Part shown: positions 1-32,000 of the stretch, piece by piece
How the letters are laid out: each line of letters begins with the position of its first letter
Position numbering within the stretch: position 1 is the first letter of the stretch
Origin: Geobacter sulfurreducens PCA
Lineage (GTDB): Bacteria > Desulfobacterota > Desulfuromonadia > Geobacterales > Geobacteraceae
Assembly (NCBI RefSeq): GCF_000007985.2
Contig: NC_002939.5
Span: 750,001-782,000, forward strand
Length of the DNA stretch: 32,000 nucleotides
Reading direction: 5' to 3'
Program-made: the position numbers and the translations under genes
Notes under the pieces: model-generated
Seen by the model: the letters and a program-made list of their open reading frames with translations, nothing else
Database searches by the model: none
Told to the model about the DNA's origin: nothing

Positions 1-926
1 CCATCAGCGGCAATAACGCGACCACCGTTACCGTGGCCGGGTGGACTGCGCCGGCCAGCGGCAGCGTTTACCGGATCATCGCCAACAATAATGCGGTGTC
101 CCGGAGCCAGCGCGGCGTGTCCGGCGCCAGTGTAAGCTATTCCGGGGCCTGGACCAACGGCACCTATACCATGGTAAGCGAGGCCGCCTACGAGTACCAG
201 ATCTGCTTCAAGTGCCATGCCGCCACCAATCCGACCACCAATACGCTACGCTACTGGAACGTAACCTCGCCGTCGTTGGGGGCGGCCCGTTGGACCAACA
301 TCGGCCTGGAGTTCAACCCCAACAATGCCTCATACCACCCGGTGATCCAGCCATTGCCATCCACCGGCAACCGGCGGCTGCAGGCGACCGCCCTGACCGG
401 CGGCTGGCAGCCGGGCGAGGTGATGACCTGCTCCGACTGCCACGGCAGGGATACCAGCACCTCCGCCACGGCCCAGGGCCCCCATGGTTCGACCGTCAAA
501 TGGCTGCTGACGGGCATGTATCAGAACTGGCCCTTCACTTCAGCGGCGGCCAACGGTACCTCATCCGGCGGGACCCTGCTGACCGGAACGGGCACCGCGA
601 CGCCTCCGGCCAACAACTTCTGCTTCAACTGCCACACCTGGGCCGCCGGCGGCAACGGTCACGTCAAGTCGTCGGGCGGGCACAGCAGGCCCTGCGTCAA
701 CTGCCACATTCGGGTTCCCCACGGGGGCAAGGTGCCGCGCCTCCTGACCGGGGCCAATGCCCCATCCCGTTACAAGCCCGACGGCAACGGCGGCGCCTTT
801 TCCGGTTCCTACCTGACCAGCGCCATCCTGCCGGCCAGCGGCTATATGGGGGCCAACAATGTCAGCTGTTCCTCCATCTGTGGGGCAAGGCACACGGACA
901 ACAGCATAAAGGCCTATTCCTGGTGA
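1..926 (+). CDS. Multihaem c-type cytochrome, C-terminal part (5' end lies outside the window)
   Basis: Frame 3 is open from base 3, with no stop before the GTG at 33. Stop TGA is at 924-926. The translation has four CxxCH haem-binding motifs (CFKCH, CSDCH, CFNCH, CVNCH). It is followed directly by cytochrome c biogenesis genes. Confidence 0.8.
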   Translation, partial: ISGNNATTVTVAGWTAPASGSVYRIIANNNAVSRSQRGVSGASVSYSGAWTNGTYTMVSEAAYEYQICFKCHAATNPTTNTLRYWNVTSPSLGAARWTNIGLEFNPNNASYHPVIQPLPSTGNRRLQATALTGGWQPGEVMTCSDCHGRDTSTSATAQGPHGSTVKWLLTGMYQNWPFTSAAANGTSSGGTLLTGTGTATPPANNFCFNCHTWAAGGNGHVKSSGGHSRPCVNCHIRVPHGGKVPRLLTGANAPSRYKPDGNGGAFSGSYLTSAILPASGYMGANNVSCSSICGARHTDNSIKAYSW

Positions 927-1015
927 TGGGGTACGGGTACGGTGGATATCCCGACCGGGCGATGCCCGGGGGAGGCGGGAGGAGTGCCGGCACCTCCGGG
1001 GGGGTGCGTGTCGGC

Positions 1016-1540
1016 ATGATCCTGCTGGCGGTTGTGCTGGCAGTTTGCTCTGCCTGCGCCGGGGGCGATACCGGCGAGGTCGAGGCGACCATTCGCCGCT
1101 ACAATGACCTGCTGGTCCAGGGCTACCGGGCCCAGAACATGAATCCCCTCGTGGAAGTCACCACCCATGAGCACGCGCTGAAACTCTATCACCACATGGC
1201 CGCCCTCGGCGAGGGCCAGCTGCGGATGGAGTCGAAGCTCAAGAGGATCAGGTTCCTGAATATCGAACGGCGCGGCAATTCCGAGGCGACGGTGGAAACG
1301 GAGGAAACCTGGGACTTCACCCATTACCGGATGGCCACTAACGAAAAATACGCCGAGGAAAAAGACTTCATTTACCGGATGGGGTATGTCCTGAACAAAG
1401 AAAACGGCCGCTGGCTCATCACCGGGGTGAACACCATCAGCGGCACCAGCACCAATAACGTGGTCCCCTGGCCGGTGCTGGACCGCAAGGGGAGGGTCGT
1501 CAATCAGGCGCCCGGCGGCGCCCAGGGACGGCACCCCTGA
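1016..1540 (+). CDS. Putative lipoprotein/secreted protein of unknown function
   Basis: This is the 3' part of track ORF 212..1540; the 5' part of that ORF overlaps the cytochrome gene in another frame. ATG 1016 (or GTG 1004) gives MILLAVVLAVCSACAGG, a signal peptide with a lipobox-like Cys. ATG 926, overlapping the cytochrome stop (TGATG), is an alternative start. The stop lies 2 nt before the next ATG. Confidence 0.6.
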   Translation: MILLAVVLAVCSACAGGDTGEVEATIRRYNDLLVQGYRAQNMNPLVEVTTHEHALKLYHHMAALGEGQLRMESKLKRIRFLNIERRGNSEATVETEETWDFTHYRMATNEKYAEEKDFIYRMGYVLNKENGRWLITGVNTISGTSTNNVVPWPVLDRKGRVVNQAPGGAQGRHP

Positions 1541-1542
1541 CC

Positions 1543-2871
1543 ATGGAGCGGATCAAGCGGTTTTTCCTGGCACGCGGCACGGTCATCAGTTTCATTCTCC
1601 TGGCACTCTGTGCCATCACCCTGGCAGCGTTCATTCCCCAGCGCTTCCTGACCTCGCCCGAAGAGATGCTGGCGTGGCAGTCGGCCTACCCGCTGTTCGC
1701 CCGCTGGAGTAGCCTGCTGGGCCTCCATCACATCTATACACATCCCGGCTTTGCCCTTATCCTTGCCGGGGGGACGATTTCCCTTGCCTTTTCGACCAGG
1801 AATCAGGCGCTTACCGCGTGGCAGCGCACCGTGCGCCCCGCCGGCGGTACAGCCGGGGACCGGCGCTTTTCCGTCGCCCGAGCGCCGGCGGAGGTTTCCC
1901 GCCTCCTGATGACCAACGGGTTCATCGGTCAGGGCATATTCGATGGGGAAATCCGGCTGGTGCGCCACCCCTGGGGGTACTGGGGCAATACTCTGCTCCA
2001 TTTCGGCATGGTGCTCACCATTGTCGCATCGCTCTGTATCGCCCTGACCCAGCAGCAGGGGGTGATACATCTGGCCGAGGGCGCCATCCAGCATCCGTCT
2101 CATCCCCTGCTGCGAGAGGAGCACGGTCTTCTGGCCGGTCCGCTGCACCTGCCGGACGCCGTACGGCTCAACCGGGTCTCGTACCGCTTCGGGGCGGACC
2201 TCGCCGTGCGGGAACTGGCCTCGACCCTTACGTTTCTGTCCGATGCCGGCATTGCCGAAACAAGGACCGTTGCCATCAACCGCATTCTCAACCACCGGGG
2301 CCTCCGCTTCTACCAGGGCGTGGAGTTCGGTCACGCCTTTTTCGTGGAGGCGACCGGGCCGACGGGGGAGCCGAAGGTGTTCCAGCTCCAGTTCATGCAC
2401 CCCGACAGACCCGACCTGCCGAGCTATAATGATTTCCCGAACCTGCTGGGCGACGGCTCCCTGGTGCGGGCCAAGTACCTGGTGGATGGGGAGGGAAAGA
2501 CCTTCGATCGGGCAAGCCCTCTGCTCACCCTGCGCCTGGATCGTGACGGACAGGAGGTGGGGCGGCTCCCTCTGCAGCCGGGAGGGGAGGGGGCCATCGG
2601 GCAGTATCGCTTCCGGCTGCTGGGCTTCGCCCCCTGGTCGCGGCTGATCATGGTGAACGTAACCGGAATGCCGCTGATATTTGCGGGTTTCTTTGTCATC
2701 TGCCTGGGCGGTGTCCTTCACTATTTCACCCCGCCCCGTCAGGTGTCACTGGCTGAAGGGGCGGGCGGCGGCACGACGGTGTCCTGGCGGGCGGCGAGAT
2801 TCTCCGGATTCTACCGGGATGAGCCGGATTCGTTGAAACGGATGGTGGAACGCGAGGGAGTGCATGACTGA
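1543..2871 (+). CDS. resB: ResB/Ccs1(CcsB)-like cytochrome c biogenesis protein (System II)
   Basis: 442 aa. It has an N-terminal TM helix, a large soluble loop and C-terminal TM helices, with a ResB-like N-terminus (FIPQRF..., HHIYTHPGF). It overlaps ccsA by 8 nt (ATGACTGA), suggesting translational coupling. Confidence 0.75.
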   Translation: MERIKRFFLARGTVISFILLALCAITLAAFIPQRFLTSPEEMLAWQSAYPLFARWSSLLGLHHIYTHPGFALILAGGTISLAFSTRNQALTAWQRTVRPAGGTAGDRRFSVARAPAEVSRLLMTNGFIGQGIFDGEIRLVRHPWGYWGNTLLHFGMVLTIVASLCIALTQQQGVIHLAEGAIQHPSHPLLREEHGLLAGPLHLPDAVRLNRVSYRFGADLAVRELASTLTFLSDAGIAETRTVAINRILNHRGLRFYQGVEFGHAFFVEATGPTGEPKVFQLQFMHPDRPDLPSYNDFPNLLGDGSLVRAKYLVDGEGKTFDRASPLLTLRLDRDGQEVGRLPLQPGGEGAIGQYRFRLLGFAPWSRLIMVNVTGMPLIFAGFFVICLGGVLHYFTPPRQVSLAEGAGGGTTVSWRAARFSGFYRDEPDSLKRMVEREGVHD

Positions 2872-3694
2872 TCAGGCGTCGGTATACGTGGCAATGAACT
2901 GGCTGGCGGTCTGCTGCTATGTGGTGGCGACCGTCCTCAATGCCAGCGGTATCATCTTTCGGAAGGCCGTGGTGGAGCAACGCAGCTACTGGCCCTTATG
3001 GCTGGGGCTGGCCGTACACTCGGTCTCCCTGGTCTACTGGTGGCGGGTTGTCGGTCACGGTCCCTACATGGCCCCTAGCGAGGTGCTGCTGTCGGACGCA
3101 TGGATCGCCATGGTGCTCTTCCTGGGCTTCCAGCGGGTATTCCCACGCATCCGGCCGACCAGTCTCATCGTCGTGCCGCTGGTGTTCCTGATGGTGGCGC
3201 TGGCCAACTTCTACAACCCCGGCATCCGTTCGCTGCCGCCCACCTTCAGCAGCATCTGGCTCGTGCTGCACATTTCGTTCTACAAGATCGCCCTCGGCGC
3301 CCTGATCATCGCCCTGGCATTTTCCATATTCTACCTGCTGAAGGCCCGGCCTGCCCCCCCGGACTGGCTCAGGCGCCTGCCTGACCTGGAAGATCTCGAC
3401 CTCCACGCCTACCGTTTTGCCGGGTTCGGCTTCATCTTCTGGGCGATCGGCATGCTGGCCGGCTCCATCTGGGCTTACAAATCATGGGGGCGGTACTGGG
3501 GGTGGGATCCGGTAGAGACGTGGTCCCTCATCACCTGGCTGATATTCGGGACCTATCTGCACCTGCGGCGCTTTTTCCGCATGGGGGGGCGGGCGGCCGC
3601 CTGGTTCTTCATCTTCGGCTTTATCGTGGCCCTTGTCGCCCTGTTTGCGTCGTCCCACATGGGGACCTCCATCCACTCGGAGTATTTCCAGTAG
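2864..3694 (+). CDS. ccsA: Cytochrome c assembly protein CcsA/ResC (haem-handling, WWD domain)
   Basis: 276-aa polytopic membrane protein. It carries the Trp-rich motif WGRYWGWDPVETWSLITW that is diagnostic of the CcsA/CcmC/CcmF haem-handling family. Confidence 0.85.
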   Translation: MTDQASVYVAMNWLAVCCYVVATVLNASGIIFRKAVVEQRSYWPLWLGLAVHSVSLVYWWRVVGHGPYMAPSEVLLSDAWIAMVLFLGFQRVFPRIRPTSLIVVPLVFLMVALANFYNPGIRSLPPTFSSIWLVLHISFYKIALGALIIALAFSIFYLLKARPAPPDWLRRLPDLEDLDLHAYRFAGFGFIFWAIGMLAGSIWAYKSWGRYWGWDPVETWSLITWLIFGTYLHLRRFFRMGGRAAAWFFIFGFIVALVALFASSHMGTSIHSEYFQ

Positions 3695-3705
3695 AGGAAC
3701 AACAG

Positions 3706-3752
3706 GCGGCCGGCGGGAATGATGCTCCGGCTATGGGAGCAATCCCGGCCGC
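3706..3752. terminator. Imperfect GC-rich stem-loop between convergent ccsA and MFS genes
   Basis: GCGGCCGG(C)GGGA...TCCCGGCCGC arms flank a loop of about 20 nt. There is no clear U-tract on either strand, so its role as a terminator is uncertain. Confidence 0.3.
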
Positions 3753-3758
3753 AGGGGA

Positions 3759-5045
3759 CTATTGGGCCCGGTGTGGCGTGGTCGTGTCTTCGGGCCGGGG
3801 AAGGAAGAGGGTGAACAGCAGGGCGCAGACCGTGATCGACGCAGCCAGCAGGTAGGCACCGGAGAAGCTGCCGGCTGCCTTGCCGATCATCCCCGCCAGG
3901 GCAGGGCCCAAGGTCTGGCCCACGGCAAAGAAGATGGTGATCGTGGCGAAGGCCCCGGCGGCGCGGGGCGCGCCCAGGTAATCCCCCACGGCGGCCGCCA
4001 TGATGGCCGGAATGGCAAAGACCGCAAGCCCGTACAGCACGATGGAGACCACCAGACCCACCCCTCCCGGTTTCGTACCCGCGATCAGGTAGGCCGTGCT
4101 CTGCACGGCGAACACCAGCGCCAGCCCGTGGCGGCGGCCGATGCGGTCTGAAAGCGCCCCGAACACCACCCCCGAGAAGCAGCTGAAAAAACCCGCCCAC
4201 GACCAGTAGAGGCCGGCCCGGGCCTCGCTGAAGCCGAACTCCCGCACCATGGTGGTGACGATGAACGTGCCATAGATCATGAAGGTTGCGCCGAAGGCCA
4301 GGTAGAGGAGTCCCAGCCGCATCAGCAGCATGCCGTCGCCGGGCCGCTCGTGGGGCACGAGATCCTCCGGCGCCAGGGCCGCGCTCCGGCCGAGCGGTTC
4401 ATGCCCCACGTCCGAGGGATGATTGCGCACCAGCCATGCCGACAGGACCGCGACCCCCAGGGCGACGCATCCCAGCAGCAGCCAGCCGGCCCGCCAGCCG
4501 TTGGCCCCGAAGATGCCGTTCAGCCTGGGTACCAACACTCCGGCCAGTACGATGGCCGCCCCGTTGCCGGCGATCATCAGCCCTGCCGCCGTGCCGCGCC
4601 GGTCGCTGCGGAACCAGTGGCCGATCAGCACCATGGTGGGGATGTTGGCGAACCCGGTCCCCATGCCCACCAGGGCATAGAGTGCAAAGGGGGCCGCAAA
4701 GCCGCTGGAAAGCCCCATGGCCGGCATGGCCAGGGTGATCAGTGCCAGTCCGCCGCTGATCACCGCCCTTGGCTGGAAACGCCGGATGAGCCGGGGCGCC
4801 AGGATTACGGAAAGGAGGTAGCCGCAGAAATTGCCGGTCCCGATGAATCCCATGCGGTCGTAGGAGAGCCCCAGCCCCGCCTGCATGGAGGGGAGGAGCA
4901 TGGTGTAGGCGTAGCGGGCCAGGCCGATGCAGGCGAAGATGATCAGGAAGCCTACGGCCACGATGACCCAGGCGTAGTGGAATCGCCGGCCGGCCGCCGG
5001 GACAGTGCCGGGTCGGTCGGCATGTCGGTCGGTGGGCGTCGTCAC
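3759..5045 (-). CDS. MFS transporter
   Basis: The track ORF (641 aa) runs upstream across the two SMR genes in another frame. GTG at 5045 is preceded by GAGGA at 5-nt spacing and gives about 428 aa. The protein starts ...RRFHYAWVIVAVGFLIIF and has about 12 hydrophobic helices typical of MFS. Its SD overlaps the sugE-like stop codon, so it is probably in the same operon. Confidence 0.75.
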   Translation of the reverse strand: MTTPTDRHADRPGTVPAAGRRFHYAWVIVAVGFLIIFACIGLARYAYTMLLPSMQAGLGLSYDRMGFIGTGNFCGYLLSVILAPRLIRRFQPRAVISGGLALITLAMPAMGLSSGFAAPFALYALVGMGTGFANIPTMVLIGHWFRSDRRGTAAGLMIAGNGAAIVLAGVLVPRLNGIFGANGWRAGWLLLGCVALGVAVLSAWLVRNHPSDVGHEPLGRSAALAPEDLVPHERPGDGMLLMRLGLLYLAFGATFMIYGTFIVTTMVREFGFSEARAGLYWSWAGFFSCFSGVVFGALSDRIGRRHGLALVFAVQSTAYLIAGTKPGGVGLVVSIVLYGLAVFAIPAIMAAAVGDYLGAPRAAGAFATITIFFAVGQTLGPALAGMIGKAAGSFSGAYLLAASITVCALLFTLFLPRPEDTTTPHRAQ

Positions 5046-5053
5046 CTGAGTCC

Positions 5054-5374
5054 TCAGGCTGGCGAAGAGAGCTTGAGCCCGATGATGCCGGCGACGATCA
5101 GCGCAACACTGATCAGCCGGGCCGGGTTGGCCGGTTCCCCGAACAGCACGATCCCCAGGAGCACGGTGCCAACGGCACCCACCCCCACCCAGACGCTGTA
5201 CGCCGTGCCCACCGGCAGCGTCCTCATGGCGATCTCCAGCAGCCAGAAACTGGCGATCATTGCCAGTACCGTCAGGACCGTCGGCCAGAGCCGGGTGAAC
5301 CCTTCCGTGAATTTCAAGCCGATGGCCCAGCCCACCTCGAACAGCCCTGCGAGAACAAGAATTCCCCACGTCAT
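5054..5374 (-). CDS. sugE: SMR-family guanidinium exporter, SugE/Gdx-like
   Basis: 106 aa with 4 TM helices. It aligns closely by eye to E. coli SugE ([31 protein letters not shown]...[17 protein letters not shown]...IIGLKLSS), including the conserved membrane Glu. A mini-ykkC riboswitch lies directly upstream. Confidence 0.9.
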
Positions 5375-5393
5375 GATGTCGTCCTTTCCGATT

Positions 5394-5440
5394 CGTGGGG
5401 TCGTCCCCGTGGATGTTCGGGCGGCGGAGTCGTCCCCGCC
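5394..5440 (-). promoter_or_regulatory. Guanidine-II (mini-ykkC) riboswitch candidate
   Basis: On the minus strand there are two tandem hairpins, each with an ACGA tetraloop closed by G-C pairs. The first is GGCGGGG-ACGA-CUCCGCC (5423-5440). A 14-nt linker follows. The second is (CAC)GGGG-ACGA-CCCC(ACG) (5394-5411). The SD/start GGAAAGGACGACAUCAUG follows 20-30 nt downstream. This architecture and its position upstream of a SugE/Gdx gene match the known class. Confidence 0.7.
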
Positions 5441-5449
5441 GTCGGTCGG

Positions 5450-5782
5450 TCAGTGCGTCGCCGATGTGGAGCAGAGATTGAGAACCAGTACGCCGGCAAT
5501 GATCAGCAGAATACCGAAGACCGCCGGCAGATCGAGCCGCTGCCCCATGAAAACCCAGGCAACCACCGCGACCAGCGCCGTTCCCAGGCCGGACCAGATC
5601 GCATAGGCAATGCCGACCGGGATCGCTTTCAGGGTCAATGACAGGAAGTAGAAGGCGGAGGCATATCCGGCGACAACCACGCATGATGGCCAGAGCCGGG
5701 TGAACCCTTCGGCCGACTTGAGCGCGGTTGTCCCGGCAACCTCACTGATGATCGCCACCAGAAGATACAGCCATTTGTGCAT
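5450..5782 (-). CDS. emrE: SMR-family multidrug/quaternary-cation efflux protein, EmrE-like
   Basis: 110 aa. It is very similar by eye to E. coli EmrE ([24 protein letters not shown]...GIAYAIWSGLG...GQRLDLPAVFGILLIIAGVLVLNL). Confidence 0.85.
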   Translation of the reverse strand: MHKWLYLLVAIISEVAGTTALKSAEGFTRLWPSCVVVAGYASAFYFLSLTLKAIPVGIAYAIWSGLGTALVAVVAWVFMGQRLDLPAVFGILLIIAGVLVLNLCSTSATH

Positions 5783-6025
5783 TTGGTCGGGACCTCGATT
5801 CTCACAATTGATGGAGGGCCGTCAGGGTGCGACGACGACAGATCCCTCCGCACTGAAGTTCCGCTCATTACGGCCACCTGCCATATCGATACTAATAATA
5901 TGAGCCGGCGTTCCTCTCACGCTGAACACCTTGTAGCACACCCTCCGGTGTGCCGCAAGGCTCCGGTCCCCGCGGAGGCTGGGAGGTCTTATTGCTCTGC
6001 GGTGTGAGACTCCCCGCCGCTCCCT

Positions 6026-9000
6026 TCAGTGGGGTCGTGCGGTGAAGGAATAACGCCGGGCCACGGAGGAGGTGTCGTGGAGAGTGGCCAGGAGCGTTGG
6101 CTCGTTGCCGAGCCCCTGGGGCGCGACGCTGTTGTGCAAGGCCTTGAGCGCACCCAGGAGTGGTGCGGCTTCGGTGCTAGCGGTGACGCGGGCGTCTTCG
6201 CCCAGGGCGGCAATCAGGTCGACCAGCCCCTTGCGCTCCTTGGGTTCGGCGAGGTTGCCGGCAGCGAGGATGGCCAAGTGGTCGAAGTAGACGGGGGCGA
6301 TGTCCGGCGCCCCGGTGACAATGGCCAACTGGGTCAGGAGAGCCCGGTAGGCTGTCTGTTCCCCCTTGTCGCCCACCAGGGTCTCGTGCTCGTGGAGCGG
6401 CAGGCTGGTGCGGATCAACCGGTAGACGTTGACGAAGCGCAGTCCCCGACGCGGGGTGCCCCCGGCATGGGGGGCAAGTTCGGCCATGAAGGCGGTTTCA
6501 TGGGGGGTGAGGGTCATGGTGCGGGCCTCGTGCTCGCGGAAGGACTCCCCGCCGCTGTCGGGCTGAGACGGCGCAGCGGGGGGCGGGGACGCGACCGGTG
6601 CCTCTGAGGGCGCTACTTCAGTCGCTCCGCCCGCCCGCTCTGTCGGCGGTTGGAGCGAAGGCGCCGGCGGGGCGGCGTTCGGAGCCGGTTCGGGCGACAG
6701 GGGTGCTTGGTCGGCCTGGACTGTCGACTCGGCTGCCACGATCCCCTTGATATAGTTCCGGCAGGCGTCGGCATCCATGGCGCGCACCCAGTAGGGAAGC
6801 TGGAAGATCTTCTCCAGGTAATCCTGGGACGAGGCGGCCCGCTCCCGGTCTGAGTTGTTGGGAGCGGTGCGCCGGTCGGTGGCATCATGCCGTGCTTCGC
6901 CGGCGGGGGCGCCGGGGCGGGCGGGTGCCGTGGCGCCGGTTCCGGGGATGATGACGGTTTCGGCCAGGAGCTCCGGGTAGACCTCCTTGAGGGAGCGGGA
7001 GACCCAGCGGGCGTCCACGGCCACGACGACCACGAAGAGGGGGAAGCAGAGGAGCAGGTGGATGGCCTGGAGGACCTCCACGACCTTTTCGGGCGGGCAG
7101 CGGTCCAAGTCGTCGATGTAGAGGATGATCCGCTCGAACAGGCGCAGGGATTCGGCGTCGAAGGTGGTGGAGGCCCGGAGGGCGGCGACCTCCTCGTCGG
7201 TCAGCACGTCGCCGGAGCGGGCGATGAGTTCTTCCACCCTGCGGACGTAGTCGAGCCGGGCCCGCTCATATTCCTCGGCCAGCTCCCGGTCGCGATCGGC
7301 GTCGGCCATGAGCTGGGCCAGCTGGCCGAAATCCTTGCGGATGGTGGCGATGATACCCAGGTGCTTGGCGTAGTCCCCGCTGACGACCTTGTCGCGGATG
7401 AAGGCATTGAGCCGCCCCCGGGCCGTGGCCCCCTGGAAGTCACGGGCCGCGTCGGCGGCGCGGCGGTCGGCATCGGCCAGGCGGCGCTCGGCCTGCTCCA
7501 CGTCGCTCCTGAGCCGCGTCGCCTCGCGCTCGGCATCGGTGAGCAGGGCCGCTTCATTGCTGTTCTTTCTGAATTCCTCGGTCCGCTCGGCAATGGCCGT
7601 TTCCAGGTTGGCGCGGAAGCCTTCGAGGGTGTCCAGGGCGGTGGCGGTCCGCTTGAGGGCCGTACCCGCGAACCCGGCCACGGAGGCCATGACCGAGGAG
7701 AGTCCCAGAACGGCGGCGTTCACCTCCTTCAGCCAGGAGAGCACCTCTGTCCGACCCAGGATGTCCCGGAACCAGACCACGGCGACCGGCGCCGCCACGA
7801 GGATCAGGGCCAGGGCCGCCAGCCACCGGGGGCGGCCGAGCGTGGCCATGGCGCTCCGCCCGAGGGTCCGGGCCCGTCCGGCCTGGGTGGTGGTTTCCTG
7901 GAGCACTTCGCTCAACTGGCGGGCCGAGGCGGAGAGTTCCGGAACTCCCAGGACCCGGCCGGCGCGGTCGATGGTCTCGCGCGTCTCCCGGTCCTTGCCC
8001 AGGGTCGTGCCCACGGCGGTCCAGAATTCGCCTGCCGTTGCCACGGCCTGGCGGGCCAGAGCCGTCTCGAACCGGGCCCGGACGGTTTTCAGGTTTTCTT
8101 CGGCCTCCTGGCGCTGGCGGCGGCGGAGCACCAGTTCGTCCATGGCCTCCAGCCTGAGGGTGCGGGAGGTGGAGAGGTGGTCGAAGAGAAGATCCACGGT
8201 CTCGTTGGGGTTTTCGGGGCGCTCCTTGAGCCAGCGGTCCAGTTCGGTGAAGATGTAATCCACCAGGCTGGCCCACAGGTTGGATTCCACGTAGTGCCAG
8301 GCATTGAAGCGGATCTGGACGATGTTGCCGTGGAAGGGGCCGTCACTGTCCGCATCCCGGGAAATCCGGGCCACATGCTCGTGCATCAGCTTCATGAAGA
8401 AGGTCTTGCCCGACCCCCATTCGCCGAATACCCCGATGGAGAGGGGCGGGCGGATGGCGCGGCCCGCGGCGAGGCGGGCAAAGGCCCGGGCCTCCTGCCG
8501 GACGTCCATGAGGTCCGTGGCCGAGGTGGGATCGTCGGCGGTGAACCGGGCAATGAGGACGTCGGGGCCGGCACTGACGGGCGGGACGGGGGCCTCGGCG
8601 GCAAAACTCTTGAAGATGGTGTCGGCGGGAGGAGGTTCCGGGGGCGGCGCCTCGGCCTGCTCCAGGGCCAGGGAGACCCAGGTGGAATCCTCCGACGGGA
8701 AGGCCCGCTGGAGGAAGTCGAGGGTGCTGCGCTGCCAGGCGGCGATGTCGACCCCCCAGCCGATGAGCTGGCGCCGGTGGTAGTCGGAGAGGCGGAAGGC
8801 GAGGGCCGCCAGCAGGTGGCGCGTCCCCAGGGGGCGGGGCTCGGCACCGTCGCGGGTGGCGAGCCGCAGCGCCGACCCGAGGATGTCGCGCACCGACGAG
8901 GAGTAGAACTCCCTGGCATCGGGGAGGGTGCCGGCGGCTGCCTGCTCCTCAACCCTTGGGCGCATCGCCTCGGATGTCTGCACCAGGTCGGCGATAGCCT

Positions 9001-9220
9001 CGGCCCGTTCTCCCGTTTCCCGGGCGTAGCGGGTAAACCAGGCGCCGGTCTCGTCCTCCACGAGAATTGCCCCCACGAGGATGGAGGTGAAGTTCACCGG
9101 CGTGCCGTCCCCCCGGATGGCGCCGGCCCATGCGGCAAGGCGCATGAGCCGGTCGAGGGACGGTTCGTAGGCCGCTTCGGGGGGAAACGGCGCCAGGGGG
9201 GCGGTTTCGGGCTTGTCCAT
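6026..9220 (-). CDS. KAP-family P-loop NTPase with transmembrane insert (1064 aa)
   Basis: Walker A is GVFGEWGSGKTFF (about nt 8405-8428). Walker B is ILYIDDLDRCPPEKVVEVL (about nt 7103-7126). About 430 aa are inserted between them, containing coiled-coil-like Arg/Glu/Ala segments and two hydrophobic helices (WLAALALILVAAPVAVVWF and AAVLGLSSVMASVAGFAGTAL, about nt 7655-7831). This is the hallmark KAP NTPase architecture. A Pro/Ala-rich linker and a C-terminal domain follow. Confidence 0.85.
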   Translation of the reverse strand: MDKPETAPLAPFPPEAAYEPSLDRLMRLAAWAGAIRGDGTPVNFTSILVGAILVEDETGAWFTRYARETGERAEAIADLVQTSEAMRPRVEEQAAAGTLPDAREFYSSSVRDILGSALRLATRDGAEPRPLGTRHLLAALAFRLSDYHRRQLIGWGVDIAAWQRSTLDFLQRAFPSEDSTWVSLALEQAEAPPPEPPPADTIFKSFAAEAPVPPVSAGPDVLIARFTADDPTSATDLMDVRQEARAFARLAAGRAIRPPLSIGVFGEWGSGKTFFMKLMHEHVARISRDADSDGPFHGNIVQIRFNAWHYVESNLWASLVDYIFTELDRWLKERPENPNETVDLLFDHLSTSRTLRLEAMDELVLRRRQRQEAEENLKTVRARFETALARQAVATAGEFWTAVGTTLGKDRETRETIDRAGRVLGVPELSASARQLSEVLQETTTQAGRARTLGRSAMATLGRPRWLAALALILVAAPVAVVWFRDILGRTEVLSWLKEVNAAVLGLSSVMASVAGFAGTALKRTATALDTLEGFRANLETAIAERTEEFRKNSNEAALLTDAEREATRLRSDVEQAERRLADADRRAADAARDFQGATARGRLNAFIRDKVVSGDYAKHLGIIATIRKDFGQLAQLMADADRDRELAEEYERARLDYVRRVEELIARSGDVLTDEEVAALRASTTFDAESLRLFERIILYIDDLDRCPPEKVVEVLQAIHLLLCFPLFVVVVAVDARWVSRSLKEVYPELLAETVIIPGTGATAPARPGAPAGEARHDATDRRTAPNNSDRERAASSQDYLEKIFQLPYWVRAMDADACRNYIKGIVAAESTVQADQAPLSPEPAPNAAPPAPSLQPPTERAGGATEVAPSEAPVASPPPAAPSQPDSGGESFREHEARTMTLTPHETAFMAELAPHAGGTPRRGLRFVNVYRLIRTSLPLHEHETLVGDKGEQTAYRALLTQLAIVTGAPDIAPVYFDHLAILAAGNLAEPKERKGLVDLIAALGEDARVTASTEAAPLLGALKALHNSVAPQGLGNEPTLLATLHDTSSVARRYSFTARPH

Positions 9221-9247
9221 GGGGTTCTCCCGGGTTGTCAGTTACGG

Positions 9248-9634
9248 TTACCGGTTCCTGCCGCCGCCGGGCCCCATCCCCTTGCCGGGGGCACCCATTC
9301 CGGCCGGACCCATGCCGCCGCCCGGCACCGGCGGTTCGTCGGGAAGGGTCACTCCCCGCTCCCTGGCCCTCTCTTTCATCCGCTCGTGGTGCTCTTTCCT
9401 GATCTGCTCCCGTTCCTGCACGGTCTTGGCGGCCCGCATCCTGGCCCGGTATTCGGCCCGTTCCTTCCTGGTCATGAGCTGGCTGCCGTAGACCCGTTCC
9501 TGCTCCTTGGCCTCGGTCCGGACTTTTTCCCGGACGTTCTCCCTGACGCGCTCCTGGTCCGTTGCCGGCGCGACTCCGGCGACCAGGGAGAGTATCCCCG
9601 CCGCGACGGTTGCGATGAGTGCCTGCTTCTTCAT
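9248..9634 (-). CDS. Secreted helical protein with Gly/Met/Pro-rich tail (ZraP/Spy/CpxP-like, tentative)
   Basis: The signal peptide is MKKQALIATVAAGILSLVAGVAPA. The core is charged and helical (Arg/Glu/Lys-rich) with an LMTRKE (LTxxQ-like) motif. The C-terminal GGGMGPAGMGAPGKGMGPGGG resembles the Gly/Met tail of ZraP. It starts 16 nt after the EEP gene and ends 27 nt before the KAP gene. Confidence 0.45.
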   Translation of the reverse strand: MKKQALIATVAAGILSLVAGVAPATDQERVRENVREKVRTEAKEQERVYGSQLMTRKERAEYRARMRAAKTVQEREQIRKEHHERMKERARERGVTLPDEPPVPGGGMGPAGMGAPGKGMGPGGGRNR

Positions 9635-9650
9635 GGCTGCCTCCTTTCGT

Positions 9651-10658
9651 TCATGGGTTCGGCCCGGTGGTCACCAGGAGCGAGACCGGCCGGTGATCGC
9701 TGGTCTGGCTGTCCTTGGGGAGCCCGGCGTTGGCCAGTTCGTGCACCTCGTGTTCCACCTTGCCTGCATGGGGCTTCACCTGCCACGGCAGAGAGCCGTT
9801 CACGAGCCCCTGGGTGAAGAGAATGTGATCCAGAAGAATCTCGGGGCGCCGGTCCGGCTGGACGAAGTCCCTGAACCGGACAGTCCAGCAGAGTTCGTCG
9901 GGGATGTCGAAGAGACCATGGTTAAGGAACCGGCTCGTGGCAAAGACGTTGCCCTGGATATTGGCGATGAGATCGAAGAAGAGGTATTGCTCCTCGAAGT
10001 ACTCCTTGCCCGGCCCGTCGTTGAAGTCGCCCAGCACGAACAGGGCGGGGTTGCCCACTTGCCGGAATTTGGCGTCGATGTACGCGCGGACGTTGGCGGC
10101 CTCGGTGGCCATCTTGATCCGGGCCGTGAGGGCCTCGCGGATGAATCGCTCCCGTTCGTCGCGCCAGAGCCGCTCTCCCTGGTTGATGAACTTGCTCTTC
10201 AGGTGCAGGCCGATAAACTCCACGCGCAGACCGTTCCAGTCCAGAATCAACACTTGGGGATGCCGATAGTGGCGGTGTGTCCCCTCCGTGAATTCGCCCC
10301 ACAGATGGCATGTCCATGATACCCCGGCAAAGGCATCCCATGTGCCGACGGGAAGAAGCGATGCCCGGGCCGCCAGATCCTGTCGGACGAGGAACCATAT
10401 CCACTGGTCACCCCTCGTGGCATAGTTGCCGTCGGCCGCCTTCACCGCCACCCACTCGCCGTCCAGCAAGTCGTTGGCAACAAGATCGATCCCCGCTTCG
10501 CCGGCTGGACCCTCAAGCAGACAGAGAATGTCGGGCGCCAACTCCCTGATCTCCCGCACCACGGCATCCCGTCGACGGCGTTCTTTGGCGGTGGGATGCG
10601 CTCTGGTCAAGCGTTCCAGATGCGCCACGTTCCAGGAGGTAATTTTGACTGTGCCCAT
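9651..10658 (-). CDS. Endonuclease/exonuclease/phosphatase (EEP) family protein
   Basis: 335 aa. EEP motifs occur in the right order: N-terminal KITSWNV, LCLLEGP (catalytic Glu), LGDFNDG and a C-terminal SDHRPVSL. There is no signal peptide. SD GGAAGGA lies upstream. Confidence 0.8.
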   Translation of the reverse strand: MGTVKITSWNVAHLERLTRAHPTAKERRRRDAVVREIRELAPDILCLLEGPAGEAGIDLVANDLLDGEWVAVKAADGNYATRGDQWIWFLVRQDLAARASLLPVGTWDAFAGVSWTCHLWGEFTEGTHRHYRHPQVLILDWNGLRVEFIGLHLKSKFINQGERLWRDERERFIREALTARIKMATEAANVRAYIDAKFRQVGNPALFVLGDFNDGPGKEYFEEQYLFFDLIANIQGNVFATSRFLNHGLFDIPDELCWTVRFRDFVQPDRRPEILLDHILFTQGLVNGSLPWQVKPHAGKVEHEVHELANAGLPKDSQTSDHRPVSLLVTTGPNP

Positions 10659-10731
10659 GGGATCCTTCCGTGCCGCGCGGCCACCCTGTCGGCGGAATGC
10701 CGGGAAGTGGTCCCCCTTGCGGCTGCCTGCG

Positions 10732-11235
10732 TCACTTGGCCTTCAGTTTCTCTCGATGTTCGTACAGCTTGCGATACTGTTCTGCCGACGGTTTCTGGAC
10801 GACCGGCCTAAAGACCGTGATGGACCTGACCCGCTCGTCGGCCGGGTCGATGACGAATTCGACCCCCTGGTCCGCATAGGTGAGAACGATGACGCTCCCT
10901 TTCATGGTCTTTTCTCCCCTGCCGTAGAATCGCAGTACCTCGGCCAGGGTGGCGCCGGCCTTCAAGCGGTTACGCTCTACTTCATATCGGGGCGATGAGA
11001 CGGTGATCCTGCCGATGATGCCGCCCGCCGTGGTGATGCCGATTCCCTTGCTTTTTCGGATAGTGCGAAGCGTGCGGTTGTCCGGTGCCGGATCGCCGAT
11101 GCTGAAACGTTCGATTCTCTGGCCCGGGACAATGATTCCTCCGCCTGATTCGCCGCGCACCCCGTCGGACGGAAGGCACGGGTCCAGGCCGAGGAGGGCG
11201 ATCCCTACGACGATGGCAGACAATCCCTTGCGCAT
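10732..11235 (-). CDS. Putative exported/lipoprotein of unknown function
   Basis: 167 aa. The N-terminal hydrophobic signal is MRKGLSAIVVGIALLGLDPC. It starts 15 nt after the upstream membrane-protein gene. I recognise no family. Confidence 0.55.
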   Translation of the reverse strand: MRKGLSAIVVGIALLGLDPCLPSDGVRGESGGGIIVPGQRIERFSIGDPAPDNRTLRTIRKSKGIGITTAGGIIGRITVSSPRYEVERNRLKAGATLAEVLRFYGRGEKTMKGSVIVLTYADQGVEFVIDPADERVRSITVFRPVVQKPSAEQYRKLYEHREKLKAK

Positions 11236-11250
11236 GATTTCTCCTCAGGC

Positions 11251-12846
11251 CTATGGTGGGCCGTCCCCTCCTCTTTCCGCAGCCAGGGCCACATTCTCAT
11301 GTTTCGTCGTACCTGCTTGCTGACGAAGCAGACGTATGATGCCGGGGATTTTTTCCGGCCTGACCGGTTCCACGCTCATATAGCTATAGGCGCTGCGTTC
11401 CAGCATGATAATCCTGGTGCTGCCGGCATCCGCCTCTTCCGGGTGTTCGAAGGCCCCGATGATGATTTCCCGTCCCTTGGTCGGTCCGAGGATGTAGAGT
11501 TCCGCCCCCCGCTGCCGGGCCTCGTCGAGTTTTTTCCTCAAGGGGTGGACTCCCTTGTCCTCCCCCGTAAAGACGATGTCTTTCAAGCGCTGGACTTTGA
11601 ATTCGAACTTGAACCGGCCGTAGGCGGTGGGGAGCGTGATGAGCACAGTCAGAAAGAGGAGGAAGATGACGACAAAGTAGCCCCCCTCCCAGAGGGGGAG
11701 ACGGATCAGGCGTGTACTGTTCAGCAACAGATAGACGAGGATGCCGATGAGCACCCAGAAGGAGTACGAGATCATGAACTGGCCGAAGGCAATGGGTTTC
11801 AGGCTGCCGAGGGATGTGCATATCCGGCTGGTATCCTCATCACCGGGGACGAAGAAGGCAGAGATATTCTCCCGCAGTCGCGTCAGGCGTCTCATGGATT
11901 CGCCGGCAAGCTCGTAGTTCGCGGGAATGAGGACCAGCGAAGAGGTGTCCCCCTCGCTCGTGAGGTGACCACTCAGCAGGCTGCGGAAATCCTGGAGGGT
12001 GAGGTTGACCCGCTCCCTCAGCCGCTGCTGCAGGGCATGGCTCAGCCAGACGTTGCGCAACGCCACATAGGTCTCCGATTTTTCGAAGTCAGCGTCTGAG
12101 CGGAATGGCGACGGTTCGCGGATGGAGAACCGCTTCTGGAACACCTCCAGAGAAAGCGGCGTACCTTCCCGTCGTGAGATTTCGGCCAGGGCATAGTTCA
12201 TCCAGTGTAGGGTCGGCTCCACCCCGAAGGTCAGTTCCTCGTAAAAGCGCTGCTGGAACTCGTCGGCCCGTTCGAGGGCACCCTTGCGGGGCAGCAGGAT
12301 GAGAACCATCCCTCCCAGGTCCTTGGAAAGGTCGGCCAGCACGCGTTCCTGGCACACGATGTCGGAAGAAAGCTTCCTGACGAACCAGCCCGAGGTGAGG
12401 ATGAAGGCTGCCGAGAGAGCCAGCGTCAGGAAAATAATATAGTTGATCCGATACCGGAGGATCAGGGAGACGGAGCGGGTGATCCGCCCCTTGCCGGCGG
12501 GACGTTCATTAGCGGCTTTGCCCCCACCGACGGGAACCGTCAACAAAAGCAGGGCCATGAGGATGACAAAGAAGGGGATCAGCCGCCAATCCTGAAAAAA
12601 GGTGAAGATGTCCTGAAAGAACTGAAAACCCGCCTCGGTAACGTACTCGTCGGTGTAGTGGACGACGCCGTAGAGGTTGTAGGCCCGCAGGCGTGCCACG
12701 ATGATGGCATTGCCGATCCAGAAAAAGAGGATGGCGCCGCCGCCGATGCCCCCAACAACAAGGCCGACGCTCTTCAGTACTTCAAGAATGGCGGTCAGGT
12801 CGACCCGTGGGGAGGTTTGGTTTGGCTGTTGCGTCTTCCCGTGCAT
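11251..12846 (-). CDS. Five-TM membrane protein of unknown function
   Basis: About 531 aa from ATG 12846; ATG 12891 is an alternative and neither has a good SD. Three N-terminal TM helices are followed by a soluble region of about 200 aa. Two more TM helices (FGQFMISYSFWVLIGILVYLLL, YFVVIFLLFLTVLITLP) and a soluble tail of about 120 aa follow. I recognise no family. Confidence 0.6.
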   Translation of the reverse strand: MHGKTQQPNQTSPRVDLTAILEVLKSVGLVVGGIGGGAILFFWIGNAIIVARLRAYNLYGVVHYTDEYVTEAGFQFFQDIFTFFQDWRLIPFFVILMALLLLTVPVGGGKAANERPAGKGRITRSVSLILRYRINYIIFLTLALSAAFILTSGWFVRKLSSDIVCQERVLADLSKDLGGMVLILLPRKGALERADEFQQRFYEELTFGVEPTLHWMNYALAEISRREGTPLSLEVFQKRFSIREPSPFRSDADFEKSETYVALRNVWLSHALQQRLRERVNLTLQDFRSLLSGHLTSEGDTSSLVLIPANYELAGESMRRLTRLRENISAFFVPGDEDTSRICTSLGSLKPIAFGQFMISYSFWVLIGILVYLLLNSTRLIRLPLWEGGYFVVIFLLFLTVLITLPTAYGRFKFEFKVQRLKDIVFTGEDKGVHPLRKKLDEARQRGAELYILGPTKGREIIIGAFEHPEEADAGSTRIIMLERSAYSYMSVEPVRPEKIPGIIRLLRQQAGTTKHENVALAAERGGDGPP

Positions 12847-12873
12847 GGGCACGCTCGCAGTGCAACAGGGTGT

Positions 12874-12908
12874 CGGGCGCCCCCACCGCATTGCCGGAGG
12901 GGCGCCCG
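12874..12908 (-). terminator. Strong GC stem-loop between the 758-aa gene and the 5-TM gene (terminator or processing/stability element)
   Basis: On the minus strand, CGGGCGCCCC pairs with GGGGCGCCCG (a perfect 10-bp stem) around a loop of about 15 nt. There is no U-tract, so intrinsic termination is uncertain. Confidence 0.4.
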
Positions 12909-12913
12909 GCAGT

Positions 12914-15190
12914 CTATGCCGGTTTCAGGTCATTGCAGATCCGCACCGGCCACAAGGCCTCGCGCCAGTGGGGGCCGCCCGGCGTGTAGGTACGGTCCTG
13001 GACGCGGAGCTTGAAGACGTACACGCAGCATTCGCCTCGGGGCAGGAGCAGGTCGGCCGGGACCGGGTAGCCCACCGATGCGCTGCAAAGCGGATCAATG
13101 GCCCGCAGGTCGAACTGGGCCAGGGTGCCGAAGACCGCGGCAGGAAGCGGGTTGGCCGGGTCGCAGGGGGTGCAGGAGGTGCCCGGATCGCCCACGCGGT
13201 TCGTGCCGAAGAAGCAGGGAGTCCCCATGCTCCAGGAAACGGGGATCTGGACTTCGGTCCCCCCCTGCTTGCTCACCTTGACCCAGTAGAAGTCGAAGTT
13301 GTCGTTGGGGCGGGTGAGTGGGAGGGCCGGGTCGATGTACTCGTCCCAGGCGATGCCCGAAAGCGGCAGGTTCCAGGGTACAGCGCAGTCGGGCGGGGTT
13401 GCGAAGGCGCTGACGCGGATGTCGGCGCAGCGGGGCACCGCATCGATCCGGATCATGGCACAGATGGGCTTGTTGTCGATCCAGACCTTCTGGGTGTCGT
13501 AGTAGAGGGTGCCCCCCGTGTCCTCCACCACCAGGCGCAGGGTGACCAAGCCACTCAGACCGCAGGTGGAGACGTGGGTCTGCCAGCAGGAGGGTGAGAG
13601 CCGGGCCTCGGGAACGTTCATCAGGCAGTAGGGGGGGAAGGGGACCGGCACCACGCAGTCGGTGACCCAGGAGGCGGTCAGCACCGACGTGTCCTTGCGC
13701 ATGTTCATGTCCCGGTACTGCCAGACCGTGTTGTACTCAACCTTCCAGATGTTGATCCAGCCGCCGGTGGTGGGGTCGGTCTCGAAGCCGGGCTTGTAGT
13801 CGATGAGGTAACGCTTGATCTTCCGCCCTTCGCACCCCCCCACGAAGGCGCTTCCCCAGATGGAGAGGCATTCGCCGAAGGATATCTCGTGGATCCCCGA
13901 GGGTCGCGTGCAGAGGGCCGGCACGGTCTCCACGAACATGGCCGCCGGGTCGTAGGCGGTGGTATCCAGGGTGAAGGCTCCGTCAAAGCCCAGGATGCGG
14001 ACATCCTGCTTGAAGAGGGAGAAAGTGATGGTCCTGACGCAGGTGGTTCCCTGGACCCCGTATACGGTGAGGCGGATGGTGTAGGCCCCTTCGTCCCGGG
14101 CCGTGGTGTCGAAGTAGGCCAGGAGTCCGCCCGCCACGGGGGAGTTTCCCTGGGTGCCGCCGCCCGGCGGGATGGGTGGATAGTGGAAGTCCGAAGCGTG
14201 CCAGGCAATGCCGTCGCGGGACCATTCCAGCACGTAGCGGAGGAAGCCGCCCCCTGTGGCCGTCCCCTTCACGGCCACCACCAGGGCCTTCAGGTCCGTG
14301 TTGACCTCTTCGGCCACGCAGCCGATGGGGTCGGTCAGTTCGCAGACCAGGGGCTGGAAGCAGCGGCGCAGGCAGCGGAAGTAGGCCACCAGGCAGCGAA
14401 CCAGATCGATGAGCGAGCGGGAACGCCCCAGGCACCAGCCGAAGCGGAATGCGCAGATGCACCAGCAGCGGCAGAGCCAGAAGCGCGGGTCCTTGCTCAG
14501 TTTCTCGAATATCTCGGCCCCCATGAGGAGCCGGGCGTTGTCCACCGTGAGGAACTTCTCGAACAGGGCCTCGGCCGCGTCGCCCCCCGAGTGGCAGTCC
14601 ACCTGGCCCGACACGGCCCCGTCGGCCAGTTCCATGGAGTGATCCATGGCCTTGGCCTCCTGCACCAACCAGGGCCTGAAGACCTCGGCAAAGCCTGCCG
14701 TGAGCTTGCGGAAGTCGGCCCGCTCCTCCGGCGTGGGCTGGCGGCCGGTGGGATCGTTCTGGAAGAGGCGGCGGATGCAGAGCCAGTAGCGGTAGAGGTA
14801 ATAGACCGAAACCGGGAAGGTGCGGGAGCGGGAGAGGAGCCAGCCGAAGCGGAGGCAGCAGAGGATTTTGCGCAGGCACCACTGCCACTGGTCGATGGGG
14901 CCCAGGGCTTCCCGGGCCTGGGGGGTGAGGGTTCGCAGGGCCACGTCGGCGGTGGCCAGGGGGGCGAAAAGCCGGTCGGCGAGAAGCTGCTCGTCCTCGC
15001 AGCTGTGGGGTTGCTTTTCCGCCACGGCCACGAGCCGCTCGGCGGACTCGCTCAGTTTGAGTTCTTCTTCGAGAATGGGGCGCCAAGCGTCCAGGAGCTG
15101 TTGGAGGACGAACTGGAAGTCCTCCCGGTTAATGTCCTCGTTCAGAAGCGCCTTGACGGTCTCCGCCGACAGTTTCGTTTCCTTTTCCAT
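12914..15190 (-). CDS. Large Cys/Trp/Arg-rich protein of unknown function (758 aa) with an internal duplicated motif and probable beta-sandwich C-terminal modules
   Basis: SD AAAGGAGAG lies 7 nt upstream of ATG 15190. The long ORF is coherent and has no signal peptide. The N-terminal ~290 aa are helical and contain two copies of a W.C......RFGW.L.RSR...L..Y..C.RR.FQ motif. The C-terminal ~470 aa contain segments like AYTIRLTVYGVQG, LVTLRLVVEDTGG and VYVFKLRVQD, which resemble Ig/PKD-like domain strands. Confidence 0.75.
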   Translation of the reverse strand: MEKETKLSAETVKALLNEDINREDFQFVLQQLLDAWRPILEEELKLSESAERLVAVAEKQPHSCEDEQLLADRLFAPLATADVALRTLTPQAREALGPIDQWQWCLRKILCCLRFGWLLSRSRTFPVSVYYLYRYWLCIRRLFQNDPTGRQPTPEERADFRKLTAGFAEVFRPWLVQEAKAMDHSMELADGAVSGQVDCHSGGDAAEALFEKFLTVDNARLLMGAEIFEKLSKDPRFWLCRCWCICAFRFGWCLGRSRSLIDLVRCLVAYFRCLRRCFQPLVCELTDPIGCVAEEVNTDLKALVVAVKGTATGGGFLRYVLEWSRDGIAWHASDFHYPPIPPGGGTQGNSPVAGGLLAYFDTTARDEGAYTIRLTVYGVQGTTCVRTITFSLFKQDVRILGFDGAFTLDTTAYDPAAMFVETVPALCTRPSGIHEISFGECLSIWGSAFVGGCEGRKIKRYLIDYKPGFETDPTTGGWINIWKVEYNTVWQYRDMNMRKDTSVLTASWVTDCVVPVPFPPYCLMNVPEARLSPSCWQTHVSTCGLSGLVTLRLVVEDTGGTLYYDTQKVWIDNKPICAMIRIDAVPRCADIRVSAFATPPDCAVPWNLPLSGIAWDEYIDPALPLTRPNDNFDFYWVKVSKQGGTEVQIPVSWSMGTPCFFGTNRVGDPGTSCTPCDPANPLPAAVFGTLAQFDLRAIDPLCSASVGYPVPADLLLPRGECCVYVFKLRVQDRTYTPGGPHWREALWPVRICNDLKPA

Positions 15191-15243
15191 CCGTGGACTC
15201 TCCTTTCATCCGCATCCGTGCGGACATACGCGCATCCGGCGCG

Positions 15244-16053
15244 TCAGGCGTACCGCAGGTACCGCTCTGCCACCCATTGCTGCTCGGTTGGGTGGATACG
15301 GACCCAGCCGTCAGCCGTTTCGAATACGTTGACCCGGACCCCCCGCTTGAGCCCTTTAACCACCGGGAACTCAGTTCCCCTGCCTGCCCGGACGTTGAGG
15401 CTCGAGGCCACAACCTCGCCGCTCTTGAGCGGAACCGGCGCACTGGGTGCGGTCCCCCCCGTGAGCTGGGCCAGGGTCTGGGCCACCAGGGGGATGAACG
15501 TTGCCGCAGCCGCATCCATGGAGTTGCCGCCGAAGAATGCGGTGCCTGGGCAGGTCTTGGTGGTGCCGGATCCGCCCGTGCGCTTGCCGGAGTTCAGGTC
15601 GTACCAGTGGTGATACACTATGGAGTCGGTGTTGGGCGTCAGGTTGAACTCCCGGCAGAGCAGGGCGTTGATCTTTACGATGGCGTCCCGGTGAGCCGGG
15701 GTCATGGTGTCGCCGCCCGCATCGAAGTTGCCCAGGTTTTCCAGGCAGATACCCTCTTGGTTGGCCCCCTTGATGCCGCAGGGGACCTTGTCGATGGAGC
15801 GGCAGACCGCCACGGTTCCGTCGGGGAACGATGTCAGGTTCTGGGCGATCTCCGAGAACCCCCGCTCGGCCATGTGGAAATGCTCCATCCCCTCCAGCAG
15901 GCCGAAGTGGTTGCTCCCTGTGAACTGGACGTAGCCGGGCAGGTAGGTATGATGGTTCTGAACGAGCTTGACGGAGCGGCTGAACCTGGTCTCCAGCAGC
16001 CACTGGTCGAACTCGTCCATGGTGAAGAGGAGGAATTTGCCCTTTTTCTTCAT
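15244..16053 (-). CDS. N-acetylmuramoyl-L-alanine amidase (Amidase_2/PGRP, T7-lysozyme type) fused to SH3b domain; no signal peptide
   Basis: The zinc-amidase motif order is VQNHHTYLP ... GANQEGICLENLGNFD ... IVYHHWYD...KTCPGTAFF. The C-terminal segment GEVVASSLNVRAGRGTEFPVVKGLKRGVRVNVFETADGWVRI is SH3b-like. SD GGAGGAG is present, with a 15-nt gap from the caspase gene. Confidence 0.8.
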   Translation of the reverse strand: MKKKGKFLLFTMDEFDQWLLETRFSRSVKLVQNHHTYLPGYVQFTGSNHFGLLEGMEHFHMAERGFSEIAQNLTSFPDGTVAVCRSIDKVPCGIKGANQEGICLENLGNFDAGGDTMTPAHRDAIVKINALLCREFNLTPNTDSIVYHHWYDLNSGKRTGGSGTTKTCPGTAFFGGNSMDAAAATFIPLVAQTLAQLTGGTAPSAPVPLKSGEVVASSLNVRAGRGTEFPVVKGLKRGVRVNVFETADGWVRIHPTEQQWVAERYLRYA

Positions 16054-16068
16054 GGTGGTCTCTCCTCC

Positions 16069-16902
16069 TCAGACGGTGAACGGCCTTTGTTTCAGGAATG
16101 CCGGGTCGGGCGTCCCCGCGGTGAAGAAATTAGGGGTTTGGTCCGGCGGCATCCGCCTGACTATGGCCTTGTGGAAGGAGCGGTAGCTCCCTTTGTAGAG
16201 GCCGTTCTTCCATACCCGGAGCAACTGCCCCGTGAACGCGCCGTTGAAAGCACCATCCTGGGAGAGTTGGTTGTCCTGGCAGCCGGAGATGAGGAGGATG
16301 GAGGCCTTCACGTCGGCCAGGTCCACTTTTTTCGTTTTTTGCTGGATCGTGTCGTAGAACTCTCTGTTGGCCCGGTAGGTCCGCATGGCCACGCTCTGGG
16401 GCATGGCCCGGTACCGGATTTCCCCCTCGTCCGGACCGGCGGAGCGGGCCGCGGTGGTACCGTTGTAGTAGGCCATCTTCACCACGGTGCCGCTGTGGCA
16501 GCTGTCGGAGAAGACCAGCACCCGGACCCCGGCGGCGAATTTCCCGAGCAGGGCGTAGAGTTCGTCGTCGATCAGTTCGCCGTCGAAGAGGCACCAGGTC
16601 TCGTCGACGCCGTCCGGCTCGTCGTTGGACGTGTCCGGTACCTGCCCCCCGTGGCCGGAGTAGCTGAGCATAAAGATGTCGCCCTTGCCGAGGGCCTTGG
16701 CGGCCTTGCCGATGGCATCGATGACCTTGGCCCGGGTGGCCGCCTTGGTCATGAGCGTGGTGACGGCAAAGCCCCTCTCCGCTGCGATGGCCGCCATGTC
16801 CTCGGCGTCGGCTTCGCAGGCGTTGAGTTTGCCGGCCCAGCCTCCGTAATGTTTCGGGTCAACGGCGTTAAGACCGAGTGCGAGTGCTATTCCCTTTGGC
16901 AT
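16069..16902 (-). CDS. Caspase-family (peptidase C14) protease, catalytic domain only
   Basis: ATG 16902 is preceded by AAGGAGA; the 33-codon in-frame extension in the track ORF lacks an SD. The catalytic His lies in MLSYSGHGG and the catalytic Cys in VFSDSCHSG, with orthocaspase-typical spacing. 277 aa with no extra domains. Confidence 0.85.
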   Translation of the reverse strand: MPKGIALALGLNAVDPKHYGGWAGKLNACEADAEDMAAIAAERGFAVTTLMTKAATRAKVIDAIGKAAKALGKGDIFMLSYSGHGGQVPDTSNDEPDGVDETWCLFDGELIDDELYALLGKFAAGVRVLVFSDSCHSGTVVKMAYYNGTTAARSAGPDEGEIRYRAMPQSVAMRTYRANREFYDTIQQKTKKVDLADVKASILLISGCQDNQLSQDGAFNGAFTGQLLRVWKNGLYKGSYRSFHKAIVRRMPPDQTPNFFTAGTPDPAFLKQRPFTV

Positions 16903-17163
16903 GATTTCATTCTCCTTTTTGACCGGCTGATAGTGTGGGTGCGGAGCATTGGCAGGGGGGGCGCGGTGATGCCGGAAAGGGTGCCGGTGAGGGGAGAACA
17001 CGGGGGTGCCGGAGGCGGTGACATGGAGCCCTCCCTGGCTCGCGTGGCGCGTCCCTGCGCAGCGCTGTTCTTCGTGAGGTTGTCGCCGATTGGCGGTACC
17101 GCCTGCCGCGGCTTTTCGCCTGTGAACGTGGAACGGTTGATTGGTGTCGCTTAACTATGCGTA

Positions 17164-17191
17164 AGTATATCCCGTCGGCTGCCGGATGCAA
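17164..17191 (-). promoter_or_regulatory. Sigma70-type promoter candidate for the caspase operon
   Basis: The minus strand reads TTGCAT-N16-TATACT, with the -35 at 17186-17191 and the -10 at 17164-17169. This implies a 5' leader of about 255 nt before ATG 16902. Confidence 0.4.
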
Positions 17192-17315
17192 GGGGTGAGC
17201 AAAAAAAACGCTTTGTGTAACGGTATGGAATGATTCGATTTTACTCCTGGAGTCGCCGACGCGGTTCGTGCCGGCAGGAAGTGCATAACCGGCCGGGTGA
17301 GACGCTCCCCGTTTC

Positions 17316-17324
17316 TGGTATAAT
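17316..17324 (+). promoter_or_regulatory. Extended -10 promoter element (TGGTATAAT)
   Basis: A perfect TATAAT lies at 17319-17324 with an upstream TG. It sits about 45 nt before the small membrane-protein gene. The -35 is weak. Confidence 0.4.
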
Positions 17325-17368
17325 GAAGTACATCGCCGGGATGGTCCGCCCGCAAAAGGAGCTTGTTG

Positions 17369-17638
17369 ATGATGAAGCCGGTCTACCTCTTTTTTCTCCT
17401 GGTGTTCGTCGTTCCAGGGGTGACGGGGGGGATTCTCGCCGCGAACCGGGCACGGAACGTCTTTGTCTGGAGCCTGCTGAGCGCCGTCTTCCCCATCTTT
17501 CTGCTGGTCATTTATTTCCATAAGCCCCTGCGGGAGGTGGAGGGGAAATTCCGGCGCTGTGGCGGCTGCGGCGAGTTCATCCCCTGGCGCGAGACGGCCT
17601 GCAGATACTGCGGCCGGGAGCAGCCTACACACCCCTGA
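17369..17638 (+). CDS. Small membrane protein with C-terminal zinc-ribbon (CxxC...CxxC)
   Basis: AAGGAG lies 7 nt upstream of ATG 17369. The protein has two hydrophobic helices followed by RRCGGCGEFIPWRETACRYCGRE. Confidence 0.6.
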   Translation: MMKPVYLFFLLVFVVPGVTGGILAANRARNVFVWSLLSAVFPIFLLVIYFHKPLREVEGKFRRCGGCGEFIPWRETACRYCGREQPTHP

Positions 17639-17713
17639 GCCATCCAGTGCACTGAAGCGCGCGGCTGTTTCCACTGACGGCCTCCAGCCAACGCGCGCTG
17701 AGGAGAATTCTTC

Positions 17714-19483
<1,770 letters not shown>

Positions 19484-19492
19484 CACCGTCCC

Positions 19493-20605
19493 TCAGGCCC
19501 GGTCGCGTTCCCTCAGGATGGCCGACACCGCCCGCCAGAGCCGGAAGGCGTCCGTCAACTTCGGCTTCAGCTCCACGTGCATGAGCCCGTCCAGAACAAA
19601 AAGCCCCCGCCGGTCGCGGGGCACTGCCCGGGCCAGGGCCTCGCTCTCGGCGGCGGGAATGATGTCGTCATCCCGGCCGTGGATGATGATCAGCCGGGCT
19701 GTGAGTCCGCGCAGGTCGCGCCGTGAGGGGTCGAGGGCCGCCAGGTCCCGGCGGATCGGTGTCGGCAGCCTCTCCACGAGCGCCGGGACCTGCCGCGGAT
19801 CGGTGTTGGCGAAGAAATCGTAAAGGCTTTTCCCTTCAGGGCCGAGCCCCCGGACCAGATCGTCGGTCCGGGCGGCGGGGTTATCCATTTTGCGCCGCGC
19901 CAGTTTTTCGAGGGCCGTCCGATCCCGGACGTTTTTGATCCGGTCCGTGTTGGCCAGGACGAACACCCATTTGCCGTAGTTGTTTGGCGTGCCCCGCCGC
20001 CACCGGTCTCCGTCCCGGTACCAGCCGGTGGTGAAGAAGGTCAGGACGTTCCGCAGATCATAGTATCCCCCCACCGTAACCAGGAACCGGACCCGCTGCC
20101 CGGCCCTCGGCTCCAGCGCCGCCAACAGTGCCGGGCCGCCGGCATAGCTCAGGGCCGCCACCCCGCATTTCCCGCCGGGCGAAAGTCCGGGGCGCGAAGA
20201 AAGCCAGAGGATGGCATCGGCGGTTTCTCCGATGTCGCGACTTCCCGCCCGCAGGCTCCGGAAGCCCCCCAGATCGGGGACGAGAACGGCGAAGCGTGCC
20301 CGGGCCAGGGTTTCGGCGAAGGCCTGCAGCCGCGGATCGTCCTTACCCTCCTCGGCTGCTCCCGGCAGGAGGACAAGCCCCGCCCTGATCCGTTCGCAGG
20401 GTAAATAGAGATCGCCCTGGTAGTTCCGCCCCTCCACCGCGTAGGGAACCGTCAGCCGTCGGGGGGGCGGGGTGCGTTCCTTGAGGCCGGATGGGCCACG
20501 GCCCGCGGACAGGTCGGTCAGGACCAGAATCGCTTCCCAGCCGCGCGGCATCGAGCATCCCCAGAGGCAGAGGATGAGGGCCGACAGCACCGCCATCCGC
20601 GCCAT
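19493..20605 (-). CDS. Alpha/beta hydrolase-fold lipoprotein
   Basis: ATG 20605 gives MARMAVLSALILCLWGCS, a lipoprotein signal. The protein has a nucleophile-elbow-like ALSYAGG and a C-terminal IIIHGRDDDIIP typical of the fold. It starts 11 nt downstream of the SOR-like gene. Confidence 0.65.
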   Translation of the reverse strand: MARMAVLSALILCLWGCSMPRGWEAILVLTDLSAGRGPSGLKERTPPPRRLTVPYAVEGRNYQGDLYLPCERIRAGLVLLPGAAEEGKDDPRLQAFAETLARARFAVLVPDLGGFRSLRAGSRDIGETADAILWLSSRPGLSPGGKCGVAALSYAGGPALLAALEPRAGQRVRFLVTVGGYYDLRNVLTFFTTGWYRDGDRWRRGTPNNYGKWVFVLANTDRIKNVRDRTALEKLARRKMDNPAARTDDLVRGLGPEGKSLYDFFANTDPRQVPALVERLPTPIRRDLAALDPSRRDLRGLTARLIIIHGRDDDIIPAAESEALARAVPRDRRGLFVLDGLMHVELKPKLTDAFRLWRAVSAILRERDRA

Positions 20606-20616
20606 GGGGCCGCACC

Positions 20617-21099
20617 TCACCCGGTCACGGCGATGTCGATGCTTCCCTCCCAGTAACCATGAAGATTGCACCGTTCATTGACCACCAGGGTGATTTTCCC
20701 CTCCGGCGCCGCCTCCTTGGGAATGGTCACGGTGAAGGTCGCCTTGGGCGACAGGAACCCGCGCGGCTGCATATCCACCCTGCCTGCCGGCTCGTTGCCC
20801 ACGTTGAGCTCGATGAACTGAATCCAGTGGGTCGGCCCCATGGGGTGGACCACCTCGCCCACTGCCACCTCCACAGTGAACGGTTCCCCTGCCTTGACCG
20901 CCTTGGGCGCGGTGATGACCGGAACGTGCTTCTGCTCCAGGGGACTCTTCTTGGCCGGATCTTTGGCTCGGTTGATGGTTTCGAAAAGAGATTGGTCCGC
21001 CTTGACCGGGTAGTATCTGCCGGCCGCGGCCGCCTCGCGGGCGATGCCGGCCGCCATGGCGCCAAGTGCGGCAGTCTTCAGAAAGGTTCTTCGATCCAT
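20617..21099 (-). CDS. TAT-exported superoxide-reductase-like (SORL/desulfoferrodoxin centre II domain) protein
   Basis: The twin-arginine signal is MDRRTFLKTAALGAMAAG. His/Cys ligands occur in the order expected for an SOR iron site (KHVPVI, HPMGPTHWIQ, CNLHG). SD GGAGGAG is present. Confidence 0.7.
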   Translation of the reverse strand: MDRRTFLKTAALGAMAAGIAREAAAAGRYYPVKADQSLFETINRAKDPAKKSPLEQKHVPVITAPKAVKAGEPFTVEVAVGEVVHPMGPTHWIQFIELNVGNEPAGRVDMQPRGFLSPKATFTVTIPKEAAPEGKITLVVNERCNLHGYWEGSIDIAVTG

Positions 21100-21220
21100 G
21101 GCTCCTCCTGTGGTACCATAGCTCTGTTCCTGGGGAACGGAAGCGGGTGAGAGAAATGCGTGTTCTCAAGTGTAAAACCGGTGCCGTGAATGTCAACGCG
21201 ACCAACGGAACCATTCTCTG

Positions 21221-21246
21221 TCAACCGGACAGCAGCCCGGACGTTA
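21221..21246 (+). promoter_or_regulatory. ECF-type promoter candidate (AAC-N16-CGTT) upstream of the sigma gene
   Basis: The sequence is tcAAC(21223-21225)-16 nt-CGTT(21242-21245). It lies about 30 nt before GTG 21276. This is a weak motif-only call. Confidence 0.25.
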
Positions 21247-21275
21247 TAAACTACAAATGTCGCGGGCAAGGAGAA

Positions 21276-21821
21276 GTGACGCTGGATACAACAGACGAAT
21301 TGAACCGGTTCCTGGCCGGCGTGGAGCGCAGGGCGTTCCGCATGGCGCGGCTCGCCACGTCCGACGATGACGAGGCCCTGGACGTGGTCCAGGACGCCAT
21401 GCTCGGCTTTGTCAGAAACTATGCGCGGAAACCCGAGGCGGAGTGGCCGCCGTTGTTCCACCGGACGCTCCAGAGCCGGATCGTGGACTGGCACCGGCGC
21501 TCGACCCTGCGGAACAGGTTCCGGGCGTGGTTCGGCAAAAACGACGACGAAGATGGCGGCGATCCCTTGGACGGGATCCCGGACGTGAATTCGCCTGATC
21601 CGGCGCGACAGCTCCTGGACCGGGACCTGGGGCAGGCAATCGAAGCGGCTCTGCGCAAGTTGCCCACGCGGCAGCGGCAGGCGTTTCTCCTGCGCAACTG
21701 GGAAGGGCTCGATACGTCGGAAACCGCCTTTGCCATGGGATGCTCCGAGGGGAGCGTCAAGACCCATCTTTCGCGGGCGGTTCATGCGCTTCGCGGCATG
21801 CTTGAGGAGTACGGACCATGA
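21276..21821 (+). CDS. ECF-family RNA polymerase sigma factor
   Basis: Region 2 reads ALDVVQDAMLGFVRNY...HRTLQSRIVDWHRR. Region 4 reads RQRQAFLLRNWEGLDTSETAFAMGCSEGSVKTHLSRAVHALR. I prefer GTG 21276 as the start because the protein then begins about 10 aa before the DELNRFLAGVERRAF segment. ATG 21156 is an alternative. Confidence 0.8.
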   Translation: MTLDTTDELNRFLAGVERRAFRMARLATSDDDEALDVVQDAMLGFVRNYARKPEAEWPPLFHRTLQSRIVDWHRRSTLRNRFRAWFGKNDDEDGGDPLDGIPDVNSPDPARQLLDRDLGQAIEAALRKLPTRQRQAFLLRNWEGLDTSETAFAMGCSEGSVKTHLSRAVHALRGMLEEYGP

Positions 21822-22183
21822 AACATGACGAGCGTGACGAGCGGATGATTCAAACGGTCAGGCGCGAACTCGACCGGAGCACCAGCGACCTGGACGGCGC
21901 CATTGCGGGACGGCTGGCGGAGATCCGGGCCAAGGCCGTGGCGGAGGCAGGACGCCGTCACTTCCCGTTCCTCCCCCGCTGGGTGACGGTGGGCGGGGTC
22001 GCCACCCTGACAGCTGCCGCGGTGGCCGGCATCATCTGGTTTTCCTCCCCGTCGGTCGAGCCGGTGCCCGTGGCAGTCCAGGACGACCCGGAGCAGATCG
22101 AGTTGATTGCAGCCAATGACCATATCCAACTGTACGAGGACATCGAATTCTATCATTGGCTGGCGGCCCAGGAGAATCAATGA
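21818..22183 (+). CDS. Single-pass membrane protein, probable anti-sigma factor (DUF3619-like)
   Basis: It overlaps the sigma gene stop by 4 nt. 121 aa with one TM helix (WVTVGGVATLTAAAVAGIIWF). Position and size fit the sigma/anti-sigma pairing. The family name is from memory of similar operons. Confidence 0.55.
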   Translation: MKHDERDERMIQTVRRELDRSTSDLDGAIAGRLAEIRAKAVAEAGRRHFPFLPRWVTVGGVATLTAAAVAGIIWFSSPSVEPVPVAVQDDPEQIELIAANDHIQLYEDIEFYHWLAAQENQ

Positions 22184-22737
22184 GGTCGTATGCCCGGGGG
22201 CCGAATGTGGGGGAAGTGATGGGTAGCTGGCGTGTGATTCTGGTCTGCATGATGCTGGGCATGGCGGTTTCGCCTGCCTGGGGCGATGGGGGCGGGGTGT
22301 CGTGGGAACGGTTGACCCCCGAGCAGCGTGAGGTTCTTCAGCATTTTGCCGAACGCTGGAACAGTTTTCCTCCCGAGCGCCAGGAGCGCCTGCTGGACAG
22401 CGCCGAGCGCTGGCGAGCAATGGCGCCCGAGGCGCGTCGGAACGCCCTGGAGCGATACCGTCACTGGCATGATCTGACTCAGGAACAGCGCGATCTGATC
22501 CGGAAGCGGATCAAGGAGTTCCACAAGCTTGCCCCTGCCGATCAGGAGCGCATCAAGCGTTCGTACCAGCGCTTCCAGAATCTTCCCCCCCAGGAACGGG
22601 AGGTTCTCAAAGGAAAATGGCGTTCGTTGTCGCCGGAGGAAAAGCGGCAGTTCAAGGAGAAGTGGCGCTCCATGACGGACGAACAGCGACGGGAGTTTTT
22701 GCGGGACAGGTCAACTGATGATTCCGGCGCGCGCTAA
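22180..22737 (+). CDS. Secreted repeat protein (DUF3106-like; repeated W/F-x-x-L-x-P-E-x-R motif)
   Basis: ATG 22180 overlaps the previous stop (ATGA), with GGAG 5 nt upstream. The signal peptide is ...WRVILVCMMLGMAVSPAWG. There are about six helical repeats, for example ERWNSFPPERQERL, ERWRAMAPEARRNAL, GKWRSLSPEEKRQF and EKWRSMTDEQRREF. Confidence 0.6.
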   Translation: MRSYARGPNVGEVMGSWRVILVCMMLGMAVSPAWGDGGGVSWERLTPEQREVLQHFAERWNSFPPERQERLLDSAERWRAMAPEARRNALERYRHWHDLTQEQRDLIRKRIKEFHKLAPADQERIKRSYQRFQNLPPQEREVLKGKWRSLSPEEKRQFKEKWRSMTDEQRREFLRDRSTDDSGAR

Positions 22738-22779
22738 ACTCCCCATGATTGCAGTTATGTCACAGGGTTGGAGGTCGAT

Positions 22780-22899
22780 ATGAGGCAGATGGTTTTGCGG
22801 GTGGCGCTGACCGGGAAAGAGCGTGCGCGGCTCCACCGCCTGCAGGACAATGCCAGCCGCGACATCTATCGCAAAAAACACAACCGGCGCGTGCAGTAG
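22780..22899 (+). CDS. Candidate 39-aa highly basic small protein
   Basis: GGAGG lies 5 nt upstream of ATG 22780. The sequence is MRQMVLRVALTGKERARLHRLQDNASRDIYRKKHNRRVQ. It is followed 28 nt later by a strong intrinsic terminator. It is below the track's size cutoff and there is no homology evidence. Confidence 0.4.
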   Translation: MRQMVLRVALTGKERARLHRLQDNASRDIYRKKHNRRVQ

Positions 22900-22927
22900 C
22901 GCCGCGGTTCCCTTCCTGCCGACCAGA

Positions 22928-22959
22928 GCCCCGGAGCGTCCCTCCGGGGCTTGTCGTTT
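22928..22959 (+). terminator. Rho-independent terminator of the ECF operon
   Basis: GCCCCGGAG (22928-22936), loop CGTCC and CTCCGGGGC (22942-22950) form a perfect 9-bp stem, followed by TTGTCGTTT. Confidence 0.75.
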
Positions 22960-23108
22960 CCCGCCCCTTTCTTCTTTCTTGTTCTTGTGTCCGTCTGGAC
23001 AGGCTCTTCCGCGGTCACGTGAAGGGCAGGAAGCGGCAACGGCTTCTCCGGCCCCGTGAGATCCGAAAAGTAATCTGCCACGGCGAGCGCGACGTTACGG
23101 GGGGCGCT

Positions 23109-23804
23109 TCAGGATTCCGGGAGGGTGATCAATCTGCCGACCAGGAATTTGTCCGCGAGCCACGGCTCGTTCAGGAAGCGGGCAACCGTGCCCACCAGCT
23201 CACGCCCCGCCGAGTCGATCCCTCGACGTTCAAGGGCCGCGGCGAGGGATCGGTAAGCCTGTTCCATGAGGTATTTCTGGAGCAGATTGCACTCCAGCGG
23301 CACCTCTTCGTCAGAGGTGCGCGACTCCAGGGCGCGGCGACACTGGGCCGGGTCGGTGGAGGTGAGGGCGCGGCACATGAGGGGCCGGACCGGGTGGATG
23401 GAGCACCAGCCCCGTTCGTCGAGAAAGGGGCACGTCACCCCGCTCCTGATCCGGTCGGCATCGTCGAGCCAGCGGATGGCGCGGGCAGCAGCAGTGAGCC
23501 GCACTGCCAAGCGGTCCACCTCCCCTGCGTCGTGGTGCTGCCGAAGCCAGACTGCGATGGTCCATGCCTCGGGCACGAGAACCGACACGTTCACGGTGCA
23601 ACAGGTCATGCAACCGGGGCCGCAGGCGATCCGGATATCGTCACGCCCGTTTCCCCGGGCCGAGAGGAGTTCTTCGGCGCGGGCCACGATGCGGGTTGTG
23701 GCCGGGGCGATGCCGGTCGGGTCCGTGACCCCGTCGAACAGGTCGACTGCCAGGTCGGCCAGCTCGTCACCCATGCGCAGGATTGCCAGAACGTTGTCCA
23801 CCAT
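23109..23804 (-). CDS. YkgJ-family (UPF0153) cysteine-cluster protein
   Basis: It has the CGPGCMTCC (CxxCxxCC) motif plus later CPFL...GWCSIHPVRPLMCR, typical of this Zn/Fe-chelating family. ATG 23804 has GGGAGG 9 nt upstream. ATG 23846 is an alternative start with no SD. Confidence 0.7.
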   Translation of the reverse strand: MVDNVLAILRMGDELADLAVDLFDGVTDPTGIAPATTRIVARAEELLSARGNGRDDIRIACGPGCMTCCTVNVSVLVPEAWTIAVWLRQHHDAGEVDRLAVRLTAAARAIRWLDDADRIRSGVTCPFLDERGWCSIHPVRPLMCRALTSTDPAQCRRALESRTSDEEVPLECNLLQKYLMEQAYRSLAAALERRGIDSAGRELVGTVARFLNEPWLADKFLVGRLITLPES

Positions 23805-24049
23805 GGTCCGAAACCTCCCGTTCGACCGCGACAGGCCCCCTGTCATCAGGCTCTAATTCTAAACGAGAACAAAAAGGTGTCAAAGGGTGGGCGTGGGGAC
23901 GGGCGGTGCCCATTTATTCGGCACAGGTGCGGGGCACGTGGATGAGAGATGCGCGCAACCCTCGATATGGAAAGGAGTTTCGACCGGTCTGCGTGTTGGC
24001 ACGGGACATGAAGTCGCAGCAGCAGAGATACCAAACGGGAGGTCATGCC

Positions 24050-24283
24050 ATGAAAACGAACGACTTGGTGCCGATCCACGATGCGGCCCGCGAACTCGGC
24101 ACCACCCACCTGCGCCTTCTGATGCTGGTGAAGCAGGGTACCCTGGCTGGTGAACTGTGCGACGGAGAGTGGTTCTTGCCCCGCCACGCGGTGGAGCAAT
24201 TCCGCGCCTTCGGCGGCGACAGCCGGGCAGACCTGGCCTGCCGGGCTACGTGCAAGGCCCCCTCCTGCGGCTGCAAAGGGTAG
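24050..24283 (+). CDS. Small helix-turn-helix (MerR/excisionase-type) DNA-binding protein with Cys-rich tail
   Basis: GGGAGG lies 8 nt upstream of ATG 24050. The sequence MKTNDLVPIHDAARELGTTHLRLLMLVKQGTLAGE is HTH-like. The C-terminus reads CRATCKAPSCGCKG. Confidence 0.6.
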   Translation: MKTNDLVPIHDAARELGTTHLRLLMLVKQGTLAGELCDGEWFLPRHAVEQFRAFGGDSRADLACRATCKAPSCGCKG

Positions 24284-24340
24284 TTGCGGAGGCACATTTT
24301 ACAGGCATGCGGGATACGCCGATTCTGCTATACTGTAACA

Positions 24341-24946
24341 ATGCGTCATCAACGCCTCGAAGGCCGTCACATTATCCGTATCGCTCCCGGCGAATACCAC
24401 GTCACTACAGGCGGGGGCGTCATTTCGACGCTTCTCGGTTCGTGCGTGGCCGCCTGCCTGTTCGACTCGGAAAGCGGCGTGGCCGGGATGAATCATTTTC
24501 TGCTCAGCAATCACCGCTACTCCCGCACCATGCCCTTCTGCTTCACCGAGGCGGGGCGCTACGGCATCCACTCCATGGAACTGCTTATCAACTCTCTCAT
24601 GCGCCACGGTGCGCGGCGGGAGAACCTCCGCGCCAAGGCCTTCGGCGGTGCCTCGATTCTGGTCAATCGCGCCGAGGTCGGCAACTTTTCCTGTGTCGGC
24701 AGCGTCAATGCCCGGTTTGTCCGGGAGTTTCTCGCCAATGAAGGGATTCCGCTCCTCTCCGCCGACCTGGAGGGGGAGCGGGGCCGCGTGATCTATTTCG
24801 ATACAACGGACTTTTCCGTATTCGTCCGCAAGATCCGGCTCCAGCGGAGCCTCGTGGTGGCCAAGCGCGACCGGAACGTGTGGGAACACGGGGTCCAGGC
24901 CCATGATGTGGAACCGGACTCGGTCGACCTCTGGCTGCCGGGGTAG
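24341..24946 (+). CDS. cheD: Chemoreceptor glutamine deamidase CheD
   Basis: CheD motifs are present: IRIAPGEYHV, ISTLLGSCVAACLFD, GMNHFLL, AKAFGGASIL and VGSVNARFVREFL. There is no SD before ATG 24341. A TTG at 24284 abutting the upstream stop is an alternative start. Confidence 0.8.
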   Translation: MRHQRLEGRHIIRIAPGEYHVTTGGGVISTLLGSCVAACLFDSESGVAGMNHFLLSNHRYSRTMPFCFTEAGRYGIHSMELLINSLMRHGARRENLRAKAFGGASILVNRAEVGNFSCVGSVNARFVREFLANEGIPLLSADLEGERGRVIYFDTTDFSVFVRKIRLQRSLVVAKRDRNVWEHGVQAHDVEPDSVDLWLPG

Positions 24947-24955
24947 GCCGAGATC

Positions 24956-25387
24956 TCACCAGACCTGGAACGTGCCGTAGACCGGGTTCGACAGGTTGCC
25001 GCCGCGGTCGGTGAGGTAGATGGTGAAGGTATAGGTTCCCGGCGGATAGGTAAGGTAGTCGATCGAGAACGAGACCGTGCCGCCGGTATAGCCCACATAG
25101 TCATCCAGGTCGGCAACCGTCCGCGCCATGACCCGGCCGAGGCTGTCGCTCACAACGATGGTCATGATATCTGTGTCCGCGTCCGGGTCGGTGAAGTCGA
25201 TGGACCCCGGCACGAAGTACCGGTCCGCATCCTTCCAGAAGCTGAGCCAGGTGATGGCAGGGGCGTAGTCGACCGGGTACACCACGGGGATTTCCGCCGA
25301 GATGCGGACCTCTCCCCCGCCACATCCCCCGAGCAGCAGTGCCAGACCGAGAAGCAGCGCTCCCGCCGTCCGTTTCATCCGTTTCAT
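24956..25387 (-). CDS. Lipoprotein of unknown function (beta-rich)
   Basis: GGGAGGG lies upstream of ATG 25387. MKRMKRTAGALLLGLALLLGGCGGG is a canonical lipobox. The upstream part of the track ORF is not coding. Confidence 0.7.
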   Translation of the reverse strand: MKRMKRTAGALLLGLALLLGGCGGGEVRISAEIPVVYPVDYAPAITWLSFWKDADRYFVPGSIDFTDPDADTDIMTIVVSDSLGRVMARTVADLDDYVGYTGGTVSFSIDYLTYPPGTYTFTIYLTDRGGNLSNPVYGTFQVW

Positions 25388-25458
25388 GGTTCCCTCCCGT
25401 TGCATCCCGAAATGTTCCGCATGACTCCACTCTAGGGGGAATCCGGCCGCGAAACCAT

Positions 25459-25519
25459 CGACATCGCAGGGCATGCGACCCGATGTCGGGTCGTTTTCGG
25501 GGCGCAACGGGGCCGTTGC
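25459..25519 (+). promoter_or_regulatory. Structured leader upstream of pap: terminator-like hairpin with a competing alternative pairing, plus a second hairpin
   Basis: CGACCCGA (25476-25483) pairs with TCGGGTCG (25486-25493), followed by TTTT. Upstream CGACATCG (25459-25466) is complementary to CGATGTCG (25481-25488), and that pairing would exclude the terminator stem. A second hairpin is GCAACGG/CCGTTGC (25504-25519). Confidence 0.35.
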
Positions 25520-25611
25520 CCGAAGAGCGGGGCCGGCGATGCTGCCGTTCCGGTCCCGTCTTTCCTGTGGTATCCTTTTCCCGGAAGATACTTGCCGCAG
25601 GAGGAACGATA

Positions 25612-27090
25612 ATGTTCGAATCGGCCGAACTGGACCATGCTGTGGACAAGAAAACCTGGAAGGCCCGGGTTCCTCCTCTGCGGGAGGCACTGCTCGATGC
25701 CCAGTACGATTTGCTCGAAGCCCGCGGCTTTCCGGTCGTGATCCTCATCAGCGGCGTGGACGGTGCCGGCAAGGGGGAGACGGTCAACATCCTCAACGAG
25801 TGGCTCGACCCGCGCCATGTGGAGACCAACGCGCCGGGGGACGCCTCGGACGAGGAGCGGGAGCGGCCCCCCATGTGGCGGTTCTGGCGCTCCCTCCCGC
25901 CGAGAGGGAAGATCGGTATTTTTTTCGGATCCTGGTACAGCGGGGCGATCTCGGACCACATGGAGGGTCGGAGCAAACAGGCAAAGCTCGACCAGGCCCT
26001 GGAACGGATCAGGCGCTTCGAGCGGATGCTGGCGGACGAGGGGGCTCTGGTCCTCAAGTTCTGGCTCCATCTGTCCCGGGACCAGCAGGAGCGGCGTCTC
26101 AAGGCGCTGGAGAAAAACCCCCGGACCCGCTGGCGGGTCACGGCCCGGGACTGGAAAAACTTCAAGGTATACGAGCGGTTCCGTGATCTGGCCACCCATG
26201 TCCTGCGGGCAACGAGCACTGCCGAGGCACCCTGGACCGTTGTGTCCGGCGTCGATCCCCGCTATCGTTCCCTGACGGTGGGGAACGCGATTCTCTCTGC
26301 TCTGCGCGCCCGGCTCGCCACCCCCGAAAACCCCCATCCACCGCGCACGGCGCTCCCCGTGTCCCCGGCAACAGACGCGGTTATGCTGCTTCGGTCCCTG
26401 AATCTTTCCCGAACGATAACGAAGAAGCGCTACGAAGAAGAACTGGAGGAACTCCAGGGACGGCTCAGCCTGCTGACCCGCGAGCCCCGGTTCCGCAAGC
26501 GGGCGGTAGTGGCGGTGTTCGAAGGGAGCGACGCGGCCGGCAAGGGTGGCGCCATTCGTCGGGTCACTCAGGCCCTCGACGCCAAGATTTACCGGGTGGT
26601 GCCCATTGCCGCCCCTACAGAGGACGAGTTGGCCCAGCCCTACCTGTGGCGCTTCTGGCGCACTATCCCGCGCCTGGGGCGCTTCGCGATCTTTGACCGT
26701 TCCTGGTACGGCCGGGTGCTCGTGGAGCGGGTGGAGGGATTCTGTTCCCGTGGGGATTGGATGCGGGCCTACAGCGAGATCAACGATTTCGAGGAGCAAC
26801 TGGTGGAGAGCAGGATCGTGGTGGCCAAGTTCTGGCTGGCCATCAGCCCGGAGGAACAGTTGCGGCGTTTCCGGGAGCGCGAGGAGACCGGTTTCAAGCG
26901 GTTCAAGATAACGGAGGATGACTGGCGTAACCGGGAAAAGTGGGGGGAGTACGAGACCGCCGTCTGCGACATGATCGACCGAACGAGCACGGAGATCGCC
27001 CCCTGGACCCTTGTGGAAGCCGAGAACAAGCAGTATGCCCGGATCAAGGTGCTGCGGACGCTCTGCGAGCGGATCGAGGCAGTTTTATAG
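25612..27090 (+). CDS. pap: Two-domain polyphosphate kinase 2 (polyphosphate:AMP phosphotransferase type)
   Basis: GGAGGA lies upstream of ATG 25612. There are two PPK2 modules, each with a Walker A-like loop (ISGVDGAGKGETV and FEGSDAAGKGGAI) and the conserved WRFW and DRSWY motifs. Confidence 0.85.
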   Translation: MFESAELDHAVDKKTWKARVPPLREALLDAQYDLLEARGFPVVILISGVDGAGKGETVNILNEWLDPRHVETNAPGDASDEERERPPMWRFWRSLPPRGKIGIFFGSWYSGAISDHMEGRSKQAKLDQALERIRRFERMLADEGALVLKFWLHLSRDQQERRLKALEKNPRTRWRVTARDWKNFKVYERFRDLATHVLRATSTAEAPWTVVSGVDPRYRSLTVGNAILSALRARLATPENPHPPRTALPVSPATDAVMLLRSLNLSRTITKKRYEEELEELQGRLSLLTREPRFRKRAVVAVFEGSDAAGKGGAIRRVTQALDAKIYRVVPIAAPTEDELAQPYLWRFWRTIPRLGRFAIFDRSWYGRVLVERVEGFCSRGDWMRAYSEINDFEEQLVESRIVVAKFWLAISPEEQLRRFREREETGFKRFKITEDDWRNREKWGEYETAVCDMIDRTSTEIAPWTLVEAENKQYARIKVLRTLCERIEAVL

Positions 27091-27104
27091 CTGCCAACCT
27101 CTTT

Positions 27105-27779
27105 TCAGGACGGCCAGCCGAGGGCATCCTTGGGGCAGGCGTCCACGCAGGACGAGCACTTGAGGCAGTCCCGGTGGGGGAGAGTTCCATCCTGCCGGTG
27201 GGCCGCGATGGTAAGCCCCATGGGACAGTGACGCTCGCAGGAGCCGCAGCCGACGCACGATTCCGCGATGGTCATCTGCCAATTTCCGCCGCCGATGGCG
27301 TTCGACATGGTCCCCACCGGGCAGACCAGGCACCAGGTGCGGGCCCGGAAGGCGAGGCCCAGGACGATGCCGATGCCGGTGGTCAGGGCGCAGGCCATCC
27401 AGAAGACGAAGCCCCAGTGGGCCGGGTCGGCGGGGTCGCGGGAGATCTGCCACCCCAGAAATCCCATGAGGAGCGCGAGAAAGGTCCAGCGGAAGGCTGA
27501 GCCGCGCAGGAACGCGGGGACGTCGCGGGGGCCCCCCACCAGCCGGAACAGGGTATCGAAGAAGCTTCCCCGCGGGCAGAAATTGCCGCACACGTACCGC
27601 CCCCTGAAGAAGCTGCCGGCGATGGAGGCCGCCATGGCTGCGGGCACGACGAATCCCACGAGGGGGTAGCGCCAGCCGACAGCGATGGTGAGGATCATGA
27701 TCAGGGCCAGCGCCCAGCGATGGGTGGCCGCAACCGGTTTCTGGAAGGGAAGGGAGATGGCGCCGTCCATGTGCTCCAT
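27105..27779 (-). CDS. Membrane-bound 4Fe-4S ferredoxin-type protein (NapH/MauN/NosH-like)
   Basis: Four hydrophobic helices carry the CGNFCPRG and WCLVCPVG motifs. The C-terminus has two ferredoxin motifs, CVGCGSCERHCP and CLKCSSCVDACP. Confidence 0.75.
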   Translation of the reverse strand: MEHMDGAISLPFQKPVAATHRWALALIMILTIAVGWRYPLVGFVVPAAMAASIAGSFFRGRYVCGNFCPRGSFFDTLFRLVGGPRDVPAFLRGSAFRWTFLALLMGFLGWQISRDPADPAHWGFVFWMACALTTGIGIVLGLAFRARTWCLVCPVGTMSNAIGGGNWQMTIAESCVGCGSCERHCPMGLTIAAHRQDGTLPHRDCLKCSSCVDACPKDALGWPS

Positions 27780-27845
27780 GAGAGAGTCGTCCTCCGTGCC
27801 TGCGTGAAAGTAAGTGCCATCATAGGGATTCCGCGGTATTCTGTC

Positions 27846-27873
27846 AATAATATATATTCAAAATAATATATTT
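27846..27873. repeat. AT-only direct repeat in divergent promoter region
   Basis: AATAATATATATT (27846-27858) and AATAATATATTTT (27861-27873) are separated by 2 nt. They include the palindrome AATATATATT. This is a striking AT island in a GC-rich genome. Confidence 0.6.
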
Positions 27874-27946
27874 TAAGACTGCAGTTGTTTTGCAGGAGTT
27901 CTTTTTTCTTTTTCCGGCGCAGGATTTGTGATACGCACAAGGGACC

Positions 27947-28774
27947 ATGAACAAACGACAAACAACCATCAACCGGATTTTCAAGCTGAGCGGCATCGGT
28001 CTCCATACCGGCCGGGAAGTGACCCTGGAGTTCATCCCCCGCCGGGAGTTCGGCATCGCCTTCGTCTATCAGGGACAGCTCATCCCTGCCCGCTACGACA
28101 TGGTGGCGGACACCCGGCTTTCGACCCAGATCGCGGCGGACGGGAAATCGGTCTCCACCATCGAGCACCTGATGGCGGCCTTCTACTACTCGGGGATCAC
28201 CAACTGTCTCGTCTACATCGACGGCCCCGAGGTGCCGATCATGGACGGCTCGGCCTGGGAGTTCTACCACGAGATCTGGCGGGCCGGGGTCTACGAGTTT
28301 CCGGAGACGGGGGTCTACCTGAAGGTGCTCCGCCCCGTCGAGGTGAGCCACAATGATGCCTGGGTGCGGGTAAAGCCCCTTAACACCCTCGACATCACCA
28401 TGACCATCGAGTTCCGTCCCCCGGTCGGGAAGCAGAGGAAGCGGCTCATGGACGTGGAGAACGCCGTCTCCATCATTAACTCGCGCACCTTCGTCCTCCA
28501 CGAGGAGATCGAGGCGATCCGCAAGGCGGGCCTCGCCAAGGGCGGGTCCCTGGACAACGCCGTTGTCATCGGCGGAGAGGAGATCCTGAACCCCAACGGT
28601 CTCCGCTACAAAAAGGAGTTGGTGAACCACAAGATACTCGACCTCATCGGCGACCTCTTTACCTGCGGCTACCGCATGCTGGGCAAGGTGGAGGCAAACA
28701 AGACCGGCCACTACCTGAACAACCGGCTGCTGCGCGAGATATTTGCCGATCCCGACAATTACGCCATCTACTGA
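27947..28774 (+). CDS. lpxC: UDP-3-O-acyl-N-acetylglucosamine deacetylase
   Basis: LpxC motifs are present: GIGLHTG, STIEHLMAAF, EVPIMDGSA and HKILDLIGDL. At 275 aa it is somewhat shorter than E. coli LpxC. Confidence 0.85.
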   Translation: MNKRQTTINRIFKLSGIGLHTGREVTLEFIPRREFGIAFVYQGQLIPARYDMVADTRLSTQIAADGKSVSTIEHLMAAFYYSGITNCLVYIDGPEVPIMDGSAWEFYHEIWRAGVYEFPETGVYLKVLRPVEVSHNDAWVRVKPLNTLDITMTIEFRPPVGKQRKRLMDVENAVSIINSRTFVLHEEIEAIRKAGLAKGGSLDNAVVIGGEEILNPNGLRYKKELVNHKILDLIGDLFTCGYRMLGKVEANKTGHYLNNRLLREIFADPDNYAIY

Positions 28775-28803
28775 CGGCGCCGGTTTGCGCGGCCCGGAAA
28801 ATG

Positions 28804-28831
28804 AAAAAGCCCGCCGAATGCGGGCTTTTTT
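28804..28831. terminator. Bidirectional rho-independent terminator (lpxC / rnk)
   Basis: The sequence is AAAAA-GCCCGC-cgaat-GCGGGC-TTTTTT. The A-tract and T-tract flank a 6-bp GC stem between convergent genes. Confidence 0.8.
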
Positions 28832-28857
28832 CGTACCGGGAACCAGGCGCGTGCCGG

Positions 28858-29286
28858 CTACCGATGAAAATCCCCCGCCGCTTCCGGCTGGTAGAGAATC
28901 TTGGTGATTTTGATCTTTCTCGTGCCCCCGGGAACCTTCCAGGTGATGGTGTCACCGGCCCGGTAGCCGAGCAGGGCTGTGCCGACGGGGGCCAGGATGG
29001 ATATCCGGTTTTCCTCAAGCCGCGCGTCGGAGGGGAAGACGAGCTCGTACACCATCTCCTCTCCCGTGGCCAGGTCTTTCAGGGCAACCCGCGAATTCAT
29101 GGTGACCACGTCGGCCGGAATCTGCTGCGGCTCAACCACCTCGGCGCGCAGCAGCTCATCCTCCAGCTCCTGCAGGTGCCGGCTGTCCCGGGAACCCTCC
29201 GTGTCAATCTTGTCCAGCAGCTCTTCGAGCCGCGTCAGATCGAATTCGGTGATGTAGATCGATCGTTCTTCAGCTTTCTTTTTCAT
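28858..29286 (-). CDS. rnk: Nucleoside diphosphate kinase regulator Rnk (GreA/GreB-family C-terminal domain)
   Basis: ATG 29286 gives 142 aa. It resembles E. coli Rnk closely by eye (DVVTMNSRV...LAPVGTALLGYRAGDTITWKVPGG...YQPEAAGD). Confidence 0.8.
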   Translation of the reverse strand: MKKKAEERSIYITEFDLTRLEELLDKIDTEGSRDSRHLQELEDELLRAEVVEPQQIPADVVTMNSRVALKDLATGEEMVYELVFPSDARLEENRISILAPVGTALLGYRAGDTITWKVPGGTRKIKITKILYQPEAAGDFHR

Positions 29287-29483
29287 GACGTCGCTCCCGT
29301 TGAGGAGGGGCACGTTCGGTCCCCCTCCGGATAAAGCTTCAATGATACACAACGTCGGCAAGTATTCAACGGTCGCGACTTAACCACACGTAATGTTGTA
29401 TAAAAAATCGTTTCGTGTACACTGGCTGCCAGTGATCCGCGGCTCGATTCGAGGAGCCCGGCGTTCCGACCGGGGAGGAGAGG

Positions 29484-30521
29484 ATGGCATCGTTGCGAGA
29501 GGATATGTTCGGGCAGGCTTCCGGGGACTTTGCCGTTGATCTGGGAACGACCACCACCCGGGTCTACCGGAGGGGGGCGGGCATCGTGCTGTCCCAGCCG
29601 TCCATGGTGGCGTTCCGGCGCGGCGACGGCGGTCCGGCACGGCTGCTGGACGCGGGGAGCGGCGCCCGCCGGATGTTCGGCCGGACCCCGGCGGGCATCG
29701 ACGTGGTAAGGCCCCTGCGCGAGGGGGTGGTCGTGGATCCGGCGGCCGGGGCGCACATGCTGCGTTCGTTTTTCGACAGCATTCCCGGCTGCGCCCACAG
29801 ATCCCTGCGGATTATCATAGGGGTCCCGGCTGGGGGCAGCGGTCGCGATCGGGACAACGCCCGCGCCGTGGCCCGTATGGCCGGTGCCGGCGAGGTGTAC
29901 CTGATGGAAGAGCCACTGGCCCTGGCCATCGGTGCCGGCGCCGATGCCGCAGACCTGTGGGGAACCCTCGTGGTGGACGTGGGAGGGGGGACCACCGAAG
30001 TGGCCCTGGTGGCCTCGGGAGGCATCCAGTGCCTCCGTTCGGTGCCCGTGGGGGGAGATGCCATGGATGCGGCCATTGTCGGCTACCTGGAGCGGGAGCG
30101 TGGAGTGCTCGTGGGGGAACGGACGGCCGAGGAACTCAAGATCCGGCTCGGCGCGGCCACGGCCGACAGCCCTGCCGAACGGGCCCGGGTGCGTGGGCGC
30201 GGCGTGGCGCGAGGGTTGCCGGTTGAGATTTCGGTAAGCAGCCGCGAGGTGTGCGCTGCCCTGAGGGCGCCGGTGGCCGCCATCGTGGCGGCAGTGCGAT
30301 CATGCCTCGACGGGATTCCGCCGGCCGTGTCCCTGGATCTCCTGGATCGGGGCATCCTGATGGGGGGCGGCGGGTCCCTGCTGCACGGCCTGGACCGGGC
30401 CCTGGAGCGGGAGGTGCTGCTGCCGGTCACGCGGGTGAGCGATCCCTTTTCCTGCGTGGCCCGAGGCTCGGCCGCGGTGCTCGACTACCTGGGGGTGCTC
30501 CGGCGGGTCGAACGGGGGTAG
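29484..30521 (+). CDS. MreB/Mbl-family actin-like protein (divergent paralog)
   Basis: GGAGGAGAGG lies upstream of ATG 29484. The actin-fold motifs are DLGTTTTRVY, GRTPAGIDVVRPLREGVV, LMEEPLALAIGAG, VVDVGGGTTEVA and MGGGGSLLHGLD. There are no mreC/mreD genes nearby. Confidence 0.8.
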   Translation: MASLREDMFGQASGDFAVDLGTTTTRVYRRGAGIVLSQPSMVAFRRGDGGPARLLDAGSGARRMFGRTPAGIDVVRPLREGVVVDPAAGAHMLRSFFDSIPGCAHRSLRIIIGVPAGGSGRDRDNARAVARMAGAGEVYLMEEPLALAIGAGADAADLWGTLVVDVGGGTTEVALVASGGIQCLRSVPVGGDAMDAAIVGYLERERGVLVGERTAEELKIRLGAATADSPAERARVRGRGVARGLPVEISVSSREVCAALRAPVAAIVAAVRSCLDGIPPAVSLDLLDRGILMGGGGSLLHGLDRALEREVLLPVTRVSDPFSCVARGSAAVLDYLGVLRRVERG

Positions 30522-30529
30522 CCGGGCGG

Positions 30530-32000
30530 TCACATGCCGAACAGCAGGAGCGTGACCAGAGTGATCAGGGTGTAGAGGATGTAGAGGTGCAACTGGCCGT
30601 GCTGGAGCCTCCGGAGCGGGGCGAGCTTACCATTGGCCCACGTGATGAACGGGAGGTAGAGGTGTTCGAGCACCGTCTCGGGGACATGGGTATGGAGCTC
30701 CGACGGCGCCGGCGCACAGGAGCGGATGCCGGGCTGGGTGCCGTGGGGGCGCAGGATGCCGCCGAAGAGCCGGACCAGCATCTCGGCGAAGGATGACGCG
30801 GTGTACTGCATCCGGGGGGTGGGGGCCAGATAGCCGCAGCCCCAGGTGGGCGAGGCTCCCCGGGGCACGGCGGCCAACCGCCGGGCGTAGAGGAGAGCGA
30901 GAACGGCCACCGTGGCAAGGGTGCCGGCGGCAACGGCCATGAGCCATCCCAGGGGCGCCAGATCGGCCAGGGCCGGGGCCGTGAGAGCCAGTTCCGGCCG
31001 CCAGGAGCGCACCGCGGCGTCAAGCAGCGGCGCCACCGCCGCCGGTGCCAGGCCGACCACGACGCAGACCGCGCCCAGCACGGCCATGGGCGCGAGCATG
31101 GGGCGCCCCGCCTCGTGGGCGCGGGCCGCCTCTTCGCTCCGGGGGAGCCCCAGGAAAACCACGCCGAAGACCTTGACGAAGCAGGCAACCGCCAGTCCCC
31201 CCACCAGGGCAAGGGCCGGCCCGGCCAGTGATGTGACGGCCGCGGCCGCGCCGGTGCCGTGGACCGCCTCCCGGAAGACCCCCAGGTAGATGAGGAACTC
31301 GCTCACGAAGCCGTTCAGGGGCGGCAGCCCGCAGATGGCCACGGCCCCGGTCAGGAAGAGAAGGGCGGTCCGGGGCATGACGCGGGCGATGCCCCCCATC
31401 CGGTCGATTTTCCGGGTGCCGACGGCATGGATCACCGAGCCGGCGCCGAGGAAAAGGAGCGCCTTGAAGGTGGCGTGGTTCAGTACGTGGAGCAGTGCCC
31501 CTGCCATGCCGAGGAGTGCCAGGGAGGGAACCCCCGTGGCCGCGCCCACCAGGGCCACGCCGATCCCCATGGCGATGATCCCGATGTTCTCGATGCTGTG
31601 GTAGGCCAGCAACCGCTTGAGGTCATGCTGACCCAGAGCGAAGGCGACCCCGGCGATCCCCGACGCCATTCCCGCCACCAGCAGGACGATCCCCCACCAG
31701 AGCGGAATCTGGGCAAAGAAGGAAACCGTCCGGACGATGCCGTAGATGCCGAGCTTCAGGATTACCCCGGACATGATGGCCGAGATGTGGCTCGGGGCGT
31801 TGGCGTGGGCCGACGGGAGCCAGACGTGGAGCGGCATGAGCCCAGCCTTGATGCCGAAGCCCAGGAGTGCGGTCAGGAAGATGCCGGCGCCGATCCCTCC
31901 GCCGGCCGCCAGCGATGCCGGGGCCGGGAAGAGGTACGATCCCGCCGTCCCCTTGAGGAGCGAAAACAGGGCGAACAGGGCCAGGGTGCCGATGTGGGTG
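30530..32000 (-). CDS. Proton-conducting antiporter-like membrane subunit (NuoL/HyfB family; hydrogenase-4 component B-like), N-terminus outside window
   Basis: The reading frame stays open upstream of the track's Met at 31837, all the way to the window edge (...FGIKAGLMPLHVWLPSAHANAPSHISAIMSGVILKLGIYG). The protein has many TM helices and a HyfB-like C-terminal extension. Confidence 0.8.
   Translation of the reverse strand, partial: THIGTLALFALFSLLKGTAGSYLFPAPASLAAGGGIGAGIFLTALLGFGIKAGLMPLHVWLPSAHANAPSHISAIMSGVILKLGIYGIVRTVSFFAQIPLWWGIVLLVAGMASGIAGVAFALGQHDLKRLLAYHSIENIGIIAMGIGVALVGAATGVPSLALLGMAGALLHVLNHATFKALLFLGAGSVIHAVGTRKIDRMGGIARVMPRTALLFLTGAVAICGLPPLNGFVSEFLIYLGVFREAVHGTGAAAAVTSLAGPALALVGGLAVACFVKVFGVVFLGLPRSEEAARAHEAGRPMLAPMAVLGAVCVVVGLAPAAVAPLLDAAVRSWRPELALTAPALADLAPLGWLMAVAAGTLATVAVLALLYARRLAAVPRGASPTWGCGYLAPTPRMQYTASSFAEMLVRLFGGILRPHGTQPGIRSCAPAPSELHTHVPETVLEHLYLPFITWANGKLAPLRRLQHGQLHLYILYTLITLVTLLLFGM

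Follow-up and report, generated by a model that had tools for sequence, protein, structure and literature searches.

The GSU0709-GSU0716 block of Geobacter sulfurreducens, a probable gene-flux hot spot holding independent small modules

Eight neighbouring genes of Geobacter sulfurreducens PCA encode, among others, a protease, a cell wall amidase, a phosphoesterase and a membrane NTPase. Do they work together, and do they defend the cell? A preliminary description of this DNA, made from the sequence alone, had seen in them a possible defence island with one composite system or two adjacent systems. In this study, we show the anatomy of the block, the domain identities of its products, the independent distributions of its components and the junctions of the indels that affect it; the functions of all modules we infer. 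The block is probably a gene-flux hot spot, which holds at least three or four independent small modules and not one functional system.

Gene content and layout of the block

In the ORF listing of the window, i.e. the whole stretch of 32,000 nt that was analysed and to which all positions refer, the block consists of eight minus-strand genes, GSU0709-GSU0716, whose products have the accessions AAR34039-AAR34046 (exact protein matches). The features are:

17164-17191, minus strand: candidate promoter, TTGCAT ... TATACT, read by eye from the sequence
16069-16902, minus strand: G1 = GSU0716, stand-alone metacaspase, 277 aa
15244-16053, minus strand: G2 = GSU0715, amidase with Amidase_2 and SH3_3 domains
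12914-15190, minus strand: G3 = GSU0714, Cys-rich protein, 758 aa
12874-12908, minus strand: GC-rich stem-loop directly 3' of the G3 stop
11251-12846, minus strand: G4 = GSU0713, membrane protein, 531 aa
10732-11235, minus strand: G5 = GSU0712, 167 aa
9651-10658, minus strand: G6 = GSU0711, phosphoesterase of the EEP superfamily
9248-9634, minus strand: G7 = GSU0710, small protein, predicted to be exported
6026-9220, minus strand: G8 = GSU0709, KAP NTPase, 1064 aa

From G1 to G8 the intergenic gaps measure 15, 53, 67, 15, 73, 16 and 27 nt, and these gaps as well as the shared direction are as described before. An AAGGAG ribosome binding site precedes the G1 ATG at 16902. The promoter candidate around 17170 was not called by a consensus scan; its TATACT goes with a poor -35 element, and the match to the consensus is weak. 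The G4 ORF extends to 12891, and the ATG at 12846 is supported as its start because the relatives of G4 measure 531-533 aa. The strong hairpin reported at about 12874-12908 was confirmed as a GC stem of 14 bp, with a fold of -43.5 kcal/mol (z = -2.4) and without a U-tract. Tight spacing, one direction and this single hairpin make co-transcription or functional coupling of the eight genes possible.

The Pfam families found in a scan of the eight proteins are Peptidase_C14, Amidase_2 plus SH3_3, Exo_endo_phos and KAP_NTPase, in line with the earlier calls of protease, wall amidase, EEP protein and KAP NTPase. The same scan gave no Pfam match for G3, G4, G5 and G7, i.e. four genes rather than the three counted as orphans, and the term itself does not hold, with relatives of G3 in at least 141 species and about 45 relatives of G4.

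The two-component system and efflux pumps described at the flanks are a hybrid histidine kinase at 17714-19483 (plus strand) and, on the opposite side, an SMR pair and an MFS transporter. Our searches agree that mobility marks are missing: no tRNA and no flanking repeats were found at the block and no integrase domain among the domain annotations of the block and its neighbours, and an integrative element was rejected on this ground, as was a prophage origin for lack of phage genes. The block genes have a GC3 of 0.74-0.89, like the flanks (0.71-0.88), so that composition does not point to recent transfer; codon positions 1 and 2 account for the 70% GC of the KAP gene. Long opposite-strand ORFs at 6887-9817 (plus) and 16907-19357 (minus) have no family match and were discarded as high-GC artefacts.

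Variability among close relatives

Comparison of close relatives, proposed earlier as a check, reveals gene content that varies between conserved flanks: the flanks share 90-93% DNA identity, and indels of 1.3-5 kb lie within and beside the block. Window positions 12750-9682, a stretch of 3.07 kb which spans most of G4, all of G5, and G6 to 31 nt before its stop, are missing in contigs of the G. soli/anodireducens type. Remnants of the G4 5' end (47 aa) and of the EEP 3' end identify the event as a deletion in that lineage, in which G1-G3 and G7-G8 are intact and the remainder of the block retains 90-93% DNA identity. The hairpin is kept as well (window 16920-12750 aligns to locus L001) and marks the boundary between G1-G3 and G4-G6. 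G6 is missing from L001-type relatives, and one strain has it broken into two ORFs (WP_254278372/3).

Upstream of the caspase gene, close relatives carry a C25/radical-SAM insertion of 2.6-5 kb. In L001 a C25 gene is found there, in L093 a radical-SAM gene, a gene for 268 aa and a C25 gene; L093 also has two extra genes between G5 and EEP, with 2.65 kb added before the EEP gene. G. hydrogenophilus holds the order rSAM-26x-G3 only, and L076 barnase-barstar-caspase-G3. Neighbouring Geobacter cargo includes toxin-immunity style pairs (barnase/barstar, M4/emfourin), SNase and patatin. The sampling of neighbourhoods is uneven, many metagenome contigs being short.

The caspase-amidase-G3 trio occupies one chromosomal site in several Geobacter lineages and is therefore not a recent insertion. 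Its maintenance at 71-97% protein identity suggests selection for that combination. The preliminary description had set a variable accessory block apart from a core one, syntenic in all relatives; G1-G3 goes some way towards the latter. With defence islands the block thus shares conserved flanks and a content which differs in close relatives, and the cargo of the region is likewise hydrolase-rich, with toxin-inhibitor pairs and an NTPase. It differs from them by the lack of a recognised defence system and of integrase, tRNA or repeats, by a native-like codon composition and by the stability of G1-G3 across the genus. In our judgement, the block is a hot spot that resembles a defence island and whose modules are independent.

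The components and their relatives

G1, on which literature is available (PMC3734836), is identical to PDB 3BIJ and matches Peptidase_C14 (PF00656) with 95 bits. It has a type-I-like p20 plus p10 architecture without prodomain or signal peptide. The dyad His84/Cys135 is invariant among relatives, as are the motifs SGHGG and DSCHSG. G1 thereby shares p20, p10 and the His/Cys dyad with bacterial type-I metacaspases/orthocaspases (MEROPS C14). Most conflict-system caspases, in contrast, have a fused sensor or effector domain, and G1 has none. It scores 34.7 bits against the EACC1-associated caspase model NF047832 (cutoff 140), and no EACC1 partner is annotated among the neighbours in Pfam or NCBIfam. 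No block gene matches a gasdermin model in Pfam or PADLOC as a candidate substrate, nor do the structure models of G3 and G4 resemble gasdermin.

G2 is a predicted N-acetylmuramoyl-L-alanine amidase, leaderless and without a hydrophobic N-terminus. It has the Amidase_2 plus SH3 layout of phage endolysins and matches PHROGs amidase/endolysin families, i.e. lysis families. Unlike phage endolysins it is encoded on the chromosome, in Geobacter its place next to a metacaspase is conserved, and no holin, spanin or other phage gene lies around it. The amidase adjoins the caspase only in Geobacter loci: none of the 80 metagenome loci whose caspase is 60-74% identical had the amidase, G3, G4-G7 or KAP. 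Beside caspase relatives, a leaderless, papain-like Peptidase_C1 was found in 21 of the 47 loci with enough downstream DNA. A viral-contig scan returned only two caspase relatives. Might GSU0716-type metacaspases be dedicated partners, perhaps proteolytic activators, of neighbouring leaderless hydrolases? They would then form a previously undescribed two-enzyme cell-death or lysis cassette, with a C1 peptidase in most lineages and amidase plus C25 in Geobacter, there linked to G3 as a possible sensor or scaffold; this reading is quite doubtful.

G3 belongs to a widespread family: more than 157 homologues share 46-98% identity, and 64 columns of their alignment are invariant. The family occurs in at least 141 GTDB species, a search gave 415 representative hits, and conservation across phyla reaches 50-65% identity. 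The AF2 model (pLDDT 88.5) predicts a duplicated helical N-domain (1-277) followed by four to five Ig-like beta-sandwich domains, and an internal repeat, D2, is present. Searches with the G3 profile against PDB sequences gave noise only, Foldseek gave only generic Ig-tandem adhesin and S-layer matches, and the viral-contig scan did not find G3. We examined 90 G3 loci, 10 via protein look-up and 80 from GTDB genomes. A small CCGQKR protein is encoded in 64 and a DUF1360-like protein in 54 of them; none of the 90 has a caspase or amidase outside Geobacter/Desulfuromonadales. Here G3 is present and both partners of the G3/DUF1360-like/CCGQKR cassette are missing: neither was found in the window, where the best tblastn hits (E = 0.002-0.005) were off-target.

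G4 has about five transmembrane helices according to a TM scan, its AF2 model is of medium confidence (pLDDT 70), and Foldseek returned nothing below E = 0.07. Elsewhere its homologues, about 45 in number, adjoin DUF900 hydrolases. G5 has a hydrophobic N-terminus, either signal or anchor, and in L091 and L092 proteins 36-41% identical to it are encoded immediately after the G4 homologues, in the order DUF900-G4-G5 and without EEP or KAP. By their order and similarity in these genomes, G4 and G5 are a conserved pair. In all loci examined, this pair has a hydrolase gene as neighbour. G6 is leaderless and matches Exo_endo_phos (PF03372) across the full profile with 41 bits; it has no sequence relative in the PDB, and no solved structure matches by sequence. 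The profile match supports an EEP fold, and the nucleic-acid substrate implied by the former label "nuclease" is an assumption. The EEP superfamily also takes in phosphatases, sphingomyelinases and lipid phosphodiesterases.

G8 matches KAP_NTPase (PF07693) with 78.6 bits (gathering cutoff 20). Between Walker A (GEWGSGKT, around residue 265) and Walker B (YIDDLD, around residue 700) lie transmembrane helices 466-484 and 500-518, and the protein has in addition a domain of about 220 aa at its N-terminus and a further region at its C-terminus. Pfam has no match for the N-terminus; a weak likeness to Clp_N (hhalign probability 26%) is not claimed. More than 700 relatives carry swapped N-termini (TIR, Clp_N, PG-binding). 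Plasmid relatives precede SIR2 plus nucleoside deoxyribosyltransferase or DUF2971, among IS, toxin-antitoxin and integrase genes. In L174 a KAP relative stands alone, and other KAP relatives lack G4-G7. It was reported that single-gene KAP proteins are antiphage by experiment, with Walker B being required (E. faecalis EF_KAP, PMC13552941). With EF_KAP and F-plasmid PifA, G8 shares the KAP P-loop with inserted transmembrane helices, large flanks without known domains, and relatives with swapped accessory domains in defence and mobile-element contexts, whereas its distinct N-terminal domain sets it apart. Only short stretches resemble the PifA and QatA models (36-82 bits): PDLC02361 of PADLOC scores 35.9 bits, with its best stretch at residues 695-746 rather than over full-length PifA. 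QatA, the KAP ATPase of the Qat system (QatABCD), is the best NCBIfam/PADLOC match, yet G8 reaches 81.9 bits against the equivalog NF041923 with its cutoff of 600, and QatB, QatC (QueC-like) and QatD (TatD) were not found among the eight genes by Pfam, PADLOC or NCBIfam.

G7 has a signal-like N-terminus, a charged helix and a Gly/Met/Pro-rich tail. It is kept with KAP in L001 and L093. No G7 was found next to a KAP relative of 46% identity, and the small ORF that lies upstream of such a relative was rejected as a counterpart for want of similarity. G7 is probably an unrelated envelope protein.

One system, two systems or several modules

PADLOC, NCBIfam and PHROGs gave no system-level match for the eight proteins, PADLOC only weak partial matches to caspase, QatA, PifA and PDC-S20 models. 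Literature searches on GSU0709-GSU0716 found structural or phylogenetic mentions of GSU0716 only, and no expression, phenotype or phage-challenge data for any gene. The proposed defence link finds support in the defence or mobile-element contexts of the KAP subfamily, but not by the PADLOC and NCBIfam defence models, and good circumstantial links to phage defence exist, among the eight genes, for the KAP NTPase only.

The modules that we propose would have assembled at a hot spot of the G. sulfurreducens clade between a desulfoferrodoxin/hydrolase/histidine-kinase flank and an SMR/cytochrome-c-biogenesis flank, co-oriented and possibly co-transcribed. A first module, G1-G3, would combine leaderless metacaspase, endolysin-like amidase and G3 in a way specific to Geobacter; the metacaspase may work with or activate the neighbouring cytoplasmic hydrolase in a regulated response of the self-lysis or cell-death type. 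A second, G4-G5 with EEP, would pair a membrane protein with a small exported protein, and G7-G8 would be a third. For its KAP protein the most likely role is in conflict or defence: like PifA and EF_KAP, it would sit in the membrane, be driven by NTP and act on its own, and its N- and C-terminal regions may serve sensing or execution.

Instead of defence, the genes could serve envelope turnover, regulated autolysis or eDNA release in biofilms, stress responses or nutrient scavenging, and vary because they are dispensable. The trio's common site across Geobacter lineages, native-like GC3, the absence of mobility genes, the ordinary metabolic neighbours of G3 and metacaspase families in other phyla and, in our impression, a likeness of G7 to periplasmic stress-type proteins agree with such a role. 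TIR fusions of the KAP subfamily and its SIR2, toxin-antitoxin, IS and integrase neighbourhoods do not, nor do the toxin-immunity style pairs, SNase and patatin in neighbouring Geobacter cargo; moreover, the hydrolases lack export signals, and intracellular action therefore fits better than scavenging. We consider this explanation unlikely.

Two adjacent systems, caspase-amidase-G3 and G4 through KAP, appear improbable. The hairpin directly after the G3 stop does mark a module boundary, and G1-G3 travel together in Geobacter. The split is too coarse, however, because the second half itself divides into G4-G5(-EEP) and G7-KAP: L001-type genomes hold G7-KAP without G4-G6, in other genomes G4-G5 have DUF900 but neither EEP nor KAP beside them, and KAP relatives do without G4-G7. 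The first half is separable too (L051, L076). That all eight genes form a single defence system, in which KAP senses infection and drives caspase, amidase and EEP effectors with the rest as adaptors, is hardly credible: one direction, short gaps, the combination of NTPase, protease, lytic amidase and phosphoesterase and the effector genes that follow KAP relatives elsewhere speak for it, but each component can be found in other genomes without the rest, the components are not co-inherited outside the clade, the natural 3.07-kb loss of G4-G6 left the rest conserved, C25, rSAM and two more genes were gained or dropped in other relatives, and a PADLOC system match is absent.

Cloning or scoring the block as one "system" is not advisable; the units that lend themselves to testing are GSU0709 alone, caspase plus amidase with or without G3, and G4-G5 with or without EEP. 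Within the G. sulfurreducens clade, loss and gain of genes at this hot spot are now documented. Three former "orphans" have become defined families with conserved partners, among them G3, a strikingly conserved protein whose structure is modelled with confidence and which in most lineages belongs to a fixed three-gene cassette. The 3BIJ metacaspase, finally, now has a recurrent class of genomic partner, which is a candidate substrate or co-effector.

Composition of the gene block

In Geobacter sulfurreducens PCA the block runs from GSU0709 (KAP NTPase) to GSU0716 (caspase-like protein), and six of its eight predicted proteins match GenBank AAR34039-AAR34046 exactly. The ORF listing confirmed the eight co-directional minus-strand genes of the preliminary description, with gaps of 15, 53, 67, 15, 73, 16 and 27 nt. 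We refer to them as G1 to G8 and to three modules, A (metacaspase G1, amidase G2 and G3), B (G4 and G5 with the EEP phosphoesterase G6) and C (G7 and the KAP NTPase G8). Pfam upheld the domain calls, namely Peptidase_C14, Amidase_2 with SH3_3, Exo_endo_phos and KAP_NTPase. Products without a Pfam family do exist as proposed, but there are four instead of three: G3 (758 aa), G4 (531 aa, counted from the ATG at 12846), G5 (167 aa) and G7 (128 aa). Of these, G7 is probably unrelated and looks periplasmic.

The hairpin 3' of the G3 stop was recovered by fold computation as a 14-bp GC stem-loop (-43.5 kcal/mol, z = -2.4) lacking a U-tract. The promoter suggested near 17170 bears a weak resemblance to the consensus but was not called by the consensus scan. 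As described before, no tRNAs were found by tRNA search and no flanking repeats by repeat search. GC3 is alike in the block (0.74-0.89) and its flanks (0.71-0.88), and the 70% GC of the KAP gene arises from codon positions 1 and 2. Further features of the window are:

17372-17638 (+): small conserved gene separating the block from the histidine kinase, found in every Geobacter relative examined; 88 aa, one hydrophobic helix, C-terminal CxxC...CxxC motif
6887-9817 (+): 976-aa ORF antisense to the KAP gene, very long, probably a high-GC artefact and not a gene
16907-19357 (-): 816-aa ORF antisense to the histidine kinase, very long, no Pfam match, probably likewise an artefact
5054-5374 and 5450-5782: tandem paralogous SMR genes with a common 56-nt repeat at 405-nt spacing (repeat D1)

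Variation of the site among Geobacter relatives

In contigs of the G. soli/anodireducens type the gene order is desulfoferrodoxin, hydrolase, response regulator, 89-aa gene, C25 peptidase, caspase, amidase, G3, G7, KAP, two SMR genes, CcsA and ResB. DNA alignment of these contigs with the window gave three segments:

16920-12750: aligned at 93% identity
12750-9682: absent, with clean junctions; the greater part of G4, the whole of G5, and G6 to a point 31 nt short of its stop
9682-5051: aligned at 90% identity

Since a 47-aa remnant of G4 persists in these relatives, the absence is a 3.07-kb deletion. They also carry a 2.6-kb C25 peptidase gene at the position of 90 nt in PCA. Outside the block, the same contigs lack two further segments: 19072-17672, which holds the sensor and kinase portion of the hybrid histidine kinase, and 5051-3717, which holds the entire MFS transporter gene.

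In a strain-level relative (L093) the caspase is preceded by a B12-radical-SAM gene, a gene for 268 aa and C25, and G5 is separated from EEP by two additional genes of 464 and 355 aa. The orthologue of the EEP gene (window 9651-10658) is present in one G. sulfurreducens strain as two ORFs, WP_254278373 (167 aa) and WP_254278372 (153 aa), which suggests pseudogenisation in that strain.

In more distant Geobacter lineages caspase, amidase and G3 occupy the same site adjoining desulfoferrodoxin, and the other cargo differs. Barnase/barstar lies upstream of the trio in locus L007; in L010 a radical-SAM and a 263-aa gene precede it and DUF6345, SNase, patatin and others follow. The trio is itself separable within Geobacter: G. 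hydrogenophilus shows the order rSAM-26x-G3 without caspase or amidase, L076 has barnase, barstar, caspase and G3 without amidase, and in L048 and L009 an M4 peptidase and emfourin adjoin G3. In the Geobacter neighbourhoods of G3, SNase and patatin genes accumulate, and so do pairs of enzyme and inhibitor, namely barnase with barstar and M4 peptidase with emfourin (L007 5123-5877; L051 18500-20871; L048 7-1487; L009 3667-5191; L010 14144-16160).

Because relatives differ by indels, cargo and trio make-up, the region is a hot spot of gain and loss; the synteny comparison proposed earlier found a variable block between conserved flanks.

Distribution of the individual families

Each part of the block has its own distribution history among distant relatives. 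GSU0716, whose crystal structure is available (PDB 3BIJ), has been described in the literature solely as a bacterial type-I metacaspase without prodomain (PMC3734836). Its closest metagenomic relatives were examined in 80 loci (60-74% identity), and amidase, G3, G4-G7 or KAP were near none of the 80. No neighbour is commoner than a leaderless papain-like Peptidase_C1 of 305 aa, encoded directly downstream in 21 of the 47 loci whose downstream DNA reaches 1 kb or more (among others L098, L110, L112, L115, L118, L121, L124 and L140). A 65%-identical metacaspase gene also lies in an IMG/VR viral contig (L175 6001-6819); immediately upstream of it is an ORF of 720 aa that weakly matches a Mu-F-like head-morphogenesis domain.

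The G3 family (GSU0714, window 12914-15190) counts more than 157 homologues (46-98% identity) and 415 matches among 1.84 billion cluster representatives; it was not found in the viral contigs scanned. It occurs in 141 GTDB species of Betaproteobacteria, Acidobacteriota, Chloroflexota, Nitrospirota, Verrucomicrobiota, Actinomycetota, Bacteroidota and others, with 50-65% identity across many phyla. Its alignment holds 64 invariant columns, cysteines being frequent among them. We examined 90 G3 loci, 10 via protein look-up and 80 from GTDB genomes. On the same strand 3' of G3, 64/90 loci have a gene for a small protein whose N-terminus bears the motif CCGQKR, and 54/90 one for a DUF1360-like membrane protein bearing the motif DCFYCLSLW; neither was found in the window. 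In most lineages (L004-L006, L012-L090) G3, the DUF1360-like protein and the small protein starting MxCCGQKR form a fixed three-gene cassette, all three products being Cys-rich. Caspase and amidase neighbours were confined to Geobacter/Desulfuromonadales among the loci examined. The confident AlphaFold model of G3 (pLDDT 88.5) predicts four to five Ig-like sandwiches and, at the N-terminus, a Cys-rich helical domain that is internally duplicated; structure search returned only generic Ig-tandem adhesin and S-layer matches. A direct repeat in G3 (D2; window 14417-14457 and 14822-14862, 405-nt spacing) results from internal duplication of a Cys/Trp/Arg-rich helical hairpin (WCLRKILCCLRFGW / FWLCRCWCICAFRFGW).

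For G4, about 45 relatives were found, and structure search with its model (pLDDT 70) found no fold relatives. In L091 and L092 a DUF900 hydrolase, G4 and a G5 homologue (36-41% identity) follow each other. The KAP protein has more than 700 relatives with a conserved core from about residue 220 to the end, in which TIR, Clp_N, PG-binding or HEAT domains take the place of the N-terminus. A 46%-identical relative stands among unrelated genes. On a Rhizobium plasmid (L177 5765-11513) the gene of a KAP relative overlaps downstream SIR2 and nucleoside 2-deoxyribosyltransferase genes, with IS66 adjoining; on an Agrobacterium plasmid (L178 5672-10296) the gene of another relative overlaps DUF2971 downstream, with VapBC, an integrase and Tn3 near. 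Both look like uncharacterised KAP-led defence operons.

The evidence speaks for independent modules that form a mosaic at a variable site, and against a composite machine. The earlier reading as one composite or two adjacent systems of a defence island is thus partly supported, namely for the variable, accessory-like site.

Possible functions of the modules

PADLOC gave partial, low-scoring matches only, to a caspase model and, for KAP, to QatA, PifA and PDC-S20. In NCBIfam, QatA scored 82 bits against KAP (cutoff 600) and the EACC1-type caspase model 35 bits against G1 (cutoff 140); in PHROGs the amidase alone matched, to lysis families. With matches only partial or below cutoff, no described defence system is present.

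If the block holds a true defence gene, KAP in module C is the strongest candidate. A 2026 study showed that single-gene KAP proteins give E. faecalis protection against phages and that this protection depends on Walker B (PMC13552941). The family contexts and the precedents of EF_KAP and PifA suggest that KAP alone is probably a membrane-embedded NTP-dependent switch whose flanking regions sense or execute.

Module A combines a metacaspase of the Arg/Lys type with an endolysin-like amidase, both of them leaderless. Speculatively, the metacaspase may act with, or activate, the neighbouring hydrolase in a response of the self-lysis or cell-death type, since metacaspases of this family are paired elsewhere with leaderless C1 peptidases and, in relatives, with C25. 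Module B comprises a membrane protein and a small exported protein, with a hydrolase alongside in every locus examined. For both modules a role outside defence, for example in autolysis, envelope turnover or the release of eDNA in biofilms, is possible; that the trio keeps its position across Geobacter and has a native-like codon composition speaks for it.

As a unit the block is ordinary: it adds one more example to a known kind of locus, the variable accessory hot spot that resembles a defence island. It holds several uncharacterised, well-defined families and, plausibly, one KAP single-gene defence protein. The G3 cassette and the pairing of metacaspase and hydrolase are the worthwhile leads.

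Follow-up and report, generated by a model that had tools for sequence, protein, structure and literature searches.

Three neighbouring genes of Geobacter sulfurreducens, GSU0716, GSU0715 and GSU0714, raise the question of whether a caspase-like protease, an endolysin-type amidase and a large cysteine-rich protein act as a single lytic unit, as a preliminary description of the locus had proposed, or whether only some of them belong together. All three lie on the minus strand of the 32-kb stretch of DNA analysed here (the window): gene 1 (GSU0716, 16069-16902) is an ORF of 277 aa, gene 2 (GSU0715, 15244-16053) of 269 aa, and gene 3 (GSU0714, 12914-15190) of 758 aa. As read from the sequence, 15 nt (16054-16068) separate the caspase from the amidase and 53 nt (15191-15243) the amidase from gene 3. 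Each ATG is preceded at 7-8 nt by an SD site, AAGGAGA for gene 1, GGAGGAG (within the 15-nt spacer) for gene 2 and AAAGGAGAG for gene 3, which confirms the arrangement first reported. The short caspase-amidase gap with its SD site is consistent with co-transcription of these two genes, which is probable.

Upstream, a non-coding region (16903-17362, minus strand) is common to gene 1 and a divergent 91-aa gene on the plus strand (17363-17638). The promoter with a long leader that had been proposed here is not confirmed. On the minus strand ahead of gene 1, a consensus scan detected nothing resembling a sigma-70 promoter, and inspection by eye yields only a weak promoter-like TTGCAT-N16-TATACT at 17191-17164. 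The roughly 255-nt leader has no match in Rfam. At the other end, the GC-rich hairpin is present just 3′ of the gene 3 stop (about 12873-12910, minus strand; folding energy -38 kcal/mol, z = -1.9), but it lacks a U-tract and was not predicted to be a terminator. Since the ATG of the next ORF (12891) lies inside the hairpin, this element does not establish where the unit ends downstream. Four further same-strand genes continue the series (6026-12891, minus strand), namely a 546-aa protein with five TM segments by TM scan (11251-12891), a 167-aa protein (10732-11235) and, from Pfam, PADLOC and NCBIfam searches of the block, an EEP nuclease/phosphatase (9651-10658) and a 1064-aa KAP-family P-loop NTPase (6026-9220). 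This block is given as context, its membership in the unit not being shown; the related Geobacter loci lack it, and tblastn found no match to it in any of 170 loci.

GSU0716 matches Peptidase_C14 (PF00656; E 4e-27) and is identical at 277 of 277 residues to PDB 3BIJ, a structural-genomics entry for the same protein, deposited as 'uncharacterized protein GSU0716'. The catalytic dyad, His84 (SGHGG) and Cys135 (DSCHSG), is invariant in an alignment of 15 homologues. As first described, the protein is a stand-alone C14 domain (orthocaspase) lacking sensor or repeat domains, and it belongs to a family of thousands of members of 277-278 aa that share 60-75% identity. In the searched literature, GSU0716/3BIJ has served solely as a template on which to model metacaspases, with no function or partner described, and no mention of GSU0711-0715 or GSU0717 was found.

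GSU0715 joins an Amidase_2 domain (PF01510, E 3e-9; residues about 26-170) to an SH3b wall-binding domain (SH3_3, PF08239, E 1e-8; about 210-267). Its Zn-ligand and catalytic residues (H34/H35, H148/H149, K166, C168) are invariant across 40 homologues, and scans revealed no hydrophobic N-terminus, TM segment or signal peptide. The earlier domain calls were therefore all correct, including that of a complete Zn-amidase with SH3b and no export signal. The catalytic domain meets SH3b at a semi-conserved PL[RK][ST]AEV motif (K210), and position 210 is R or K in 23 of 40 sequences of the family. The best Foldseek matches of GSU0715 (AF2 model: pLDDT 90.3, pTM 0.89) are phage or clostridial amidase endolysins, PGRP-LB and T7 lysozyme. 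PHROG lysis families match as well, and amidases on viral contigs are 50-59% identical to the catalytic domain. The GSU0715 amidase is thus of phage-endolysin ancestry, and the label endolysin-like, given to it from sequence, is borne out.

AmpD-type Amidase_2 enzymes are cytoplasmic, and GSU0715 might accordingly be seen as a cytoplasmic or regulated autolysin serving AmpD-like muropeptide recycling, cell-wall remodelling or biofilm/eDNA autolysis, beside a caspase that is a housekeeping or stress protease. Conservation across phyla (60-75% identity for the caspase, 55-65% for the amidase) is unusual for conflict genes, and the other ORFs of the window, which flank the locus, are housekeeping genes by Pfam. 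Such a physiological role is nevertheless rather improbable: in the fold comparison AmpD comes only in 44th place, a recycling enzyme would not be expected to carry an SH3b wall-binding domain, the distribution is patchy, with plasmid, phage and island locations, and CRISPR, patatin, PIN7 and PLD genes are found among the neighbours.

A phage holin-endolysin lysis cassette is one of the nearest known likenesses. On the viral contig L187, a homologue (59% identity over 194 aa) that shares the catalytic domain, an SH3b-type module and the absence of a signal peptide is encoded in a holin-amidase-holin arrangement. Unlike such cassettes, the 32-kb window has no holin, spanin or phage structural gene among its remaining ORFs (Pfam), in agreement with the preliminary description; the window is not a prophage, and no tRNA was found in it. 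Moreover, the cellular amidase family keeps a fixed architecture over many phyla, and GSU0715 adjoins a protease where the phage cassette has a holin. Because the amidase has no signal peptide and carries an SH3b-type wall-binding module, it would depend on a membrane lesion.

Gene 3 had been taken for an orphan, but at least 157 homologues at 40-84% identity occur in many phyla, and the family is strongly conserved in at least 10. The protein, with 34 Cys, consists of a helical N-domain (1-277) with two CRCWC-type hairpins followed by tandem Ig-like beta domains (282-758), and a structure search with its AF2 model (pLDDT 90.8) returned only generic Ig-array matches. According to the original model, the caspase would process gene 3 and/or the amidase, gene 3 would breach the membrane and the amidase would degrade the wall. 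All three genes are tightly spaced on one strand, and in Geobacteraceae two divergent types of gene 3, of 46% mutual identity, are found behind a caspase (in the window, L053 and L070), which could hint at lineage-specific coupling. However, the gene-3 family has its own partners: of 83 loci, 67 encode a DUF1360 protein and 64 a protein of roughly 100 aa, both absent at the GSU0714 locus. Neither protease nor amidase is present in 81 of the 83; a caspase adjoins in two and an amidase in one, all in close relatives. The product has no predicted TM segment, which argues against a membrane-breaching substrate. The full trio is limited to close Geobacter relatives. The three-gene model is largely refuted by these 83 neighbourhoods and is very improbable; most likely, gene 3 is a neighbour and a separate unit.

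Synteny among relatives shows how the genes are arranged. The 3′ part of the 53-nt spacer (CACGGATGCGGATGAAAGGAG) is a conserved gene-3 leader with its SD, kept whatever gene precedes, and the same motif is found in L046 and L053. These two loci differ solely by the caspase and amidase, which L053 carries between an 'EPAH-repeat' gene and gene 3′ and which L046 lacks. The caspase-amidase pair is therefore an insertion upstream of gene 3's own leader. Between the 91-aa gene and gene 3, this hotspot holds EPAH only (L046), EPAH, caspase and amidase (L053), or barnase and caspase (L070), the caspase of L070 standing directly before gene 3 with no amidase.

Such variable cargo suits a reading in which all three are independent mobile accessory genes that share an integration hotspot, a toxin/defence island, by coincidence, with no protease-substrate relation, each working alone or with partners encoded elsewhere. 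Members of the caspase family are also found by themselves, on plasmids and in a phage-like contig, the amidase stands alone among metabolic genes in L177, and a caspase-like protease can defend without an effector. This amidase family is found at none of 87 caspase-family loci, so the exact pair is not conserved outside Geobacter. Coincidence is possible but on balance unlikely, as the 15-nt spacing suggests a single transcript and both families have recurrent neighbours elsewhere.

In a small sample of eight independent amidase contexts, three directly adjoin caspase-fold proteases of different, non-orthologous families: C14 in Geobacter, an LcHydrolase-like alpha/beta-hydrolase-C14 fusion in Geomonas (L171) and CHAT in L173. 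Five have no caspase-fold protease. Among the eight, one has a subtilisin nearby, one lies within a type III-B Cmr CRISPR locus with patatin, and one adjoins PIN7. The recurrence of adjacency with C14, the fusion and CHAT makes it plausible that this amidase family is functionally tied to caspase-fold proteases, although genes in toxin or defence islands can become neighbours with no direct interaction between them. No amidase-protease fusion was seen by eye among 13 listed representatives that exceed 400 aa or are N-terminally extended before the amidase, nor among four further ones of 366-383 aa.

The caspase family, in turn, is repeatedly found next to wall hydrolases or wall binders that lack a signal peptide and are unrelated in type. 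These are GH46+PG_binding_1 in L084 and L092, PG_binding_1+CHAP with an Rz-like spanin after it in L093, a PG_binding_1 protein in stop/start overlap in L179, and CHAP/TIGR02594 in L181. Among 148 neighbouring ORFs at 66 loci, SLT was counted five times, PG_binding_1 three times and LysM twice, a raw count of wall domains that looks above chance; four of the five SLT neighbours come from one lineage and carry signal peptides. Both families also share a partner, the uncharacterised 3-TM family X, which adjoins the amidase in three loci (L174, L175, L176) and the caspase in L111; a remnant of it persists in L094.

We favour, at roughly 45%, the reading in which GSU0716 and GSU0715 form a two-gene protease-linked conflict or programmed-lysis module, while gene 3 is a bystander from a widely conserved three-gene system and the region consists of independent accessory cassettes side by side at a variable Geobacter chromosomal hotspot. 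Co-function, trigger, lysis and an anti-phage role of the pair are what we infer. GSU0716 would be the stand-alone caspase-like (Arg/Lys-type C14) protease of the cassette, and GSU0715, directly downstream and probably co-transcribed, its cytoplasmic endolysin-derived amidase and executioner, destroying peptidoglycan once in the periplasm. The protease may license the amidase, a candidate event being cleavage at the conserved basic site of the catalytic-domain/SH3b junction, or may act in parallel as a broad-specificity executioner. Activation by cleavage and altruistic lysis are purely conjectural. A membrane step would be needed because the amidase target lies outside the cytoplasm; the locus has no recognisable holin, pore protein or sensor domain, and family X could be holin-like in other genomes. 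PADLOC matched no system at the locus beyond a weak 'caspase' match.

Instead of being suicide effectors, the same signal-less hydrolases (caspase and amidase here, C1 peptidase, EEP nuclease and phospholipases elsewhere) could be cargo or effectors that reach other cells through a contractile injection system, T6SS, vesicles or explosive lysis. In L089, phage-tail/baseplate-like genes (Tail_P2_I, Mu Gp48) immediately precede the caspase; in L196, a phage-like contig, the caspase comes after terminase and portal/MuF genes; and L084 clusters GH46+PG_binding_1, caspase, C1 peptidase, EEP and phospholipase C. However, the tail association holds in only 1 of 87 loci, no small periplasmic immunity gene adjoins the amidase, and the 32-kb window contains no injection-system, T6SS or immunity-like gene. 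Export is accordingly quite unlikely.

The two-gene module would have precedents. Bacterial gasdermin operons pair a caspase-like or subtilisin protease with gasdermin; the same protease families and a stand-alone protease beside a lytic executioner recur here, but GSU0715 would act on the wall, not the membrane, and PADLOC found no gasdermin in the window or the amidase neighbourhoods.

Proteolysis-gated death effectors are established with caspase-like, subtilisin and trypsin proteases (Evans et al., bioRxiv 10.1101/2025.11.14.688446). The nearest of these modules is LcCaspase/LcHydrolase, a caspase-like protease with an alpha/beta-hydrolase zymogen. As there, a caspase-fold protease adjoins a hydrolase that would be lethal if unleashed, caspase-like, CHAT and subtilisin proteases recur beside the amidase family, and the Geomonas amidase directly adjoins an LcHydrolase-like domain fused to C14. 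Unlike LcCaspase, GSU0716 is a bare domain and not close in sequence, and unlike those effectors the amidase acts outside the cytoplasm and is only a putative zymogen. None of the ten effector families that are listed there as protease-associated is a peptidoglycan amidase, in line with the claim that the composition is undescribed; if the reading is true, the pair would be a so far undescribed small self-lysis or defence module.

In type III-B CRISPR the executioner is a stand-alone prokaryotic caspase, PCaspase, a protease of broad specificity that SAVED-CHAT activates (bioRxiv 10.1101/2023.06.23.546230). Unlike that cascade, the window has no CHAT, SAVED or CRISPR gene, and, when the two dyads are compared, that of PCaspase (H79/C146) differs in spacing from H84/C135 of GSU0716. 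On the side of likeness, a Cmr locus is among the contexts of the amidase family, and GSU0716-type caspases sometimes directly follow alpha/beta-hydrolase-C14 fusions (L118, L165).

The window carries six minus-strand ORFs separated by short gaps, with a seventh following after 430 nt. In order of transcription, these encode the 277-aa caspase-like protease GSU0716 (16069-16902), the 269-aa amidase GSU0715 with an SH3b domain (15244-16053), the 758-aa Cys-rich protein GSU0714 (12914-15190; hereafter gene 3), a 546-aa protein with 5 predicted TM segments (11251-12891), a 167-aa protein of unknown identity (10732-11235), a 335-aa EEP nuclease/phosphatase (9651-10658), and a 1064-aa KAP-family P-loop NTPase (6026-9220). 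Elsewhere the 32 kb holds nothing but ordinary chromosomal genes, for ResB/CcsA, an MFS transporter, a PAS hybrid histidine kinase, CheD, PPK2, LpxC, MreB, and a Nuo/Mrp subunit. Pfam and PHROG annotation of the entire 32 kb shows no holin, spanin, or phage structural gene, as the preliminary description had noted for the surroundings of the amidase, and no integrase; together with the missing tRNA, this rules out a prophage or phage lysis cassette in the window.

That description had proposed that the first three genes form a protease-licensed lysis or abortive-infection module, delimited by a promoter candidate upstream and a GC hairpin downstream. The 15-nt and 53-nt gaps and the three Shine-Dalgarno sequences (AAGGAGA and GGAGGAG among them) are exactly as it gave them, and the two adjacent genes for the caspase and amidase are probably co-transcribed. 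The boundaries, however, are not borne out. A consensus scan found no promoter upstream of GSU0716, where a weak TTGCAT-N16-TATACT is all that is visible, and an Rfam search of the leader for a riboswitch or other RNA element returned none. The hairpin after gene 3 does exist (-38 kcal/mol), but it lacks a U-tract and contains the first ATG of the next ORF, and therefore does not fix a downstream boundary for the unit.

GSU0716 has the caspase-hemoglobinase fold and matches Peptidase_C14 (PF00656, E 4e-27) over residues 16-260, and the dyad formed by H84 (SGHGG) and C135 (DSCHSG) is invariant in the caspase family alignment. By its residues GSU0716 is a catalytically complete C14 protease, with proteolytic activity predicted. 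All 277 of its 277 residues are identical to PDB entry 3BIJ ('uncharacterized protein GSU0716'), the next PDB matches being metacaspases, and in the searched literature it appears solely as a modelling template. The protein is a bare 277-aa C14 domain with no fused sensor (STAND, SAVED, TIR, etc.), and the sole NTPase in question, the KAP-family gene 7 kb downstream, is not conserved alongside the caspase. LcCaspase and the effector-less E. coli caspase (Evans et al.) were considered as possible equivalents and rejected, their sequences belonging to clearly different families.

Pfam assigns Amidase_2 and SH3_3 (E 1e-8) domains to GSU0715, so that all three domains named at the outset (C14, Amidase_2, and SH3b) are confirmed. 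The zinc-binding His, His, and Cys and the catalytic Lys of the Amidase_2 fold (H34/H35, H148/H149, K166, and C168) do not vary among 40 homologues, the protein has neither a hydrophobic N-terminus nor a hydrophobic segment, and conservation in the family starts at residue 1. The full zinc-amidase ligand set and the missing export signal reported earlier thus hold, and by its residues GSU0715 is a catalytically complete, export-signal-less, phage-derived amidase-SH3b protein whose activity is predicted. The AlphaFold2 model (pLDDT 90.3, pTM 0.89) has a predicted fold that most resembles those of amidase endolysins from phages and clostridia, of PGRP-LB, and of T7 lysozyme, the best Foldseek matches being LysCS, LysC, Ts2631, PGRP-LB, and T7 lysozyme, with AmpD at rank 44. 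A physiological role for the amidase, as an autolysin or in recycling, is considered unlikely.

The proteins encoded by GSU0715 and gene 3 are 98-99% identical to G. sulfurreducens entries. Beyond these, the Amidase_2-SH3b architecture (about 265 aa, 55-65% identity) occurs in Geomonas, Nitrospirales, Thermodesulfovibrionales, Acidobacteriota, and Bacteroidota, and amidases encoded on seven viral contigs share 50-59% identity with the catalytic domain. Among the seven, L187 presents a textbook tail-fibre/holin/amidase/holin cassette, and its amidase is the only homologue found in a phage lysis context. A candidate cleavage site is the semi-conserved PL[RK][ST]AEV where the SH3b domain joins; 23 of 40 sequences have R/K there. 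A Rosetta-stone fusion of amidase and protease was sought among 1.84 billion representatives, which yielded 2418 relatives; no caspase motif was seen in the long relatives when these were read by eye, without a domain search. These long relatives look like multi-domain Firmicutes-type lysins with NAGPA-like, PG_binding_1, or papain-like N-domains, the last of which bear only marginal similarity (E 0.005) to the C1 peptidase associated with caspases.

Gene 3 is not the orphan it had been taken for. At least 157 homologues with 46-84% identity were recovered in a protein search, along with 80 loci in species-representative genomes (37-62% identity) from Pseudomonadota, Acidobacteriota, Chloroflexota, Nitrospirota, Verrucomicrobiota, Actinomycetota, Gemmatimonadota, Bacteroidota, NC10/Rokubacteria, and Deferribacteres. 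Its family thus spans at least 10 phyla, and its members are Cys-rich, strongly conserved, and about 750 aa long, with about 25 invariant Cys and a pair of helical hairpins of the CRCWC type. The family lacks relatives in Pfam, in PDB, and among viruses: no member was found on viral contigs, and its alignment profile matched no PDB sequence. A membrane or pore protein was rejected as a reading of gene 3: no TM segment is predicted, the AlphaFold2 model (pLDDT 90.8) has a helical N-domain and, after it, Ig-like domains in tandem, and Foldseek returned only generic Ig arrays of adhesins, S-layers, and tail fibres.

The partners of this family also differ from those in the window. Immediately downstream of gene 3 lies a DUF1360 membrane protein in 67 of 83 loci, and a roughly 100-aa 'MxCCGQ...VRGPxxGxxYxFS' protein is third in 64 of the 83, with no other conserved neighbour in these loci. 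Gene 3, DUF1360, and the small protein thus form a very conserved pan-bacterial three-gene operon, a lead worth following separately. Both partners are absent from the window (tblastn E > 0.5), and a caspase homologue adjoins gene 3 in only 2 of the 83 loci and an amidase in 1, all in Geobacter or Desulfuromonadales relatives. Membership of gene 3 in the proposed module is therefore not upheld, and the original three-gene model is now very improbable; what survives of it, in part and through family-level neighbourhoods, is the caspase-amidase pair. In some Geobacter the gene-3 paralogue has other company: a radical SAM/SPASM enzyme comes after it, as in G. hydrogenophilus (L046:12874-14412), and just downstream of the paralogue in L045 is a 126-aa peptide, Cys-rich at its C-terminus (CPFCTTCITSCLECVTSCTACVACS), that looks like a RiPP precursor.

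Comparison with close relatives shows how the pair is inserted. In G. hydrogenophilus, an 'EPAH-repeat' gene directly precedes the gene-3 paralogue, while in another Geobacter sp. (L053) the two are separated by a caspase and an amidase that are 73% and 80% identical, respectively, to those of the window. In the window and in both of these loci, gene 3 is preceded by the same conserved stretch of roughly 25 nt (GCACGGAYGCGGARAYGAAAGGAG), whatever lies upstream. A third relative, L070, has the order secreted barnase (8284-8772), caspase, and gene 3, without the amidase. This variable cargo marks the site as a variable hotspot in which the amidase and caspase are separable. The EPAH protein itself (L046:9110-9907 and L053:7412-8203) is 263-265 aa long, contains five 'REPAHF/W' repeats, and matches nothing in Pfam. 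The exact pair is restricted to Geobacter (none of 87 caspase-family loci has a window-type amidase), and the trio, for which wider co-occurrence had been suggested as a check, is confined to close Geobacter relatives. A merely coincidental co-location of the two genes in the hotspot is thus a rival of some weight, if a doubtful one; the wider neighbourhoods of the two families bear on it from the other side.

The GSU0716 family is very large and stand-alone, with members of 277-278 aa and 60-75% identity, some of them encoded on Bacillus, rhizobial, Deinococcus, and Rhodococcus plasmids. One member with 65% identity (L196:7983-8822) comes directly behind the terminase and portal/MuF genes of a phage-like contig, and one protein, P0125, is a caspase-barstar fusion (PF00656+PF01337). 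Among 148 ORFs within about 1.75 kb of the caspase in 66 loci, degradative enzymes are abundant: SLT (5), a second C14 (5), papain-like C1 (4), PG_binding_1 (3), LysM (2), GH46 (2), S8 (2), and EEP (2). The SLT neighbours count for little because 4 of the 5 carry signal peptides and belong to a single lineage. More fusions of C1 and alpha/beta-hydrolase are found in a 16-locus cluster that also has both as stand-alone ORFs. Signal-less wall hydrolases or wall binders beside the caspase include a GH46+PG_binding_1 protein in L084 and L092, a PG_binding_1+CHAP protein followed by an Rz-like spanin in L093, a PG_binding_1 protein in L179 whose gene overlaps the stop of the caspase gene, and a CHAP/TIGR02594 protein with a C1 peptidase in L181. 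An exported antagonism toolkit, suggested by one eCIS-like context (L089), is an improbable account of the caspase-amidase pair. Whole signal-less degradative clusters surround the caspase in L084 (6648-12728), L093, and L096; their contents (GH46+PG_binding_1, C1 peptidase, EEP nuclease, a small TM protein, and Zn phospholipase C) would together target wall, protein, DNA, and lipid. The window EEP shows only a marginal local match to the EEPs adjoining caspases elsewhere, and homology was rejected.

From the side of the amidase, 8 independent cellular contexts were examined, and a caspase-fold protease adjoins it in 3 of the 8, at the level of families. In Geobacter (the window and L053), C14 is immediately upstream; in Geomonas paludis (L171), the next gene after the amidase encodes a 572-aa protein in which an N-domain with homology to LcHydrolase, a validated effector, is fused to C14; and in L173, a CHAT protease is immediately upstream, with PLD nearby. 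The amidase keeps company with a subtilisin, a 3-TM protein termed family X, and unknowns in L174, with family X and unknowns in L175, and with PIN7 in L184. In L176 it belongs to a type III-B locus, with cmr6 on one side and family X plus patatin on the other, and in L177 it is solo among metabolic genes.

Family X proteins are 300-430 aa long with 3 TM segments and the C-terminal motif LAVSLGAPFWFDLLNK, and have no Pfam, PADLOC, or PHROG match. Besides their place near the amidase (L176:8847-9851, L174:2921-4210, and L175:5414-6400), one directly follows a GSU0716-type caspase in L111 (1231-2139), and L094 contains a remnant (2805-2990). Family X thus adjoins both families and is a candidate holin-like partner. 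This network of caspase, family X, and amidase is the strongest indirect argument for assigning the two enzymes to one kind of system.

Proteolysis-gated death effectors follow an established logic: ten protease-associated effector families have been listed (MBL, alpha/beta-hydrolase, Pepco, EACC1, PCaspase, bGSDM, CATASP, MPE, CalpT, and Csx30), which pair with trypsin-like, caspase-like, or subtilisin proteases that are usually sensor-fused (bioRxiv 10.1101/2025.11.14.688446), and downstream of SAVED-CHAT the broad executioner is a stand-alone PCaspase (bioRxiv 10.1101/2023.06.23.546230). Unlike these systems, the present pair has no sensor and no recognisable membrane-lesion gene, and its effector target lies outside the cytoplasm. 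No peptidoglycan hydrolase effector is among the ten families, and a literature search found no description of one, nor any literature on GSU0711-0715 and GSU0717. PADLOC found no bGSDM among the neighbours in the window or the amidase loci; membership in a gasdermin or other known defence system was rejected, the only matches being a weak 'caspase' one and weak QatA/PifA-like ones for the KAP NTPase.

The caspase and amidase are mobile as cassettes and share family-level neighbourhood links. This comparative evidence, drawn from a small sample of 8 contexts, partly supports the pair as a protease-licensed (or parallel-killing) lysis unit, a reading to which we assign a probability of roughly 0.45. 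The caspase would become active on a trigger and then either license the amidase, possibly by a cut at the SH3b junction, or kill in parallel, and the amidase would reach the wall through a lesion made by a further factor. In other genomes that factor could be family X, and here it might be the non-conserved 5-TM GSU0713-like protein. Were the two to work as a unit, phage endolysins would have been domesticated by bacteria for suicide or defence, as effectors associated with a protease, a class absent from current protease-effector catalogues; GSU0716 (3BIJ), for years an 'uncharacterized protein', would gain its first functional context; and the question would arise of how a cytoplasmic wall hydrolase crosses the membrane on command, with family X as a candidate answer. 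A broader reading is more tentative still and on balance doubtful, namely that GSU0716-type orthocaspases, signal-less endolysin-type wall hydrolases (Amidase_2-SH3b, PG_binding_1-CHAP, or GH46-PG_binding_1), and family X are interchangeable parts of undescribed protease-linked programmed-lysis (abortive-infection) modules with a domesticated phage endolysin as death effector. If true, it would make peptidoglycan hydrolases a new effector class in proteolysis-gated immune logic.

Two further features of the window were observed. The block at 6026-12891 on the minus strand, comprising the genes for the KAP NTPase, EEP, 167-aa, and 5-TM 546-aa proteins, is specific to G. sulfurreducens and absent from related Geobacter loci; none of the fetched loci has a counterpart of any of the four genes, which may constitute a separate conflict system. 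A Guanidine-II (mini-ykkC) riboswitch at 5397-5441 (minus strand) scores 44.8 bits, exceeding the gathering score. It falls within the long ORF 3759-5684, so the MFS transporter gene probably begins only downstream of it.
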